Assembly (NCBI GenBank): GCA_965223855.1
Contig: CBDCXM010000009.1
Location: 1-64,000, forward strand
Length of the DNA: 64,000 bases
From: Candidatus Multivoradales bacterium
GTDB taxonomy: Bacteria; Acidobacteriota; Thermoanaerobaculia; Multivoradales; JAHEKO01
Reading direction: 5' to 3'
The notes below the pieces were generated by a model. It saw only the letters and a list, made by a program, of their open reading frames with translations, ran no database searches and was not told the origin of the DNA. The position numbers and the translations under genes are program-made. Within the stretch, counting starts at the first letter, position 1. Each line of letters starts with the position of its first letter. Positions 1 through 64,000 of this stretch are shown here, in pieces.

Positions 1-873
1 CTCGCCTGCGGGAGTGTCGGCGAACACCGCCTCGGGACCGAGCAGGACGCCGGTCCCTTCGTCGATCTGGCGCTCGTCGAACTTGAGGTCGCTCCCGGCG
101 CGCGAGAAGTCCCAGTAGTTGAAGCCGGTGACGGTGCCGTTCGGCCGTACCCGGTAGAAGCCGAACTGGTGGTGGTAGTTCATGACCGACAGGTAGTTCG
201 GCTTGTGGGTCGCGTGGCGCCGGGGGTTGGCTCCGCCATGGGTCAGGCCGAGGTTGTGGCCGAGCTCATGCAGAAAGGTGCCGACCTCGGCCCGACGGAT
301 GAAACGCGGCGGCCCCGCACCCTGATACTGCCCCATGGCGACGATGAAGGTGTCGCCCGGGATGCCGGCGCCGATCGACCGGGACGAGGTCGAGAAACCG
401 CTGACTCCTCCCTCGTCGATCGAGTTCACGAACATGCAGTAGTGCATGTAGGGGCGCATGGTCGTCGCATTGGCGCCGGTGAACGGCTTGCCGTCGAAGC
501 TCGCGTTTCGCGTCGCCATCGCCTTGTTCCACATCTCGACGAAGCCGGGGCCCGTGCGCACATCACCCCAGCGCTCTTCGAACGGGATCGTTCGATCCAT
601 CGTCACGTGAAGCTCGATCCCGCCGTCCACCGGAGCGCGCGAGAAAACCTGCCGGACCCGGTTGCGCAACTGCGCCCGGTTCTTGACCGTGCGTGGCATC
701 CAATCGCACTCCACCCAGACGTCCTTGACGGTCGGGCTGCCGCCGGCGGCCTGATACCAGGCCTGGTTCTCGATCGAATCGGGAATCGAGTCGCGGTCTG
801 TGTCCTGAGCCTCGGCAGCGGCGATCGACACGAGCACGACCGTCGCGAAGAGGACGAAAGTCCTTCGGAACAT
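1..873 (-). CDS. Secreted metzincin-type zinc metalloprotease (3' end runs off the window)
   Basis: Manual translation from ATG 873 (RBS AAGGAGG): signal peptide MFRRTFVLFATVVLVSIAAAEA, HELGHNLGLTH (HExxHxxGxxH) and Met-turn-like LSVMNY; open to position 1; absent from the ORF track. Confidence 0.8.
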   Translation of the reverse strand, partial: MFRRTFVLFATVVLVSIAAAEAQDTDRDSIPDSIENQAWYQAAGGSPTVKDVWVECDWMPRTVKNRAQLRNRVRQVFSRAPVDGGIELHVTMDRTIPFEERWGDVRTGPGFVEMWNKAMATRNASFDGKPFTGANATTMRPYMHYCMFVNSIDEGGVSGFSTSSRSIGAGIPGDTFIVAMGQYQGAGPPRFIRRAEVGTFLHELGHNLGLTHGGANPRRHATHKPNYLSVMNYHHQFGFYRVRPNGTVTGFNYWDFSRAGSDLKFDERQIDEGTGVLLGPEAVFADTPAGE

Positions 874-1007
874 GGCGAACCTCCTTCACACTGCTTGGTC
901 TTTCGGAAGGGGCGAGATGTTACCGCATCCACAACCGCGGATCGGCTATCGCTCTTCCCGCTCGCTCGGTTCGGGCCGCCGGGTGCACCCGCCCGGGGGC
1001 GGGACCC

Positions 1008-1427
1008 TCAGGCTCCGTAGAGCATGAGATAGATCACCACTCCGGTGACCGAGACGTACAGCCAGATCGGCAGGGTCCAGCGGGCGATCCGCCGATGTTC
1101 GTCGAAGCGCCGTCGGAGTCCGCGGTGAAGGGTGAGGACGGCAAGCACCGGCACCGTCGCCGCGAGCACGATATGGCTGATGAGGATCGCGAAGTAGACG
1201 GTCCTCAGGGGCCCGTCCCCGGCATAGCGCACCGAGCCCACCTGGTAGTGGTAGACGAGGTAGCTCACCAGGAAGAGCACCGAACAGCCGAACGCGCACT
1301 TCATCAGCCATTCGTGGAGGTTCAGCAGCCTGCGCCGCACGGCGACGTAGCCGGCGACGAGGAACAGCGCACTCACCCCGTTGAGGATGGCGTTGACGGA
1401 CGCCAGCCTCGAGTAGTCGAACGTCAC
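1008..1427 (-). CDS. DUF420 (CtaM/YozB-like) oxidase assembly membrane protein
   Basis: Four TM segments, NAILN, LISHIVLA, HRRIARWTLPIWLYVSVTG; last gene of the cox operon; GTG start inferred. Confidence 0.85.
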   Translation of the reverse strand: MTFDYSRLASVNAILNGVSALFLVAGYVAVRRRLLNLHEWLMKCAFGCSVLFLVSYLVYHYQVGSVRYAGDGPLRTVYFAILISHIVLAATVPVLAVLTLHRGLRRRFDEHRRIARWTLPIWLYVSVTGVVIYLMLYGA

Positions 1428-1461
1428 GGGCGCCGCCCTGAAGACCCTGAAGAGAGCCCGG

Positions 1462-2316
1462 TCAGGCGCCGGCTTCGGAATCGGCCGGCAGTTCGGCCGA
1501 CTCGCCCTCGGCGCCCTCTTCGCCGGCCGCCGCTTCGGGCTCCGGTTCCGGCTCCGGCGCGGGCATCTTCTTCGCCACCTCGCCGTCCATCCATGCCTGG
1601 AACTCATCGGCCGGCAGGATGTGGAGGAATCCCCTCATCCGATAGTGGCCGAGACCGCAAAGCTGCGCACAGGCGATCTCCCAGCGCTCGTCGCCGTTGG
1701 TCTTGACCGGCGTGAAGCGGACGGCGACCTCCATCCCGGGGATGGCGTCCTGCTTGACCCGCATCACCGGCAGGGCGAAGGAGTGAATGACGTCTTTCGA
1801 GGAGAGCATCACCGTCACCGGCTGGTCGACCGGCAGGCGGAGTTGATTGATCGTCGTCACGTCGTCGGCGCCGGCCGGATCGTCCGGGTCGAGGCCGATC
1901 GGGTTGGTCGGATCGATCCGCTCGATGTCGGCGCTTCCGAACACGCCGTCGGGGCCCGGATAGTGAACGTTCCAGGCGAACTGTTCGCCGATCACCCTCA
2001 CCATCAGCGGATCCGCGTCGTCGGGGTGCGGGCTGACCCATGCGGCCCATGCCGGCAGCGCGAAGCCGATCAACAGGACCGCCTCGATCACGGCCACACC
2101 GATCTCGGAGTAGGTCGAGATGTGACTCTTGACCCCCTCGTAGTCCGCCTGCTCGTTGCGCCCGCTGCGGAAGCGGAAGAGCACGTACAGGAAGTAGGCA
2201 CCCCAACCGACGAACAGCACCAGCATCAGCCAGTGGACCATGTACGTCATGTGATCGAGATGCGCGCCGTGGGCAGACGCATCCGTGGGGAAGAACTTGC
2301 CGATCAGACCTTCCAT
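1462..2316 (-). CDS. ctaC: Cytochrome c oxidase subunit II (CuA, no fused cytochrome c)
   Basis: Two TMs, EQFAW, DVIHSF, CuA motif CAQLCGLGHYRM. Confidence 0.93.
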   Translation of the reverse strand: MEGLIGKFFPTDASAHGAHLDHMTYMVHWLMLVLFVGWGAYFLYVLFRFRSGRNEQADYEGVKSHISTYSEIGVAVIEAVLLIGFALPAWAAWVSPHPDDADPLMVRVIGEQFAWNVHYPGPDGVFGSADIERIDPTNPIGLDPDDPAGADDVTTINQLRLPVDQPVTVMLSSKDVIHSFALPVMRVKQDAIPGMEVAVRFTPVKTNGDERWEIACAQLCGLGHYRMRGFLHILPADEFQAWMDGEVAKKMPAPEPEPEPEAAAGEEGAEGESAELPADSEAGA

Positions 2317-2571
2317 TTAGCTACTCCCTCCCTCGAGCAATTCGAACCGCGCCCTCCGCTCCTCGAGCCGCCGCACACGGCGTCGGAAGCTGACGAAGAG
2401 GGCGACGAATCCGGCCTGAACGACCAGGACGACGCCCAGCAGAAACAGCACACCGTTGTTGGTTCCCTCGGCCATCTGCGACTCGGAGTCACCGAAGCAG
2501 ACAGGGCAGGCGGCAGCCACGGAGGCGACCGTCATGGCGAGAACGAAGAGGCCTGCGATCCGGCGCGTCAT
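2317..2571 (-). CDS. Small exported membrane protein with N-terminal CPVC motif
   Basis: Signal peptide ending AAA-CPVCFG, one TM, basic tail; ATGA overlap with the upstream gene, abuts ctaC. Confidence 0.7.
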   Translation of the reverse strand: MTRRIAGLFVLAMTVASVAAACPVCFGDSESQMAEGTNNGVLFLLGVVLVVQAGFVALFVSFRRRVRRLEERRARFELLEGGSS

Positions 2572-2771
2572 CGCAGTTCCTGAAGCTTTCTGAAAAAGCG
2601 GGTCCCGTAGACGACGAGCGCGATGCCCGAGGCGAACGACGCGAGCGCCACCGCCAGAGCGGAGCCGTCGTCGCTCCCCAGGAACTCCCGCACGCCCCAC
2701 GCGGCGACGACCGCCGACAGGGCGATCGACACGACGATGAAGACTACGTGGAAGGCGCGAATCGACATCAC
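2568..2771 (-). CDS. Small 2-TM hypothetical protein in the cox operon
   Basis: MSIRAFHVVFI... with two hydrophobic helices; overlaps both neighbours. Confidence 0.65.
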   Translation of the reverse strand: MMSIRAFHVVFIVVSIALSAVVAAWGVREFLGSDDGSALAVALASFASGIALVVYGTRFFRKLQELR

Positions 2772-3076
2772 ATCCCGCTCGCTACGGAGCCGAGGCGGCC
2801 GAACGACGGACCGATCATCAGCACGACGAAGAAGACGAGTGTCAGCAGCAGGATGGCGTAGATCGCCTGCTTCTCCGAAAGCAGATGCATGAAGACGCCT
2901 GCGACCAGGCCTCCCTTGAAACAGGCGACCAGGAGGGCGATGAAAACCGCCACGCCAGGGCTGACGTCCAGGTAGCTCACCGCGACCGTGATCACCGTCA
3001 GCACCACGAGGGCGAGGAACACCACCCAGTACTTGCGTGCCTCGGCCCTGATCTCTTCGACGCTGTGTCCGCTCAT
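2768..3076 (-). CDS. Cytochrome c oxidase subunit IV family protein
   Basis: YWVVFLALVVLT...KGGLVAGVFMHL, three TMs. Confidence 0.85.
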   Translation of the reverse strand: MSGHSVEEIRAEARKYWVVFLALVVLTVITVAVSYLDVSPGVAVFIALLVACFKGGLVAGVFMHLLSEKQAIYAILLLTLVFFVVLMIGPSFGRLGSVASGM

Positions 3077-3095
3077 GTCTGTCGCACCCTTCTGC

Positions 3096-3746
3096 TTACA
3101 AGAGATAGAGGCTGGGGAAGAGGAAGATCCACACCAGATCGACGAAGTGCCAGTAGAGACCTGCGACTTCGACCCGGTTCGTGAAGCGCTCCGGCTCGGT
3201 CTTCCACATCTTCGCTCCCGGCCCCCAGAGGTAGCCGTTGACGATCAGGCCGCCGATGACGTGCAGGGCATGAAGGCCCGTCATCGTGAAGTAGATCGCC
3301 ATGAAGTTGCCCGAGGACGGGAAGATGTCGTGCGAGAACTTCGAGCTGTACTCAATCGCCTTGATGACCATGAAACCGAGCGCACACAGGTTCGTCAGGC
3401 CCATCCACAGCTTGAACTTGCCGAAGTCCTTCAGCTTGAGCGCGACCCACGAGAGCACCATGGTCACACTGGAGAAGATCAGCACCAGCGTATTGAGGAA
3501 CGCCAGAGGCACGTTGAGCTGGTCGGACCAGATCATCGAGCCGTGATCGCCCCCGTGGCCGAGGTGTTCCGCCACTGCGTGCGGAATGGTCATGAAGTTC
3601 GGATCGCCGGTCCGCAGCAGGACGTAGGAGGAGAAGAGAGCTCCGAAGAGCATCACCTCCGAGGCGAGGAACAGCCAAACCCCGAGCTTGGCGTTGTAGA
3701 GGCCGGTGTCGGGCCTTGCCTTGACGTTGTACGGAATCTCGACCAT
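3096..3746 (-). CDS. ctaE: Heme-copper oxidase subunit III (short form)
   Basis: [30 protein letters not shown]; TGATG overlap with subunit I. Confidence 0.92.
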   Translation of the reverse strand: MVEIPYNVKARPDTGLYNAKLGVWLFLASEVMLFGALFSSYVLLRTGDPNFMTIPHAVAEHLGHGGDHGSMIWSDQLNVPLAFLNTLVLIFSSVTMVLSWVALKLKDFGKFKLWMGLTNLCALGFMVIKAIEYSSKFSHDIFPSSGNFMAIYFTMTGLHALHVIGGLIVNGYLWGPGAKMWKTEPERFTNRVEVAGLYWHFVDLVWIFLFPSLYLL

Positions 3747-5551
3747 CAGCTTTCCTCGCTCCCGCGGTCGGCCTGGTCGCCGGTGTCCGCCGGCACGTTG
3801 GCGTGTTGCGGCATGAACCCTCTCGGCTGCTCGGGCGGGCTGTACTCGTAAGGTCCGCGGTAGACGGCCGGCACCTCGGTGAAGTTGCCGTGCGCGACCG
3901 GCGGCGACGGCGCGGCCGCCCACTCGAGGGTGGTCGCCTGCCACGGATTGTCGCCGCACTCCTTACCCTTCCTGATACTCCAGAAGAGGTTGAGGATGAA
4001 CGGAATCTGGGCAATCGCGAGCCCGAAGGCCGCCATCGACATGAACTGGTTCCAGTGGAGAACCGGCTGCGCATGGGCGTACTGGGTGCCGCCGTCGTAG
4101 AGACGCCGTGACACGCCGGCGAGCCCCTGGATGAACATCGGCATGAAGATGCAGTTCATGAGAATCAGCGACGGCCAGAAGTGGAGCTTGCCCAACAGCT
4201 CGCTCATCCGCTTGCCGGTGATCTTCGGGAACCAGTAGTAGATGCCGGCGAACATGGCGAAGATGGTGCCGGGCGCCACCACGTAGTGGAAGTGGCCGAT
4301 CACGTAGTAGGTGTCATGAAGGTGAATGTCGGTCGCCGAGAAGCCGAGCGGCAGCCCGGTGAGACCGCCGATACCGAACATCGGCAGGAAAGCGAGCGCG
4401 AACAGCATCGGCGTGTTGAAGCGGATCGAGCCGCCCCACAGCGAGATGAAGAGCGCCGAGAGGATGATCACCGACGGGATCGAGATGATCATCGTCGTCG
4501 TCTGGAAGAAGGCGGAGATCGTCGTCCCCATGCCGGTCAGGAACATGTGATGGGCCCAGACGATGAACGACATGAAGCCGAGGAAGATCGCCGCGTAGAC
4601 CATCGACTTGTAGCCCCACAGCGGCTTGCGGGTGTTGTTGGCGAGCACTTCGGCGACGATGCCCATCGCCGGCAGGATCAGGACGTAGACCTCTGGATGG
4701 GCCAGGAACCAGAAGAGGTGCTGCCACAGGAGCGGACTGCCGCCGCCGGCACCCTGAACGACCTCCCCGGAGACGACCAGGCCACTCGGCATGAAGAAGC
4801 TGGTGTCGAAGACGCGGTCCATGAGCTGGAAGAAGCCGGCCGCTTCGAGCGGCGGGAAGGCCAGCAGCAGGAGGAAGGAGGTGACGAGCTGTGCCCAGAC
4901 GAAGAACGGCAGACGCATCCAGGTGAGCCCCTCGGCCCGAAGCTGGAAGATCGTGACGATGAAGTTGACCGAGCCGAGCAGCGACGAGGTGATGAGGAAC
5001 ACCATCCCCATGAGCCACCAGGTCTGCCCGGTGGTCGCCGTGACCGACAGGGGCGGATAGGAGGTCCATCCCGAGTTCGCGGCTCCTCCCGGCACGAAGA
5101 AGCTGGCGAACATGATCACTCCGCCGGCGAAGTAGATCCAGTAGCTCATCATGTTGAGCTTCGGGAACGCCATGTCGGGAGCGCCGATCTGGAGCGGCAC
5201 CAGGTAGTTGCCGAAGGCACCGACCGCGAGCGGCACGATCGCCAGGAACACCATGATCGTTCCGTGCATCGCACCGAGCTGGTTGTAGAACTCGGGCAGC
5301 ATGATGCCGCCGGGAGCGTTGGCGTCGCCCAGCAGACCGCCGACGATTGGAATCGGCTGCCCCGGATAGGCGAGCTGCCAGCGCATCATCAGCATCAGAA
5401 AGAAGCCGAAGAGGAGGAAGCACAGCGCGGTGAATCCGTACTGGATCCCGATGACCTTGTGATCCTGCGAGAAGACGTACTTCGTCAGGAAGCTCTCCTC
5501 GTGGTGCCCGTGGTCGTGCGCTTCTTCCGGGTGTGTCTCGAGAACGCTCAT
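3746..5551 (-). CDS. ctaD: Cytochrome c oxidase subunit I, A1-like (LAHPEVY), K-channel Lys replaced
   Basis: MHGT, PDMAFP, HPEVY, WAHH, HDTY, HFH; His-rich N-terminus. Confidence 0.95.
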   Translation of the reverse strand: MSVLETHPEEAHDHGHHEESFLTKYVFSQDHKVIGIQYGFTALCFLLFGFFLMLMMRWQLAYPGQPIPIVGGLLGDANAPGGIMLPEFYNQLGAMHGTIMVFLAIVPLAVGAFGNYLVPLQIGAPDMAFPKLNMMSYWIYFAGGVIMFASFFVPGGAANSGWTSYPPLSVTATTGQTWWLMGMVFLITSSLLGSVNFIVTIFQLRAEGLTWMRLPFFVWAQLVTSFLLLLAFPPLEAAGFFQLMDRVFDTSFFMPSGLVVSGEVVQGAGGGSPLLWQHLFWFLAHPEVYVLILPAMGIVAEVLANNTRKPLWGYKSMVYAAIFLGFMSFIVWAHHMFLTGMGTTISAFFQTTTMIISIPSVIILSALFISLWGGSIRFNTPMLFALAFLPMFGIGGLTGLPLGFSATDIHLHDTYYVIGHFHYVVAPGTIFAMFAGIYYWFPKITGKRMSELLGKLHFWPSLILMNCIFMPMFIQGLAGVSRRLYDGGTQYAHAQPVLHWNQFMSMAAFGLAIAQIPFILNLFWSIRKGKECGDNPWQATTLEWAAAPSPPVAHGNFTEVPAVYRGPYEYSPPEQPRGFMPQHANVPADTGDQADRGSEES

Positions 5552-5778
5552 CAACCCCTCCTGCCCGCTCCGGCGCCTCTCTGGCCACTCCGGAAAGCGA
5601 TCACTCTGGTCTTCGATTCCAGCGGAGTGTAACGGCCCGCCGGAGTGGTCGCAACCGCGCCCCGGGCGGCTTTCGCGGCTGCGCGAGCGGGGCCTGTGCA
5701 GGGTCTTGCGAGGCCTCTTGATAGCTTCGCCCGAGACCCGGCCACCACCTTGCCGACCTGCTTGCGGCAACCCAGACC

Positions 5779-7572
5779 ATGCCCTCCGAACCGGACTCCG
5801 ACAACTCCTCGACGACCCTCTCCGGCAGGCGGTTCGACTGGCGCAACGCCGTCCTCGTGATCGTCGCGCCGGTGGTCTTCTTCGCCCTGCTCGAAGGGAT
5901 CCTCGCGCTCGCCCGGGTCGAGCCGGTGCTCTACCCCGAGGACCCCTACGTCGGCTTCTCGTCACGGGTGCCGCTCTTCGTCCCGGCCGCCGAAGATCCC
6001 GCCGTGCTCGAGACGGCCGCCAACAAGCTGAGGCTGTTCAACCCCCAGCGATTTCCCAGGAAGAAACCTGCCGGCACCACCCGGATCTTCTGTGTCGGCG
6101 GCTCCACGACCTTCGGCAGGCCTTACGATCACGACACTTCCTTCTGCGGCTGGCTCGCGCGCCTGCTGCCCGCGATCGTCCCCGACCGGCAGTGGGAGGT
6201 GATCAACGCCGGCGGGGTCAGCTACGCCAGCTACCGCTCGGCGCTCGTGATGGAGGAACTCGCCGGTTACGAGCCCGACGTCTTCGTCATCTACTCGGGC
6301 CACAACGAATTCCTCGAAGAGCGCACCTACTCCGGCCTCATCGCGGTGCCGGAGCCGATCCGCGGCGTGGGCGCCGTCGCCAGCCGGACTCGTACCTGGG
6401 CGTTGCTGCGTTCCGTCCTCCTTCCCGAATCCCGGGCCGACGACGAGGACGACGTGCCGCTGATGGCCGCCGAGGTGACGACGAAGCTCGATGCCTCGGT
6501 CGGGCCCGACGCCTACGAACGCGACGACGCGCTCGCCGAGACGATCCTCGCTCACTACCGCTTCAACCTCGCGCGGATGGTCGACATCGCGCGCGCGGCG
6601 GGCGCGCAACCGATCCTGGTGACACCGGCTTCCAATCTGCGGGACTGCACGCCGTTCAAGAGTCAGTCGAGCCTTGCCGGGGAGGGCGAGGAGAGGGCTC
6701 GCTTCGAGCGCCGGCTGGGCGACGCCCGCGAGGCTCTGCGGCAAGGCGGTCACGAGGAAGCCCGCGCCGCGGCGACGGCGGCGGTCGCTCTCGACCCCCG
6801 ACATGCCGAAGCGCAGTACCGGCTGGGCGCCGCTCTCGACGCTCTCGGGGAGACGGCTGCCGCCCGGGAAGCGTTCACCCGTGCCAGAGACGAGGACGTC
6901 TGTCCGCTCCGCGCACCGACGCCGATCGCGCGGCTGGTGCGCGAGACGGCCGAACGACGGGAGGTCGAGCTGTTCGACTTCGCCGCCCGCACCGACGCGC
7001 TCGCGCGCGACGGAATCCCGGGTGCCGACCTCTTCCTCGACCACGTCCACCCGACCATCGACGCGCACCGCGAGCTCGCCGTCGGGCTGCTGTCGAGTCT
7101 ACGCTCCCTCGGCGTGTTGCCCACCTCGAGCCGCTGGGAGCCGGAACTGGTGGCCGGGGTCGCACGCGAAGTCGAGGCGGGACTCGACCGCGCCGCGCAC
7201 GGACGCGCGCTGCTCAACCTCTCGAAGGTGCTCGGCTGGGCCGGCAAGCTCGAGGACTCCGCCCATCTCGCCGCCCGCGCCGTCGAGCTCGCCCCGGAGG
7301 AGCCGGGAGCGCACTACCAGGCGGGCCTCACCGCCCAACTGACCGGCCGCCTCGAGGAAGCGATCGGCCACTACCGCCGGTCGCTCGACCTTGCCCCCAA
7401 CGCCGTGACGACGCACGGCAACCTGGCGGCCGCCCTCGAGGCGCGAGGGCAGCGGCTGCAGGCGATCCTCCACTACCGGCGCGCCCTCGCACTGCTGGGC
7501 GACGAGGAGAGCCCGTACAAGCAGCAGCTCACCGCCACCCTCGAGCGACTCGGGGCGACGCCTCGAGGTTGA
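5779..7572 (+). CDS. Membrane-anchored SGNH/GDSL-family hydrolase with TPR repeats
   Basis: N-terminal TM; GGSTT, GHNE and DHVHP blocks; TPR-like helical repeats. Confidence 0.8.
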   Translation: MPSEPDSDNSSTTLSGRRFDWRNAVLVIVAPVVFFALLEGILALARVEPVLYPEDPYVGFSSRVPLFVPAAEDPAVLETAANKLRLFNPQRFPRKKPAGTTRIFCVGGSTTFGRPYDHDTSFCGWLARLLPAIVPDRQWEVINAGGVSYASYRSALVMEELAGYEPDVFVIYSGHNEFLEERTYSGLIAVPEPIRGVGAVASRTRTWALLRSVLLPESRADDEDDVPLMAAEVTTKLDASVGPDAYERDDALAETILAHYRFNLARMVDIARAAGAQPILVTPASNLRDCTPFKSQSSLAGEGEERARFERRLGDAREALRQGGHEEARAAATAAVALDPRHAEAQYRLGAALDALGETAAAREAFTRARDEDVCPLRAPTPIARLVRETAERREVELFDFAARTDALARDGIPGADLFLDHVHPTIDAHRELAVGLLSSLRSLGVLPTSSRWEPELVAGVAREVEAGLDRAAHGRALLNLSKVLGWAGKLEDSAHLAARAVELAPEEPGAHYQAGLTAQLTGRLEEAIGHYRRSLDLAPNAVTTHGNLAAALEARGQRLQAILHYRRALALLGDEESPYKQQLTATLERLGATPRG

Positions 7573-7718
7573 GGGCAACGCTCGCGGCTCCACCGGGCCT
7601 GTGCACCGCTTCCTTGCCGCTCGAGGCCGCGCACCGCTACACTGAGCGATCAGTGTTCATTTCACCATGGCCCTCGCGCCCGCCCGAAGCGCGAGACTCC
7701 AGAAAGGGAACTCGAGTC

Positions 7719-10130
7719 ATGAAGACGTTGTGTAGCCGATCCCTCTGCGCCCTCGCCGTGCTCGCCCTGACGGCAGCCGTGCCGGCCTCCGCCGGTGGCT
7801 TCCTGACCGGCCCGCAGGAGGGCGATCCTCTCGACCTCGCCGTCGCCTACATCGAGGCGAACGCCGACGAGCTCGGTCTCTCCTACGAGGACCTGGCCGA
7901 CTTCGTCGTCTCCGACCTCTACGAGAGCCGCCACAACGGCGTCACTCACGTCTACCTCCAGCAGCGTCTCGTCGGTGTCGAGGTGGTCAACGGCATCCTC
8001 AACGTCAACGTGATGAGCGACGGCCGGATCCTGAGTCTCGGCAACCGCTTCATCGGCTCGCTCGCCGCCAAGGCGAACGTGCTTTCGCCGACCCTCCAGC
8101 CCGAGTCCGCGGTAGGTGCCGCTCTTGCCGATCGCGGCATCTCGATGGTCGCCGCACCGGCACTCCTCGAGGTGATCGGCGGGCCGGCGTCGGAGAGCCG
8201 CTTCGACGGTTCCGGCCTCGTGCAGGGCGACATCGGCGCGAAGCTCAACTACCTCCAGACCGTAGACGGGGCGCGACTCGTCTGGAGCGTCCGCTTCGAC
8301 CAGCTCCGCACGTCCGACATGTGGAACATCTTCGTCGACGCCGTCTCGGGCGAGGTGCTCGGGCGCCACAACTACACGGTGCACGAGCGCGGCGGTGTCT
8401 TCAGCGACGCGCGCCGCACCGCCGGCAAGCCGGGGCCGACGGCGACGGAAGGGGGCGGCTGCGGCGCGGGTGACTGCTACCACGTCTTCGCCACTCCGAA
8501 GGAGAGCCCCAACGACGGGCCGCGCACCTACGAGACCGATCCGGCCGACGCGACTGCGTCGCCCTTCGGCTGGCACGACACCAACGGTGCCACTGGTGCG
8601 GAGTTCACCGATACCCGCGGCAACAACGTCGAGGCGCAGACCGACCTCGACGCCAACAACAACTTCGGCGGCCCCGACGTCCGCTCCGAGGGTGGCGCCG
8701 GCCTCGATTTCGACGAGCCGCTCGACCTCAACCTCGGCCCCGAGACCTACCGGGAGTTCGCGGTCGCCAACCTCTTCTACTGGAACAACATCATCCACGA
8801 CATGATGTACCTCTACGGCTTCGACGAGGCGAGCGGCAACTTCCAGCAGAACAACTACGGCAACGGCGGCAACGCCGGCGACCCGGTCCAGGCCGACGCG
8901 CAGGACGGCTCCGGCTGCAACAACGCGAACTTCGGCACACCCTCCGACGGTGGAGACGGTCGGATGCAGATGTTCGTGTGGACCGGCGTGCCGAATGCGG
9001 CCTTCGAAGTTCTCTCGGGAACCGCGGCCGGCGAGTACTCCGCCGCCAAGGGGTGCTGGGGCGGTGAGCTGAGCCCGCCGACCGTGGCCGTGCCGGAGGA
9101 CGTCAACGACGGCACGGGCACGCCGACTCAGGGTTGCAACGCCCTGATCGGGTTCACCCCCGGCAACATCGCGCTCATCGATCGCGGCGGCTGCGAGTTC
9201 GGCGTCAAGGCGCAGAACGCCGAGACGGCTGGAGCGGTCGGGGCGGTGATCGTCAACGACGACCAGAACGGCCCCAACGCCATCATCAGCATGGGCGCCG
9301 GCGCGGTCGGCGACTTCGTGACGATTCCGGCGATCATGATCGGTGACATCGACGGTGCCACCGTGCGCTCGGACCTCGAAAGCTCGAGCATGCAGCCCGA
9401 CACCAGCGGGAATGTCGATCGCGACAGCGATCTCGACGCCGGCATCATCGCCCACGAGTACGGCCACGGCGTCTCGAACCGTCTCACCGGCGGGCCGACC
9501 AGCGTCGGCTGCCTGCAGCATCCTGAGCAGGCGGGCGAGGGTTGGAGCGACTGGTTGACGCTGGCGCTCTTCCCGGATCCCTCCGACACGGCGACGACCG
9601 CGCGTGGCGTCGGTACCTACTCGGTCTTCCAGCCGTCCGACGGAGCGGGGATCCGCAACTTCCCGTACACCACCGACCTGGGCGTCAACCCTCAGACCTA
9701 CGAGGACATCGGCGCCACCAACATCCCGCACGGCGTGGGTGAGATCTGGGCGGCGATGCTGTGGGAGGTCTACTGGAACCTCGTCGACGATCTGGGCTTC
9801 GACCCCGATCTCTACAACGGTACCGGCGGCAACAACCTCGCGATTCAGCTGGTCAACGACGGCATGAAGCTGCAGCCGTGTGTCCCGACCTTCGTGCAGG
9901 CCCGCGACGCCATCCTCGCCGCCGATACGGCGCTGACCGGAGGCGCCAACCAGTGCGCGATCTGGACCGGCTTCGCCAAGCGTGGTCTCGGTTTCTCGGC
10001 CACCGCCGGTGGGACCGGCGTCGGTGACGAGACCGAGGCGTTCGACCTGCCCTCGACCTGCGGCACGGAAATCTTCACCGACGGATTCGAGAGCGGTGAC
10101 ACGTCCGCCTGGAGTAACACCATCCCCTAG
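7719..10130 (+). CDS. M36 (fungalysin) family metallopeptidase with propeptide and PA domain
   Basis: Signal peptide, HVYLQQ propeptide, HEYGH and GEGWSD, PA insert (IALIDRGGCEFGVKAQNA); the 1474-aa ORF call over-extends the 5' end. Confidence 0.9.
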   Translation: MKTLCSRSLCALAVLALTAAVPASAGGFLTGPQEGDPLDLAVAYIEANADELGLSYEDLADFVVSDLYESRHNGVTHVYLQQRLVGVEVVNGILNVNVMSDGRILSLGNRFIGSLAAKANVLSPTLQPESAVGAALADRGISMVAAPALLEVIGGPASESRFDGSGLVQGDIGAKLNYLQTVDGARLVWSVRFDQLRTSDMWNIFVDAVSGEVLGRHNYTVHERGGVFSDARRTAGKPGPTATEGGGCGAGDCYHVFATPKESPNDGPRTYETDPADATASPFGWHDTNGATGAEFTDTRGNNVEAQTDLDANNNFGGPDVRSEGGAGLDFDEPLDLNLGPETYREFAVANLFYWNNIIHDMMYLYGFDEASGNFQQNNYGNGGNAGDPVQADAQDGSGCNNANFGTPSDGGDGRMQMFVWTGVPNAAFEVLSGTAAGEYSAAKGCWGGELSPPTVAVPEDVNDGTGTPTQGCNALIGFTPGNIALIDRGGCEFGVKAQNAETAGAVGAVIVNDDQNGPNAIISMGAGAVGDFVTIPAIMIGDIDGATVRSDLESSSMQPDTSGNVDRDSDLDAGIIAHEYGHGVSNRLTGGPTSVGCLQHPEQAGEGWSDWLTLALFPDPSDTATTARGVGTYSVFQPSDGAGIRNFPYTTDLGVNPQTYEDIGATNIPHGVGEIWAAMLWEVYWNLVDDLGFDPDLYNGTGGNNLAIQLVNDGMKLQPCVPTFVQARDAILAADTALTGGANQCAIWTGFAKRGLGFSATAGGTGVGDETEAFDLPSTCGTEIFTDGFESGDTSAWSNTIP
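10071..10130 (+). other. C-terminal tag IFTDGFESGDTSAWSNTIP (copy 1)
   Basis: 15/19 aa identical to the C-terminus of the unrelated M28 peptidase. Confidence 0.75.
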
Positions 10131-10158
10131 GCGGCTCGCGTCAGAGGCTCAACTTCCC

Positions 10159-10190
10159 GGCGGCGGCCTCAGGGCCGCCGCCTTTTCTTT
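10159..10190 (+). terminator. Rho-independent terminator
   Basis: GGCGGCGGCC-tcag-GGCCGCCGCC followed by TTTTCTTT. Confidence 0.85.
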
Positions 10191-10196
10191 CTCGGT

Positions 10197-11033
10197 TCAG
10201 TCGCTGTCGTCCGAGCGGCCGAGTTCCCGCGACCGTCGCGCAGCCGCGCGGACCGCGTCTTCGACGAGCCCGCGGAAGCCCCGACCTTCGAGCACGTGCA
10301 TGGCGGCTGCTGTGGTGCCGCCGGGCGACGTCACCTGGTGGCGCAGTCTTCTCGCGCCCTTGTCCCCCTCGACGAGGAGCGCCCCCGCTCCTCTCAGGGT
10401 CTGGTAGACGAGCTTCTCCGCGACCGCGCGGGGGAGCCCCTCCCGGATCCCCGCCTCGGTGAGCGCCTCCGCCAGCAGGAAGGCGTAGGCGGGCCCGGTG
10501 CCCGAAACCGCGGTCACCGCATCGAGCAGGGACTCTTCGAGCACTTCGACGACGCCGACGGCGCGCAGCACCCTCATCGCGAGCTCGAGCTCGGCCTCAC
10601 CGGCATGGCGGCCTGCAGCCAGCCCCGTCATCCCCTCGCCGACCAGAGACGGCGTGTTGGGCATCGCCCTCACGACCGGCACCGCCCCGAGCGCGGATTC
10701 GAACTCGTGAGTCGGCACCCCCGCGGCGAGCGACACCACAACCTGAGAGGTGCCGATGGCACCCTCTACCTCGGACAAGAGGTCGGCGACGCTCTGCGGC
10801 TTGACCGCCACGACCACGACCTCGCGCCCCTCGAGCGCAGCGGTCACGGACAGATCACAGGCGACTCCGGTCGCCGCCTCGACCTCTCTCGCGCGCTCCT
10901 CGCGACGGACCGCGAGCGACAGTGCGTCGCGGCTCCAGCCGGCTCGCAGGAGCCCCCGAGTCAGGGCGAGGCCGATCTCTCCCACCCCGAGGATTGCGAC
11001 CGTCGGCTGGCGAGGTTGTCCTCGGTCGCTCAT
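10197..11033 (-). CDS. proC: Pyrroline-5-carboxylate reductase
   Basis: ILGVGEIG, RAMPNTP, SGTGPAY, VTSPGGTT. Confidence 0.95.
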   Translation of the reverse strand: MSDRGQPRQPTVAILGVGEIGLALTRGLLRAGWSRDALSLAVRREERAREVEAATGVACDLSVTAALEGREVVVVAVKPQSVADLLSEVEGAIGTSQVVVSLAAGVPTHEFESALGAVPVVRAMPNTPSLVGEGMTGLAAGRHAGEAELELAMRVLRAVGVVEVLEESLLDAVTAVSGTGPAYAFLLAEALTEAGIREGLPRAVAEKLVYQTLRGAGALLVEGDKGARRLRHQVTSPGGTTAAAMHVLEGRGFRGLVEDAVRAAARRSRELGRSDDSD

Positions 11034-12244
11034 TCGGCGAGGCTGATCAGTTCGACTTCGAGATCTCTCGTCTCCCCGTCGCGGCGCACCGTGAGGACGA
11101 CGGTAGCCCCGATGCCGGCACGCTCGAAGGCGGTCGCCAGATCGTCGAAGCTCCTCACCGGTTCGCCGTCCACCGAGACGATGACGTCGCCGAGATAGGT
11201 GCGTCCGCCGCGCGAGCGCCGGATGCCCTCGAGGCCGGCACGGTCGGCCGGCCCGTCACGAAGAACGGACTGGATCGCCACACCCTCGATCCGATTGCGG
11301 CGCGCCAGGCTCTCCGGAAGGAGGTTGACGCCGATACCCGGCTGCACCGGCCGACCGAACTCGATCAGCTCCGGCACCAGGCGGGTGACCGTGTCCACGG
11401 GAACGGCGAAACCGATCCCCGCCGAGGCGCCGCTGGGGGAGAAGATCGCCGAGTTCACGCCGATCAGGCGGCCCCGCGAGTCGAGCAGCGGGCCGCCGGA
11501 ATTGCCCGGGTTGATCGCCGCGTCGGTCTGGATCACGTCCCGGATCGTCCGTCCCGAGGGCGAGCGGAGCTCGCGACCGAGAGCGCTGAGCACCCCGACC
11601 GTCAGCGTCTGATCGAGCCCGAACGGGTTGCCGATGGCGAGCACCCGCTGCCCGACCACCAGGTCGCGCGAGCGCCCGGGGGCCAGCGGCTCGAGGACCT
11701 CCCGCGGCGCGTCGAGTCGCAGGACGGCGAGGTCCTTGTCGGGCGCCACGCCGACCAGGTCGGCCTCGTAGCTCGACTGATCGGCGAGCGTCACCGTCCA
11801 GCGACGCCCACCCTCGATGACGTGGAAGTTGGTGACGATGTGGCCGTCGCGATCCCATACGAAACCGCTGCCCGAACCCTGCGGCATCTCGGTGACGTCG
11901 AGCGAGAAGATGTTGCGCCGTACCGCGACCAGGTTGGTGATGTTGACCACCGAGAGTGAAGCGCGACGGAAGACCTCGATGTCCCCCCTCTCCGTCGAAG
12001 AGAGATCTCGCGGAATCGGGCTCTCCGCCGGGCCTTCGGGAGCCGGCAGCGGCTCCACGGCTCCCGGTACATCGCCCGTCGGCGGTTCGGAGCCTGGTTC
12101 GGAGAGCAACTCGGAGGCCCCCGCACCACGAGCCTGCGCGCCGACGCTCTGCGCCACCAGGTTGCCTCCGGACGCGATCATGAGGCCGATCGCCACCCCC
12201 GCTCCGACGAGCAACACGACCTTGGCGATGGTTCCGAGCTTCAT
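11030..12244 (-). CDS. HtrA/DegP-like trypsin serine protease with one PDZ domain
   Basis: TNFHV, DLAV and GNSGGP triad motifs; C-terminal PDZ; N-terminal anchor. Confidence 0.92.
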   Translation of the reverse strand: MKLGTIAKVVLLVGAGVAIGLMIASGGNLVAQSVGAQARGAGASELLSEPGSEPPTGDVPGAVEPLPAPEGPAESPIPRDLSSTERGDIEVFRRASLSVVNITNLVAVRRNIFSLDVTEMPQGSGSGFVWDRDGHIVTNFHVIEGGRRWTVTLADQSSYEADLVGVAPDKDLAVLRLDAPREVLEPLAPGRSRDLVVGQRVLAIGNPFGLDQTLTVGVLSALGRELRSPSGRTIRDVIQTDAAINPGNSGGPLLDSRGRLIGVNSAIFSPSGASAGIGFAVPVDTVTRLVPELIEFGRPVQPGIGVNLLPESLARRNRIEGVAIQSVLRDGPADRAGLEGIRRSRGGRTYLGDVIVSVDGEPVRSFDDLATAFERAGIGATVVLTVRRDGETRDLEVELISLAE

Positions 12245-12284
12245 GGCAGCCTCCCGGCTCGACGAGCCGCTCACGACTCCCCTG

Positions 12285-13286
12285 CTAAGCAATCCTCGAG
12301 CCAAGGCGGCCACGCACGGGGACGAATCCCTCCGGCGGCGACCAGTCGCCGTGCTTCCAGCGGCTGTGAGCCCACAGGTACTGCTCCGGAGCGCCGCGAA
12401 TCACTCTTTCGAGCTCGGCGTGAAGGCGCCCGAGCACCGCCCTGATGTCAGCCTCGCGATCGCCTGTCGGAGCGTGCCGAATCGGCTCGGAGAACGTCAC
12501 CTCGAACCGGCCGGGCGCCAAGCGGGCGCAGGATGCGAAAACGAGCGGCGCCTTGGTGACGAGATGCAGCATCGCCGCCGTCACGTGCGTGGCGGCGTTG
12601 CGACCGAAGAACTCGAGTTGGATCCCCTCGCCGCGGGCATCGAGATCGATCAGCAACGCCAGAGCCTCGCCTCTCCCCAGCGTCTCGGTGTAGCGCGTCG
12701 GCGAGCCGAACCACTCGTCGACCAGCCGGAAGCGCTCGGCCGGCTTGCGGCGCCGAAGAAAGCTGTCCACCCTCGGGTTCGAGACCCTTCGTGCGGCCGC
12801 CGTCAGCGGCTTGAAGCGGGCAAACGCCTGCCCGCCGATCTCCCAGTTGCCGAAGTGACCGGTGGCGATCAGAAGCCCCCGGTCCGGGTCGTCGAGGAGG
12901 CTCTCGACCGCTTCGGGGATCCGGAAGACGACCGCTTCTTCATCGGCCAGGATCCGCGGCGCTCGCAGCGTTTCGACGAGGACGGTGGCGAAGTGCCGCG
13001 CCGACGCGCGTGCCAGTCGGGCCGCTTCCCGCTCGCTCCCTGCCAGCCCGGACCTCTTCAGGTTGTCGATCGCCACCCGCCGCCTTCGTCGGTCGAGAGC
13101 GTACGCCAGGTCGGCGAGACGCCGCGCGCCTGCCACGGCCCAGGAGAGCGGGAGCAGGTCGATCACCGCGACCAGCAGACGCATCGCTGCGTACTCGACT
13201 GCGTGTCGCAGTTTCTTCGCCGGCCGGAAGTCTCGTCGCTCGGCGGGAGCGCCGACGACGGCCTCGGGGCCGGCCGTGGCCTTCAC
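12285..13286 (-). CDS. Lysophospholipid/lipid A late acyltransferase family (LpxL/HtrB-like)
   Basis: TGHFGNWE, FFGR, PEQYLWAHSRWK. Confidence 0.85.
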   Translation of the reverse strand: MKATAGPEAVVGAPAERRDFRPAKKLRHAVEYAAMRLLVAVIDLLPLSWAVAGARRLADLAYALDRRRRRVAIDNLKRSGLAGSEREAARLARASARHFATVLVETLRAPRILADEEAVVFRIPEAVESLLDDPDRGLLIATGHFGNWEIGGQAFARFKPLTAAARRVSNPRVDSFLRRRKPAERFRLVDEWFGSPTRYTETLGRGEALALLIDLDARGEGIQLEFFGRNAATHVTAAMLHLVTKAPLVFASCARLAPGRFEVTFSEPIRHAPTGDREADIRAVLGRLHAELERVIRGAPEQYLWAHSRWKHGDWSPPEGFVPVRGRLGSRIA

Positions 13287-13534
13287 GCCGCCGCGGACCG
13301 CTCGGCGAGCAGAGTCACGAGTTCACCGACCGTCTGCAGGTCCATGACGTCGCTCGCGTCCAACTCGATGCCGAACTCCTGTTCGATCCCGTAAAGGACA
13401 TCGAGGATCGAGAGCGAGTCGAAGCCGAGCGACTCGACGGTCGTCTCCTCCGAGAGGACACTCCAGTCGATCGGCTCGGTGGCGGAGTCCTCGAGGACCC
13501 CGCGCAGACGTGCGAGCAGTTCGGAACGTTCCAT
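13283..13534 (-). CDS. Acyl carrier protein
   Basis: Acidic 83 aa, LGFDSL phosphopantetheine site, IEQEFGI. Confidence 0.9.
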   Translation of the reverse strand: MERSELLARLRGVLEDSATEPIDWSVLSEETTVESLGFDSLSILDVLYGIEQEFGIELDASDVMDLQTVGELVTLLAERSAAA

Positions 13535-13567
13535 CGGCGGGAGCCTACAACAACCCGCCGGAGGGCT

Positions 13568-14809
13568 TCACGCGCCGCCCAGCACCAGCACGCCGTTCCC
13601 ACCCCCGAAGCCGAAGCTGTTCTTGATCGCGAGCCCGCGTTCGAGCTTCTCGGGCCGGGAGCCGACGAGCCGGACGTCGCACTCCGGATCCGGGTTGCGC
13701 AGGTTGAAGTTCGGCGGGATCTCGCCCCGCTCGAGAGCGAGCAGAGTCACGACCGACTCGATCGCACCCGAGGCTCCGAGTGTGTGGCCGAAATAGGACT
13801 TGTTCGACCCTACCGGCACCTCGGAAGCGACTTCTCCGAGCGCAATCCTGAGGGCCGCGCTCTCGGTCGAGTCGTTGGCGCGCGTCGCGGTCCCGTGAGC
13901 GTTGACGTAGCCGAGATCCTCCGGCTTCACGCCCGCCGAACGCAGCGCACGTTCGATCGCGCGCGCCTGCCCCTCGGCCGAGGGCCCGGTGATGTGACCG
14001 GCATCGGAGGATTCGCCGTAGCCGAGGATTCTCCCGCGCGGTGTGACCCCGCGGCGCACCGCAGACTCCTCGCTTTCGAGCACGAGCACCGCTGCCGCCT
14101 CGCCCAATGTGGTCCCTTCGCGCTCGGCGTCGAACGGCCTGCAGACGAAGTCGGGATCGGGGTTGGGCGAGAGGACGCCTATGTTGTTCCACACACCGTA
14201 GAAGAACGGATCGACCGTCGCCTCGGAGCCGCCGGTGACCGCGATGTCGAACTCACCGTCCCGTACCCGCTTGAAGGCGTCGCCGATCGCATTGGTGCTC
14301 GAAGTACACGCGGAGATGACGACGTAGTTCGGCCCTGTGAGCTTGAACTGCATCGACACGTTGGCCGAGATCGAGTTCGACATCACGCGAGGCACTGTGC
14401 TCGGCAGAAGACCCTTCGGCCCTCTCGTGTGGAAACGCTGATAGGCCTCGAACATCGACTGCGTCGAGCCACAGGCGGTACCGAGAATCGTCGGGATCTC
14501 CTGCGGCTCGTGCGGCGCTTCACCGATCACCTGCGCCTGAGTCAGCGCCCGCTCGGCCGCCACCAGGACCAGGTCGAGGGCGCGGTCCATCGGCCGGCGC
14601 CCCATCGCCTCGAGCTCGGGGCGGAAGAGGCCGTCGTCGATCTGCGCCGCCATCTCGACCTTGTAAGGAGAGGCGAACGCATCGGTGTCGAAGGCCGTCA
14701 GGGGCGAGATCCCGGTCTTCCCCGTCGAAAGCCGATCCCACAGCGAGTCGTCGTCCGTCCCCAGAGGGGTGACGAAGCCGATGCCGGTCACCATCACACG
14801 TCGACCCAT
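13568..14809 (-). CDS. fabF: Beta-ketoacyl-ACP synthase II family
   Basis: SACTSS, NAHGTAT, KSYFGHTLGA, NSFGFGG. Confidence 0.9.
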   Translation of the reverse strand: MGRRVMVTGIGFVTPLGTDDDSLWDRLSTGKTGISPLTAFDTDAFASPYKVEMAAQIDDGLFRPELEAMGRRPMDRALDLVLVAAERALTQAQVIGEAPHEPQEIPTILGTACGSTQSMFEAYQRFHTRGPKGLLPSTVPRVMSNSISANVSMQFKLTGPNYVVISACTSSTNAIGDAFKRVRDGEFDIAVTGGSEATVDPFFYGVWNNIGVLSPNPDPDFVCRPFDAEREGTTLGEAAAVLVLESEESAVRRGVTPRGRILGYGESSDAGHITGPSAEGQARAIERALRSAGVKPEDLGYVNAHGTATRANDSTESAALRIALGEVASEVPVGSNKSYFGHTLGASGAIESVVTLLALERGEIPPNFNLRNPDPECDVRLVGSRPEKLERGLAIKNSFGFGGGNGVLVLGGA

Positions 14810-14816
14810 GCCCGAG

Positions 14817-15563
14817 CTACCCTCCCATCCACAGACCGCCGTCGACGTGCAGCACCTGACCCGTGACGTAAGCGGCATCCTCGCCGAGCAGGAAGAGGAT
14901 CGACGCAGCGACGTCCTCGGGTGTGGCCAGTCGCCCCAGCGGGATCGCCAGTCCGTCCCGTCGCTCGGCGGAAAGATCGGCGGTCAGGTCGGTATCGACG
15001 AAGCCCGGCGAGACCGCGTTGCAGCGGATGCCGAAACGAGCCGCCTCGAACGCGAGGCTCTTCGTCAGGCTGACGAGGGCGGCCTTCGACGCCGCGTAGT
15101 CGGCGCCCATCCACTTGCCCGGGCCGTGAGCGGCGATCGAGGCGACGTTGACGATCGCTCCCGACCGCTGACGTCGCATGGCGTTGTACGCCGCCTGCGA
15201 GGCGAGGAAGGCCGCCTCGAGGTTCACCGACTGCGTGCGACGCCAACCCTCGAGGTCGAGCGCCCTGAAGGGCCGGGCGGCTCCGCCACCAGCGTTGTTC
15301 ACCAGCCCGTCGAGGCGGCCGAAATGCTGGACCACCTGCTCCACCAGCCGGCCGGTCCACTCGGGATTCGTCAGATCTCCGGCCACGACCTGGATCTGCT
15401 CCCCTCCGCCGAGATCCTCCCGGACCCCTTCGCACCGTTCGTGGCTCCTTCCGTGAATCGCCACCCGGGCGCCCGCTCCCAGCAGCGCCTCGGCGGTCGC
15501 CCGACCGATCCCGCGGGTGGAGCCGGTGACGAGGACCACTTTCCCCTCGAGGGCGGCGCCCAT
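14817..15563 (-). CDS. fabG: SDR oxidoreductase, 3-oxoacyl-ACP reductase-like
   Basis: TGSTRGIG, NNAG, YAASK; adjacent to fabF and ACP. Confidence 0.8.
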   Translation of the reverse strand: MGAALEGKVVLVTGSTRGIGRATAEALLGAGARVAIHGRSHERCEGVREDLGGGEQIQVVAGDLTNPEWTGRLVEQVVQHFGRLDGLVNNAGGGAARPFRALDLEGWRRTQSVNLEAAFLASQAAYNAMRRQRSGAIVNVASIAAHGPGKWMGADYAASKAALVSLTKSLAFEAARFGIRCNAVSPGFVDTDLTADLSAERRDGLAIPLGRLATPEDVAASILFLLGEDAAYVTGQVLHVDGGLWMGG

Positions 15564-16453
15564 CAGAAGAGCCTGTCCGCCGCCAGCACGCCGAGCACCA
15601 GTGGCAGGTAGAGCACGGAGGCCAGCAGCACCCGCCGGGCCGTCGATCGGTCGCGCCGACGCGCGAACCCGACCGCCGCCGCCGTATAGCCGAGCCCCAG
15701 CAGGGCGGCGCCGACGAAGTAGCCGATGCCGGCGAGCCCGGCTACGGTGGGCGCCAGAGAAACCGGCAGCAGGGCGACGCTGTAGAGCACCATCTGCCGC
15801 GCCGTGCTGCCGCCGTCCGGCTGCACGACCGGGAGCATCGGGAAGCCGGCGCGGGCGTAGTCGTCGCGCCACATCCAGGCGATCGCCAGGAAATGCGGCA
15901 GCTGCCACAGGAAAAGGATCGAGAAGAGGATCCAGGCGCCGAAGTGAACTCCGCCGGCGACCGCCGCCCACCCCATCATCGGTGGGATCGCCCCCGGCAC
16001 GGCTCCGACGATCGTCGCCAGGGAGCTCTTCGGCTTGAGCGGCGTGTAGATGGCGACGTAGCCGAGAAACGCCACCAGTCCCAGCAGCGCCGTCGGCAGG
16101 TTGACCCGCCATGCGAGCAGCAGCAGTCCCGCAGACCCGAGCAACAGGCCGAACGTGGCGGCACCGCGGATCGTGATCCGCCCCGCCGCCACCGGGCGGT
16201 TGGCGGTCCTTTCCATCCGCGCGTCGAGCCCCGCCTCGAGGGCGTGGTTGAGCGCCGACGATCCCGCGGCGACGAGCCAGGTGCCGATCAGGGTCGCGGC
16301 GACCAGCTCGGCCGGCGCCGCGACCAGCGACGCGAGCAGCATGCCGATACCGGCCGTCAGGATCACCATGAGCGTGATCCGCGGCTTCGTCAGATCGACC
16401 CAGTCGGCGATCGAAGCGTCGCTCGTCGCCAGGGTGGCGGCCCCGTCGCTCAT
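15563..16453 (-). CDS. cyoE: Protoheme IX farnesyltransferase (heme O synthase)
   Basis: LTKPRI, DARMERTANRP, YTPLK, LWQLPHF. Confidence 0.95.
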   Translation of the reverse strand: MSDGAATLATSDASIADWVDLTKPRITLMVILTAGIGMLLASLVAAPAELVAATLIGTWLVAAGSSALNHALEAGLDARMERTANRPVAAGRITIRGAATFGLLLGSAGLLLLAWRVNLPTALLGLVAFLGYVAIYTPLKPKSSLATIVGAVPGAIPPMMGWAAVAGGVHFGAWILFSILFLWQLPHFLAIAWMWRDDYARAGFPMLPVVQPDGGSTARQMVLYSVALLPVSLAPTVAGLAGIGYFVGAALLGLGYTAAAVGFARRRDRSTARRVLLASVLYLPLVLGVLAADRLF

Positions 16454-17394
16454 GCCGCCACCGCCGCCTCACCTTCGACAGGCGAGTCCCCCCGCGCCGG
16501 CACCTCACAGCGCCGCCAGTTTCTGAGCGTCACCCACCACGTGAGAGCGAAGAGACACGCTCCGGTCGGTACGTGCAGGGTGTTCGGCAGCACCGCCCGC
16601 TCCGTCCAGATGATCGTCGCTCCGAGCGAGACCTGCAGAGCCAGAAGGCTCGCGAGGCCGCCGGCCAGCAACCGATCGACACCGCGACGCCGCCACAGCC
16701 TCGCGACCAGCGTCAGGAGAACCACGGTCACGACGAGGGCGCCCAACCGGTGGCCGAAGTGCACGGCGATGCCGGCGCCGAAGCGGTCGGGCCACCAGCC
16801 GCCGAACATCGTCGGGAAGTCCGGAATCGCGAGGCCCGAGCCGGTGTGACGTACCAGGGCACCCAGCAGGATCTGCAGATAGACGAGCACAGTGGCCGCC
16901 GCGGAGAGCGTCGCCAGGGAGCGCGATACCGGCGAGCTATCGAGCCGGCCCTCGCGGCTCCAGCCGGCGGAGGTCGCCACCGCCACGGTGACGACGAGAC
17001 ACAGAAAGAGCTGAGCGAGTCCGGCGTGCGAGATCGAGATCGCCGGCGGCAGGAAGAACAGCACCGTCAGGCCGCCGAGCAGCGCCTGCAGAAGCACGGT
17101 CGCGAAGGCCGCCCAGGCGAGGCGCTTCAGCCAGCGACGCGACTCCACCCGTTGGGTCCAGGCGGCGAGCACGAACGTCAACAGCGCGATGGTCCCGGCG
17201 AAGAGGCGGTGACCGTGCTCCGCCCGCACGGTCTCGATCCGCCACCAGTTGGGCGGATTGAGACCACCGTAGGAGGTCGGCCAGTCGGGCACCGAAAGGC
17301 CCGCCTCGAGGCTCTTGACGAGCCCGCCGGCGCCGATGAGCCCGATGATGCCGAGCACCAGGAAGACGGCGAAGCGGTGGAGTCCCCGGCTCAT
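16450..17394 (-). CDS. ctaA: Heme A synthase (COX15/CtaA family)
   Basis: PDWP, EHGHR, HFGHR, eight TMs; adjacent to heme O synthase. Confidence 0.9.
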   Translation of the reverse strand: MSRGLHRFAVFLVLGIIGLIGAGGLVKSLEAGLSVPDWPTSYGGLNPPNWWRIETVRAEHGHRLFAGTIALLTFVLAAWTQRVESRRWLKRLAWAAFATVLLQALLGGLTVLFFLPPAISISHAGLAQLFLCLVVTVAVATSAGWSREGRLDSSPVSRSLATLSAAATVLVYLQILLGALVRHTGSGLAIPDFPTMFGGWWPDRFGAGIAVHFGHRLGALVVTVVLLTLVARLWRRRGVDRLLAGGLASLLALQVSLGATIIWTERAVLPNTLHVPTGACLFALTWWVTLRNWRRCEVPARGDSPVEGEAAVAA

Positions 17395-17420
17395 CGTTTC
17401 AGTCTATCCCTCGTGGCGAA

Positions 17421-17451
17421 CGAAAACGGCCGGCTCTCTCGAGCCGGCCGT
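17421..17451 (-). terminator. Putative rho-independent terminator
   Basis: Minus strand ACGGCCGGCTC-gaga-GAGCCGGCCGT-TTTCG. Confidence 0.6.
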
Positions 17452-17462
17452 CGAAAGAACTC

Positions 17463-17643
17463 TAGCCCGGACTTCTCACCAGCTTTGTGCTCCAAGTCCG
17501 TAGCTTGTTGGAGACACAAGGCTCTTCGTCCTGAGCACCGCAGGCGTAGCCGTAGCTACGTCGAGGAGCGCAAGGACGGAGAAACGAAGTAGATTCAACA
17601 AGATACGGGCTTGGAGTAGGGAGCTGGTGAGAAATCCGGGCTA
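17463..17643. repeat. 181-bp imperfect palindrome (MITE/ERIC-like element)
   Basis: Terminal inverted repeats 21/22 identical with TA ends; nested inner inverted repeats; lower GC than flanks. Confidence 0.75.
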
Positions 17644-17652
17644 TTGCCGCCC

Positions 17653-18426
17653 TCAGGCGTCGTAGTCGAAAGCGACGGCGGCGGCGCCGTCACCGACGGT
17701 GACGTTCTGTGTGCGGCTTCCGAGGCTCTCGTGCCAGGTCTCGACGACGTAGTCGCCGGCCGGCAGACCCTCGATGGTGAAAGAACCGTCCGCGCCGGTC
17801 ACGGCGAAGAACGGATGATCGAGCACACCCATGTAGGCCGACATCCACGGATGGACGTCGCACTTGAAGCGCACCATCACCTCGGCGTTGTCGAAGGTCT
17901 TCTCGAGTTCCATGTTCTGGAACGGCTGACCCTGATTGAACTCCGGGTTGTTCGTCGGCAGCGCGTGCACGTTGTGAAGCGTCGCGTCGCTGTTGCGGAT
18001 GACGACCTTCTGACCCGTCTGGACGCCCGACACGTGCGGCATGTAGGTGCAGCCCTGCTGGTCGAGAACCGCCGGTTCGGCCGGTGCGGAATAGCTGCCG
18101 GAGACGCCTTCCTTGACGTAGACGAAGACGTTGGCGAGGTTGCCGCCCTCGGCAACGATCGCCTGCGTGGAAACGCCCTCGCTGTGCATGCCGGCGCAAA
18201 CGGGATCGGCGTCCATGTTGATCGCGGCGTCGGTGTCCTCGCCGCTGTAGCTCACGAGGCCGGTGATGCTGCCGCTGCCGGAGGGGGCTGCAGCCGCCGG
18301 AGGCGCCGCGGCCTCCTGGGTCGGTGCCGGAGCCGAGGCTTCCTCACCGCCACCACCGCCGCCACAGGCGACGAGCAGGGCGATCGCGAACAGGCCGAGA
18401 ATCGGACGGAACGCTGTCATCTTCAT
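17653..18426 (-). CDS. Lipoprotein with cupredoxin-like type-1 copper motif and carboxypeptidase-regulatory-like domain
   Basis: Lipobox LVAC, Ala/Pro linker, HNVH...CDVHPWM, FAVTGADGSFTIEGLPAGDY. Confidence 0.8.
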   Translation of the reverse strand: MKMTAFRPILGLFAIALLVACGGGGGGEEASAPAPTQEAAAPPAAAAPSGSGSITGLVSYSGEDTDAAINMDADPVCAGMHSEGVSTQAIVAEGGNLANVFVYVKEGVSGSYSAPAEPAVLDQQGCTYMPHVSGVQTGQKVVIRNSDATLHNVHALPTNNPEFNQGQPFQNMELEKTFDNAEVMVRFKCDVHPWMSAYMGVLDHPFFAVTGADGSFTIEGLPAGDYVVETWHESLGSRTQNVTVGDGAAAVAFDYDA

Positions 18427-18529
18427 GATCGTTGAATCTCCTTGGGGTTCGTTACTGCTGCCGGGGCCGAACGGCCCCTGGTGAGAGCGGTGATTATAGG
18501 TCAGGCCGCCTGCGCGGCCGTGCGGGGCG

Positions 18530-21451
18530 CTACTCGAGGCCCCACCAGATGTGGTCGCGCAGTGCGGTCGTCACCTTGTCGGCGTCGGCGAGGTAGGCCT
18601 TGAGATCCTCCTCGCTGTCGAAGACGCTCATCATGCGCGCCTTCTGCGTCGAGAACATCGGAGCGTCGATCGCCATCGCCATCGGAGACGAGAAGGTGCC
18701 GTCGTCCGCCTTGGCGAAGTTCTGCGGCATGTTGGTGCCGGGAATCCACTTCTGCGGATCCTTGATCCAGTCGGCGACCCAGTCGTGGCGCAACCGGTCC
18801 TTCGACAGCAGGAGCGACGGTGCGAGCTCTCCGGCACTCACTCCCTCGGCGGAGGCGCCCGCAGGATGGCACTTGGCGCACTGCAGCATGCCGAAGGTCA
18901 CCTCGCCGACGACGAGACTCTGCCGATCGGTCGGCGGGGTCGGCTCCGACGTGAAGGTGTCGCGGTCGTCGCGCGCCGCGAAGTAGGCCAGCAGTGTGTT
19001 GATCTGGTCGTCGTCGAACTCGAAGCTCGGCATGCGAGCCGGCAGCCACGGGCGGGTCTCGACGATGCTCGGGTCGTGGAGGAACGAGAACAGCCAGTCG
19101 GCCTGCGTGCGAGCGCCCTGTGAAGCGAGGTTCGGCGGCAACAGCCCCTGGTCCTCGAGCGCCGAAGCGATCGCGTGCCCCTTGCCCTCGACGAGGTGGC
19201 ACCCCTGGCAGTTGTACCAGGTGACGAGCTTCCTCCCCTCGGCGATCGCAGCGGCGCGCGCCGACTGCCCGGCCTTGCGCTCGTCGAGCACGGAAGCCTT
19301 GGTGAAGCCGAGGACGTTGGTCGTCACCGCCTCGGCTTCCCGATCCGACATGCCGAAGTTCGGCATCTTGTAGAGCTCGCCGTAGTTCTTGACCTCTTCT
19401 TTACCCTCGTCCCAGATCCGCGGCCGCATCAGCTTGGTCTTGATCCAGTCGTGACGCGTGTGCGGCACGTCGTGGACGTGGCCGAAGTCGAACTGGTGGA
19501 CCGGCTTCGAGCCCTCCTCGGTCAGCTCGACGCCGATCGGCTTGGCGTCCTCGAAGCCGGCGAGGTCGTGGCAGCCGTAGCAGCCGTACTTCTGCACCGT
19601 CTGCTCGCCGAGATAGACGTCGCGCTCCTCGTCGCTCATCCCGCCGAGGATCGCCTCGCTCTGTTCCCAGGTGTTGTTCGAGCGCAGGTACTCGAGGGCG
19701 AGGTCGTCGCGCACCGAACTGTCGACCGCCGGCAGCTCGGGGTTCTCGAACGCCGCGTTGCGCTCGCTCATCAGATAGGCGGTGATGTCCGCTGCCTCGC
19801 CGTCGGTGAGGCGCAGGTTGGGCATCCGCGTGTTCGGGTTGTGCTGCTTGGGGTTCTTGAGCCAGGCGTAGAGCCAACCGGAATCCACCTTGCTGCCGGT
19901 GCCGACGAGATTCGGTCCGTTGAGGCGGTTGATGGTCGGGAAATAGTCGTCGCGCGTCCCTTCGGCGTCGACGACGTGGCAACCGGTACAGCCGACCTCG
20001 TTGAAGAGCGTCTCGCCGTTGGCCGCATTGCCGGCCGGTGCATCAGGATAGGTGGCCGTCTCCGACTTGTCCCACAGATAGGCGACGAGACTCGCGATCT
20101 CCGCCTTCTGCCTCTCCTGGGTCGCCGGGAGATGGGCGTTCTCTTCGAAGAAGAAGTGCGGCATGAAGGTCGTCGGATGGAAGTCGCGTGGCGCCTCGAT
20201 CCACTTGTAGGCCCACTCGCGGTTGGTCTTGGCAGCGACCCGCTCGAGCGAGGGGCCCGGGCGCGGCAGATCGGTGAAGGCCGGGTAGTTGATCACGTGG
20301 CAGCCGTAGCAACCCATCCGGGTGATCAGCTCACGACCGGTGTCGGCGACGAGCGAGCCGGGAGTCCACACGTCCGCGGCGTGGCAGGTGACGCACCCGG
20401 CCTCGGAATAGTTGTTCGGCAGGATCGGGGTGTCGAGGTACTTCTGCTTCTCCCAACCCCACTGCTTCTCCCACTCTTTCTTCTCTTCCTCGCTCTTGGG
20501 GCTATGCCCGACTCGGGCGAAGTCGGTGGCGCGGTCGAGGCCGGAGTGGCAACTGCTGCAGCCGAAGGTCGTGTACGGGTGAGGCGAGCTCGGCATGACG
20601 AACATGTCGGGCCGGGGATGGGTGCGGAACGGCACCTCCCAGCTCTCGTCGTCGAAGCCGAGCCGGTTCGAGGCGACGTGGCAGGTCACGCAGCGATCCA
20701 CACGATCGACGTTGGTGAAGTTGATGTTCTGGTAGAGCCCGGACACCATCACCTGCTCGACCTTGATCTCCGGCTCGATGAAATCGGTCAGCGGCGCGTT
20801 GAGGACGAAGTAGTCGAGCTTCTTGTCGAGGTTCGCCATCCGCTGCTCGAGGGAGAGGATGCTCCCCTTGAGCTCCTCGATCCGGTCCTCGGCGGTCTCG
20901 ACCGCCTCGCGCTGCCCCGCGATCTGCGCCTCGATCTCGTTGCGCTGCTCGGTCAGGAGCTCGACCTGCTGCAGCTCACCGATCCAGCGCTCGGTCAGCT
21001 CGTCGACCTCGGCCTTGCGCTCCTCGATGTTGCGCTGCCTCTGGAGAGCGTCGTCGTACTCGTACTTCGCCGTGTCGAGCAGCGACTTGGTGCCGCGCGC
21101 CTGGGCGTCGACGGCGTAGATCTTCTTGCCGAGTTGCAGAGACTCGTCTTCCAGAGCCTCGATCTCGGACCGCCGGCCGTCGAGTGCCGCCGTCGACTCG
21201 GCGAGCTCCGCTTCGAGCGCACCGAGATCCTGCGCATTGATCGCCTGGCGCTCCGTCTCCAACTCCTCGGCAACGGCGGCGCGTTCGAGCTCGCGGAACT
21301 GCGACTGCAGCTGCTTCCACGGCTTCGCGTAGTCGGCGAACACCATCCACATGGTCACCGCCAACAGCACGATCGAGCTGACGGCGAACCAGATGTTCGT
21401 CCGTCGGAAGTTGTAGTGGCGATCGGGTCGCTTGTGCGGAGGTACGGCCAT
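18530..21451 (-). CDS. Membrane-anchored octaheme c-type cytochrome with long coiled coil
   Basis: Eight CxxCH (CVTCH, CSSCH, CVTCH, CYGCH, CTGCH, CYGCH, CQGCH, CAKCH); N-terminal TM and Glu-rich heptad region. Confidence 0.92.
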   Translation of the reverse strand: MAVPPHKRPDRHYNFRRTNIWFAVSSIVLLAVTMWMVFADYAKPWKQLQSQFRELERAAVAEELETERQAINAQDLGALEAELAESTAALDGRRSEIEALEDESLQLGKKIYAVDAQARGTKSLLDTAKYEYDDALQRQRNIEERKAEVDELTERWIGELQQVELLTEQRNEIEAQIAGQREAVETAEDRIEELKGSILSLEQRMANLDKKLDYFVLNAPLTDFIEPEIKVEQVMVSGLYQNINFTNVDRVDRCVTCHVASNRLGFDDESWEVPFRTHPRPDMFVMPSSPHPYTTFGCSSCHSGLDRATDFARVGHSPKSEEEKKEWEKQWGWEKQKYLDTPILPNNYSEAGCVTCHAADVWTPGSLVADTGRELITRMGCYGCHVINYPAFTDLPRPGPSLERVAAKTNREWAYKWIEAPRDFHPTTFMPHFFFEENAHLPATQERQKAEIASLVAYLWDKSETATYPDAPAGNAANGETLFNEVGCTGCHVVDAEGTRDDYFPTINRLNGPNLVGTGSKVDSGWLYAWLKNPKQHNPNTRMPNLRLTDGEAADITAYLMSERNAAFENPELPAVDSSVRDDLALEYLRSNNTWEQSEAILGGMSDEERDVYLGEQTVQKYGCYGCHDLAGFEDAKPIGVELTEEGSKPVHQFDFGHVHDVPHTRHDWIKTKLMRPRIWDEGKEEVKNYGELYKMPNFGMSDREAEAVTTNVLGFTKASVLDERKAGQSARAAAIAEGRKLVTWYNCQGCHLVEGKGHAIASALEDQGLLPPNLASQGARTQADWLFSFLHDPSIVETRPWLPARMPSFEFDDDQINTLLAYFAARDDRDTFTSEPTPPTDRQSLVVGEVTFGMLQCAKCHPAGASAEGVSAGELAPSLLLSKDRLRHDWVADWIKDPQKWIPGTNMPQNFAKADDGTFSSPMAMAIDAPMFSTQKARMMSVFDSEEDLKAYLADADKVTTALRDHIWWGLE

Positions 21452-21476
21452 CTCTCTCCCCTGGGAGCTCAGGCGG

Positions 21477-22559
21477 TCAGACGTTGAGGAAGAACTCCTG
21501 AATGTGCACCAGATACTTCAGGTTGAACGCCCAGCGCAGGTACATCTTGATCGGCAGCAGCATCATCGTCAGGATCAGACTGACCCCGACCCAGTAGCGC
21601 GCCGGCCCCATGTCGTCGTAGTAGCGCTTGAAGAACTTCATCTTCGCCATCCCCATCGGCAGGGCGACGAAATAGAGCAGCAGGAGGATGATTCCCGGCA
21701 GCTCGCGGATGAGCCAGAACGAAGGCAGCCCGATGCCGAGCGCCTTGATGAAGATGTACTCCGAGAGGTCGACGTTGACGAGTGGTTCGACCTTGTTGAC
21801 GTCCCAGTACTCGTAGAGCCCGAAGAAGTTCCAGTTCGGGCCACGCATGAAGGTGCCGATCACGATCAGGTAGCACCACAGCACGAGAAAGCCGTACATG
21901 AAGAGCACGATCTCGGTGCGGCGCTCCTTGAAGGTGTAGTAGCCGTTCCCCTTGGTGTTGGTGTCGATGTAGGGGATGGCGCACAGGCCGACGATGATGA
22001 GGCTCGGCAGCACGACGCCCGCCATCCACGGATCGAAGTAGACGAGCATCTCCTGGAGGCCCAGGAAGTACCATGGCGCCTTCGACGGATTGGGTGCCAC
22101 CGCCGTGTTCGCCGGCTCCTCGAGCGGCGCCTGAAGCACGATCGACCAAACCGTGAGGCCGACCGTCAGGAGCACCATGCAGATGAACTCGCTGAAGACG
22201 AGGTCGGGCCAGGTGAAGATCTTGTCGTTCGCCTCGGTCTTCTCGAACGTCGGCTCGCCGTTGGCCATGAGCTCGTCGTTCTCGTACGCCTTCTTCATCG
22301 ACAGCCACAGGAAGAAGCCGACGAAATAGACCATCATCACGATGGGGATGTTGTCGGGCTTGGCGACGACCAGCCGGAAGTTGTCGTCGAGCATGCTGAC
22401 GCCGAAATAGACGGTCGTCAGGATGAGCATCGCGAGGCCGCCGGCGTTGGTCCACAGTCGACGCCAGAAGAGCATCGCGATCGACGCCACCGTGACGATC
22501 GTGAACGACCACTTCGGGTCGGAAAAGTAGTTGATCAGGTCCTTGAGGGCGTCAGCCAA
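21477..22559 (-). CDS. Cytochrome b6 subunit IV-like protein with extra TMs
   Basis: [29 protein letters not shown] (PEWY-equivalent); TTG start with GGAGG RBS. Confidence 0.85.
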
Positions 22560-22580
22560 GCTTCACCTCCCGAACGGGCG

Positions 22581-23360
22581 TCAAACCGGACCCGAGATCC
22601 CGCCGTCCCGACGCACGCGCCAGAAGTGCACGGCGATGAGGAAGGCGACGACGAACGGCAGCGCGACGCAATGGAGCACGTAGAAGCGGATCAACGTACC
22701 GCCGCCGATCGTGCGGCCGGCGATCAAGCCGAATCTGGCGTCGCTGCCGACATGAACCAGTTTCGTCCCTCCCAACTCGAGAAAGGCGGCACCCGGGCCT
22801 TCGTGCCCCAGGAGCGGTGTCGCTCTCGCCATGTTGGAGCCGACGGTGATCGCCCAGATCGCGAGCTGATCCCACGGCAGCAGGTAGCCGGTGAACGAGA
22901 GCAGGAGCGTCAGCACCAGCAGGATGACGCCGACGTTCCAGTTGAACTCGCGCGGCGGCTTGTAGGAACCGGTCATGAAGACGCGGAACATGTGGAGCCA
23001 CACCGCGATCACCATCGCGTGCGCGCCCCAGCGGTGCATCTCGCGCATGATGCCGAAGGCGGCGACCTCGCGCAGATCGACCATGTCGAAGTAGGCGTAC
23101 TCGACCGTCGGCCGGTAATAGAACATCAGCAGCAGGCCGGTGATCGTCTCGACGAGAAAGAGGAAGAAGGCGGTGCCGCCCATGCACCAGGTGTAGCTCA
23201 TCCTCAGGCCCGACTTCTTGACCTTGATCGGGTGCAGATGGAGCACCACGTTGCCGAGCATCGCCATCGCCCGCTTGCGATTGTCGGTCGGGATGCCGAC
23301 CCGGAAGATCGACTTCCAGACCTGAGACTTGACGATGGCGTTCTGAAGGTCTTTGAGCAT
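22581..23360 (-). CDS. Cytochrome b6-type (N-terminal cytochrome b domain)
   Basis: WCMGG (heme ci Cys), four His ligands, [10 protein letters not shown]-terminal GISGPV. Confidence 0.93.
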
Positions 23361-23463
23361 CAGTGCTGGACTCCCTTACCTTGCCTCTCCCGCGCCTCTC
23401 TTGCCGCTCTCGCGCCCGATCCTCCCGGCCGCAGCCTGAGCCCGAGACGCTTCCAGATGCCGC

Positions 23464-24090
23464 TCACCCCACCTCGATGAACGAGTTGGGGTCGTCCCAC
23501 TGCCCCTGCTCCCAGAGATACTTCTGCGCCTTGTCGACCACGATCTGCCCGTCGCTCGGGTCGATCGTGATGCGGGCGCGCTCCAGCGGACGCGGGGTCG
23601 GACCTTCGAAGTTGATGCCGTCCTTGTAGTAGCCGCTGCCGTGACACGGGCACTTGAACTTGTTCTGCGCCTCGAGCCAGGCGGGCGGACAGCCCAGGTG
23701 CGTGCAGATCGCGATCAGCGAGTAGAGCTGACCGTCGTGGTTGACGATCCACACGCCGTTGGTCTCCTTGAAGCGCTCGTCGACCACTCCTTCCGGGAAG
23801 TCGTCCGGCCGGCCGACCTTGAAACTCGTCGGCGGCTCGTAGAGCACGTTGGGGAACATGAATCGGCCCCAGGCGGTCACGCACCCGCCGATGGCGGCGG
23901 TGAAGCCCACCCAGGCGACCGCCGCCCAGGAGAAGAATCCACGGCGGGATACTTCCTCATCGGCCTTCGCCGGCTTCACGGGAGCTGCCTTGGCAGCCGC
24001 CGGTGCCGGCTTGGCCTCGGCAGGAGCGGTCTCGGACTCGGCCCCGGCCGCTTCCGCGGACGGAGTCTCTTGGCTTGTCTCGTCAGTCAT
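23464..24090 (-). CDS. Rieske 2Fe-2S subunit of a Rieske/cytochrome b complex
   Basis: Tat motif SRRGFF, CTHLGC, CPCHGSGY. Confidence 0.93.
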   Translation of the reverse strand: MTDETSQETPSAEAAGAESETAPAEAKPAPAAAKAAPVKPAKADEEVSRRGFFSWAAVAWVGFTAAIGGCVTAWGRFMFPNVLYEPPTSFKVGRPDDFPEGVVDERFKETNGVWIVNHDGQLYSLIAICTHLGCPPAWLEAQNKFKCPCHGSGYYKDGINFEGPTPRPLERARITIDPSDGQIVVDKAQKYLWEQGQWDDPNSFIEVG

Positions 24091-24329
24091 ACGAGCGGTA
24101 ACGAACTTGTGAAACGACCCGCCATTTCTAGTGGAGCCCGGCGAGGGTGTCAAGTCCGGCACGCCCCCCGGCTCACCCCCGCCATGCGGCAGCTATACTT
24201 ATCGACTCCTATCGAAGAACCAGGCGTCGGTCAGCGCTTCCGCGGGCCGGCGCATCCGGCGGAGAGGCACCCTGTGACGGGACCGCCGGCGCCCTCTCTC
24301 CACCTCGTCGGGGAACCCAGGAGGCCCTC

Positions 24330-27300
24330 ATGGACGGCAGGTTGACGCTCGCAGTGCTACTGGTGATCTCGCTCCTGGCGGGTGCCCTGGTGTGGACGCA
24401 GATGCGCGAGGCCGACCCGGAGAAGGGGGCGCGGCTGTTCAAGACCGCCTTCACCAAGGAGCGGGTCGACCGGATCCTTGAGCATCCGCCTCTCGACACG
24501 CAGGTCGGTCGCGACGAGGTTCGCAAGGGCCTCGCATGGGACTACCTCTTCATCCCGTTCTACGCCTTCTTCCTGTGGACGACGATCAAGCTGGCAACCG
24601 CGGGCTCGACCGTGACGCCGGTGTTCCTCTCCCGCTGGGCGGCCGTCATCCCCCTCGTGGCGGCAACTCTCGACGCGATCGAGAACCGGGGAATCCTGGC
24701 GATCCTGAGGAAGCACGAGGGAGCGCTCGCGAGAGAGCCGGGCGCCGCCATCGTGGAGGAGCATGCGGCGTGGTGGCTGCCCGCGCTGGTGTCGGCGTGC
24801 GCCCTGCTGACGATCGCACTGGCGGTGGGGACTCTGCTCTACATCCTGATCTCCCGCGTGCGGGCGAGGTTCGCGCGACCGAAGGCGTCCCGCCGGCGGG
24901 ACCGCGACGAGCTGCTCGATTTCGATCGGGTGCTCGCCGCCGAGCATGCCGCGCTCGACGTCGACGAGCGACACAACCGCGTCGTCGGTCTGGCGATGTC
25001 GGGTGGCGGCATTCGCAGCGCCACGTTCAACCTCGGCATCCTCCAGGCATTCGCCCGGCTGGGACTTCTGACGCGCCTCGACTACCTCTCCTCGGTCTCG
25101 GGCGGCGGCTACATCGCCTCGTGGCTCAGCCAGTGGCTGCGGCGAGAGCAGAAAGGCGGCTCCACGACGGAGCCGATCGAGAAGGTCGAGGAGCAGCTCG
25201 CCCGCGAGCCCGACCAGCTGAAGCCCGAGCCCGATCCGGTGCTCCACCTGCGCAACTACTCCAACTACCTGACGCCTCGCCTCGGTGTGCTCTCCGCCGA
25301 CACCTGGACGACGGTCGCCACGTACGTGCGCAATTTCCTGCTCAACCTGGTGATCATCGTCGCACTGACCGGTCTGGTGCTGCTGGTTCCGCGCGCCGTC
25401 GTCGACTGGCTGCGGTTCCTGAAGGACGAGGTGTTCCCGGGGACGCCGTTCTCCCATTTCGGCGTGCTCACCGACGCCGGGATCAGTGAGGTGTGGGCGG
25501 CGCTGGCCGCGGTGCTCCTCGCGGGGCTGGCGATCCTCGGGATCGGCATCTCTCTGGCGGGCGCCGTCACGCGGGAGGCCGACCCCGAAGACGGACTGAC
25601 CTCCCAGGGATCGGTGCAGCGGCTGGTGATCCTGCCGCTGATCGTCTCGTCGATCTTCGGCGGCTACTGGCTGGCGCGTATCGATACGGACGGCTCGGCG
25701 CTCCTGTGGATCGGCCTGACGGCGGTCCTCTACGTCGCGAGCTGGCTGCTCTCGGTGGCGGTCGCGGTGCTGGTCTCGAACGAGCGCAACCTGCGACCGT
25801 TCGTCGAGCTCGGCGGCCGCATGACCCTGTGGGCGATTCCGGTCGGCCTCGTCGGCGGCGCCCTGCTGATGGGGGTCAACCGGTGGGTGGCGCAGCAGCT
25901 CGACGGCCCGCCGCTCAACGGCCCGCCCGGCTACCTGTGGAGCGACTGGCAGGTGGTCGCCTTCTGCCCGCCGCTGCTCCTGAGCCTCTTCACGCTGATC
26001 GCTGTCCTCCACATCGGCCTCGCCGGCCGTGGGCTCGACGACTACCTGCGCGAGTGGCTGGCGCGGGCCGGCGCCTGGATCACGATCTACAGTCTCGGCT
26101 GGCTGGCACTCACCGGCCTCGCCTTCTACGGCCCGGTCGTCGTCGCCACCCTGGCCCCTTGGGCGAAAGGTGCCCTCGCATCCGGCTGGCTCGGCGCTTC
26201 CGCCGCCGGCGCCGTGGCCGGCAACGCTCAGCAGCAGGGCTCGACCAAGCCGTGGCACGGGTTCGCCGCGAAGTTCGCGCCGTGGATCTTCATCGTCGGC
26301 CTGATCGTCGCCGTGAGCTGGGGCTTCGACCTCTTCCTCTCGCGCCAGCACAAGGAGCTCTGGCAGAAGTTCACGACCGTCGCGGAGGAGGAGACCGCGG
26401 AGCTCGACAGCGACTCCGAAGCCGCCTACGGAGCCACCCGCCCCACCGTCGCCAGCCTGATCGAGCTCCACGACGAGCTGCTCGACGGTCAGATCGACCG
26501 CGGGGAGTTCTGGTGGTGGATCCTCGGGCTCGCCGCCGCGGCGTGCCTGTTCTCGGCGCGGGTGGCGATCAACGAGTTCTCGATGCACCAGTACTACCGC
26601 AACCGCCTCGTGCGCGCCTACCTCGGCGCCTCGAACCGGCGGCGGCAGTCGAATCCGTTCACCGGCTTCGACCCTGAGGACGACACGGATCTCGGGCTGG
26701 CGGATCCGCCGAGGCCGTTCCACCTCGTCAATGCGACCCTCAACCTCGTGCACGGCGAGCGGCTCGGGTGGCAGGAACGCAAAGCGGCCTCGTTCACCTT
26801 CAGTCCTCTCCACAGCGGCTACGAGCTCGCGGCCGACGAGGACCAGACGACGCCCCAGAGCGCCTACCGCGGCACCGACACCGCCAGAGGGCTGACCGTC
26901 GGAACGGCGATGGCGATCTCGGGCGCCGCCGCCAGCCCGAACATGGGGTACCGCTCGACTCCGGCGTTGACGCTCCTGCTGACGGTCTTCAACGTTCGGC
27001 TCGGCTGGTGGCTCGGCAACCCGCGCTACCGCAAGGCGTGGCAACGCGGAGGCCCGGTCTTCGCCCTGAGGCCGCTGGTGTCCGAACTCTTCGGGCTCAC
27101 CTCGGACCGCGCGCGCGACATCTACCTTTCGGACGGCGGCCATTTCGAGAATCTCGGGATCTACGAGCTCGTCCGTCGCCGCTGCCGCTTCATCATCTCC
27201 ACCGACGCCGGAGCCGACCCCGACCTCGTTTTCACCGACCTCGCCAACGCGATCCGGAAGTGCCGCACCGACTTCGGTGTCGAGATCGAGATCGACGTCG

Positions 27301-28475
27301 ACGCGATCGCCAGTCGCAGCGACGACGGCCACAGCCGCCGCCACTGCGCCGTCGGGCGGATCTCCTACCCCCGGCGCACCCGGGCCGACGGCACGGTCGC
27401 CCGCCCCGAGAGCGGTTGGCTGCTCTTCATCAAGGCGTCGACGACCGGCGACGAGCCCGAGGACGTCACCCAGTACTCGGTCGCCAACCCGACCTTTCCC
27501 CACCAGACGACTGCGGATCAGTTCTTCGACGAGTCACAGTTCGAGAGCTACCGTCGGCTCGGGCTCCACGTCGGTCACCGGGTACTCGGTACCGCGGCCC
27601 GCGAGGCGAAGGGCAACTGGGAAGCTCTCTTCAAGAAGCTCTACCAGCGCTGGTACACCCCCACCGTGCCGGTCGAGGGCTCCTTCGCCCAGCACGGCCG
27701 AACGCTCGCCGGCCTCTTCGACCGGCTCGGCTCCGATCCGAAGCTCGCCTTCCTGGCACCGCAGATCTACCAGGAGTGGGACGGCATCGCCGGTGTCGGC
27801 AGCTCGAAGTCGGGCATCCCGGTCGACGACGAGGAGCGCCGCGCCGGCTTCTTCTTCTGCAGCTCGCTCATCCAGCTGATGGAGAACGTCTACCTCGAGC
27901 TGCGACTCGACGAGGAGCACTCGAGCCCCGACAATCGGGGCTGGATGCAGCTCTTCCGGCGGTGGGCCACCTCACCGATGCTGCAGGCGACCTGGGCGAT
28001 CTCGGCCGGCACCTACGGCTCGCGATTCCAGAGCTTCTGCGAGCGCCGGCTCGATCTCAGGCAGGGCGAAGTCGATCTTCTCGACCCGGCCGACGAAGAG
28101 GCGATCGAGCGCATCGGTGCCACCGCTCCCCGCGCCATCCGCGACGAGGTTCGCGACCGCTCCGCCTCCGAGGAGATCGAGTGGCGCGAGCTGCGACTGC
28201 GCGCCCCCGGGATGGAGTTCCCGGTCGGCTTCAGCATCGTCTCCCGCAAAGAAGAGGGCGAGAACCGAAACGGCTACGTCTACTACCTCTTCATCGACCC
28301 GGATCTGCGGCGCTCGGGGCTCGCGGAACGGGGCCTGCGCCGACTCCAGCGACGCCTCGCCGACGACGGATTCACCCTCACCATCTCCGACGACCCGAAC
28401 CATCGGCTGGCGAACGTCGACGAGCACCGCTGGCTGAAGTTCCAGCACTTCTTCTCCGGGTCGCTCGAGAGCTGA
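24330..28475 (+). CDS. Large polytopic patatin/cPLA2-like phospholipase
   Basis: SGGGIRS, SVSGG, LSDGGHFENLG; many TMs between the catalytic motifs; RBS AGGAGG before ATG 24330. Confidence 0.82.
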   Translation: MDGRLTLAVLLVISLLAGALVWTQMREADPEKGARLFKTAFTKERVDRILEHPPLDTQVGRDEVRKGLAWDYLFIPFYAFFLWTTIKLATAGSTVTPVFLSRWAAVIPLVAATLDAIENRGILAILRKHEGALAREPGAAIVEEHAAWWLPALVSACALLTIALAVGTLLYILISRVRARFARPKASRRRDRDELLDFDRVLAAEHAALDVDERHNRVVGLAMSGGGIRSATFNLGILQAFARLGLLTRLDYLSSVSGGGYIASWLSQWLRREQKGGSTTEPIEKVEEQLAREPDQLKPEPDPVLHLRNYSNYLTPRLGVLSADTWTTVATYVRNFLLNLVIIVALTGLVLLVPRAVVDWLRFLKDEVFPGTPFSHFGVLTDAGISEVWAALAAVLLAGLAILGIGISLAGAVTREADPEDGLTSQGSVQRLVILPLIVSSIFGGYWLARIDTDGSALLWIGLTAVLYVASWLLSVAVAVLVSNERNLRPFVELGGRMTLWAIPVGLVGGALLMGVNRWVAQQLDGPPLNGPPGYLWSDWQVVAFCPPLLLSLFTLIAVLHIGLAGRGLDDYLREWLARAGAWITIYSLGWLALTGLAFYGPVVVATLAPWAKGALASGWLGASAAGAVAGNAQQQGSTKPWHGFAAKFAPWIFIVGLIVAVSWGFDLFLSRQHKELWQKFTTVAEEETAELDSDSEAAYGATRPTVASLIELHDELLDGQIDRGEFWWWILGLAAAACLFSARVAINEFSMHQYYRNRLVRAYLGASNRRRQSNPFTGFDPEDDTDLGLADPPRPFHLVNATLNLVHGERLGWQERKAASFTFSPLHSGYELAADEDQTTPQSAYRGTDTARGLTVGTAMAISGAAASPNMGYRSTPALTLLLTVFNVRLGWWLGNPRYRKAWQRGGPVFALRPLVSELFGLTSDRARDIYLSDGGHFENLGIYELVRRRCRFIISTDAGADPDLVFTDLANAIRKCRTDFGVEIEIDVDAIASRSDDGHSRRHCAVGRISYPRRTRADGTVARPESGWLLFIKASTTGDEPEDVTQYSVANPTFPHQTTADQFFDESQFESYRRLGLHVGHRVLGTAAREAKGNWEALFKKLYQRWYTPTVPVEGSFAQHGRTLAGLFDRLGSDPKLAFLAPQIYQEWDGIAGVGSSKSGIPVDDEERRAGFFFCSSLIQLMENVYLELRLDEEHSSPDNRGWMQLFRRWATSPMLQATWAISAGTYGSRFQSFCERRLDLRQGEVDLLDPADEEAIERIGATAPRAIRDEVRDRSASEEIEWRELRLRAPGMEFPVGFSIVSRKEEGENRNGYVYYLFIDPDLRRSGLAERGLRRLQRRLADDGFTLTISDDPNHRLANVDEHRWLKFQHFFSGSLES

Positions 28476-28495
28476 ACGCGAGCGCCCGAAGGGCG

Positions 28496-29446
28496 TCAGG
28501 TACCCGTGCGCCGACGGAGCGCTTCGAGCGCCACCTGGCGGACCTTGAGACTCGGATCGTCGTCGGCGAGGCGCCGCAGCAGACTCTCGGTGCCGGCCGA
28601 CTCGAGCCGCGCCAGCGCCTTGACCGCCTCGATCATCGCGTCTTCCTGCTGCTCCGGCGTGATGCCGGGGACCTGCGCCACCAGATCGCGGTCGAGCATC
28701 TCGGTGAGGATCGCGAGGCCGGCATCGCTGCCGAGACGTGACAGCGACAGCGCGGCGTTCCACCGCACGTCGGCCACCGTGTCTTCGAGCAGTACGCGGA
28801 GTCTCGGCTCCGCCTCCGGCTGCCCGAGCTCACCCAGCGCATAGGCTGCGGTCTTGCGGATCCCCGCATCGCGCGAGTCGGAAGCTTCGAGCATCGGCTC
28901 GAGCGCCCGCGGGTCGCCCAGCGAGCCGAGCGCCCAGAGGCTGTAGATCTTCAGCTCCTCGTCGGTGCTCTCGAGTGCTTCGAGCAGCTGCGGGAGCGCC
29001 GCCGGGTCCCTGGTGAAGCCGAGCACGAGCGCCAGATAGCGCTTCATGTCGTCGTTCTCCACCGACGCGAAGATGTCGCGCACCTGCTGCTTGAGCCCCG
29101 GGTTCTCGTCGAACGCCTGCGGGTCGGCGATCAACACCTTCGCCAGCTCGTACGCGGCCTGCGTGCGCCGCGGCGGCGACCAGTGGCTCAGGTCGTTGAG
29201 ATAGTCCTCGGTCGAGCTCTGGTCGTAGGCGATCCAGCCAAAGCCGATGAAGACCACGACGCAGGCCACCACCACCAGGAGCGGCACGACGAACAGCCCC
29301 ATGAAGGTGCGCAGGGCGCTCGGCGGCTCGTCCTCCTCGAGGGGGTCGGGTGCCAGCGGATCGGTGTAGTCGACGCCCGCTTCGGGCTCGTGGCCCTGCT
29401 GCTCCCCCGGTGTAGAGCCCCCGGTCGGCTTGGTGTCCTCGCTCAT
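28496..29446 (-). CDS. Membrane-anchored HEAT/PBS-lyase repeat protein
   Basis: One TM, then repeats AAYALGELG, ALWALG-like, AALSLSRLG. Confidence 0.82.
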   Translation of the reverse strand: MSEDTKPTGGSTPGEQQGHEPEAGVDYTDPLAPDPLEEDEPPSALRTFMGLFVVPLLVVVACVVVFIGFGWIAYDQSSTEDYLNDLSHWSPPRRTQAAYELAKVLIADPQAFDENPGLKQQVRDIFASVENDDMKRYLALVLGFTRDPAALPQLLEALESTDEELKIYSLWALGSLGDPRALEPMLEASDSRDAGIRKTAAYALGELGQPEAEPRLRVLLEDTVADVRWNAALSLSRLGSDAGLAILTEMLDRDLVAQVPGITPEQQEDAMIEAVKALARLESAGTESLLRRLADDDPSLKVRQVALEALRRRTGT

Positions 29447-29620
29447 GAGCGGGCGGAGCTTACCGCGCCCTCACGAGCGGTGGTAGGCCGGTCCGGGAAG
29501 CGTGAGCCGCCCGCCCGAGTGCGACGCACCGGGACCGATCAGGGCCCGCGCCGCCGTGCTAGCCTCTTCGCGAAGGCTCCGCGGCCGTGAACCGCCGCGC
29601 CCGCCTCAGCCCAGGCAGAC

Positions 29621-30916
29621 ATGAACGCAGCGACTTCAAAGGCGCTCGGCGCCGCTCTCCTGCTGCTCGGCGCCGCCGGCGTCCGAGCCGAGCCCGAGCC
29701 GGTGTGGATCACCCTCGGTGAGGACGCCTTCGCAGCCTTCCAGAAGGAGGTTGCCGAACAGCCCGGCGAGCCGGTGCCGGTCGCCGAAGGCCGACAGGGT
29801 GGTGCGGTGTTGACCCGTGTTTCCGAGAGCCGGTTGTCGCATCTCTCCGAGCTGCTCCACCGGCGCTACCGGCGCTGCAGCGGGTTTCTGCGCCACGCCA
29901 GCAGAGCCGAAGGCCTGGCCGCCCTGTCGCGGCTTGCGCAACCCCGCACGAGCGACGGCGCCGATGCCTTCTCCCTCGACCAGAGCGCGACGGTCACGGC
30001 ACTCGAAGCGTTGCTCGACCCATCGGCACTCGAACAGACGATCGTCGATCTCTCGACCGACTTCCCCAACCGCTACCACGCCCACCCCTCCGGCAGTGCC
30101 GCCTCGCAGTGGATCGACGACCTGTGGAGCGGCTACGCCTCGGATCGCTCCGACGTGACGGTCGAACAGGTCACGCACCCCGGCGTCCAACAGCCGTCCG
30201 TCGTCCTGACGATCGAGGGTGCCGCCATCCCGGATGAGGTCGTCGTCCTCGGCGGCCACATGGACTCGATCGCCGCCGGGACCTCGAACCCGACGTTCCC
30301 GGCTCCGGGAGCCGACGACAACGCCTCCGGGATCGCGGCGTTGAGCGAGGCGATCCGGGTGGCGATGGTGGACGGCTTCCGCCCGCAGCGCACCGTCTCC
30401 TTCATGGCCTACGCAGCCGAGGAGGTCGGCCTCGTCGGCTCGCAGGACATCGCTCAGGACTACGCCGCAGCCGGCATCGACGTCGTCGCGGTTCTGCAGC
30501 TCGACATGACCGGCTACAACGGTTCGACCGCCGACATCGGCATCCTCTCCGACCACACCGACGCCACGCTCAGCGCCTTCGTCGGCAGTCTCGTCGACGC
30601 CTACCAGCCCGAGCTGGTGAGCACCTCGACCTCATGCGGCTACGCCTGCTCCGACCACGCCTCGTGGACCGCAGCCGGCTATCCGGCGGCGATGCCGTTC
30701 GAAGCCCGGTTCGGCGAACACAACCCCTGGATCCACACCCCGAGCGACACCTACGCCACCCTCGGCGACAGCGTCGACCACGCTTTCAAGTTCGCCCGCC
30801 TGGCGACCGCCTTCCTGGTCGAAATCGCCAAGCCGTACGTCGTGCTCGAGCCCGAGATCTTCGACGACGGCTTCGAGTCGGGCGACACCTCCGCCTGGAC
30901 GAGCACGGTTCCTTAG
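29621..30916 (+). CDS. Secreted M28 leucyl aminopeptidase (Vibrio AAP-like)
   Basis: GGHMDS, GADDNASG, AAEEVG, LQLDM, CGYACSDH, IHT. Confidence 0.92.
   Translation: MNAATSKALGAALLLLGAAGVRAEPEPVWITLGEDAFAAFQKEVAEQPGEPVPVAEGRQGGAVLTRVSESRLSHLSELLHRRYRRCSGFLRHASRAEGLAALSRLAQPRTSDGADAFSLDQSATVTALEALLDPSALEQTIVDLSTDFPNRYHAHPSGSAASQWIDDLWSGYASDRSDVTVEQVTHPGVQQPSVVLTIEGAAIPDEVVVLGGHMDSIAAGTSNPTFPAPGADDNASGIAALSEAIRVAMVDGFRPQRTVSFMAYAAEEVGLVGSQDIAQDYAAAGIDVVAVLQLDMTGYNGSTADIGILSDHTDATLSAFVGSLVDAYQPELVSTSTSCGYACSDHASWTAAGYPAAMPFEARFGEHNPWIHTPSDTYATLGDSVDHAFKFARLATAFLVEIAKPYVVLEPEIFDDGFESGDTSAWTSTVP
30857..30916 (+). other. C-terminal tag IFDDGFESGDTSAWTSTVP (copy 2)
   Basis: 15/19 aa identical to the M36 peptidase C-terminus. 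Confidence 0.75.
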
Positions 30917-30975
30917 ACGGGTTCCCAGCCCGGTGCTTCAGACCGGTCTTCCAGCCCGGGTCCTCCTGGGCGAGG

Positions 30976-31728
30976 TCAGCTCGAGGCGATGCCGAGTGCC
31001 CGCTTCAGGGCGGTCACCCGGCGCCGGCTGACGGGCGCCTGCTGACCGTCCTCGAGGTCGATCACCACCTGATCGTCGATCTTGCGGAGCCCGCGCACCG
31101 CCGCCAGCCGGATCAGCTCCGAGCGGTGGACTCTCAGGAAGCCCCACTCCTCGAGCCGACTCTCGAGTTCGGCGATGCTCTCATCGAGCAGGTAGCGGCG
31201 GCCGTCCTGCTGGAAGGCGGTGTAGCCGCGCTGGGCGTGGAAGCGGGCGATGGCGGCGGGGTCGAAGAGATGGACGCTCTCGCCGCTGCGGGCGGCGATG
31301 CGCGGCGGCTCGTCGCGTTCCCGGAGCCTCTGCGCCAGGCGCCTCAACGTTCGCGCGTCCTGCCCACGCTCGAGGCGCCGCACCCGGTCGAGCGCGGCTG
31401 CGAGCCGCTCGGCGCTCACCGGCTTGAGCAGGTAGTCGACCGCCGCCGCCTCGAACGCCTGCACCGCGTAGCGCTCGAAAGCGGTGACGAAGACGACCGC
31501 CAGCCCCTGCGGCAGTTGCTGGGCGAGCTCGATGCCGTCGACCTCCGGCATCTGGATGTCGAGCAGGACCACGTCCGGAGCGGTCGCGTCGATGACCGAA
31601 AGCGCCTCCTCTGCGTGAGCCGCTTCACCGACCACCTCCACACCCTCCAGTCCGGTGAGCAGGCGACGCAGCCGGCGGCGCGCCACCGTCTCGTCGTCGA
31701 CGACGACCACGGCGAGCCCGGTTCTCAC
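30976..31728 (-). CDS. LytTR family response regulator
   Basis: VVDDE, LLDIQMP, DYLLKP, FLRVHRS, PVSRRR; GTGA overlap with the kinase. Confidence 0.92.
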   Translation of the reverse strand: MRTGLAVVVVDDETVARRRLRRLLTGLEGVEVVGEAAHAEEALSVIDATAPDVVLLDIQMPEVDGIELAQQLPQGLAVVFVTAFERYAVQAFEAAAVDYLLKPVSAERLAAALDRVRRLERGQDARTLRRLAQRLRERDEPPRIAARSGESVHLFDPAAIARFHAQRGYTAFQQDGRRYLLDESIAELESRLEEWGFLRVHRSELIRLAAVRGLRKIDDQVVIDLEDGQQAPVSRRRVTALKRALGIASS

Positions 31729-32831
31729 GAGCCACCCCCGCGCGGCAGTACGAGCGTCGCCCGCACCCCTCCCGCCCCACCGGTCGCGAGCTCGAGGCTC
31801 GCACCGTCGCCGTAGAGCATGCCGAGGCGTTCGCGCAGTTCCCGCAGCGACGACCCGGTGCCGTTGCCGTCGCCCGGGGCCGCCAGTCCGCCGCCGTCGT
31901 CCTCGACGATCAATCTCGAAACGGAGTCGCGTCGCTCGCCCCGGATCCACAGCCGCCCGCCCTCGCGGCGAGGCGCGATCGCATGCTGCACGGCATTCTC
32001 GACCAGCGGCTGCAGCACCAGCGGCGGCACGAGCTCGTCGAGCAGCCCGCCATCGAGGTCGATGTCGAAGCGCAGCCGCTCGCCGAGCCGGATCGACTCG
32101 ACCTCGAGATAGCCGCGCACGGCGTCGAGCTCGTCGCCGAGCCTCACCCAGCCGACCTCGGCCGAGTTGAGGGCATAGCGGAAAAGGTCCGCCAGCCGCT
32201 CGAGCATCTGCTCGGCCGCTCGGGGATCGTCATCGATCAGCCCGGCGACCGTGTTGAGGCTGTTGAACAGGAAGTGCGGGTTGGTGCGCGCCTGGAGCGC
32301 CTTGAGCTCGGCACGCAGCGCCTCCTTGCGGGCCTGTTCGGCGTGCATCTCGTCGCGCCGCGCCCTCTCTCGCAGCTTCTCGTAGCCGATGTCGATCGCC
32401 AGGATCACCACCACCACCACGAGGCCGATGCGCAGGACGTCGGGACGTACGCTTTCCGCCCGCATCCCCTGGAGTCGTTCGACGATCCGCACCGCGATCT
32501 CCACACCGACGGTCGTCGCCACGAGGCCGATGGCGACCTTGGCAGAGGTGACGAGAGCCGAGCCCTCGAAGCGCCTCCGCACGAGCGGCATGAGGAGTCG
32601 CAGCGATTGCGACACGGTGAGCCCGATCGACAGCGAGATGATGGTGTTGAAGTACAGCGCCATCAGCCACTGCTCGAGGGTGCCGTCGATCCAGAAGGGC
32701 GAAAGCAGCAGGGTCAGGATCACCGCCACCCCGACGCACCAGGCAAGCTCCGCCGGCAGCTCGCGAGTCAGGTATCGACGCAGGGTCGTCCTCCCCGACT
32801 CCGAGCGCCCGGGGGCGGTGAACCGCCTCAT
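31725..32831 (-). CDS. LytS/YehU-type sensor histidine kinase
   Basis: Four TMs, NPHFLFNSLN, QPLVENAVQH. Confidence 0.92.
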   Translation of the reverse strand: MRRFTAPGRSESGRTTLRRYLTRELPAELAWCVGVAVILTLLLSPFWIDGTLEQWLMALYFNTIISLSIGLTVSQSLRLLMPLVRRRFEGSALVTSAKVAIGLVATTVGVEIAVRIVERLQGMRAESVRPDVLRIGLVVVVVILAIDIGYEKLRERARRDEMHAEQARKEALRAELKALQARTNPHFLFNSLNTVAGLIDDDPRAAEQMLERLADLFRYALNSAEVGWVRLGDELDAVRGYLEVESIRLGERLRFDIDLDGGLLDELVPPLVLQPLVENAVQHAIAPRREGGRLWIRGERRDSVSRLIVEDDGGGLAAPGDGNGTGSSLRELRERLGMLYGDGASLELATGGAGGVRATLVLPRGGGS

Positions 32832-33853
32832 GGCCCTTCTTCGGGCGCCGACGCGGCGGCCTCGATCTGCTCGAAGAGGACGGCTGCGCTCACGGCGTCG
32901 AACGCCGCGAGAGCCTCCGCGGTCTCGCGAGCTCTGTCGACCGATCCGCCGGCGATCGGCGGCGCGCTGAGGTAGTAGCCCACCAGCCAATGATAGGCCT
33001 CCACCAGAGTCGGGTCGGCGGCCAGCGACCGCTGGAGCGCGTCGAGCATCTCGAAGGCGTAGCGCGGGCCGTTGGACGGATCCTCGTTGATCGCCGCTCC
33101 GAGCTGCTCGGCCAGCGCAAGCCACGCCTCGCCGTTCCCGGGCTCCTCCCGGGTCCGCTCACGTGCCGCGGCGATCGGATCGCCGCTCGCGACCTCGGCC
33201 GGCCGCGCCGCAGCCTCTTCGAGCACCTCGCGGATCGAGACTCCCTCCTCGGGATCGAGCTGGGCCTGAGCCGCCATCTGCCGCCGCATCTGAGGCCAGC
33301 TCTCGGCGGGCTGGCGGGCGAGCCGGAAGCTCGCGTGCGGCGCTCCGCGCAGGGTGACCTCCATCACCATCTGCTCCTCCACCACGCCGAGCTCGACCGA
33401 GAGAAAGTCCGGCCGCTCCTCGAGGCTCCACCGGTAGAGCCCTTCTGCCGCTCCCGGGCCGGCGAAGGCCAGGGTGTGTTTCTGGACCCCCAGCCCTTCC
33501 ATGCCCCCCTCCTCGGTCAGCATCCAACGGCCGGCGTCATCGCGCCACAGCACGAAGTCGAGATAGGTCTCGCGGTTGAGGGCGGAGCGGCTGTGGAGAC
33601 TGCCGTCGGCGCGCTCGTCCCACAACATGGCGAACGGCATCGGGCCCATCGGCGTGTCGTTCTCCTCGCCCGCCCAACCTCCGATCAAGCGAGGGATCAT
33701 CGTCTCGACTCCGCCTGCCGGCGAAGCGCTCTCGGCAGGTGCGGCCGAAGCCACGCCGAAGAGGAGCAGAATCCAGGGCGTCAGAAGACCTGCGATCATC
33801 CGCTTCGAGGTCCGGGTGCCTGGCGTGTCGTTCAGAAGGCTCGCTTCGCGCAT
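32828..33853 (-). CDS. Exported hypothetical protein with C-terminal TPR-like helices
   Basis: RBS AAGGAG, signal-like segment, beta-rich N-half, YYLSAPPIAGG helical C-half; ATGA overlap with the kinase. Confidence 0.7.
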   Translation of the reverse strand: MREASLLNDTPGTRTSKRMIAGLLTPWILLLFGVASAAPAESASPAGGVETMIPRLIGGWAGEENDTPMGPMPFAMLWDERADGSLHSRSALNRETYLDFVLWRDDAGRWMLTEEGGMEGLGVQKHTLAFAGPGAAEGLYRWSLEERPDFLSVELGVVEEQMVMEVTLRGAPHASFRLARQPAESWPQMRRQMAAQAQLDPEEGVSIREVLEEAAARPAEVASGDPIAAARERTREEPGNGEAWLALAEQLGAAINEDPSNGPRYAFEMLDALQRSLAADPTLVEAYHWLVGYYLSAPPIAGGSVDRARETAEALAAFDAVSAAVLFEQIEAAASAPEEGP

Positions 33854-33936
33854 CGTTTCTCTCCTTGCTCGTTGCCACCGACGTGGTGGAACGAGAGCAA
33901 GGTACGGCGCCGCACGCCCCGGGTGGCGGGACAATC

Positions 33937-33966
33937 GACGAACGGCGCCGATCGCCCTCCCAACGG
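33937..33966 (-). promoter_or_regulatory. Putative LytTR binding direct repeats (AlgR-like box)
   Basis: CCGTTGGGA-N12-CCGTTCGTC on the minus strand, 21-bp period, upstream of the LytS/LytTR operon. Confidence 0.6.
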
Positions 33967-33998
33967 CCGCGACTCCGGGTTCCGCGACCGGTCGGCCG

Positions 33999-34403
33999 TC
34001 AGCCGGCGGCGGCGGCGAGCTCGCGGAAGCTGCCGCCGCGCACCCCGCCTTCGACCCGGATCGGCCGATTCGCCTCGTCGACGAAGACCGCCTTCGGTCT
34101 CCAGTCGCGGGCCTCGGCGTCGTCGAGCTCGACGTAGGACATGATGATCACCAGATCCCCCGGATCGACGAGCGCAGCCGCCGCGCCGTTGAGCTGAACG
34201 GTTCCGCTTCCGGGGTCGCCTGGAATCGCGTAGGTCTCGAGTCGCGCGCCGTTGGTGACATCGACCACCTGGACCTTCTCGTGATCGAGGATGTCGGCGA
34301 GCCGCATCAACTCCGGATCGAGCGTGATGCTGCCGACGTAGTCGAGGTCGGCGCCGGTGACCGTGGCGCGGTGGATCTTGCCGTTGAGAAGAGTTCTGCG
34401 CAT
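33999..34403 (-). CDS. panD: Aspartate 1-decarboxylase
   Basis: [28 protein letters not shown]. Confidence 0.96.
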
Positions 34404-35281
34404 CAGGATGCCTCACGAATCGGTATCCCGCTCGGCGTGGCACCGGACGAGAGGAGAGTGTTGTCGATCAGACGGACTTCGCCGACCCTGGCGGCGAGCG
34501 AGACGAGCGCCGCAGCGACCGGCGTGGACAGTTCCTCGAGCGACCCGGGATCGGCGACGCTCACATACTCGAGATCGACGGACGGCGCCTCTGCGAGGTG
34601 CCGCTCGACGAGGGCGCGCAGCACGGCCGGTTCGCGCTCCCCCAGCTCCCAGGCACGGGCGGCCGAGGCGAGCGCTTCGGGAATCACCAGCGCCGCAGCT
34701 CGCTGTTCGCGATCGAGCCGGCGGTTGCGGCTGCTCATCGCCAGCCCGTCGGCGTCGCGCCGGGTGGCGCAGCGGACGACCTCCACCGGCAGATCGAGAT
34801 CGCGGACCAACGTCTCGACGACCCGCAGCTGCTGGAAGTCCTTCTCCCCGAAGTAGGCGCGGTCCGGATCGACCTGATGGAGCAGCTTGAGGACGACGGT
34901 GGCGACACCGTCGAAATGACCCGGGCGCGAGGCGCCTTCGAGCGGCCCGGCGATCGCGCCGACCGAGACCGTGGTCTGGAAGCCGGGCGGGTACATCTCC
35001 CCGACCGTTGGCGCCCACAGCGCATGACAACCCTCGCTCTCGAGCAGCTCGGCGTCGCGCTCGAGAGCGCGGGGATAGGCGGCGAGGTCGCCGCGGCCGT
35101 CGAACTGCTTCGGGTTGACGAAGATGGAAGCGACCGCGACGTCATTCTCTGCCAGCGCCCTGGCCACGAGGGTCAGGTGAGCGTCGTGGAGCGCCCCCAT
35201 CGTCGGCACGAAGCCGACCGAGCGCGCTCCCTGTCGCCGGCGCCAGCGGCGGAGCTGCTCCCGAGTCGTGAGCACCTTCAT
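34403..35281 (-). CDS. panC: Pantoate--beta-alanine ligase
   Basis: [32 protein letters not shown]. Confidence 0.96.
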
Positions 35282-36225
35282 GCCGCGTCTCCCACCGCCG
35301 CCTGGCGGGTCGCCTCCCGCTCGGCGGCGAGAACCTGTCGCAACAACGATTCGTTGACCGGGGTCGCGACACCCCCCACGCGGCCGCGCCGCACGACCTC
35401 ACCGCAGAGGCAATCGATCTCGGTCGCCGCTCCCCGTTCGAGATCCTGCAACATCGACGAGCGGTTGCCGGCCGTGCGCCGCGCGACGTCGAGCGCGATC
35501 TCTCCGACGTCTCCCGGCAGATTCACTCCCTCGGCCGCGGCGACCGCAGCGACCTCGCGCGCCGCCGATCTCAGACCTGCCCGCAGCTCCTCGGACGCCA
35601 GCAACTCGCCGTTGGTGCATCGTGCGAGCGCCGAGGCCGGGTTGATCGCGCAGTTGACGGCGAGCTTGAGCCACAGACTCGGGGCGATGTCGTGTACCAC
35701 AGTGGTGGCGAAGCCGGCCTCCTCGAGCACTCGCGCCAGCGGCGCGGCGGCTCGCGGCAGCACCGTCTCGCCGGTCGCCACCGCCTGCACCCGCCCCGGG
35801 CCGAGCACCCTCGCCGCCGCGGTCGTCGCCCCGGCCACGACCGGAATGCCCGACCCGCCCGACAGGCACTCAGCATGGCCGAGGCCGTTCTGGAGCGTAG
35901 CCACGAGCGCGTCTCGCTGCGCGACTCTTCCGACGACCTCGGCTACAACCTCGGTCGCCGCGCCTTTCACCAGGACGAGAATCAGCGGCGCCGGCTCGAG
36001 CCTCCCGGCCTGGTCGAGCGCAAGCGCCTCGACACTCTCGCGCCAACTCCCCTCCGGCTCCTCGACCTCGATCCCGCGCGAGACGAGTCGCTCGAGACCC
36101 GCGGCCCAGCCTCCCAGGAGCGTGACCCTATGCCCGGCGCGCGCCAGGCGGGCCCCGAAGTGCATCGCCAGGGCGCCGGTTCCGAGGATCGAGATCGGTG
36201 GTCGCCGCCTCAGGCGCTCAGCCAT
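35278..36225 (-). CDS. panE: Ketopantoate reductase
   Basis: ILGTGALA, LQNG, KLAVNCAINP, SSMLQD, TEID. Confidence 0.9.
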   Translation of the reverse strand: MAERLRRRPPISILGTGALAMHFGARLARAGHRVTLLGGWAAGLERLVSRGIEVEEPEGSWRESVEALALDQAGRLEPAPLILVLVKGAATEVVAEVVGRVAQRDALVATLQNGLGHAECLSGGSGIPVVAGATTAAARVLGPGRVQAVATGETVLPRAAAPLARVLEEAGFATTVVHDIAPSLWLKLAVNCAINPASALARCTNGELLASEELRAGLRSAAREVAAVAAAEGVNLPGDVGEIALDVARRTAGNRSSMLQDLERGAATEIDCLCGEVVRRGRVGGVATPVNESLLRQVLAAEREATRQAAVGDAA

Positions 36226-37156
36226 CGGAGGCGACGCTCCACGGTGCGGTGGGAATCGAAGAGCCACGGCCGTCGAACACCTCGAGAACCCGCGGCAGGA
36301 CCCCCTCGGGCATCGCGAAGGAATGCTCGGCGGCGGGGAAGGCCCGCTGCTCGACGTCGACACGGAAGGCCTCGAGTGCCTCCACCGCCTCAGCTCCGAG
36401 CTCGGCGTAGCGCCTGACGAAGCGCGGCGCCAGACGGTCGTAGATACCGAGGACGTCGTGGTAGACGAGCACCTGCCCGTCGGTGTCGACGCCGGCGCCG
36501 ATACCGATCGTCGGCACGCCGATCCGTTCAGTGACCGCCGCCGCCAGCGGCGCCGGGATTCCCTCGAGGACGAGGGCGAAGCAGCCGGCCTCCTCGAGCG
36601 CGCGCGCGTCCTCAAGCAGCCGCAGCGCTACCTCCTCCGTGCGCCCCTGCACCCGGAAACCGCCGAGGGCGTTGGCGCTCTGCGGCGTCAGTCCGAGATG
36701 CCCCATCACCGGGATGCCGGCGGCGACGATCGCCCGCACCTGCGGGGTGACCGCGGCACCGCCCTCCAGTTTGACGGCGTCCATCCCCGCCTCCTGGAGG
36801 AAGCGCCCGGCGTTGCGGACCGCGTCCTCGACCGACACCTGATAGCTCAGGAACGGCAGATCTCCCACCAGGAGCGGCGTCGACGCGCCGCGCCGCACCG
36901 CCTTCGCGTGGTGGACCATCTCGTCCATCGTCACCGCCAGCGTGTCGTCGTGACCGAGCACCACCATGGCGAGCGAGTCGCCGACGAGGAGGACATCGAA
37001 TCCCGCTTGCTCGGCCGCGCGTGCCGACGGGTAGTCGTAGGCGGTGACCATCGAGATCGGGACGCCCTCACGGCGCCTCTCGGCCAGGGTGAGGACCGTG
37101 ACCTTCGACGTCGCGGCGCTGCGGCTTGTGGGGTGGCTGCCGGGGTGGCTGCTCAT
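36218..37156 (-). CDS. panB: 3-methyl-2-oxobutanoate hydroxymethyltransferase
   Basis: TAYD, VGDSL, VKLEGG, GHLGLTPQ; RBS AAGGAG. Confidence 0.96.
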   Translation of the reverse strand: MSSHPGSHPTSRSAATSKVTVLTLAERRREGVPISMVTAYDYPSARAAEQAGFDVLLVGDSLAMVVLGHDDTLAVTMDEMVHHAKAVRRGASTPLLVGDLPFLSYQVSVEDAVRNAGRFLQEAGMDAVKLEGGAAVTPQVRAIVAAGIPVMGHLGLTPQSANALGGFRVQGRTEEVALRLLEDARALEEAGCFALVLEGIPAPLAAAVTERIGVPTIGIGAGVDTDGQVLVYHDVLGIYDRLAPRFVRRYAELGAEAVEALEAFRVDVEQRAFPAAEHSFAMPEGVLPRVLEVFDGRGSSIPTAPWSVASDG

Positions 37157-37266
37157 GTGGTCGCTCCTTGCTGAGTCGAGCGACCGGGACGAGAACGTCG
37201 TCATCGAGAGACGACGACCACGCGACCGTGGCTTGCCGAGTCCGCGCTGACGCGGTCTCCGTGTTC

Positions 37267-37294
37267 CGTCCCGGCCCGTTTCAGGGTCCAGGCG
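37267..37294 (-). ncRNA. Candidate pan RNA motif hairpin in the panB leader
   Basis: CG-CCUGG-A-CCC/UGAAAC/GGG-CCGGG-A-CG: stem with two bulged adenosines about 110 nt upstream of panB. Confidence 0.6.
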
Positions 37295-37428
37295 TTTGCT
37301 GCGAAAGACCTGCTTCGAGTTCCGGTGCTTCCCGTTCCACTCGCCGTCGGCAGCGCCGATCACCGGCGGAACCTCAGAAGTTCCGGTTCCCGATTCTACC
37401 GTATTGCCCTACGCGAGACCGTGGCCCG

Positions 37429-38241
37429 CTATTCCCGGTCGGGCGCCTCGGCAGGCCGGTTGAGCTCCCAGATCCGCCGCAGCCCGTGGAGGGTCAGGAA
37501 CGGATGCACCTGATCGAGGTGACGGCTCTCGCCCACCACCAGGTCGGCGCGACCACCGGTGGCGACGATCGCCTCGAGGCCGGGGAGCTCCTCCAGAAGA
37601 CGCTCCAGGATGCCGTCGACGAGGCCGACGAAGCCGTAGAAGAGGCCCGACTGCATCGCTGTGGCGGTCGTGCTGCCGATAACGTGCGGAGGCCGGCGCA
37701 GATCGACCCGGGAGAGCCGCGAGCCGCGGCTGAAGAGCGCCTCTGCGGCGATCTCCGGCCCGGGGGCGATGATGCCGCCGATGTAGGCGCCCTCGGCATC
37801 GACGATGTCGAAGGTCAGCGCGGTGCCGAAATCGACCACCACCGCCGGCGCGCCGAACAGCTCACGAGCGGCGAGGGCGTTGCAGATACGGTCGGCCCCG
37901 ACCTCGGCAGGGTTGTCGTAGCGGATCGGCAGGCCGGTCTTCACCCCGGGCTCCACCACCACCGGTCGATGGCCGAAGAGCCGGCGCGAGACCCGCTCGA
38001 AGACCGGGGTCAACGGCGGAACGACCGACGAGATCGCCACCCCCTCACAGTCGCTCGCGGCGACGCCGGCATCGGCCAGCAGCGGCATCAGGAGCGCCGC
38101 GTACTCGTCGGCGGTGCGGTCGCGCGCCGTAGACAGGCGGATCTGGCGCACCAGCTCCTCGCCGCGGTAGATGCCGAAGACGGTGTTGGTGTTGCCGGCG
38201 TCGATGACGAGGAGCACCGCTTCCCGATTCGCCTCGCTCAT
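37429..38241 (-). CDS. coaX: Type III pantothenate kinase
   Basis: IDAGNTNT, VGADR, VVDFGTA, GGIIAPG, ATGG. Confidence 0.95.
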   Translation of the reverse strand: MSEANREAVLLVIDAGNTNTVFGIYRGEELVRQIRLSTARDRTADEYAALLMPLLADAGVAASDCEGVAISSVVPPLTPVFERVSRRLFGHRPVVVEPGVKTGLPIRYDNPAEVGADRICNALAARELFGAPAVVVDFGTALTFDIVDAEGAYIGGIIAPGPEIAAEALFSRGSRLSRVDLRRPPHVIGSTTATAMQSGLFYGFVGLVDGILERLLEELPGLEAIVATGGRADLVVGESRHLDQVHPFLTLHGLRRIWELNRPAEAPDRE

Positions 38242-38302
38242 GCCGGGATCCTAACCCGCACCGCCGCTCGAAGGCGGCGGCGCACTGCTACGCTCCTGGG
38301 CG

Positions 38303-38896
38303 ATGGAGACCGGCCCGACACCCCTCGACGGCAGGAAGGTGCTGCTCGGCATCAGCGGTGGAATCGCCGCCTACAAGACTCCCGAGCTGGTGCGCCAGCT
38401 CGTCGCCGCGGGAGCCGCGGTCCGGGTCGTGATGACTCCCGCCGCGCAGCAGTTCGTGGCACCGCTCGCCCTCCAGACGGTGAGTGGCGGGCACGAGGTG
38501 CTGACCGATCTCTTCGCCCGCGACGAAGGGGCGGCGGTGAGGCACGTCGAGTGGGCGCGCTGGGCCGATCGGGCGCTGATCGCTCCGGCGACCGCCAACA
38601 TCCTCGGACGCCTCGCTCACGGACTTGCCGACGATCCGGTGAGCACGCTGTTTCTCGCCGTCGCCGCCCCCACGCTGCTGGCGCCGGCGATGAACGATGC
38701 GATGTGGCAGCACCCCGCGGTCGCCGACTCGGTCGCGCGGCTCGCCGGCTGGGGGTATCGCTTCGTCGGCCCGGACGTCGGCTTCCTCGCCGAGGGGTAC
38801 GAGGCGGTCGGCCGGATGTCGGAGCCGGAGACGATCGCCGCCGCACTGGCGGCACTCGGCGACGACGACCGTCCGGCGCGGGCCGTCGCCACGTGA
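38303..38896 (+). CDS. coaC: Phosphopantothenoylcysteine decarboxylase (stand-alone CoaC domain)
   Basis: SGGIAAYK, APATAN, PAMN; clamp motif reads FLAEGY. Confidence 0.88.
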   Translation: METGPTPLDGRKVLLGISGGIAAYKTPELVRQLVAAGAAVRVVMTPAAQQFVAPLALQTVSGGHEVLTDLFARDEGAAVRHVEWARWADRALIAPATANILGRLAHGLADDPVSTLFLAVAAPTLLAPAMNDAMWQHPAVADSVARLAGWGYRFVGPDVGFLAEGYEAVGRMSEPETIAAALAALGDDDRPARAVAT

Positions 38897-39555
38897 CGCC
38901 TCGGGACCTCGACGGCTGGCCGGTGCTGGTGAATGCCGGCCCGACCCGCGAGCACCTCGACCCGGTTCGCTTCCTCTCCAATCCGTCGAGCGGCAGGATG
39001 GGCTACGCCGTGGCCGAAGCGGCCGCCGCCCGCGGGGCGCAGGTCGAACTGGTCAGCGGCCCCAGCGTGCTCGCCGATCCGGCCGGAGTCGTCGTCACCC
39101 GGGTCACCACCGCCGACGAGATGCTGGCCGCCTGCGGCGAGCGGTTCGAGGGTTGCCGGGCGTTCGTCGCCGTCGCCGCGGTGAGTGACTTCCGACCGCG
39201 CCGCCCCGCGCTCGAGAAGCGCCCCAAGGAAGAGGTCTCCCTGACGCTCGAACTCGAACGCACGCCCGACGTCCTCGCCACACTGGCGGCCGACAAGGGT
39301 GATCGCCTGGTCGTCGGGTTCGCCGCCCAGACCGGCGACCCGATCGCCGCGGCACGCCGCAAGCTCGAAGCGAAGGGGCTCGACCTGATCGTCGCCAACG
39401 ACGTCAGCGAGGAGGGGGCCGGCTTCGAGGTCGAGACCAACCGGGTGATCGTGCTCGGCGCCGACGGATTCGAGCGCCGGCTCGGCCCGGCGCGCAAGCT
39501 CGAGATCGCGCACGGGATCTGGGATGCGATCGTAGCCGCGAGGAACCGGGATTGA
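38893..39555 (+). CDS. coaB: Phosphopantothenate--cysteine ligase (stand-alone CoaB domain)
   Basis: AGPTREHLDPVRFLSNPSSGRMG, AAVSDF, VGFAA; GTGA overlap. Confidence 0.88.
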   Translation: MTPRDLDGWPVLVNAGPTREHLDPVRFLSNPSSGRMGYAVAEAAAARGAQVELVSGPSVLADPAGVVVTRVTTADEMLAACGERFEGCRAFVAVAAVSDFRPRRPALEKRPKEEVSLTLELERTPDVLATLAADKGDRLVVGFAAQTGDPIAAARRKLEAKGLDLIVANDVSEEGAGFEVETNRVIVLGADGFERRLGPARKLEIAHGIWDAIVAARNRD

Positions 39556-40142
39556 AGGGCACAGAGTCGAACCCGCTCTTCTTCGAGTCTCCCGCGCTCT
39601 TCCGGGCGTGGCTCGCCGAGCACCACGCGGGGGAGACCGAGCTGTGGGTCGGCTTCTACAAGAAGGGAACCGGGCGGCCGAGCCTCACGTGGCCCGAATC
39701 GGTCGACGAGGCGCTGTGCTTCGGCTGGATCGACGGCATCCGCAAGCGGCTCGACGACGAGGCGTACGTCATCCGCTTCACCCCCCGCAAGCCGAACAGC
39801 AAGTGGAGCGCCGTCAATCTCGCCAACATGAAGCGGCTCCTCGAAGAGGACCGGGTCGAGAAGGCGGGCCTCGAGGCGTGGGAGAGCCGCAACCGCAAGG
39901 AATCCGGCTATTCGTACGAGCAGCATCGCGCCGCCCGTCTGAGCACCGACTTCCAGCGGCGCTTCGAGGCGGAGACCGCCGCCTGGGACTACTTCCAGCG
40001 GCAGGCGCCGTGGTACCGGCGCGCGGCGATCCACTGGGTGACGAGCGCCAAGAAGGAGGAGACCCGCGAGCGACGGCTCGGCCTCCTGATCGAGCATTCC
40101 GGAGCCGGCGAGGCGATTCCGCCGCTGCGGCGTCCCAGCTGA
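39552..40142 (+). CDS. YdeI/OmpD-associated family protein
   Basis: FRAWL, EALCFGWIDG, FTPRK, AKKEETRERRL. Confidence 0.88.
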   Translation: MKGTESNPLFFESPALFRAWLAEHHAGETELWVGFYKKGTGRPSLTWPESVDEALCFGWIDGIRKRLDDEAYVIRFTPRKPNSKWSAVNLANMKRLLEEDRVEKAGLEAWESRNRKESGYSYEQHRAARLSTDFQRRFEAETAAWDYFQRQAPWYRRAAIHWVTSAKKEETRERRLGLLIEHSGAGEAIPPLRRPS

Positions 40143-40164
40143 AGCCGGCGAACACCGGGCTCGG

Positions 40165-40201
40165 ACGGCCCGGGTCGTACGGCCCGGGTCGTACGGCCCG
40201 G
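40165..40201. repeat. Short tandem repeat (14-bp unit ACGGCCCGGGTCGT, about 2.6 copies)
   Basis: Directly visible between convergent genes. Confidence 0.6.
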
Positions 40202-40220
40202 CTCGAACAGCCCGGGCCGG

Positions 40221-41771
40221 CTACTCCGTCCGCAGCTCGGTCTTGAGAATCTTGCCGGTCGCCGTCATCGGCAGTGAGTCGCGGAACTCGACGAGGCGCG
40301 GGTACTTGTAGGCGGCGAGCCGCTCGCGCGTCCAGGCGACGAGCTCGTCCTCGGAAAGCTCTGCGCCTTCCGCGCGCACGACGAGCGCCTTGATCTCCTC
40401 GCCGTGCTCTTCGTCCGGCACTCCGATCACCGCGGCGAGCGACACCGCAGGGTGCTCCAGCAGCAGCTCTTCGATCTCGCGCGGATAGACGTTGAAGCCG
40501 CCGCGCAGGATCATGTCCTTGGTGCGATCGACGATGTAGAAATAGCCGTCGTCGTCCATCGTGCCGACGTCGCCGGTGTGGAACCAGCCGCCCCGCAGCG
40601 CCTCGGCGTTGGCCTCCGGGCGGCGATAGTAGCCCTTCATGACGTTGTGGCCGCGGATCACGATCTCGCCCCGGTCGCCCGGCGGCAGCGGTTGGTCGTC
40701 GCCGTCGACGATCCGCATCTCGACCCCCCAGATCGGGGTGCCGACCGAACCCGGCTTGCGCTCGCGGTCGAGGTGATTGAAGGAGGCGACCGGGGAGGTC
40801 TCGGAAAGGCCGTATCCCTCGAGGATCGGCACGTCGAAGCGCCGCTCGAACTCCTCGAGTACCGCCACCGGCAGCGCCGCGCCGCCGCTCACGGCGAGGC
40901 GGAGGTTGCGGGCGATCGCTTCGAGGTCGATGCCGTCGGTCTCCTGATGGTGGAGCAGCGCCCAGTACATCGTCGGTACGCCGGCGAAGAAGGTGATGCC
41001 GCGGCCGGCCAGCAGCTCGAGGCACGGCCCCGGCTCGAAGCGCGGCATCAGCACCGTCGTCACGCCGGTGTAGACCCCGGTCGCCATCAATACGACCTGG
41101 CCGAACGAGTGGAAAAGCGGCAGCACCAGGAGCGCCACGTCGTCGGGGGTGTAGGCCATCAGCTCGCGGTTGACGACGCAGTTCATGAACACGTTGGCGT
41201 GCGACAGCTCCGCCCCCTTGGGCTGACCGGTCGTCCCCGAGGTGTAGAGGATGACCGCGGTGTCGTCGGGACCGGTCTGCACGGTGTCGAAGGCGGCATC
41301 GCCGCTCGCCAGCAGAGCGCCGAGCGTCGTCGCCCCTTCGATCGGTGAGGCCGCCGCCGGGTCGGCGGTGATCGCGATCAGCTGCTCGCAACCGTCGGCC
41401 GCGGCAAAGCCGGCCGCTCCCTCCTCGCCCATCGGCAGCTCCGGCGTCCCCTCGAAGCAGAAGTATGCCTTCGCCTCCGAGTCGCCGAGGTGGTAGGCGA
41501 TCTCGCGCCGCTTGAAGAGCACGTTGAGCGGCACCACCACCGCACCCGCCTTGAGGATGCCGAAGTAGACCAGCGGGAAGTACGGGACGTTCGGGCAGGT
41601 GAGGGCGACCTTGTCGCCCGGCTCGACTCCCATCGCCGCCAGCCGGTCGGCGATCTTGCGGGCACCGCCGTCGAGCTGCGCATAGGAGATCTCGTTGTCG
41701 CCGAGAACGAAGGCGGGCTTGTCGGGGAAGCGCAGGGCGCTCTGCTCGAGCAGAGTGGCGAGATTCAGCAT
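40221..41771 (-). CDS. Long-chain fatty acid--CoA ligase
   Basis: YTSGTTGQPKG, EGYGLSET, FHTGD, TGKILK. Confidence 0.92.
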   Translation of the reverse strand: MLNLATLLEQSALRFPDKPAFVLGDNEISYAQLDGGARKIADRLAAMGVEPGDKVALTCPNVPYFPLVYFGILKAGAVVVPLNVLFKRREIAYHLGDSEAKAYFCFEGTPELPMGEEGAAGFAAADGCEQLIAITADPAAASPIEGATTLGALLASGDAAFDTVQTGPDDTAVILYTSGTTGQPKGAELSHANVFMNCVVNRELMAYTPDDVALLVLPLFHSFGQVVLMATGVYTGVTTVLMPRFEPGPCLELLAGRGITFFAGVPTMYWALLHHQETDGIDLEAIARNLRLAVSGGAALPVAVLEEFERRFDVPILEGYGLSETSPVASFNHLDRERKPGSVGTPIWGVEMRIVDGDDQPLPPGDRGEIVIRGHNVMKGYYRRPEANAEALRGGWFHTGDVGTMDDDGYFYIVDRTKDMILRGGFNVYPREIEELLLEHPAVSLAAVIGVPDEEHGEEIKALVVRAEGAELSEDELVAWTRERLAAYKYPRLVEFRDSLPMTATGKILKTELRTE

Positions 41772-41884
41772 CTTCGGGAACTCCTTGAGGTGGCGGGGAG
41801 TCTACCCTTCCGACCCACTCATGCTTGACGAACCGCCGGTCGACTCTTTCGACGATAGACCGCCGGAAACAGGGAGGAGACCCC

Positions 41885-42277
41885 ATGCGCTCATCGAAGA
41901 CTCGCTCGTTGCTCGCCGTTCTGGCGCTGCTCGTCGTCGCGTTTCCAGCGCTCGCCGGAGACGACACCATTTACGCCGTGGAGGGTGACGTCACCAAGCC
42001 GATCCGCACCGGCGGCCCGCTGCCCCACTACCCCGAGTTCGGCCACGACGAGAAAATCCAGGGCAAGGTCGTCGTCCGCGTCGTCATCGAGAAGGACGGC
42101 ACGATCGGCGACACCGAGGTCGTCGAGTCTCTGCGCGACGACTTCGACGCGTACACCTCCGAGACCGTGAGCGAGTGGACCTTCGAGCCGGCCACCCTCA
42201 ACGGAGCGCCGGTAAGGGTGCGCTACAACCTGACGGTCAACTACCGGCTCGACTCCGGCAACGAACCCGACGCTTAG
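41885..42277 (+). CDS. Short exported TonB C-terminal domain protein
   Basis: Signal peptide, PHYP, IQGKVVVRVVIEKDG, WTFEPA. Confidence 0.8.
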   Translation: MRSSKTRSLLAVLALLVVAFPALAGDDTIYAVEGDVTKPIRTGGPLPHYPEFGHDEKIQGKVVVRVVIEKDGTIGDTEVVESLRDDFDAYTSETVSEWTFEPATLNGAPVRVRYNLTVNYRLDSGNEPDA

Positions 42278-42310
42278 AAAAGGGCGCGGTTCCCGAGGGC
42301 GGGGCGATCT

Positions 42311-42750
42311 TCAGAACAGCGTCGCTCCGGGCACTTCCGCCGCTCGCCGGATCCAGCCCGCGAGCCGCTCGTCCGGCTCGTCGTGCTCATAGATGTGGAA
42401 GTAGCGAACCTCCGGGTACTTCGATCTCTCAGGAGGCAGCGGGTCAAGTGAGCTGCCGTTGTGAAAGGTGAGCTTCAGTACCTTGTGAAGCAGTGGAAGG
42501 AGAGGAACCACCCCTGGCCTTCGATGCCGTAGAAAGGCGAGTTCCAGCGCACCGCCTTGCGCACTCCGGGCACCGTGGCAACGACGAGGTCGTCGATCGC
42601 ACGGCCCACACCGGCCTTCCAGCCCGGCATCGCAGTGAGGTACGCCTGCACCGGGCCGGGACCGTTCCCCTTCGGGATTTGCGGGTTGCCGCCTGAGAGG
42701 AGGACGGGCTGCGACGGATCTCGATCGTCCACGACCGCGATTGTAGACAC
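42311..42750 (-). pseudogene. DUF1801-like protein with a one-base frameshift near 42477
   Basis: LLSGGNPQIPKG...WFLSFHCFTRY stops; LKLTFHNGSSLDPLPP continues in another frame. Confidence 0.75.
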
Positions 42751-42847
42751 CGGGACCCTCAGAGCCGAGGTCAGCGCGACCGTGAAGCCGTGCCCAACCC
42801 CGATCGCCTGCGAGGCCAGCTCACCCTCGGCACGACCGCCCCGCAGC

Positions 42848-42865
42848 TTGTGAAACTTTTCACAA
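42848..42865. promoter_or_regulatory. Rex-type operator upstream of actA
   Basis: TTGTGAAACTTTTCACAA matches TTGTGAA-N4-TTCACAA; the palindrome extends over 42844-42869. Confidence 0.75.
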
Positions 42866-42967
42866 GCTGTTAGAACACTCGCTCATACGCTCTTTCGCGG
42901 AGCCGTCGCCGCGCCGGGGCAGCTTCGAGCTCGTTCCGTATACTCGGCCACTCAGGACGCATCCCGA

Positions 42968-43612
42968 ATGCCGCAGATCTTCCACCGGTCGACCAACACG
43001 GTCGCGAAAGTCAGTCTCTTTGGCGCGGTGTTCTTCATCGCCGTCGCCGGGTGGGCACTGATGACGCTCGACCGGTCGGCCTATGTCACCGGCGAGGGAG
43101 TGACCCTCAACCAGCCGGTGCCGTTCTCGCACGATCACCACACGGCGGCGCTCGGGATCGACTGCCGCTACTGTCACACCAATGTCGAGGTCGGCGCCTC
43201 CGCCGGCATCCCGCCGACCGCCACCTGCATGAACTGCCACAAGCTGATCTGGAACGACTCCGAGATGCTGGCGCCGGTGCGGGCGAGCTTCGCCAGCGGC
43301 GAGCCGCTCGAGTGGAACCGCGTGCACGACCTGCCCGACTACGTCTACTTCGACCATTCGATCCACATCGCCAAGGGGGTCTCCTGCGTGAGCTGCCACG
43401 GCCGGGTGGACGAGATGCCGCTGATCTACCAGGCGTCGTCGCTCCACATGGAGTGGTGCCTCGACTGTCATATGGACCCCGAGCCGCATCTGCGGCCGCG
43501 GGAAGAGGTCTTCAACATGGCGTGGACGTCGGACGACCCCGAGCTCGGCGCACGTCTCGCCGCCGAGCACCACGTCGAACCGGGAATCGACTGCTCCACC
43601 TGTCACCGATGA
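42968..43612 (+). CDS. actA: Alternative complex III pentaheme cytochrome c subunit
   Basis: Five CxxCH, QPVPFSHDHH. Confidence 0.93.
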   Translation: MPQIFHRSTNTVAKVSLFGAVFFIAVAGWALMTLDRSAYVTGEGVTLNQPVPFSHDHHTAALGIDCRYCHTNVEVGASAGIPPTATCMNCHKLIWNDSEMLAPVRASFASGEPLEWNRVHDLPDYVYFDHSIHIAKGVSCVSCHGRVDEMPLIYQASSLHMEWCLDCHMDPEPHLRPREEVFNMAWTSDDPELGARLAAEHHVEPGIDCSTCHR

Positions 43613-46600
43613 GCGTTCACGACCACCAGGACAGCTCCGAGACGCCGCCGGTGACTTCCGGCGCGCGCAAGGATCTCGATCTCGCCGAGGTGAGAGAGCG
43701 GCTTGCCGGCTCGAACGGCAAGCTCTACTGGCGAAGCCTCGAAGAGGTCGCCGAGACCCCCGAGTTCACCGAGATGATCCACCGCGAGTTCCCGCAGCTC
43801 GCGAGCGAGTGGGGCGAGGACGAAGGGGGCGTCAACCGCCGCCGTTTCCTTCAGCTGATGAGCGCCTCGGTCGCTTTCGGAGGGCTCACCGCCTGCACCC
43901 GCCAGCCGGACGAGAAGATCGTCCCCTGGGTGTCGCAGCCGGAGCAGCTGGTTCCGGGTCGGCCTCTCTACTTCGCGACGGCGATGGACTTCGACGGCTG
44001 GGCGGTGCCGCTGCTGGCGGAGAGCCACGACGGCCGGCCGACCAAGATCGAGGGCAACCCGGAGCATGCCGCCAGCCGCGGCGCGACCGACCTTTTCGCC
44101 CAGGCTTCGGTGCTCGATCTCTACGATCCCGACCGGCTGCAGACCGTCAGCGAGCTCGGCCGGATCCGCACCTGGAGCGCCTTCGCCGGGCGGATCGCCG
44201 AGAAGACCGCCGCGCTCGAGGGAACGCGCGGGCTCGGCCTCCGAATCCTCAGCGGACCGGTCACCTCCCCTACCGTTCGCCGGCTGATCGCCGACGTTCT
44301 CGACACCCACGGCTCGCGCGCCCGCTGGCACCAGTACTCCCCGCTGCGCTCAACCGCCGCCGTCGAGGCCGGACGCGCCGCCTGGGGCGGCGACTTCGTG
44401 CTTCGCCACAACTTCTCGAAGGCGGAGCGGGTGGTGTCGCTCGATGCCGACTTCCTCGGCTCCGGGCCGGCCGCCGTGGCCGACGCCCGCGCCTTCACGA
44501 GCCGGCGCAGGGCGCGCGCAGGCAGCACCGACCTCAACCGTCTCTACGTCTTCGAGTCGACTCCGACCCCGACCGGCAGCCTCGCCGATCACCGCGTGGC
44601 CATGTCGAGCGCCGAGCTCGCGCACTTCGCCGCCGAGCTCGCCGACGCGGTCGGCGGCGCGAGTGTCGCCGACGAGCGGGCGACGGCGGTGGCCGCGGAT
44701 CTCCGGGCTCACCGGGGCCGCTCGGTGGTGGTCGCCGGCGAGCACACGCCGGAAGCGGTGCAGCACCTCGCCCATGCGATGAACGCCGCGCTCGGCAACG
44801 TCGGCGAAACGGTGCTGCTGCGCGCCGCCGAAGAGGGCGAGCTGGTGGCCGGCGCCGACTCGCTCGCCGAACTGGTCGCCGACATCGACGCCGGCGACGT
44901 CGACCTGCTGCTGATCCTCGGCGGCAACCCCACCTACTCCGCGCCCGCCGACCTCGACCTGCCGGCGGCGCTCCAGAAGGTGCCGCAGTGCGTCTACCTC
45001 GGCTCGCACGACGACGAGACGGCGCAGTACTGCCACTGGAACCTGCCGGCCGCCCACTACCTCGAGAGCTGGGGCGACGGCCTCGCCGTCGATGGCACAC
45101 CGACCCTCACCCAGCCGCTCATCGAGCCGCTCTACGGGGGCCGCTCGGCGGCCGAGGTGCTGTCGATCTTCACCGCCGACGGCGAGCGCCCGGGCGACGA
45201 GCTGGTGCAGGACACCTGGCGCAGCCGCGTCTCCGGTGACTTCGACACCGCCTGGCGCAAGGCGCTCCACGACGGCTTCCTCAAGGTGGACGGCGCCGCT
45301 CCGGACGCCGTGCAGGCCGCGACGGGCGCCGCGGGCGCCGCCGCAGCGGCACGGTCGCTCGACACCGCGGCGCTCGAGATCGCCTTCCGGCCCGATCCGA
45401 CGGTGCTCGACGGCCGCTACGCCAACAACGGCTGGCTCCAGGAGTGCCCCAAGCCGTTCACCAAGCTGACCTGGGACAACGCCCTGCTCGTGGCGCCGTC
45501 GCGGGCCGAGGCGCTCGGCGTCGGGAGCGAGGACCTGGTGACGGTGACGGTCGAGGGTCGCACCCTCGAAGTGCCGGTCTGGGTTCACCCCGGACAGGCG
45601 GACCACACCGTGACCCTCCATCTCGGCTACGGGCGCTCGCGCACCGGCCGGGTCGGCACAGGCACCGGCTTCGACGCCGGGCGCCTGCGCACCGCCTCCG
45701 CCCTCTTCTCGGCACCGTGCGAGGTCGTGAAGAGCGGCGGCCAGTACGAGCTCGCCTCGACGCAACTCCACGACAACATCGCCCACGACCGCTTCCAGGG
45801 CGACAACCTCGAGGGGCGCACCGCCGAGAAGCGGCACCTGATCCGCGAAGCGACGGTCGACGAGTTCGAGGCGCATCCCGACTTCCCGCATCACCACGGT
45901 CACGGCATCGACGAGAGTCTGTCGATGATGCCGGGCTACGACTATTCCGATGGCCACGCGTGGGGGATGTCGGTCGACCTCGGCGCCTGCACGAGTTGCA
46001 ACGCCTGCGTCGTCGCCTGCCAGTCGGAGAACAACATCCCGGTCGTCGGCAAGGAAGAGGTGGCCAAAGGGCGGGAGATGCACTGGATCCGCATCGACCG
46101 CTACTACCAGGGCGAGCTGGAGGATCCGGCGCTTCATCACCAGCCGGTGATGTGCATGCACTGCGAGCAGGCGCCGTGCGAGGTCGTCTGCCCGGTGGCG
46201 GCGACGGTGCACAGCGACGAGGGGCTCAACGACATGGTGTACAACCGCTGTGTCGGCACCCGCTACTGCGCCAACAACTGCCCGTACAAGGTGCGGCGGT
46301 TCAACTTCTTCAAGTACAGCGACACCGAGACCGAGTCGCTCAAGCTGCAGCGCAACCCCGACGTCACGGTGCGCACGCGCGGCGTGATGGAGAAGTGCTC
46401 GTACTGCGTGCAGCGCATCTCGAAGGCGGGGATCGAAGCGCGCAAGGAAGACCGTCGCGTGCGCGACGGCGAGGTCGTCACCGCCTGCCAGCAGGCATGC
46501 CCGACCGAGGCGATCGTCTTCGGCGACCTCAACGATCCGGAGTCGCGGGTCGCCCGCCGCAAGGCGCAGCCGCACGACTACGGCATCCTGACCGAGCTGG

Positions 46601-46704
46601 GAACGCGGCCGCGCACCACCTACCTGGCCAAGGTGACGAACCCGAACCCGCAGTGGCCGGGTGCGGACTCCGCCCACGGCGCCTCGGAGAACGGCCATGG
46701 CTGA
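43609..46704 (+). CDS. actB: Alternative complex III molybdopterin-oxidoreductase-like/Fe-S subunit
   Basis: YWRSLEE, Tat NRRRFL plus [14 protein letters not shown], ferredoxin Cys motifs. Confidence 0.93.
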
Positions 46705-48082
46705 TCTCAATCCCGAGAGCCGCATGGGCAAGCCGCCGGTGGTCGCCGAAGGGCACACACCGGCGTCGGTCACCGACCAGATCAGCTCGATCGTCCTCGA
46801 GAAGACGCCGCGCTGGTGGTGGCTCGCCTTCGGCGCCTCGTTCGCCGTCATGCAGCTGCTGCTGCTCGGCCTCGTGGTGCTGGTGTTCAAGGGAGTCGGC
46901 ATCTGGGGAGTCAACAACCCGGTCGGCTGGGGCTTCGCGATCATCAACTTCGTCTGGTGGATCGGCATCGGCCACGCCGGGACGCTGATCTCGGCGATCC
47001 TGCTGCTGCTGCGCCAGGAGTGGCGAACCTCGATCAACCGTTTCGCCGAAGCGATGACGCTCTTTGCGGTCGCCTGTGCCGGCGTCTTCCCGCTGGTGCA
47101 CGTCGGCCGCCCGTGGCTCGCCTACTGGCTGCTGCCCTACCCGAACACCATGGCCCTGTGGCCGAACTTCCGCTCGCCGCTGATCTGGGACGTGTTCGCG
47201 GTGACGACCTACGCCACCGTGTCGGCGCTCTTCTGGTACGTCGGCCTGATCCCCGATCTCGGGACGCTGAGGGATCGCTCCAAGCGCCGCTGGAAGAAGA
47301 TCGTCTACGGCTTCGCCTCGATGGGCTGGCGCGGACACGCCGAGCACTGGCACAACTACGAGGTCGCCTACCTGCTGCTGGCCGGTCTGGCGACCCCACT
47401 GGTGGTCTCGGTGCACACGGTGGTGTCGTTCGACTTCGCCGTCGGGCAGATCCCCGGCTGGCACGCGACGATCTTCCCGCCCTACTTCGTCGCCGGCGCG
47501 GTGTTCGCCGGCTTCGCCATGGTGCTGACCCTGGCGATCCCGTTGCGCGAGGTCTTCGGCCTCAAGGACTTCATCACCATGCGCCACATCCAGAACATGG
47601 CGAAGGTGATGCTCACGACCGGTCTGATCGTCGGCTACGGCTACCTGGTCGAGATCTTCATGGCCTTCTACAGCGGCAATCAGTACGAGGAGTTCATGAT
47701 CCTCAACCGCATCCAGGGGCCGTACAAGATCCACTGGTGGGCTCTGCTTTTGTGCAACGTGCTGGCGCCGCAGCTGATCTGGTTGCGCAAGGTGCGCAAC
47801 TCGCCGTGGCTGGTCTTCCTGGTGGCGATGTTCGTCAACGTCGGCATGTGGCTCGAGCGCTTCGTCATCGTCGTCACCAGCCTGTCGCGCGACTTCCTGC
47901 CGTCATCGTGGGGCACCTACTCCGGCACCCGCTGGGACTGGGCGATCTACGTCGGCACGATCGGCCTCTTCTTCTCGCTGCTGTTCCTCTTCGTCCGCTT
48001 CCTGCCGATGATCTCGATCTTCGAGATGCGAACGATCCTCCCTGAGGCGAAGGAAGTGCAGAAGAAGGGAGGGGGTCACTGA
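46697..48082 (+). CDS. actC: Alternative complex III NrfD-like quinol-binding subunit
   Basis: [31 protein letters not shown]. Confidence 0.94.
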
Positions 48083-48636
48083 TGGCACGCTTCCGGACCG
48101 CCGAGGGCGAGAACCTCTACGGGCTGATGGCCGAGTACGACTCGCCCGAGAAGCTGATCGACGCCTGCCACGCGGCGCGCAAGGCGGGCTTCAAGCGGCT
48201 CGGCGCCTACACCCCCTATCCGATCGAAGAGGTGTGGGAGGCGATCGGCCACCACAAGTCGAAGCTGCCGCTGATCGTTCTGATCGGGGGGCTTGTCGGG
48301 GCCATCGGCGGCTTCATGCTCCAGTACTGGACCTCGGTCGAGGCCTACCCGATGAACATCGGTGGCCGGCCGTTCAACTCATGGGTCGCCTTCATCATCC
48401 CGGCGTTCGAGACCACGATCCTGTGCGCCGCGTTCGCCGCGGTGCTCGGGATGTTCGCGCTCAACGGGCTGCCGCAGCCCTACCACCCCGCCTTCAACGT
48501 CGAGCGCTTTGCCGAGGCGTCGCGCGACCGCTACTTCCTGCTCATCACGACCAAGGATCCGGACTTCGACCCCGCGCGCGCGCGCGAGGTGCTCGAGGGG
48601 ACGGAGCCTACGGAGGTGAACGAAGTTGAGGAGTAG
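48082..48636 (+). CDS. actD: Alternative complex III subunit D (DUF3341)
   Basis: YTPYPI, YPMNIGGRP, PAFETTIL. Confidence 0.92.
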   Translation: MARFRTAEGENLYGLMAEYDSPEKLIDACHAARKAGFKRLGAYTPYPIEEVWEAIGHHKSKLPLIVLIGGLVGAIGGFMLQYWTSVEAYPMNIGGRPFNSWVAFIIPAFETTILCAAFAAVLGMFALNGLPQPYHPAFNVERFAEASRDRYFLLITTKDPDFDPARAREVLEGTEPTEVNEVEE

Positions 48637-49228
48637 GGAGTTCGGAGGCGGGAGGCTCAGGAGCGAGGCTGCGCTGGCGCTCGTGGCGCTTTTCGCCCTC
48701 GTCGGCTGCCGGCAGGACATGCACGACCAGCCGCGACTCGAGCCGTACGAGGTGAGCGACTTCTTCGCCGACGGTGTCGGTGCGCGGCTTCCCGTCGAGG
48801 GGACCGTCGCCCGCGGCTGGCTGCGCGAAGACGACCACCTCTACCGCGGCATCGGCGACGACGGCAGCTTCGCCACCGAGGCTCCGATGGCCGTCGATCG
48901 GGCACTCCTCGAACGCGGCCGCGAGCGCTACGACATCTTCTGCTCGCCGTGCCACGGTCGGGTCGGCGACGGCCGCGGCATGATCGTCCAGCGCGGCTTC
49001 AAACAGCCGAACTCGTTCCACGACGAAAGGCTCCGCTCGATGCCGATCGGCTACTTCTTCGACGTCCAGACGAACGGCTTCGGCGAGATGTCGAGTTACT
49101 CCGCCCAGGTACCGGTCGCCGACCGCTGGGCGATCGCCGCCTACGTCCACGCGCTGCAGCTGAGCCAGAACGTCGCCGCCGTCGATCTGTCGGCCGCCGA
49201 CCGCGAGGCGCTGGAGGAGTCGCGATGA
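48626..49228 (+). CDS. actE: Alternative complex III monoheme cytochrome c lipoprotein
   Basis: LVGC-RQDMHDQP, CSPCH, DRWAI; start uncertain. Confidence 0.9.
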   Translation: MRSREFGGGRLRSEAALALVALFALVGCRQDMHDQPRLEPYEVSDFFADGVGARLPVEGTVARGWLREDDHLYRGIGDDGSFATEAPMAVDRALLERGRERYDIFCSPCHGRVGDGRGMIVQRGFKQPNSFHDERLRSMPIGYFFDVQTNGFGEMSSYSAQVPVADRWAIAAYVHALQLSQNVAAVDLSAADREALEESR

Positions 49229-50406
49229 GTCACGAATTCGCGCCGCCTACCCGCGACCTCAAGGGCCTCGAGCGCAAGGCGTGGATCGTCGGCCTCGCCG
49301 CTTCGGCGGCGACGGTGCTGGGACTCTTTGTCGATCGCACCCAGTTCTTCCGCTCCTACCACGTCGCCTGGCTCTTCTGGCTCGGCCTGGCGCTCGGCTG
49401 CTTCGCCGTCGCCCTGCTCCACCAGCTGACCCGCGGCGCCTGGGGACTGATGATCCGCCGCGTCCTCGGCGCAGCGACCCGCACCCTCCCCTGGCTGCTG
49501 CTCGGCTTCGCGCCGATCATTTTCGGGATGGAGGAGATCTTCTCGTGGGCGCGGCCCGAGGCGGTCAACGACCCGCTGGTGCAGCACAAGGCCTGGTGGC
49601 TCAACGAACGCGGCTTCATCGTCCGCGGGGTGATCTACTTCGCCGTCTGGCTGCTGCCCGCCTGGGCGCTCAACCGGATGTCTCTCATCCAGGACGAGCG
49701 GCCGAGCGACAAACTGTTCGGGCGGATGCAGGCGATTGCGGCGCCGGCGCTCGTCGCCTACGTGCTGGTCGCCACGCTCGCCTCGGTCGACTGGCTGATG
49801 TCGCTCGACCCGCACTGGTACTCGAGTCTCTTCGGAGTCGCCTACGTCATCGGCCACGGGGTGGCGGCGTTCGCCTTCGCCATCCTGGTGGCGCTCTACC
49901 TCTCGAACCGGCCGCCGCTCTCCGGCAAGCTCGAACCGAAGCACTTCCACGACTACGGCAAGCTGCTGCTGGCGTTCGTGATGCTGTGGACCTACATGCA
50001 GCTCTCGCAGCTCATCATCATCTGGTCGGGCAACCTGCCGGAAGAGGTGACCTTCTACCTGAACCGCACCGAGGGAGGGTGGAAGTACCTCTCACTCTCC
50101 CTCGTCTTCCTGCACTTCGCGTTGCCGTTCGTACTGCTCCTGTCGCGGGACCTCAAACGCGACGCCCGGAAGCTCGCCCGTGTGGCGATCCTGCTGCTGG
50201 TGATGCGCTGGTTCGACCTCTACTGGCTGGCCGCACCCGCGTGGGGGCACGGTGCCGGGAGTCACGGGCTCCACTTCCACTGGCTCGACGTCACCGCGGT
50301 GGTCGGCCTCGGCGGCCTGTGGCTCGGCCTGTTCTTCCGCGAGCTGGGCAAGCGGCCGATGCTGCCGGCGTTCGAACCGTTCCTCAAGGAGGCGCTCGAT
50401 CGATGA
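49225..50406 (+). CDS. actF: Alternative complex III subunit F
   Basis: DWLMSLDPHWYS, HDYGKLL, IIWSGNLPEE. Confidence 0.92.
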   Translation: MSHEFAPPTRDLKGLERKAWIVGLAASAATVLGLFVDRTQFFRSYHVAWLFWLGLALGCFAVALLHQLTRGAWGLMIRRVLGAATRTLPWLLLGFAPIIFGMEEIFSWARPEAVNDPLVQHKAWWLNERGFIVRGVIYFAVWLLPAWALNRMSLIQDERPSDKLFGRMQAIAAPALVAYVLVATLASVDWLMSLDPHWYSSLFGVAYVIGHGVAAFAFAILVALYLSNRPPLSGKLEPKHFHDYGKLLLAFVMLWTYMQLSQLIIIWSGNLPEEVTFYLNRTEGGWKYLSLSLVFLHFALPFVLLLSRDLKRDARKLARVAILLLVMRWFDLYWLAAPAWGHGAGSHGLHFHWLDVTAVVGLGGLWLGLFFRELGKRPMLPAFEPFLKEALDR

Positions 50407-50795
50407 ACGAGCACCTCGACCGCGAACTCAATCTCAAGGCGATCGTCGGCTTCGCCGTCGGCCTCGTCGTGGTGACCGCCGTGAGTGCGGCGCTGATGTG
50501 GGGGCTCTCCGTCCTCCTGCGCGGCATGGAAGAGGCGAAGGACCCGCCGCCTCCAGCGCTCGCCGCGGCCGCGGAGGCATACCAGCCGCCGGAGCCGCGC
50601 CTCCAGACCGATCCGGAGCTCGAGCTCGTCGAGCTGCGCGCGCGCGAGCAGTCGGTGCTCGACGGCTACGGCTGGGTCGATCGCGACGGTGGCATCGCCC
50701 GAGTGCCGATCGACCGCGCGATCGAGATGATCACCGGTGAGCCGGCAGCGCCCGCCGACCCGAAGGCCGTCGAGGACGAGGGAGGGCACCACTGA
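50403..50795 (+). CDS. ActG-like single-TM protein
   Basis: PPEPRLQ...YGWVD...RVPIDRAI, positioned between actF and SCO. Confidence 0.75.
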   Translation: MNEHLDRELNLKAIVGFAVGLVVVTAVSAALMWGLSVLLRGMEEAKDPPPPALAAAAEAYQPPEPRLQTDPELELVELRAREQSVLDGYGWVDRDGGIARVPIDRAIEMITGEPAAPADPKAVEDEGGHH

Positions 50796-51607
50796 TGCGC
50801 CGCAGCCTCGTCCTCGCCGTCCTGATCGCCGCGCTGCCGTGGACCGCGACCGCCCAGGTCCAGAACAACACCCTGCCGGCCGCGCTCGAAGGGGTCGCGT
50901 TCGAACAACGGCTCGGCGACGGTCTGCCGCTCGACGCAGAGTTCATCGACGCCTCCGGACGGACCGTGGCGCTGGGAGACTACTTCGGCGAGCGTCCGGT
51001 GGTCATCGCGCTCGTCTATTACGAGTGCCCGATGCTGTGCAATCTGGTGCTCAACGGCCTCGTCGCCTCGCTGCGAGCGGTCGACTTCGACCCGGGGAGC
51101 GAGTTCGACGTCATCGCGGTGTCGTTCGACCCGCGGGAGAAGGCGGCACTCGCCGCCTCGAAGAAGGCCAACTACGTCGAGAGCTACGGCCGCGAAGGCA
51201 CCGAAGACGGCTGGCACTTCCTCACCGGCGACGAGGTCTCGATCGCCCGGCTGACCGAAGCGGTCGGCTTCTCCTACCGCTTCGACGACGTGAGCGAGGA
51301 GTTCGCCCATTCCGCCGGCATCGTCGTCGCGACGCCCGACGGCAGGGTGGCGCGCTACTTCTACGGCGTCGAGTATCCGCCCCGCGATCTGAGGCTCGGC
51401 CTCGTCGAGGCTTCCGAGAACACCATCGGATCGTTCGCCGATCAGGTGCTCCTCTACTGCTTCCACTACGACGCGGTCGCCGGCCGCTACAGCTTCGCCA
51501 CCCTGACCGCGGTGCGGATCGGCGGCGTGCTCACCGTCCTCACCCTCCTGACCTTCCTCTTCACGCAGCTCCGCCGCGAGCGCGCAACCATGGCTCCGGG
51601 TCACTAG
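50795..51607 (+). CDS. SCO1/SenC family copper chaperone
   Basis: YYECPMLC, WHFLTG, FAH. Confidence 0.92.
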   Translation: MRRSLVLAVLIAALPWTATAQVQNNTLPAALEGVAFEQRLGDGLPLDAEFIDASGRTVALGDYFGERPVVIALVYYECPMLCNLVLNGLVASLRAVDFDPGSEFDVIAVSFDPREKAALAASKKANYVESYGREGTEDGWHFLTGDEVSIARLTEAVGFSYRFDDVSEEFAHSAGIVVATPDGRVARYFYGVEYPPRDLRLGLVEASENTIGSFADQVLLYCFHYDAVAGRYSFATLTAVRIGGVLTVLTLLTFLFTQLRRERATMAPGH

Positions 51608-51619
51608 CTTCGGTCTGAC

Positions 51620-52617
51620 ATGAAACTCGGCTTCCCCCTCTTCCCCGACAGCGCGTCGACCCTGGCACCCCAGGTCGATGCGATCTACTTCTTCGGGCTG
51701 ACGATCGCGGCGGTGTTCTCGCTGCTGATCGCCGCGGCGATCTTCTACCTCGCCCTGAAGTACCGCCGCTCGCCCGACAACCCTGTCGGCCAGCGCGAGC
51801 GCGCCGGCCTGCTGCTCGAGATCACCTGGTCGGTGATCCCGTTCGCCATCATGCTGGTGATGTTCGGTTGGGGCGCCAAGGTGTTCTTCACCGCGATCCG
51901 ACCGCCCGCCGACGCCACCGAGTACTACGTCACCGGCAAGCAGTGGATGTGGAAGTTCCAGCACCCCGAGGGGCGCCGCGAGATCAACACGCTGCACGTG
52001 CCGGTCGGTCAGCCGATCAAGCTGATCATGACTTCCGAAGACGTCATTCACTCCTTCTTCGTCCCGGCCTTCCGCTCCAAGATGGACGTACTGCCCGGCC
52101 GCTACACGAGCTTCTGGTTCGAGGCGACCGAGCCCGGCACCTACGACCTCTTCTGCGCCGAGTACTGCGGCGCCGAGCACTCCCTGATGGGCGGCTCGAT
52201 CGTCGTCATGGAGCCGGCCGAGTACGAGGCGTGGCTCGCCGACGACAGCGGTGACACACCGCGGCTCGCCTCCGGGGCGGATCTCTTCACCGCCAAGGCG
52301 TGCGGCACCTGCCATCGGCCGGACACCAACCTCCAGGGGCCGGATCTCACCGGCATCTTCGGCACCGAAGTCGCGCTCGCGAACGGCGACACCGTGGAGG
52401 TCGACGAGGACTACCTGCGCGAGTCGATCCTCGAGCCGGCGGAGAAGATCGTGCTGGGCTACCAGCCGCTGATGCCGACCTACAAGGGGCAGCTCAGCGA
52501 GGAAGAGCTGATGCAGCTCATCATCTACATCAAGTCCCTCGCGGACGAGCAGGAGGGTGACGCCCGGGCCGAAAGCGACGACGCCGGCGCCGAGGCGGTC
52601 ACCGACGAGGCGGCACC

Positions 52618-52621
<4 letters not shown>
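51620..52621 (+). CDS. ctaC: Cytochrome caa3 oxidase subunit II with fused cytochrome c
   Basis: [28 protein letters not shown]. Confidence 0.95.
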
Positions 52622-54263
<1,642 letters not shown>

Positions 54264-54267
<4 letters not shown>

Positions 54268-54947
54268 GCGTCGCGGCGCAAGGGAAGGCAGGCGGCAAGA
54301 AGAGCCGTGCGTGGGGGCTCGCCCACCACTTCGAGAGCTTCGCCCAGCAGCAGGAGGCGTCGTTCTTCGGCATGTGGCTGTTCCTGGTGCAGGAGATCCT
54401 CTTCTTCGGCGGCCTCTTCACCGCCTACATCGTCTACCGCACCTCGCACCCGGAGGCGTTCGCCCTCGGCAGCCACGAGCTCGACATCCAGCTCGGCGCG
54501 ATCAACACCGCGGTGCTGATCGGCTCGTCGCTCACGATGGCGCTCGCGGTGTGGGCGGCGCAGGTGGGGAAGAACAAGGCGATCGTCCTCTTCATCATCC
54601 TCACCATCCTGCTCGGCGGGGTGTTCCTCGGCATCAAGACCGTGGAGTACAGCCACAAGTGGCACGAGCACCACGTCCCCGGACCCAACTTCGAGTGGGA
54701 CGGCCCGGAAGCGCCTAACGTCCACATGTTCTTCAACCTCTACTTCGCGATGACGGGGCTCCACGCCCTCCACATGGTCGTCGGCATGGTGATTCTCGTC
54801 GTCATCGCGATCTGGGCGTGGCGCGGAGCGTTCACCCCCGAGAACCACAACCTGGTCGAGGGGATGGGGCTCTACTGGCACTTCGTCGACATCGTGTGGA
54901 TCTTCCTCTTCCCGCTGCTCTACCTGCTGGGAAGGAGCGGCGCATGA
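54264..54947 (+). CDS. ctaE: Cytochrome c oxidase subunit III
   Basis: [25 protein letters not shown]. Confidence 0.93.
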
Positions 54948-55243
54948 GCGGCCACGGCGACCACCACGTCACCGGCATCGGCGCCTACGTCGGCGTCTTC
55001 CTCGCCCTGATGGTGCTGACCGCGGTCACCGTATGGGTCGCGTTCCTCGATCTCGGCCCGCTCAACGACCTCGTCGCCATGGCGATCGCCTTCACCAAGG
55101 CGACGCTGGTGGTGCTGATCTTCATGCACGTGCTGCATGCCAGCCGGGTGACCAAGATCACCGTCGTCGCCGGCTTCCTGTGGCTGGCGATCCTCTTCGG
55201 CATCACGCTGACCGACTACTTCAGCCGCGGCTTCCTGCAGTAG
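54944..55243 (+). CDS. ctaF: Cytochrome caa3 oxidase subunit IV
   Basis: YVGVFLALMVLT, KATLVVLIFMH, DYFSR. Confidence 0.88.
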   Translation: MSGHGDHHVTGIGAYVGVFLALMVLTAVTVWVAFLDLGPLNDLVAMAIAFTKATLVVLIFMHVLHASRVTKITVVAGFLWLAILFGITLTDYFSRGFLQ

Positions 55244-55244
55244 C

Positions 55245-55314
55245 TGTCGTCCCTCGGGTTGCCGCGTCATCCGTGTCGTCCCTCGGGTTGCCCTCCGGCA
55301 ACCCGTCGGGGGAC
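55245..55314. repeat. 19-bp direct repeat plus hairpin between convergent genes
   Basis: TGTCGTCCCTCGGGTTGCC at 55245 and 55274; CGGGTTGCC-ctcc-GGCAACCCG stem. Confidence 0.6.
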
Positions 55315-55334
55315 TGAGCCGACGCCGAGCTTCC

Positions 55335-55745
55335 CTACTGTCGGAGCAGTTCGACCAGCTCGGCGAGTTCGTGAGTCCAGCCGTCGACGTTCGACTGCCG
55401 GTCCTGCGGCCGCTCGAAGCCCGATTCGCGCAACTCGAGCACTGTGCCGCCGCCCGGGCGCTCACTCAGCCTGAACTCGACGAGCGTCGACGGCCCGTCG
55501 CCGACCGGAGTGTCCGCCTCACGCGACCAGCGCCACGCGACGTAGCGAGGCGGCTCGAACGCCTCGACCCTCACGGCGTAGCGCCCGTGCTCGGCCCAAA
55601 CGAACTCCCCGCTCACCCCTTCCCCCATGTCGAACGCCGCCGTGTCCGGAAACCAGCTCGCCAGCTCCCTCCCATCCGTCAACGCCCTCCACACCCGCTC
55701 CACCGAAGCATCGAACTCCATCCGCCTCTCGATCGCCGGCGTCAT
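55335..55745 (-). CDS. SRPBCC (AHSA1/START-like) domain protein
   Basis: VERVWRALTD, LASWF, TLVEFRL, ESGF, GW. Confidence 0.88.
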   Translation of the reverse strand: MTPAIERRMEFDASVERVWRALTDGRELASWFPDTAAFDMGEGVSGEFVWAEHGRYAVRVEAFEPPRYVAWRWSREADTPVGDGPSTLVEFRLSERPGGGTVLELRESGFERPQDRQSNVDGWTHELAELVELLRQ

Positions 55746-56056
55746 CCGTCCGTCTCCTCTCCGAGATGCCGCCTGAGCCTCTCCAGCCGTCGATCCCACG
55801 CCGCCGCATAAGGCTCGAGCCACTCCTCCACCACCTGCAGCGGCCGCGCCTCCAGCCGGTGCAGCTTCTCCCTTCCCCGCCACTCCACCGTCACCAGCCC
55901 GGCCGCCTCGAGCACCGAAAGATGCCGCGTCACCGCCTGGCGACTCATCGGAATCGGCTCGGCAAGCTCATGGAGTGTCAGCGGTTCCTCCTCTCGAAGG
56001 CGAGCCATGAGAGCTCTGCGAGTGGGTTCCGCCAAAGCCTGGAAGATCGCTTCCAC
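55742..56056 (-). CDS. ArsR/SmtB family transcriptional regulator
   Basis: FQALAEPTRR, SRQAVTRHLSVLEAAGLV; GTG start inferred. Confidence 0.9.
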   Translation of the reverse strand: MEAIFQALAEPTRRALMARLREEEPLTLHELAEPIPMSRQAVTRHLSVLEAAGLVTVEWRGREKLHRLEARPLQVVEEWLEPYAAAWDRRLERLRRHLGEETDG

Positions 56057-56064
56057 TGCAGGCG

Positions 56065-56094
56065 AGGATATGCAACCTATGTGTTGCATGTCAA
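56065..56094 (-). promoter_or_regulatory. Sigma70 promoter TTGACA-N18-TATCCT overlapped by palindromic operator ATGCAAC-N6-GTTGCAT
   Basis: -35 at 56094-56089, -10 at 56070-56065, palindrome at 56070-56089. Confidence 0.7.
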
Positions 56095-56104
56095 TCCCAC
56101 CCTC

Positions 56105-56320
56105 GACCCGGCCCGCGCTCGAGGAGCCGATCAGGCCCGCAACGAGAGTCCCGCGGCGTCAGGTCCTTGTTGCCAGGGGGCTCGAGCCGAGGGCCGAAAG
56201 CCGCCCGCACCACCTCGGTGGCCGTCGCCCGACGGCGAGAGAGCGCGCGCTGAAGGTCGTCCCACCGAGTACGCGCGACGTCCCCCTGGCGTCAGCGATC
56301 TGACGGAGGGAGGCCGGGTC
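56105..56320. other. Nested inverted-repeat intergenic element (candidate structured RNA or MITE)
   Basis: Four co-linear nested stems of 9, 9, 9 and 8 bp. Confidence 0.45.
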
Positions 56321-56334
56321 CTACCACCAACGAG

Positions 56335-56946
56335 TCAGGCGCGGTTGCGGTAGAGGTCCGGATCAACGATCGAGGCCATCGCCCGAACATCCAGATCCCG
56401 CCCGACGAACTCCGCCAGCTTCCTGGCGTGCCCCTCCGGATCCGCGATCACTTCGCGATACGGGAAGAAGAGCACCTCCATGTGCGGCGAGTGCTTCAGG
56501 TGGTAGTTCGCCTTCCACAGATCCGCCTCGAAGAACTCCTTCATCGAGGCGTCGTCGCTCCCCGACTCTTCGCCCCGCCGCTCCAGCATCTTCGCCTGCG
56601 ACGCCAACACCTCGTCGATCTCGCGCCGCATGAAGACCACCTTGTAGTTGTGGTTCGACGGGAGATGCCGCAGGAGATAGGAGATGATCTTGATCGCCTT
56701 GCCTCGCCCCTCGCGGAGCCACTCCTTGTCGACCTCCTTCGCGAGATCGAGCACCCGGTCGTCCTCGTAGTACCCCTTCGGATTGTCCTCGTCCGCGGTG
56801 CGATTGCCGTCGGTGACGGGGGTCATCCCACCCGCCTCGAGCATCTTCATCGCCATCGACGTGCCAGAGCGCGGCAGCCCGGAGACGACGACGATCGGCT
56901 CGCCGTAGAGACGGCGACGGAACCACTTTGCGAGCTTGCTCGGCAC
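56335..56946 (-). CDS. Sulfotransferase-family (PAPS-binding P-loop) protein
   Basis: SGLPRSGTSM, DNPKGYYE, FMRR...VLASQ; start inferred. Confidence 0.82.
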   Translation of the reverse strand: MPSKLAKWFRRRLYGEPIVVVSGLPRSGTSMAMKMLEAGGMTPVTDGNRTADEDNPKGYYEDDRVLDLAKEVDKEWLREGRGKAIKIISYLLRHLPSNHNYKVVFMRREIDEVLASQAKMLERRGEESGSDDASMKEFFEADLWKANYHLKHSPHMEVLFFPYREVIADPEGHARKLAEFVGRDLDVRAMASIVDPDLYRNRA

Positions 56947-57137
56947 GTTGGAGAACCTCTCGGTAGGGGATGTGCGGGGATGGACGCGCCCGATGATGGG
57001 GCGGCTTTGGACGCGGCGATAGGATAGTATGCAGCGCGTTCGGGAGCCAGTCCCACGCCGCGCCGGCATGGGGCCTCGCAGCCCGAAACCACTCCGGCAC
57101 TGCCCCTCACTACCCCAGCAGACAGCCAATCCTCTTC

Positions 57138-59357
57138 ATGGTCGGACAAGGAATCTCTGTGCAGCGACGCATCGCGCAAGCGGTCGCTCGGACGACGCTC
57201 GTGGCGGCGGCCCTGGCCTTCGCCGGGCCGGCAGCGGCCTACGTCGGGCCCGGCGCCGGGTTCGCGATGGCGACCTCGATCGGGGTCGTCTTCTTCACCG
57301 TCATCATCGCGGTGCTCGCGGTGCTCACCTGGCCGTTCCGCATGGTGTGGCGGCTCATCCGCCGACCGGCGAAGCCCAACGCACGAGTGCGACGCCTCAT
57401 TTTCCTCGGCCTCGACGGCCAGGACCCGAGGCTGACCGAGAAGTGGATGGCCGAGGGCAAGCTCCCCAACTTCTCGCGCCTCGCCGAACTCGGCTGCTAC
57501 CACCGCCTGCAGTCGACCTACCCGTCGATCTCGCCGGTCGCCTGGTCTTCGTTCGCCACCGGCGTGCAGCCGGCCAAGCACAATATCTTCGACTTCCTGA
57601 GCCGCGACCGCGGAAGCTACCTGCCGCTCCTCTCCTCGACGTCGATCGAGACGATCGAGCGCCGCGGAGCCGCGCTTCTCAGGAAGCTGCGCCTCGGCAA
57701 GTACCGCTTCCCGGTGGAGAAGGCGCAGATCCGGATGCTTCGCAAGGCGAAGCCCTACTGGACGATTCTCGGTGAGCACTACATCTGGTCGACCGTCCTC
57801 CGCGTGCCGATCACCTTCCCGCCCGATCGTTTCTACGGCGCCCAGCTCGGGGCGATGTCGATCCCCGACCTGCTGGGCACCCAGGGGACCTTCGTCCTCT
57901 TCACCAACCGCCCGGCGGAAGGTGAGTTCAAGGAGGGGGGCATCCGCGTCGCTCTCGAAGACTCGGGCAATCCGAACGGGGGAGATCGTTTCGAGGCGAA
58001 GCTGGAAGGCCCCGAGAACGCCTTCCTCGACGGCGAGCCGCCGCTCGAGCTGCCGGTGGCGATCACGCTCGATCGCTCCGCCGGCAAAGCGACGGTCGAG
58101 ATCGGCGACGAGGAGATGGTGCTCGGAGTCGGCGAGCTCTCCGACTGGGTGAGCCTCGAGTTCCCCGCCGCGCCGACCGTCAAGGTGTCGGCGCTGGCGC
58201 GCATCCAGATCACCGAAATGGACGAGTTCGTCTCGCTCTACGTCACGCCGCTCAACATCGCCCCCGAGAATCCGGCGATGCCGATCTCGCACCCCGACTA
58301 CTACGCAAACTACCTGGCGAAGAAGATCGGTCCCTACTCGACCCTCGGCCTCGCCGAGGACACCTGGGCGCTCAACGAGGACGTGACCGACGACGCGACC
58401 TTCCTCCAGCAGAGCTACGACATCGACAAGGAGCGCGAGGAGATGTTCTTCGCCGCGCTCGATCGACTCAACAAGGGCTCGCTCGTGTGCGTCTTCGACG
58501 GCACCGACCGGATCCAGCACATGTTCTGGCGCTACATGGAGGAGGGGCATCCAGCCGCCGAAGGGCGCGATCCGGGCGAGCATGCCGACGCGATCGAGGA
58601 CCTCTACCGACACAACGACGCCCTCCTTGGCCGGACGATGAAGAAGCTGCGCAAGGGCGACCTGCTGTTCGTGCTCTCCGACCACGGCTTCACTTCGTTC
58701 CGCCGCGGCGTCAACGTCAACGCCTGGCTGCTCGAGCACGGCTACCTGCATCTCAAGGAAGGCGCCGACGGCTCGAGCGAGTGGCTCGCCGACGTCGACT
58801 GGTCCCGCACCCGCGCCTACAGCCTGGGTCTCGCCGGGATGTATCTGAACATCGAAGGCCGCGAGGCGCATGGCATCGTCAAACCGGGAGCCGAGGCGCA
58901 GGCGCTCAAGGACGAGCTGGTCGAGAAGCTCAGTGGGCTCGAGGACTCGGAGAAAGCCGACGTCGGCATCACCGAGCTGTTCGATACCTCCAAGCTCTAC
59001 TCCGGCCCTTATCTCGGCAATGCTCCGGACCTCCTCTTCGGCTTCAACGGCGGCTACCGCACCTCCTGGGACTGCGCCACCGGCGTCGTCTCCGGGCCGG
59101 TGTTCGACGACAACACCAAGGCGTGGAGCGGCGATCACTGCGTCGACCCCCGCCAGGTGCCGGGCGTGATGTTCTGCAACTTCCCCATCGACGACGAAGA
59201 TCCCTACCTGATGGACATGGCGCCAACCGCGCTGTCGCTCTTCGGCATCGACCCGCCGGCCCACATGGACGGCAAGTCGCTGTTCTCGAAGGAGCGGGAG
59301 TTCGATCCCGCGCGCGGCGCGGAGACGAAGCCGGTTGCCGAAGGAGCCGCCTCGTGA
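57138..59357 (+). CDS. AlkP-superfamily (NPP/type I phosphodiesterase-like) protein with signal peptide, YVGPGAG motif and TM
   Basis: GLDG, PSISPVAW, DRIQH, SDHG, WSGDH. Confidence 0.85.
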   Translation: MVGQGISVQRRIAQAVARTTLVAAALAFAGPAAAYVGPGAGFAMATSIGVVFFTVIIAVLAVLTWPFRMVWRLIRRPAKPNARVRRLIFLGLDGQDPRLTEKWMAEGKLPNFSRLAELGCYHRLQSTYPSISPVAWSSFATGVQPAKHNIFDFLSRDRGSYLPLLSSTSIETIERRGAALLRKLRLGKYRFPVEKAQIRMLRKAKPYWTILGEHYIWSTVLRVPITFPPDRFYGAQLGAMSIPDLLGTQGTFVLFTNRPAEGEFKEGGIRVALEDSGNPNGGDRFEAKLEGPENAFLDGEPPLELPVAITLDRSAGKATVEIGDEEMVLGVGELSDWVSLEFPAAPTVKVSALARIQITEMDEFVSLYVTPLNIAPENPAMPISHPDYYANYLAKKIGPYSTLGLAEDTWALNEDVTDDATFLQQSYDIDKEREEMFFAALDRLNKGSLVCVFDGTDRIQHMFWRYMEEGHPAAEGRDPGEHADAIEDLYRHNDALLGRTMKKLRKGDLLFVLSDHGFTSFRRGVNVNAWLLEHGYLHLKEGADGSSEWLADVDWSRTRAYSLGLAGMYLNIEGREAHGIVKPGAEAQALKDELVEKLSGLEDSEKADVGITELFDTSKLYSGPYLGNAPDLLFGFNGGYRTSWDCATGVVSGPVFDDNTKAWSGDHCVDPRQVPGVMFCNFPIDDEDPYLMDMAPTALSLFGIDPPAHMDGKSLFSKEREFDPARGAETKPVAEGAAS

Positions 59358-61306
59358 CCCGCCGCATCGGCATCGCGGCGCTCCTGCTGGCGGCCCTCGT
59401 CGGCCTCGGCGGCTGCAGCGACGGTCATCGGGTCACCGGCAAGCAGGTGGTCGTCATCGGCGTCGACGGCATGGACTGGAACTACACCCAGCAGATGATC
59501 GCCGACGGTCGGATGCCGACCTTCGCGCGCCTCGAGCGCGAGGGCTCGGCGGCGCCGCTCGGCACGTCGATCCCGCCGCTCTCGCCGATCGCCTGGTCGA
59601 ACTTCATGACCGGCACCGACTCCGGCCACCACGGCATCTTCGACTTCCTCCACCGCGACCCGGAGAGCTACTTCCCCACTTCTTCGCTTGCCAAGTCGGA
59701 GCAGGGCGAGCCAGGCCCGTGCCTCGGCAAGTACCGGCTGCCGGCCGACGGCACCTTCGAGATGCTCCGCCGCGGCGACCCGTTCTGGAAGCCGCTCGAG
59801 GAGACCGGCGTCGAGTCCTGGATCCTCAGAATGCCGGTCAACTTCCCGCCGTCGGGCTACGCCACCCGCGAGCTCTCCGGCATGGGCACACCCGACCTCA
59901 CCGGGTCGCTGGGCGAGTTCTCGTTCTTCACCTCGGCGCTCTTCTACGACGATGTCGGCTCGGGCGGCAAGGTCTACCCGCTCGACCTGTGGGAGGACCG
60001 CGCCGAGGGCGAGCTCGTCGGTCCGGAGAACATCTACCTGTGCGAGCCGGAGAAGACCCGGGTGCCGCTCGTCGTCTACTTCGACCCCGCCGAACCGGTC
60101 GCCAAGGTCGTCATCGGCGAGGAGGAGACGATCCTCAACGTCGGTGAATGGAGCGACTGGGTGCCGATCTCCTTCGAGCTGGCACCGACGCAGTCGCTCA
60201 ACGCCAAGGCGCGGCTCTACCTGCGCGCCGTCCGGCCCGAGGTCGAGCTCTACGTGACGCCGCTCCAGATCGACCCGATGGCGCCGATCATGCCGATCTC
60301 GACCCCGGCCGACTTCGCCGCCGAGCTCGCCGAGGCGACCGGCGGCTACTACACCCAGGGGATGCCGGAGGACACCAAGACCGCGACCGAGGAGCTGTTC
60401 TCGATCGACGAGTTCCTCGCCCAGGCGCGGATCGCCGGCATCGAGCTCGAAGAGCAGTTCGACTACCTGCTCGACGAGTTCGAGGACGGGTTGCTCTTCT
60501 ACTACTTCGGCAACCTCGACCAGGTGTCGCACATCATGTTCGGCATGACCGATCCGGAGCATCCGATCTACGACGAGGTCACCGCCGCCAAGTACGCGGG
60601 CGTCGTGCCGGAGCTCTACGAGCGCGCCGACCGCATGGTCGAGCTGGCGATGGAAAAGCTCCCCGAGGCGACGATCGTCGTGATGTCGGACCACGGCTTC
60701 TCGAGCTGGCGCCGGTCGATGAATCTCAACTCGTGGCTGCGCGACGAGGGGTACCTGGTCCTCAAGGACCCGTCGCTCACCAAGGACCCCGGCCTCTTCC
60801 GCAACGTCGACTGGGCGCGAACGCGCGCCTACGGAGTCGGCTTCAACGGCCTTTACATCAACGAGCGGGGGCGGGAGAGCCAGGGGATCGTCGACCCCGA
60901 AGACGCCGACGCGCTCCTGGCCGAGATCGGCGACAAGCTGCTGGCGACCCTCGACCCCAAGTCCGGCACCCCGGCCGTGACCCAGGTCTACCCGGCGGCC
61001 GAGACGTTCCAGGACGGCCCGGGCCTGCTCGTAGGCCCCGACATGATCGTCGGCTACGCGCTCGGGACCAAGGGCTCCTCCGACGGCGCTCTCGGCGAGA
61101 TCGAGCCGGAGGTCTTCAGCGACAACACGAGCGCCTGGACCGGCGACCACAGCATGGACCACGACGCGGTGCCGGGCATTCTCTTCACCAACAAACCGCT
61201 GTCGAAGCCGGCCCCGACCCTGATCGACCTCGCTGCCGCCGTGGTGGCTGAGTTCGGGCTCGAGCGGTTTCCGGTCGACGTCGACGGCGGCGCGGCACAG
61301 CAGTAG
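59354..61306 (+). CDS. AlkP-superfamily (NPP-like) paralogue, predicted lipoprotein
   Basis: GTGA overlap, lipobox LGGC, GVDG, PPLSPIAW, DQVSH, SDHG, WTGDH. Confidence 0.85.
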   Translation: MTRRIGIAALLLAALVGLGGCSDGHRVTGKQVVVIGVDGMDWNYTQQMIADGRMPTFARLEREGSAAPLGTSIPPLSPIAWSNFMTGTDSGHHGIFDFLHRDPESYFPTSSLAKSEQGEPGPCLGKYRLPADGTFEMLRRGDPFWKPLEETGVESWILRMPVNFPPSGYATRELSGMGTPDLTGSLGEFSFFTSALFYDDVGSGGKVYPLDLWEDRAEGELVGPENIYLCEPEKTRVPLVVYFDPAEPVAKVVIGEEETILNVGEWSDWVPISFELAPTQSLNAKARLYLRAVRPEVELYVTPLQIDPMAPIMPISTPADFAAELAEATGGYYTQGMPEDTKTATEELFSIDEFLAQARIAGIELEEQFDYLLDEFEDGLLFYYFGNLDQVSHIMFGMTDPEHPIYDEVTAAKYAGVVPELYERADRMVELAMEKLPEATIVVMSDHGFSSWRRSMNLNSWLRDEGYLVLKDPSLTKDPGLFRNVDWARTRAYGVGFNGLYINERGRESQGIVDPEDADALLAEIGDKLLATLDPKSGTPAVTQVYPAAETFQDGPGLLVGPDMIVGYALGTKGSSDGALGEIEPEVFSDNTSAWTGDHSMDHDAVPGILFTNKPLSKPAPTLIDLAAAVVAEFGLERFPVDVDGGAAQQ

Positions 61307-61315
61307 GAGGCAGTC

Positions 61316-61519
61316 ATGTTCGGAGGCGGCAAGATCAAACTCGACAAGGAGCTGATGGAGAAGGTGACGCGCATCGCCGCGATCGCCGGCTACTCCTCAC
61401 CGACCGAGTTCATCACTCACGCGCTCGAGAAGGAGCTGGCGAAGATCGAGGGTGAGGGCGAGGCTCTCTCCGAGGAAGAGATCAAGAAGCGGCTCCAGGG
61501 GCTCGGCTACATCTCGTAG
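61316..61519 (+). CDS. 67-aa protein with ribbon-helix-helix-like N-half and LxxLGY C-terminal motif
   Basis: RBS AGGAGG; KIKLDKELMEKV...GYSSPTEFITHALEKEL; EEEIKKRLQGLGYIS. Confidence 0.78.
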   Translation: MFGGGKIKLDKELMEKVTRIAAIAGYSSPTEFITHALEKELAKIEGEGEALSEEEIKKRLQGLGYIS

Positions 61520-61555
61520 GCGGTCGGCACCGGAACTCGGCGACACGACGACACC

Positions 61556-62374
61556 ATGGAAGCGATCAACGCACTGCTGCGCTCGGCCCTCGATGCCTTC
61601 TGGGGTCTGTTGGGCGGCCTGCCCGACTGGGTCGGGCTGACCGTGCTCGCCTTCCTGGTGACGCTGCTGATCCTGCCGGTCATCCGCTGGACCTTCAACT
61701 ACGACCTCGCGGAGCGCTTCAAGCGGGGTATCTACTCGGGCCTCTTCGAGATTCGCCTCTTCAACGACCGCCTCGGCGCGACCTTCCGCGGCCTGTTCGA
61801 TGTGCTCCGCAACACCGCCGCCTACATGGGGGCGTGGCTGCTGCCGCTCGTCGTCATGTCGATCCCGATGCTGCCGGTCTTCGCCCATCTGCACTTCCAC
61901 TACGGCTACGACGGGCTCGAGCCGGGCGCCTCGACGGTGCTGCGCGCCGAGTTCGCCGAAGACCGCGAGACGGGAAAGCCGGTCGCCTCGATCGACGTGC
62001 CGGAAGGGGTGTCGGTCGACACCCCCGCACTGTGGGTCGCGGCCCAGCGCGAGCTGAGCTGGCGGCTGTCGGCCGAGACCCCGGGCGAGTACGAGGTGCG
62101 GCTCTCGATCGACGGCGAGAGTTATACCAAGAGCGTCGTCGTCTCCGACCAGAGCACCCGGCGCTCGCCCCTGCGGCCACGCCAAAGCTTCTTCGACCAG
62201 CTGATCTACCCCGCCGAGCCGCCGCTGCCCGCCGGCAGCCCGCTCGAGCGCATCACCGTCGAGTACCCGGAGAAGTCGAGCGTCCTGATGGTGCCGACCT
62301 GGTGCTGGATCCTGATCCTGCTCTCGATCCCGTTCTTCCTGCTCCTCAAGGGCAGGTTCGGGGTCGAGGTCTGA
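61556..62374 (+). CDS. Three-TM membrane protein with inserted beta domain, DUF106/EMC3-like layout
   Basis: Amphipathic helix, TM1, helical loop, LLPLVVMSIP TM2, beta-rich domain, terminal TM WILILLSIPFFLLLKGRFGV. Confidence 0.7.
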   Translation: MEAINALLRSALDAFWGLLGGLPDWVGLTVLAFLVTLLILPVIRWTFNYDLAERFKRGIYSGLFEIRLFNDRLGATFRGLFDVLRNTAAYMGAWLLPLVVMSIPMLPVFAHLHFHYGYDGLEPGASTVLRAEFAEDRETGKPVASIDVPEGVSVDTPALWVAAQRELSWRLSAETPGEYEVRLSIDGESYTKSVVVSDQSTRRSPLRPRQSFFDQLIYPAEPPLPAGSPLERITVEYPEKSSVLMVPTWCWILILLSIPFFLLLKGRFGVEV

Positions 62375-62418
62375 TCGCGCCCGCTGACAGGCAGAACCTC
62401 GGACGGTAGCCTAGGGTC

Positions 62419-63960
62419 ATGCCGTTCGAGCCCGCGGAACGCTTCAACGTCGCCCACTACTTTCTCGACGCTCGCGTCGAGGAGGGGCACGGTGACCGAG
62501 CGGCCGTGACCCTCGGCGAGGAGACCCTGAGCTACGCTCAGGTGCAGTCGCTCGCCAACCGCTACGCCAACGCGCTGCGGCAGCTCGATGTCAGGCCGCG
62601 GGAGCGGGTGATGATCGCGCTCCCGGACGGCTTCGAGTGGGTCGGAGCGTTCTTCGGGGTCCTCAAGAGCGGGGCGGTCGTCGTGATGGTCAACCCGGGC
62701 CTCAAGGAGGACAACCTCACCCGGCTCTTCGACTACGTCAACCCACGCTGGGTGATTCTCGACGGCGAGGTCGCCGGGCGATTCACCGCCGCCGCCGGGG
62801 AGGCCCTCGACCCACCGACCCTCCTCGATGTCGGCCAGGGTGTGCTGGCGGAAGCTCTGGAGACCGCCCCGGAAGCGTTCGAGAACTACCCGACTCACCG
62901 GGACGACCCGGCGATCTGGCTCTTTTCGGGGGGCACCACCGGGCTGCCCAAGGGGGTCGTCCAGAGCCACACCTCGTTCGCCAACACGACCGAGCTCTAC
63001 GCCAAGGGAGCGGTCGGCTACGGGCCCGACGACGTCACGCTGTCCGTGCCGAAGCTCTACTTCGGCTACGCCACCGGGTCGAACCTGCTCTTCCCGTTCG
63101 CCGTCGGCGCTCGTGTGGTGCTCTTCCCCGAGCATCCGACCGCCGAGCGGCTGTTCGAGCTGATCGAGCGCCACCGCCCGACGATCCTCGTCAACGTGCC
63201 GACGATGGTGAACCAGATGGTCTCTCACGAAGCGGCCGATCACAGCGACCTGTCCTCGCTCCGGTTCGCCACATCGGCCGGTGAGGCGCTGCCGATCCCA
63301 CTCTACGAGGCGTGGAAGGAGCGCTTCGGGGTCGAACTGCTGGACGGTCTCGGCACCGCCGAGATGTGGCACATCTTCGTCACCAATCGCCCCGACGACG
63401 TGCGGCCGGGCACCCTGGGCCGGGCGGTCGAGGGGTTCGAGATCGACGTGCGCGACGACGACGGGCGCACGGTTCCGCCGGGCGAGCCGGGCAAGATGTG
63501 GGTGCGCGGCAACTCGCGCGCCATCGGCTACTGGCGCAACGCCCGGCGCAATCACGAGGCGTTCCACGGCGACTGGTTCGTCGGCGGCGACCTCGTGTCC
63601 CGCGACGCCGACGGCTACATCACCTACTGCGGGCGCGGCGACGACGTGCTCAAGGTCGGCGGCAAGTGGCTGGCGCCCCAGGAGGTCGAGAGCTGCCTGC
63701 TGCGCCATGAGGCGGTTCGCGAGTGTGCCGTCGTCGGTGTGGAGAACGCCGAGGGGCTCACCAAGCCGGTCGCCTTCGTCCGCTGCACAGCGTCGCGAGA
63801 CGATCTCCCGGACGAGCTCAAGCAGCACGTTCTCGACCGGCTCGACGCCTACAAGCACCCGCGGCAGGTGGTCGTGCTGGAGGAGTTCCCGCGCACCCAC
63901 CTGGGCAAGGTCGATCGCGGAGCGCTCAAGAGCATGGCCCGAGAGTCGCTCGGCGACTGA
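62419..63960 (+). CDS. Benzoate-CoA ligase family AMP-dependent ligase
   Basis: FNVAHYFLD, WLFSGGTTGLPKG, KLYFGY, SAGEALP, DGLGTAE. Confidence 0.88.
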   Translation: MPFEPAERFNVAHYFLDARVEEGHGDRAAVTLGEETLSYAQVQSLANRYANALRQLDVRPRERVMIALPDGFEWVGAFFGVLKSGAVVVMVNPGLKEDNLTRLFDYVNPRWVILDGEVAGRFTAAAGEALDPPTLLDVGQGVLAEALETAPEAFENYPTHRDDPAIWLFSGGTTGLPKGVVQSHTSFANTTELYAKGAVGYGPDDVTLSVPKLYFGYATGSNLLFPFAVGARVVLFPEHPTAERLFELIERHRPTILVNVPTMVNQMVSHEAADHSDLSSLRFATSAGEALPIPLYEAWKERFGVELLDGLGTAEMWHIFVTNRPDDVRPGTLGRAVEGFEIDVRDDDGRTVPPGEPGKMWVRGNSRAIGYWRNARRNHEAFHGDWFVGGDLVSRDADGYITYCGRGDDVLKVGGKWLAPQEVESCLLRHEAVRECAVVGVENAEGLTKPVAFVRCTASRDDLPDELKQHVLDRLDAYKHPRQVVVLEEFPRTHLGKVDRGALKSMARESLGD

Positions 63961-64000
63961 AGAACCGCCCGGGCCCCGAGCTCGTAAAGGAGACGAGATG

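Follow-up and report, generated by a model that had tools for sequence, protein, structure and literature searches.

Here, we describe a bacterial gene set that is widely conserved yet uncharacterised. Its core is AlkP1-(AlkP2)-RHH67-MEM272, and it is repeatedly linked with a PAPS-type sulfotransferase (SULT) or with PAPS-synthesis genes. Since the cassette travels with a sulfotransferase or sulfate-activating genes, its probable function is to handle a group linked to sulfate at the cell envelope. We tentatively propose, with somewhat less than even confidence, that this conserved membrane cassette acts on, or makes use of, activated sulfate (APS or PAPS), SULT being a usual, non-obligatory partner. 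No description of the cassette was found in print. The five genes that an earlier, sequence-only reading had picked out in the window, i.e., the whole 64,000-nucleotide stretch of DNA analysed here, are all present where it had placed them (Table 1), and the GTG start of AlkP2 overlaps the stop of AlkP1. The aryl-CoA-ligase-family gene lies 3' of the cassette in just 3 of the best 80 related loci and is not a member.

Table 1. Features of the cassette locus, in positions of the window.
Feature	Position	Strand	Basis
SULT ORF	56335-57129	-	Pfam Sulfotransfer_3 and Sulfotransfer_1
SULT conserved part, PAPS-type sulfotransferase, ~205-215 aa, predicted cytoplasmic	56335..56979	-	family profile match 56338-56979
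SULT/AlkP1 divergent intergenic region	56980..57137	.	no promoter-like site called
AlkP1, 739 aa	57138-59357	+	PF01663 Phosphodiest
AlkP1 N-terminal membrane hairpin (predicted)	57138..57392	+	conserved in 28/28 sequences
AlkP1 catalytic domain, NPP-like with beta-rich insert	57393..59357	+	PF01663, invariant residues, Foldseek
AlkP2, 650 aa, predicted exported paralogue	59354-61306	+	PF01663, signal-like segment
RHH67, 67 aa, C-terminus ...RLQGLGYIS	61316-61519	+	
RHH67 ribbon-helix-helix-like domain	61316..61471	+	weak RHH_1 and PSK_trans_fac matches
RHH67 acidic 'LGY' tail SEEEIKKRLQGLGYIS, then stop	61472..61519	+	residues 62-67 invariant
MEM272, 272 aa, DUF106/Ylp1-type, Oxa1 superfamily	61556-62374	+	profile match to MJ0480
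Aryl-CoA-ligase-family gene	62419-63960		TIGR02262

The gene arrangement is far beyond chance, as seen in the best 80 loci of at least 552 genomes encoding RHH67. MEM272 is present in 77 of these loci (two stop at a contig end, one lacks it), AlkP1 in 73 (six at a contig end, one missing), AlkP2 in 68, being absent from 11, and SULT in 63 (13 without room for it, four without it nearby). Co-occurrence in other genomes, on which the sequence-only reading had hinged, extends to records labelled as Acidobacteriota classes, Gemmatimonadota, Myxococcota, Binatia and one 'Gammaproteobacteria' MAG. RHH67, MEM272, SULT and the AlkP pair are all encoded by 25 of 41 relatives and none of them by 13, so that the genes are all present or all absent save in three genomes where pieces of SULT and AlkP lie at the ends of contigs. 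In a phylum sample of 101 genomes, the 29 that encode RHH67 are exactly those that encode MEM272; the two genes are adjacent there, and the order AlkP-RHH67-MEM272 is kept in 8/8 loci fetched from this sample. The gene set is hence inherited together. One of the best 80 loci, L089, has SULT and RHH67 without AlkP and without MEM272; from their translations, its neighbouring ORFs read as a GT2 glycosyltransferase-like protein and a phosphodiesterase of another fold.

SULT resembles the PAPS-dependent sulfotransferases of Sulfotransfer_3 in its PAPS loop, 3'-phosphate motifs and Pfam membership (43 bits, cut-off 27; Sulfotransfer_1 is also above cut-off), and its PRSGTS loop and RRDLxEVLASQ stretch are invariant or nearly so in 24 sequences. 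Conservation is limited to approximately residues 62-264 (23 homologues), and because the N-terminal stretch is not conserved and the profile covers only part of the ORF, the true start is probably internal to it. The nearest solved sequences to the SULT profile are the protein-tyrosine sulfotransferases TPST2 and TPST1 (E 9e-5 to 7e-3). Unlike these, SULT is short, and the match covers the P-loop/PAPS-loop region and little more.

The placement of SULT varies, being divergent and upstream in the source lineage and downstream of MEM272 in others. It is divergent and <700 bp from AlkP1 at 47 loci, divergent with a gap of 887-1316 bp at 12, and directly 3' of MEM272 in L208 and L209. Where it was not beside AlkP1, a match was found in the genome in 5/5 cases (E 1e-91 to 1e-106), that in the L089 genome being the copy adjoining RHH67. 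The SULT family was found in 21 of the 29 cassette-bearing genomes of the phylum sample and not in the other eight at E 1e-30, where only 27 first-look candidates were scored per genome and some copies may therefore have been missed; six genomes carry SULT without the cassette. PAPS-synthesis genes adjoin the cassette in 9 of the best 80 loci and in 2 of the 8 fetched phylum-sample loci, among them CysD and CysN in L202, CysC in L204 and, in L084 and related loci, an ATP-sulfurylase/APS-kinase fusion. Two of three SULT-less cassette loci with a close RHH67 copy adjoin ATP-sulfurylase or APS-kinase genes, and the source genome also encodes APS kinase. The suggested tie to activated sulfate is thus upheld independently of gene order, as SULT changes position and PAPS-synthesis genes adjoin, and the sulfation link is supported.

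AlkP1 and AlkP2 are 38% identical, and each matches PF01663 in two stretches around an insert. The missing CxPxR sulfatase motif read from the window extends to the homologues, in which the motif is S/T-P-x-A-W and CxPxR is accordingly absent, and so, for the most part, does the Ser nucleophile: of 28 AlkP1 sequences, 21 have Ser at this position and 7 have Thr, while all 25 AlkP2 sequences have Ser. Invariant are D93, S/T132, D454, H461, D515, H516, D666 and H667 in 28/28 AlkP1 sequences and D38, S77, D446, H447 and H599 in the 25 of AlkP2; judged by such residues, the NPP-type metal site and Ser/Thr nucleophile are intact in both proteins. The large beta insert noted earlier is likewise visible in the AlkP1 model as strands between residues 253 and 369. 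Best Foldseek matches of AlkP1 are ENPP1, Xanthomonas NPP and phosphonoacetate hydrolase (E 8e-10 to 1e-8), with ENPP6 and ENPP7 also among the fold matches. NPP-type enzymes are hydrolases of phosphodiesters, and the AlkP pair resembles this branch (Xanthomonas NPP 2gsn/7n1s, ENPP1, phosphonoacetate hydrolase PhnA) in overall fold and PF01663 membership, in its two-metal site and in a Ser/Thr nucleophile that follows a conserved turn containing Pro, with sequence similarity to solved members of merely ~E 1e-4. Unlike that branch, it has a beta-rich insert of ~120 residues, a fixed partnership with RHH67 and MEM272, and a predicted division into one cytoplasm-facing protein on an N-terminal hairpin and one lipoprotein.

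The AlkP1 hairpin comprises a signal-like segment, AxA, a Y-[IV]-G-P-G-A-G turn, a transmembrane helix and a basic stretch (modelled helices at residues 8-27 and 39-75), and its motif occurs a single time in the whole genome. Helix and GLDG motif are separated by 22-23 residues, which include 6-10 Lys/Arg (median 8) and at most one Asp/Glu, so that by the positive-inside rule the catalytic domain is predicted to face the cytoplasm. AlkP2 starts with a signal-like segment in 25/25 sequences, a strict lipobox pattern fits 17 of them and at least 90% retain Cys21; AlkP2 is predicted to be exported, as a lipoprotein in most genomes. EptA/MCR-1, LtaS and OpgB are AlkP-superfamily transferases that use lipid-linked or membrane-bound donors for envelope modification from the periplasmic side. 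They share with the cassette AlkPs the superfamily, a Ser/Thr nucleophile and a presumed place of action at the membrane, and their pathways share with the proposed cassette the idea of cytoplasmic loading and outside transfer; they differ in their Sulfatase Pfam family and multi-pass membrane domains. To our knowledge, no enzyme of this type pairs with a sulfotransferase, an RHH protein or a DUF106 protein.

The membrane protein had been called EMC3-like, which holds: among solved chains, the MEM272 profile matches MJ0480 (5c8j; E 8.4e-11, residues 8-121). The model (pLDDT 93.6) has helices at residues 24-46, 49-68, 73-93, 95-116 and 248-264 and strands within 126-235, and Foldseek returned Ig-like matches only. 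MEM272 is thus related to the YidC-like MJ0480 of archaea but carries an additional Ig-like beta-sandwich, located between its TM2 and TM3, and its profile places it in DUF106/Ylp1 ancestry. It falls below the Pfam cut-off; PF01956 is touched by 4 of 30 homologues, and some homologues carry the JGI label DUF106. TM1, a cytoplasmic helical hairpin, TM2 and TM3 are shared with Ylp1/MJ0480, EMC3/TMCO1 and, more distantly, YidC. Unlike Ylp1, EMC3 and TMCO1, MEM272 has an Ig-like domain of ~110 residues in its outside loop and belongs to an enzyme operon in a genome that encodes a normal YidC elsewhere. It is bacterial, whereas the accessible part of PMC5868721 describes DUF106 as archaeal and eukaryotic.

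RHH67 matches RHH_1 below cut-off (17.9 against 20.5 bits), and its 2305 homologues span 36-118 aa (67-91% identical among the matches listed). Its RHH strand is nearly invariant; the best-conserved part is the tail, not this DNA-reading strand, with G62, L63, G64, Y65, I66 and S67 invariant in 10/10 sequences and the LGY tail retained in variants just 31-44% identical. Such tails, with an acidic run just N-terminal to the invariant Gly-Tyr, occur on ~40 AlkP-superfamily enzymes of the source genome, where 29 Sulfatase-family ORFs and one Phosphodiest-family ORF end in LxxLGY and nine ORFs continue into TPR repeats. Relatives lacking the cassette have them too: in five genomes without cassette and SULT, 23 of 30 sulfatase-like loci that were sampled carry one. 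The same acidic-LxxLGY tail is carried by RHH67, many AlkP-superfamily enzymes and some PAPS-making enzymes (CysC of L204, CysD of L202, fused synthases of L084 and L122). In the closest outgroup AlkP proteins an LGY tail in cis is lacking, and such an AlkP domain is hence not obviously in need of one.

DltX ends in a short, conserved peptide in which an aromatic residue is essential, and the EEVD termini of Hsp70/Hsp90 are docking peptides bound by TPR domains; the RHH67 tail resembles both as a short conserved C-terminal peptide. Unlike DltX, RHH67 is soluble, with no membrane segment found in it, and its tail is common to dozens of enzymes. The DltX-like Tyr relay of the sequence-only reading is not supported on these grounds, and we reject the LGY peptide as a dedicated Tyr carrier; nor is the wider sulfuryl relay supported, the SULT family not having been found among the candidates scored in eight of the 29 cassette genomes. 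A portable tail that is followed by TPR repeats in some ORFs is more in keeping with docking than with covalent shuttling.

In the explanation we favour, action on or with activated sulfate, AlkP1 would be held at the cytoplasmic face by its hairpin while AlkP2 is exported, and the paralogues might act on the same type of phosphate- or sulfate-linked group on either side of the inner membrane. PAPS would feed the cytoplasmic step via SULT and/or AlkP1 itself. MEM272 might insert or hold the AlkP1 hairpin or provide a hydrophilic route by which the intermediate crosses the bilayer. RHH67 would serve as an adaptor that docks through its LGY tail, either with an AlkP-type domain or with a shared receptor, and would not itself carry the group being transferred. 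The sequences are equally compatible with simple hydrolysis, whether of PAP, APS, PAPS or a lipid head group. L089, the SULT-less cassette genomes, the cassette-less SULT genomes and the tail-less outgroup AlkPs were counted against this explanation.

An ordinary phosphodiesterase operon is rather unlikely, yet fits several features. The AlkPs would hydrolyse nucleotides or other phosphodiesters (phosphate scavenging or PAP/APS/PAPS turnover), RHH67 would be a repressor, MEM272 solely an insertase for the AlkP1 anchor, and SULT a metabolic neighbour. The NPP-type active site and fold are consistent with this, as are the RHH-like domain of RHH67 and the JGI names of its homologues (CopG/Arc/MetJ regulators). 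The AlkP1 anchor, with its signal-like segment, very short outside loop, helix and basic tail, resembles substrates of YidC-type insertases. Oxa1-family substrates are described in the accessible part of PMC5868721 as having few helices and small translocated regions. However, the 48 SULT-AlkP1 intergenic regions share no word or near-word above shuffles and thus no common operator despite the nearly invariant RHH strand, conservation of RHH67 peaks in its tail, a YidC is already encoded, and scavenging leaves the repeated, order-independent linkage to SULT and PAPS synthesis unexplained.

Membrane lipid remodelling appears still less probable. ENPP2, ENPP6 and ENPP7 are NPP-type lipid phosphodiesterases, and a comparable enzyme might strip phospho-head groups from the inner leaflet, SULT sulfate the freed hydroxyl, MEM272 scramble the product outward and AlkP2 act on it there. 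The predicted membrane tether of AlkP1, its ENPP6 and ENPP7 fold matches and the L089 ORF, which reads as a glycerophosphodiesterase at the usual AlkP place, argue for this, and the accessible part of PMC11997395 describes YidC as scrambling lipids. However, L089 is one locus only, no lipid-synthesis genes recur beside the cassette, and no other neighbour family was found in more than 20 of the best 80 loci.

RaxST is a bacterial PAPS-dependent protein-tyrosine sulfotransferase, and SULT might similarly sulfate the LGY-tail Tyr of RHH67, perhaps also of tailed enzymes before export, but this is very improbable given the narrow TPST match, the SULT-less cassette genomes and tailed enzymes equally common in the five SULT-less genomes, even though TPSTs are the best solved matches, an acidic run directly precedes the invariant Gly-Tyr and L089 keeps SULT together with RHH67.

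We find that two AlkP-superfamily proteins (AlkP1 and AlkP2), a 67-aa ribbon-helix-helix-like protein (RHH67) and a 272-aa membrane protein (MEM272) are encoded in a conserved cassette, which is recurrently tied to genes of sulfate activation. The parts come from known superfamilies and their combination matches no characterised pathway; we rate the system as categorically new and its function as unproven. Literature searches turned up no account of the cassette, of the C-terminal acidic run with LxxLGY motif that ends RHH67 (the LGY tail), or of a bacterial DUF106 protein, the family to which we relate MEM272. The window covers the opening 64 kb of a contig of 3.2 Mb, in a genome of 4.5 Mb. 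In it, AlkP1 (739 aa) and AlkP2 (650 aa) both belong to PF01663 (Phosphodiest), the AlkP1 stop overlaps the AlkP2 start, and a PAPS-type sulfotransferase gene (SULT; Pfam Sulfotransfer_3 and Sulfotransfer_1) is divergent from the cassette. Conservation of SULT is confined to residues ~62-264 of its ORF, so the real protein probably has about 205-215 residues. The benzoate-CoA-ligase-family gene downstream is not counted in the system because it is kept at this place in just 3 of 80 related loci, and the upstream cytochrome c oxidase operon and ArsR/AHSA1 pair keep synteny with it in close relatives alone. A promoter and terminator scan of the locus yielded nothing useful.

Coordinates of the locus, its neighbours and related features in other loci (C, contig of the window's genome; L, locus)
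Feature	Position	Arrangement or source	Basis or content
Five-gene locus	56335-62374	SULT -; AlkP1, AlkP2, RHH67, MEM272 +	ORFs and Pfam
SULT	56335-56979	-	
AlkP1	57138-59357	+	
AlkP2	59354-61306	+	
RHH67	61316-61519	+	
MEM272	61556-62374	+	
Benzoate-CoA ligase family gene	62419-63960	downstream of MEM272	TIGR02262, 458 bits
Cytochrome c oxidase operon, then ArsR-type regulator	51620-56089	regulator divergent, overlapping AHSA1/SRPBCC gene	subunits II, I, III and small fourth ORF
30 tailed AlkP-superfamily ORFs	L127-L156, e.g. C2:87212-88789, C9:301915-303510, C9:1168542-1172792	window's genome (G000)	LGY tail
9 AlkP-TPR ORFs	L158-L166, e.g. C8:379158-381224, C9:2832998-2835259	window's genome (G000)	internal LGY motif
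Tailed APS kinase	L204:1152-1751	near cassette	LGY tail
Tailed CysD	L202:16608-17405	near cassette	LGY tail
Tailed fused ATP-sulfurylase/APS-kinases	L084:2445-4187, L122:2330-4063	near cassettes	LGY tail
Aminotransferase fusion	L204:3181-5379	between extra AlkP paralogues and cassette	
Region with second RHH-like gene	L106:894-4870	Myxococcota-labelled	
Variant locus	L089:5300-10100	Schekmanbacteria-labelled MAG	SULT and RHH67

A pattern scan for RHH67 in one genome per species confirmed at least 552 stretches. The 80 best loci, which are the most query-like and not a random sample, carry the labels Thermoanaerobaculia, Holophagales, Vicinamibacteria, Gemmatimonadota, Myxococcota, Binatia and Schekmanbacteria, plus one 'Gammaproteobacteria' MAG, and the cassette order recurs among them; the neighbourhood conservation across phyla to which a sequence-only reading of this DNA had looked for a check is thus borne out. 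MEM272 follows RHH67 in 77 of these 80 loci (the misses are two contig ends and one true absence, in the variant locus L089), AlkP1 is present in 73 (six contig ends and again L089) and AlkP2 in 68, with AlkP1 standing without AlkP2 in 11. SULT occurs in 63; 13 loci leave no room for it and four lack it despite room. It is divergent and <700 bp from AlkP1 in 47 loci, divergent with at least one inserted gene in 12, and elsewhere in three. The four genomes without SULT at the cassette encode it elsewhere (E 1e-91 to 1e-106 for these four and the L089 genome, where the match is the copy adjoining RHH67). ORF clustering of the 80 loci revealed no other family in more than 20 of them.

Among the 41 nearest genomes, 25 (including the unpublished G005) encode RHH67, MEM272, SULT and the AlkP pair, three incomplete ones (G013, G016 and G021; 61-86% complete) have SULT and AlkP pieces on short contigs, and 13 are without RHH67, SULT or full MEM272. 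In an evenly drawn sample of 101 genomes of the phylum, each at least 90% complete and one of them (G092) unpublished, RHH67 and MEM272 are found in exactly the same 29 genomes, with the genes adjacent. SULT (E <=1e-30) was counted in 27, i.e., in 21 of the 29 cassette genomes and alone in six, a count in which 27 candidates were scored per genome and misses are possible. These presence counts describe a pattern and are not a statistical test, as kin are not independent. In each of the eight loci fetched from the phylum sample the genes run AlkP (one to three copies), RHH67, MEM272, and in two of them SULT lies directly 3' of MEM272 on the same strand. Because the order is kept while SULT moves, we regard AlkP1-(AlkP2)-RHH67-MEM272 as the core and SULT as a frequent partner in varying positions.

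Both AlkP proteins score well above the PF01663 cut-off of 23 bits (AlkP1 96, AlkP2 113), and similarity to solved proteins by sequence reaches only ~E 1e-4. D93, S/T132, D454, H461, D515, H516, D666 and H667 of AlkP1 are present in 28 of 28 sequences and the AlkP2 equivalents are conserved; judged by alignment, both retain all the residues that an NPP-type site with two metals is expected to have. The nucleophile position (Ser in 21 and Thr in seven of 28 AlkP1 sequences, Ser in 25 of 25 for AlkP2) aligns with a Thr of Xanthomonas NPP that we take to be its nucleophile. The formylglycine motif C/S-x-P-x-R is absent there and both proteins read S/T-P-x-A-W, in agreement with the earlier observation that the pair has no sulfatase motif. 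The AlkP1 model (mean pLDDT 76) finds ENPP1 (8e-10), Xanthomonas NPP (1e-9) and phosphonoacetate hydrolase PhnA (1e-8) with Foldseek, and also matches SPAP and PafA.

The two paralogues differ in their predicted location. AlkP1 begins in all 28 sequences with a signal-like segment ending in A-x-A, an invariant Y-[IV]-G-P-G-A-G turn and a transmembrane helix, after which come 22-23 residues, of which 6-10 are Lys/Arg and no more than one is acidic. From the positive-inside rule, applied to this basic stretch, the catalytic domain of AlkP1 should stay cytoplasmic. All 25 AlkP2 sequences start with a signal peptide, usually with a lipobox Cys, and AlkP2 should therefore be exported. A third AlkP paralogue in genome G072 starts without a signal. 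The Y-[IVL]-G-P-G-[AS]-G turn as a general sorting signal was rejected for its single occurrence in the genome.

A profile of 30 MEM272 sequences matches MJ0480 (5c8j), the archaeal DUF106 'YidC-like protein', with E 8.4e-11 over residues 8-121, which cover TM1, the cytoplasmic hairpin and TM2; the earlier description of an EMC3-like membrane protein is upheld by this match. Against Pfam PF01956 (EMC3_TMCO1) the window's MEM272 is unmatched, and four of 30 homologues match weakly (best E 0.002). The MEM272 model (pLDDT 93.6) has three transmembrane helices, a helical hairpin on the cytoplasmic side that joins TM1 to TM2, and a beta-sandwich of ~110 residues ahead of the last helix. Foldseek hits are all Ig-like and recognise the sandwich, with nothing clear for the membrane core; VIA-align returned chain 7tut_8 (Z 7.4, 132 residues over 18-272), which is not above the helical background. 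The family comprises 1194 clusters (50% identity, E <=1e-30), and the window's genome separately encodes a normal YidC. In the available portion of PMC5868721, DUF106 is described as archaeal and eukaryotic, and the available portion of bioRxiv 10.1101/2020.12.20.422553 does not mention bacterial members. The cassette places a DUF106/EMC3-type protein of the Oxa1 superfamily in bacteria with a defined genetic partner, and MEM272 may thus offer a simple system for roles of such proteins beyond general insertion.

SULT scores 43 bits with Sulfotransfer_3 (cut-off 27), and 24 sequences conserve the motifs PRSGTS and R-x-x-x-E-V-L-A-S, which we take to be its PAPS 5'-phosphosulfate loop and 3'-phosphate motif. 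Among solved sequences, protein-tyrosine sulfotransferases come nearest to SULT (TPST2, E 9e-5); the alignment with TPST2 is essentially the PAPS loop, and a second aligned stretch is not significant. Three genomes of the phylum sample (G072, G089, G073) have a close RHH67 copy but no SULT. In G072, CysD (PAPS_reduct domain) and CysN (GTP_EFTU type) lie directly upstream of the cassette on the same strand, with a sulfatase-like gene downstream; in G089, an APS kinase lies upstream of the cassette among extra AlkP paralogues; the G073 cassette locus has neither CysD/CysN nor APS kinase. Sulfate-activation genes, in most cases a fused PUA/ATP-sulfurylase/APS-kinase, occur within ~9 kb of the cassette in nine of the 80 loci (L055, L083, L084, L090, L095, L105, L111, L118 and L122) and also in two of the eight loci of the phylum sample. 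They were found near none of 18 close-relative cassettes and nowhere in the window, whose genome encodes an APS kinase 1.9 Mb from the cassette. The tie to APS/PAPS thus recurs with varying sulfate genes and gene orders, and it is the strongest functional clue; to this extent the general idea of sulfation put forward from the sequence alone stands. Locus L204 additionally encodes a class-V aminotransferase (NifS-like) fused to AIR-synthase-related (SelD-like) domains.

RHH67 has a ribbon-helix-helix-like appearance and remains below the threshold of Pfam RHH_1 (17.9 bits, cut-off 20.5). The domain is followed by an acidic linker that leads to the invariant terminus L-x-G-L-G-Y-I-S, a tail that is kept even where the RHH part drifts to 31-44% identity. 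Scanned in six frames for L-x-x-L-G-Y-[ILVMF], the genome shows 54 matches, 31 of which lie at most two residues from a stop in long open frames, each after an acidic run: RHH67, 29 Sulfatase-family ORFs and one Phosphodiest-family ORF. Thr-x-P-x-His replaces Cys-x-P-x-Arg in nine of these 30 tailed enzymes (pattern search) and many begin with a signal-like N-terminus followed by a lipoprotein-like Cys, so they are probably not sulfatases. The tail marks hundreds of mis-named 'sulfatases' with Thr instead of formylglycine and connects them to the cassette through a common peptide. Fourteen long frames contain the motif internally; four were dropped for a hydrophobic or non-acidic context, and of the ten fetched, one is a vWA protein and the other nine have TPR repeats after a Sulfatase or Phosphodiest domain, with the motif exactly where the two meet, an arrangement that hints at a connection of the tail with TPR scaffolds.

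Five related genomes that have neither cassette nor SULT show the tail equally often (in 23 of 30 sulfatase-like loci sampled), and by this spread it is a portable element of AlkP-superfamily enzymes. In cassette neighbourhoods it is by its sequence also an element of cytoplasmic sulfate-pathway proteins, namely APS kinase, CysD and fused ATP-sulfurylase/APS-kinases (Table), and it recurs near other cassettes on further AlkP-type enzymes and on a second RHH-like protein at a Myxococcota locus. A dedicated tyrosine carrier resembling DltX, as once envisaged, is not borne out: RHH67 lacks a hydrophobic segment, and its tail is common to soluble and exported enzymes. The pattern fits a docking tag; it is at odds with a dedicated tyrosine carrier, and also with a SULT-dependent target. 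None of 61 sulfatase chains of solved structure (C-terminal profile matches) aligns over the LGY positions. RHH67 as a replacement for a tail lost from AlkP1/2 was rejected, as the nearest outgroup AlkP proteins (L036-L040) are also tailless. Fusion proteins of RHH67 were likewise discarded: 13 longer proteins were found, and the six examined, which include four of the five with a PF01663 listing, arise from frameshifted read-through of the AlkP gene next door; the database AlkP-RHH67 'fusions' (P0241-P0251, metagenome assemblies) are out of frame in the stretch that connects their two parts. At the Myxococcota-labelled locus L106, the second, divergent RHH-like gene ends in ...RLKNLGYL and lies directly upstream of AlkP1; a multi-pass membrane ORF of 784 aa and a sulfatase-like gene with the tail are also present, and SULT is on another contig.

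We tentatively favour a trans-membrane processing cassette tied to PAPS, with steps proposed from topology signals, paralogy and gene linkage. PAPS would be used in the cytoplasm by SULT and/or the membrane-tethered AlkP1, and LGY tails would hold RHH67 and, in some genomes, the PAPS-making enzymes to the complex. The DUF106-type MEM272 might insert and hold the unusual AlkP1 hairpin, or offer the intermediate a hydrophilic path through the bilayer, and the outside step would be performed by the paralogue AlkP2. PAPS does not leave the cytoplasm, and bacterial envelope sulfation outside it is therefore an open problem; paralogous enzymes predicted on both membrane faces and tied to PAPS supply make this question testable.

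The next alternative, unlikely yet deserving attention, is a plain phosphodiesterase operon that brings along a repressor and an insertase of its own. For its repressor part, no operator common to the 48 SULT-AlkP1 intergenic regions was found: the best word occurs in 14 of 48, versus 9-12 in shuffles, in a search of exact words of 7-10 bases and of 10- and 12-mers with one or two mismatches, with degenerate or distant sites outside its reach. This search lends no support to DNA binding by RHH67. Remodelling of lipid head groups is distinctly improbable. We give similarly long odds to the more specific proposal that an LGY docking code assembles a PAPS-channelling complex, in which tailed PAPS-making enzymes and an RHH67 dimer would dock on cytoplasmic AlkP1. 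With APS/PAPS, AlkP1 would charge a membrane carrier with a group that contains sulfate (sulfo- or phosphosulfate-linked), the carrier would cross via a hydrophilic groove of the DUF106-type MEM272, and exported AlkP2 would hand the group to an envelope acceptor. If true, this would be the first route by which bacteria bring sulfate from PAPS to the periplasmic side, and it would give a DUF106 protein of bacteria its first known job. Tyrosine sulfation of the tails is very improbable, as tails are just as common in genomes without SULT, which also weakens SULT as a general modifier of them.

The variant locus L089 has SULT and RHH67 and lacks AlkP and MEM272. This single case suggests two sub-modules, one of SULT and RHH67, the other of AlkP1 and MEM272. 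Judged from ORF translations, the locus also encodes a GT2 glycosyltransferase, in translational coupling with RHH67, a glycerophosphodiesterase whose fold is a different one, a PH-like membrane protein and a CcoS-like/epimerase fusion.
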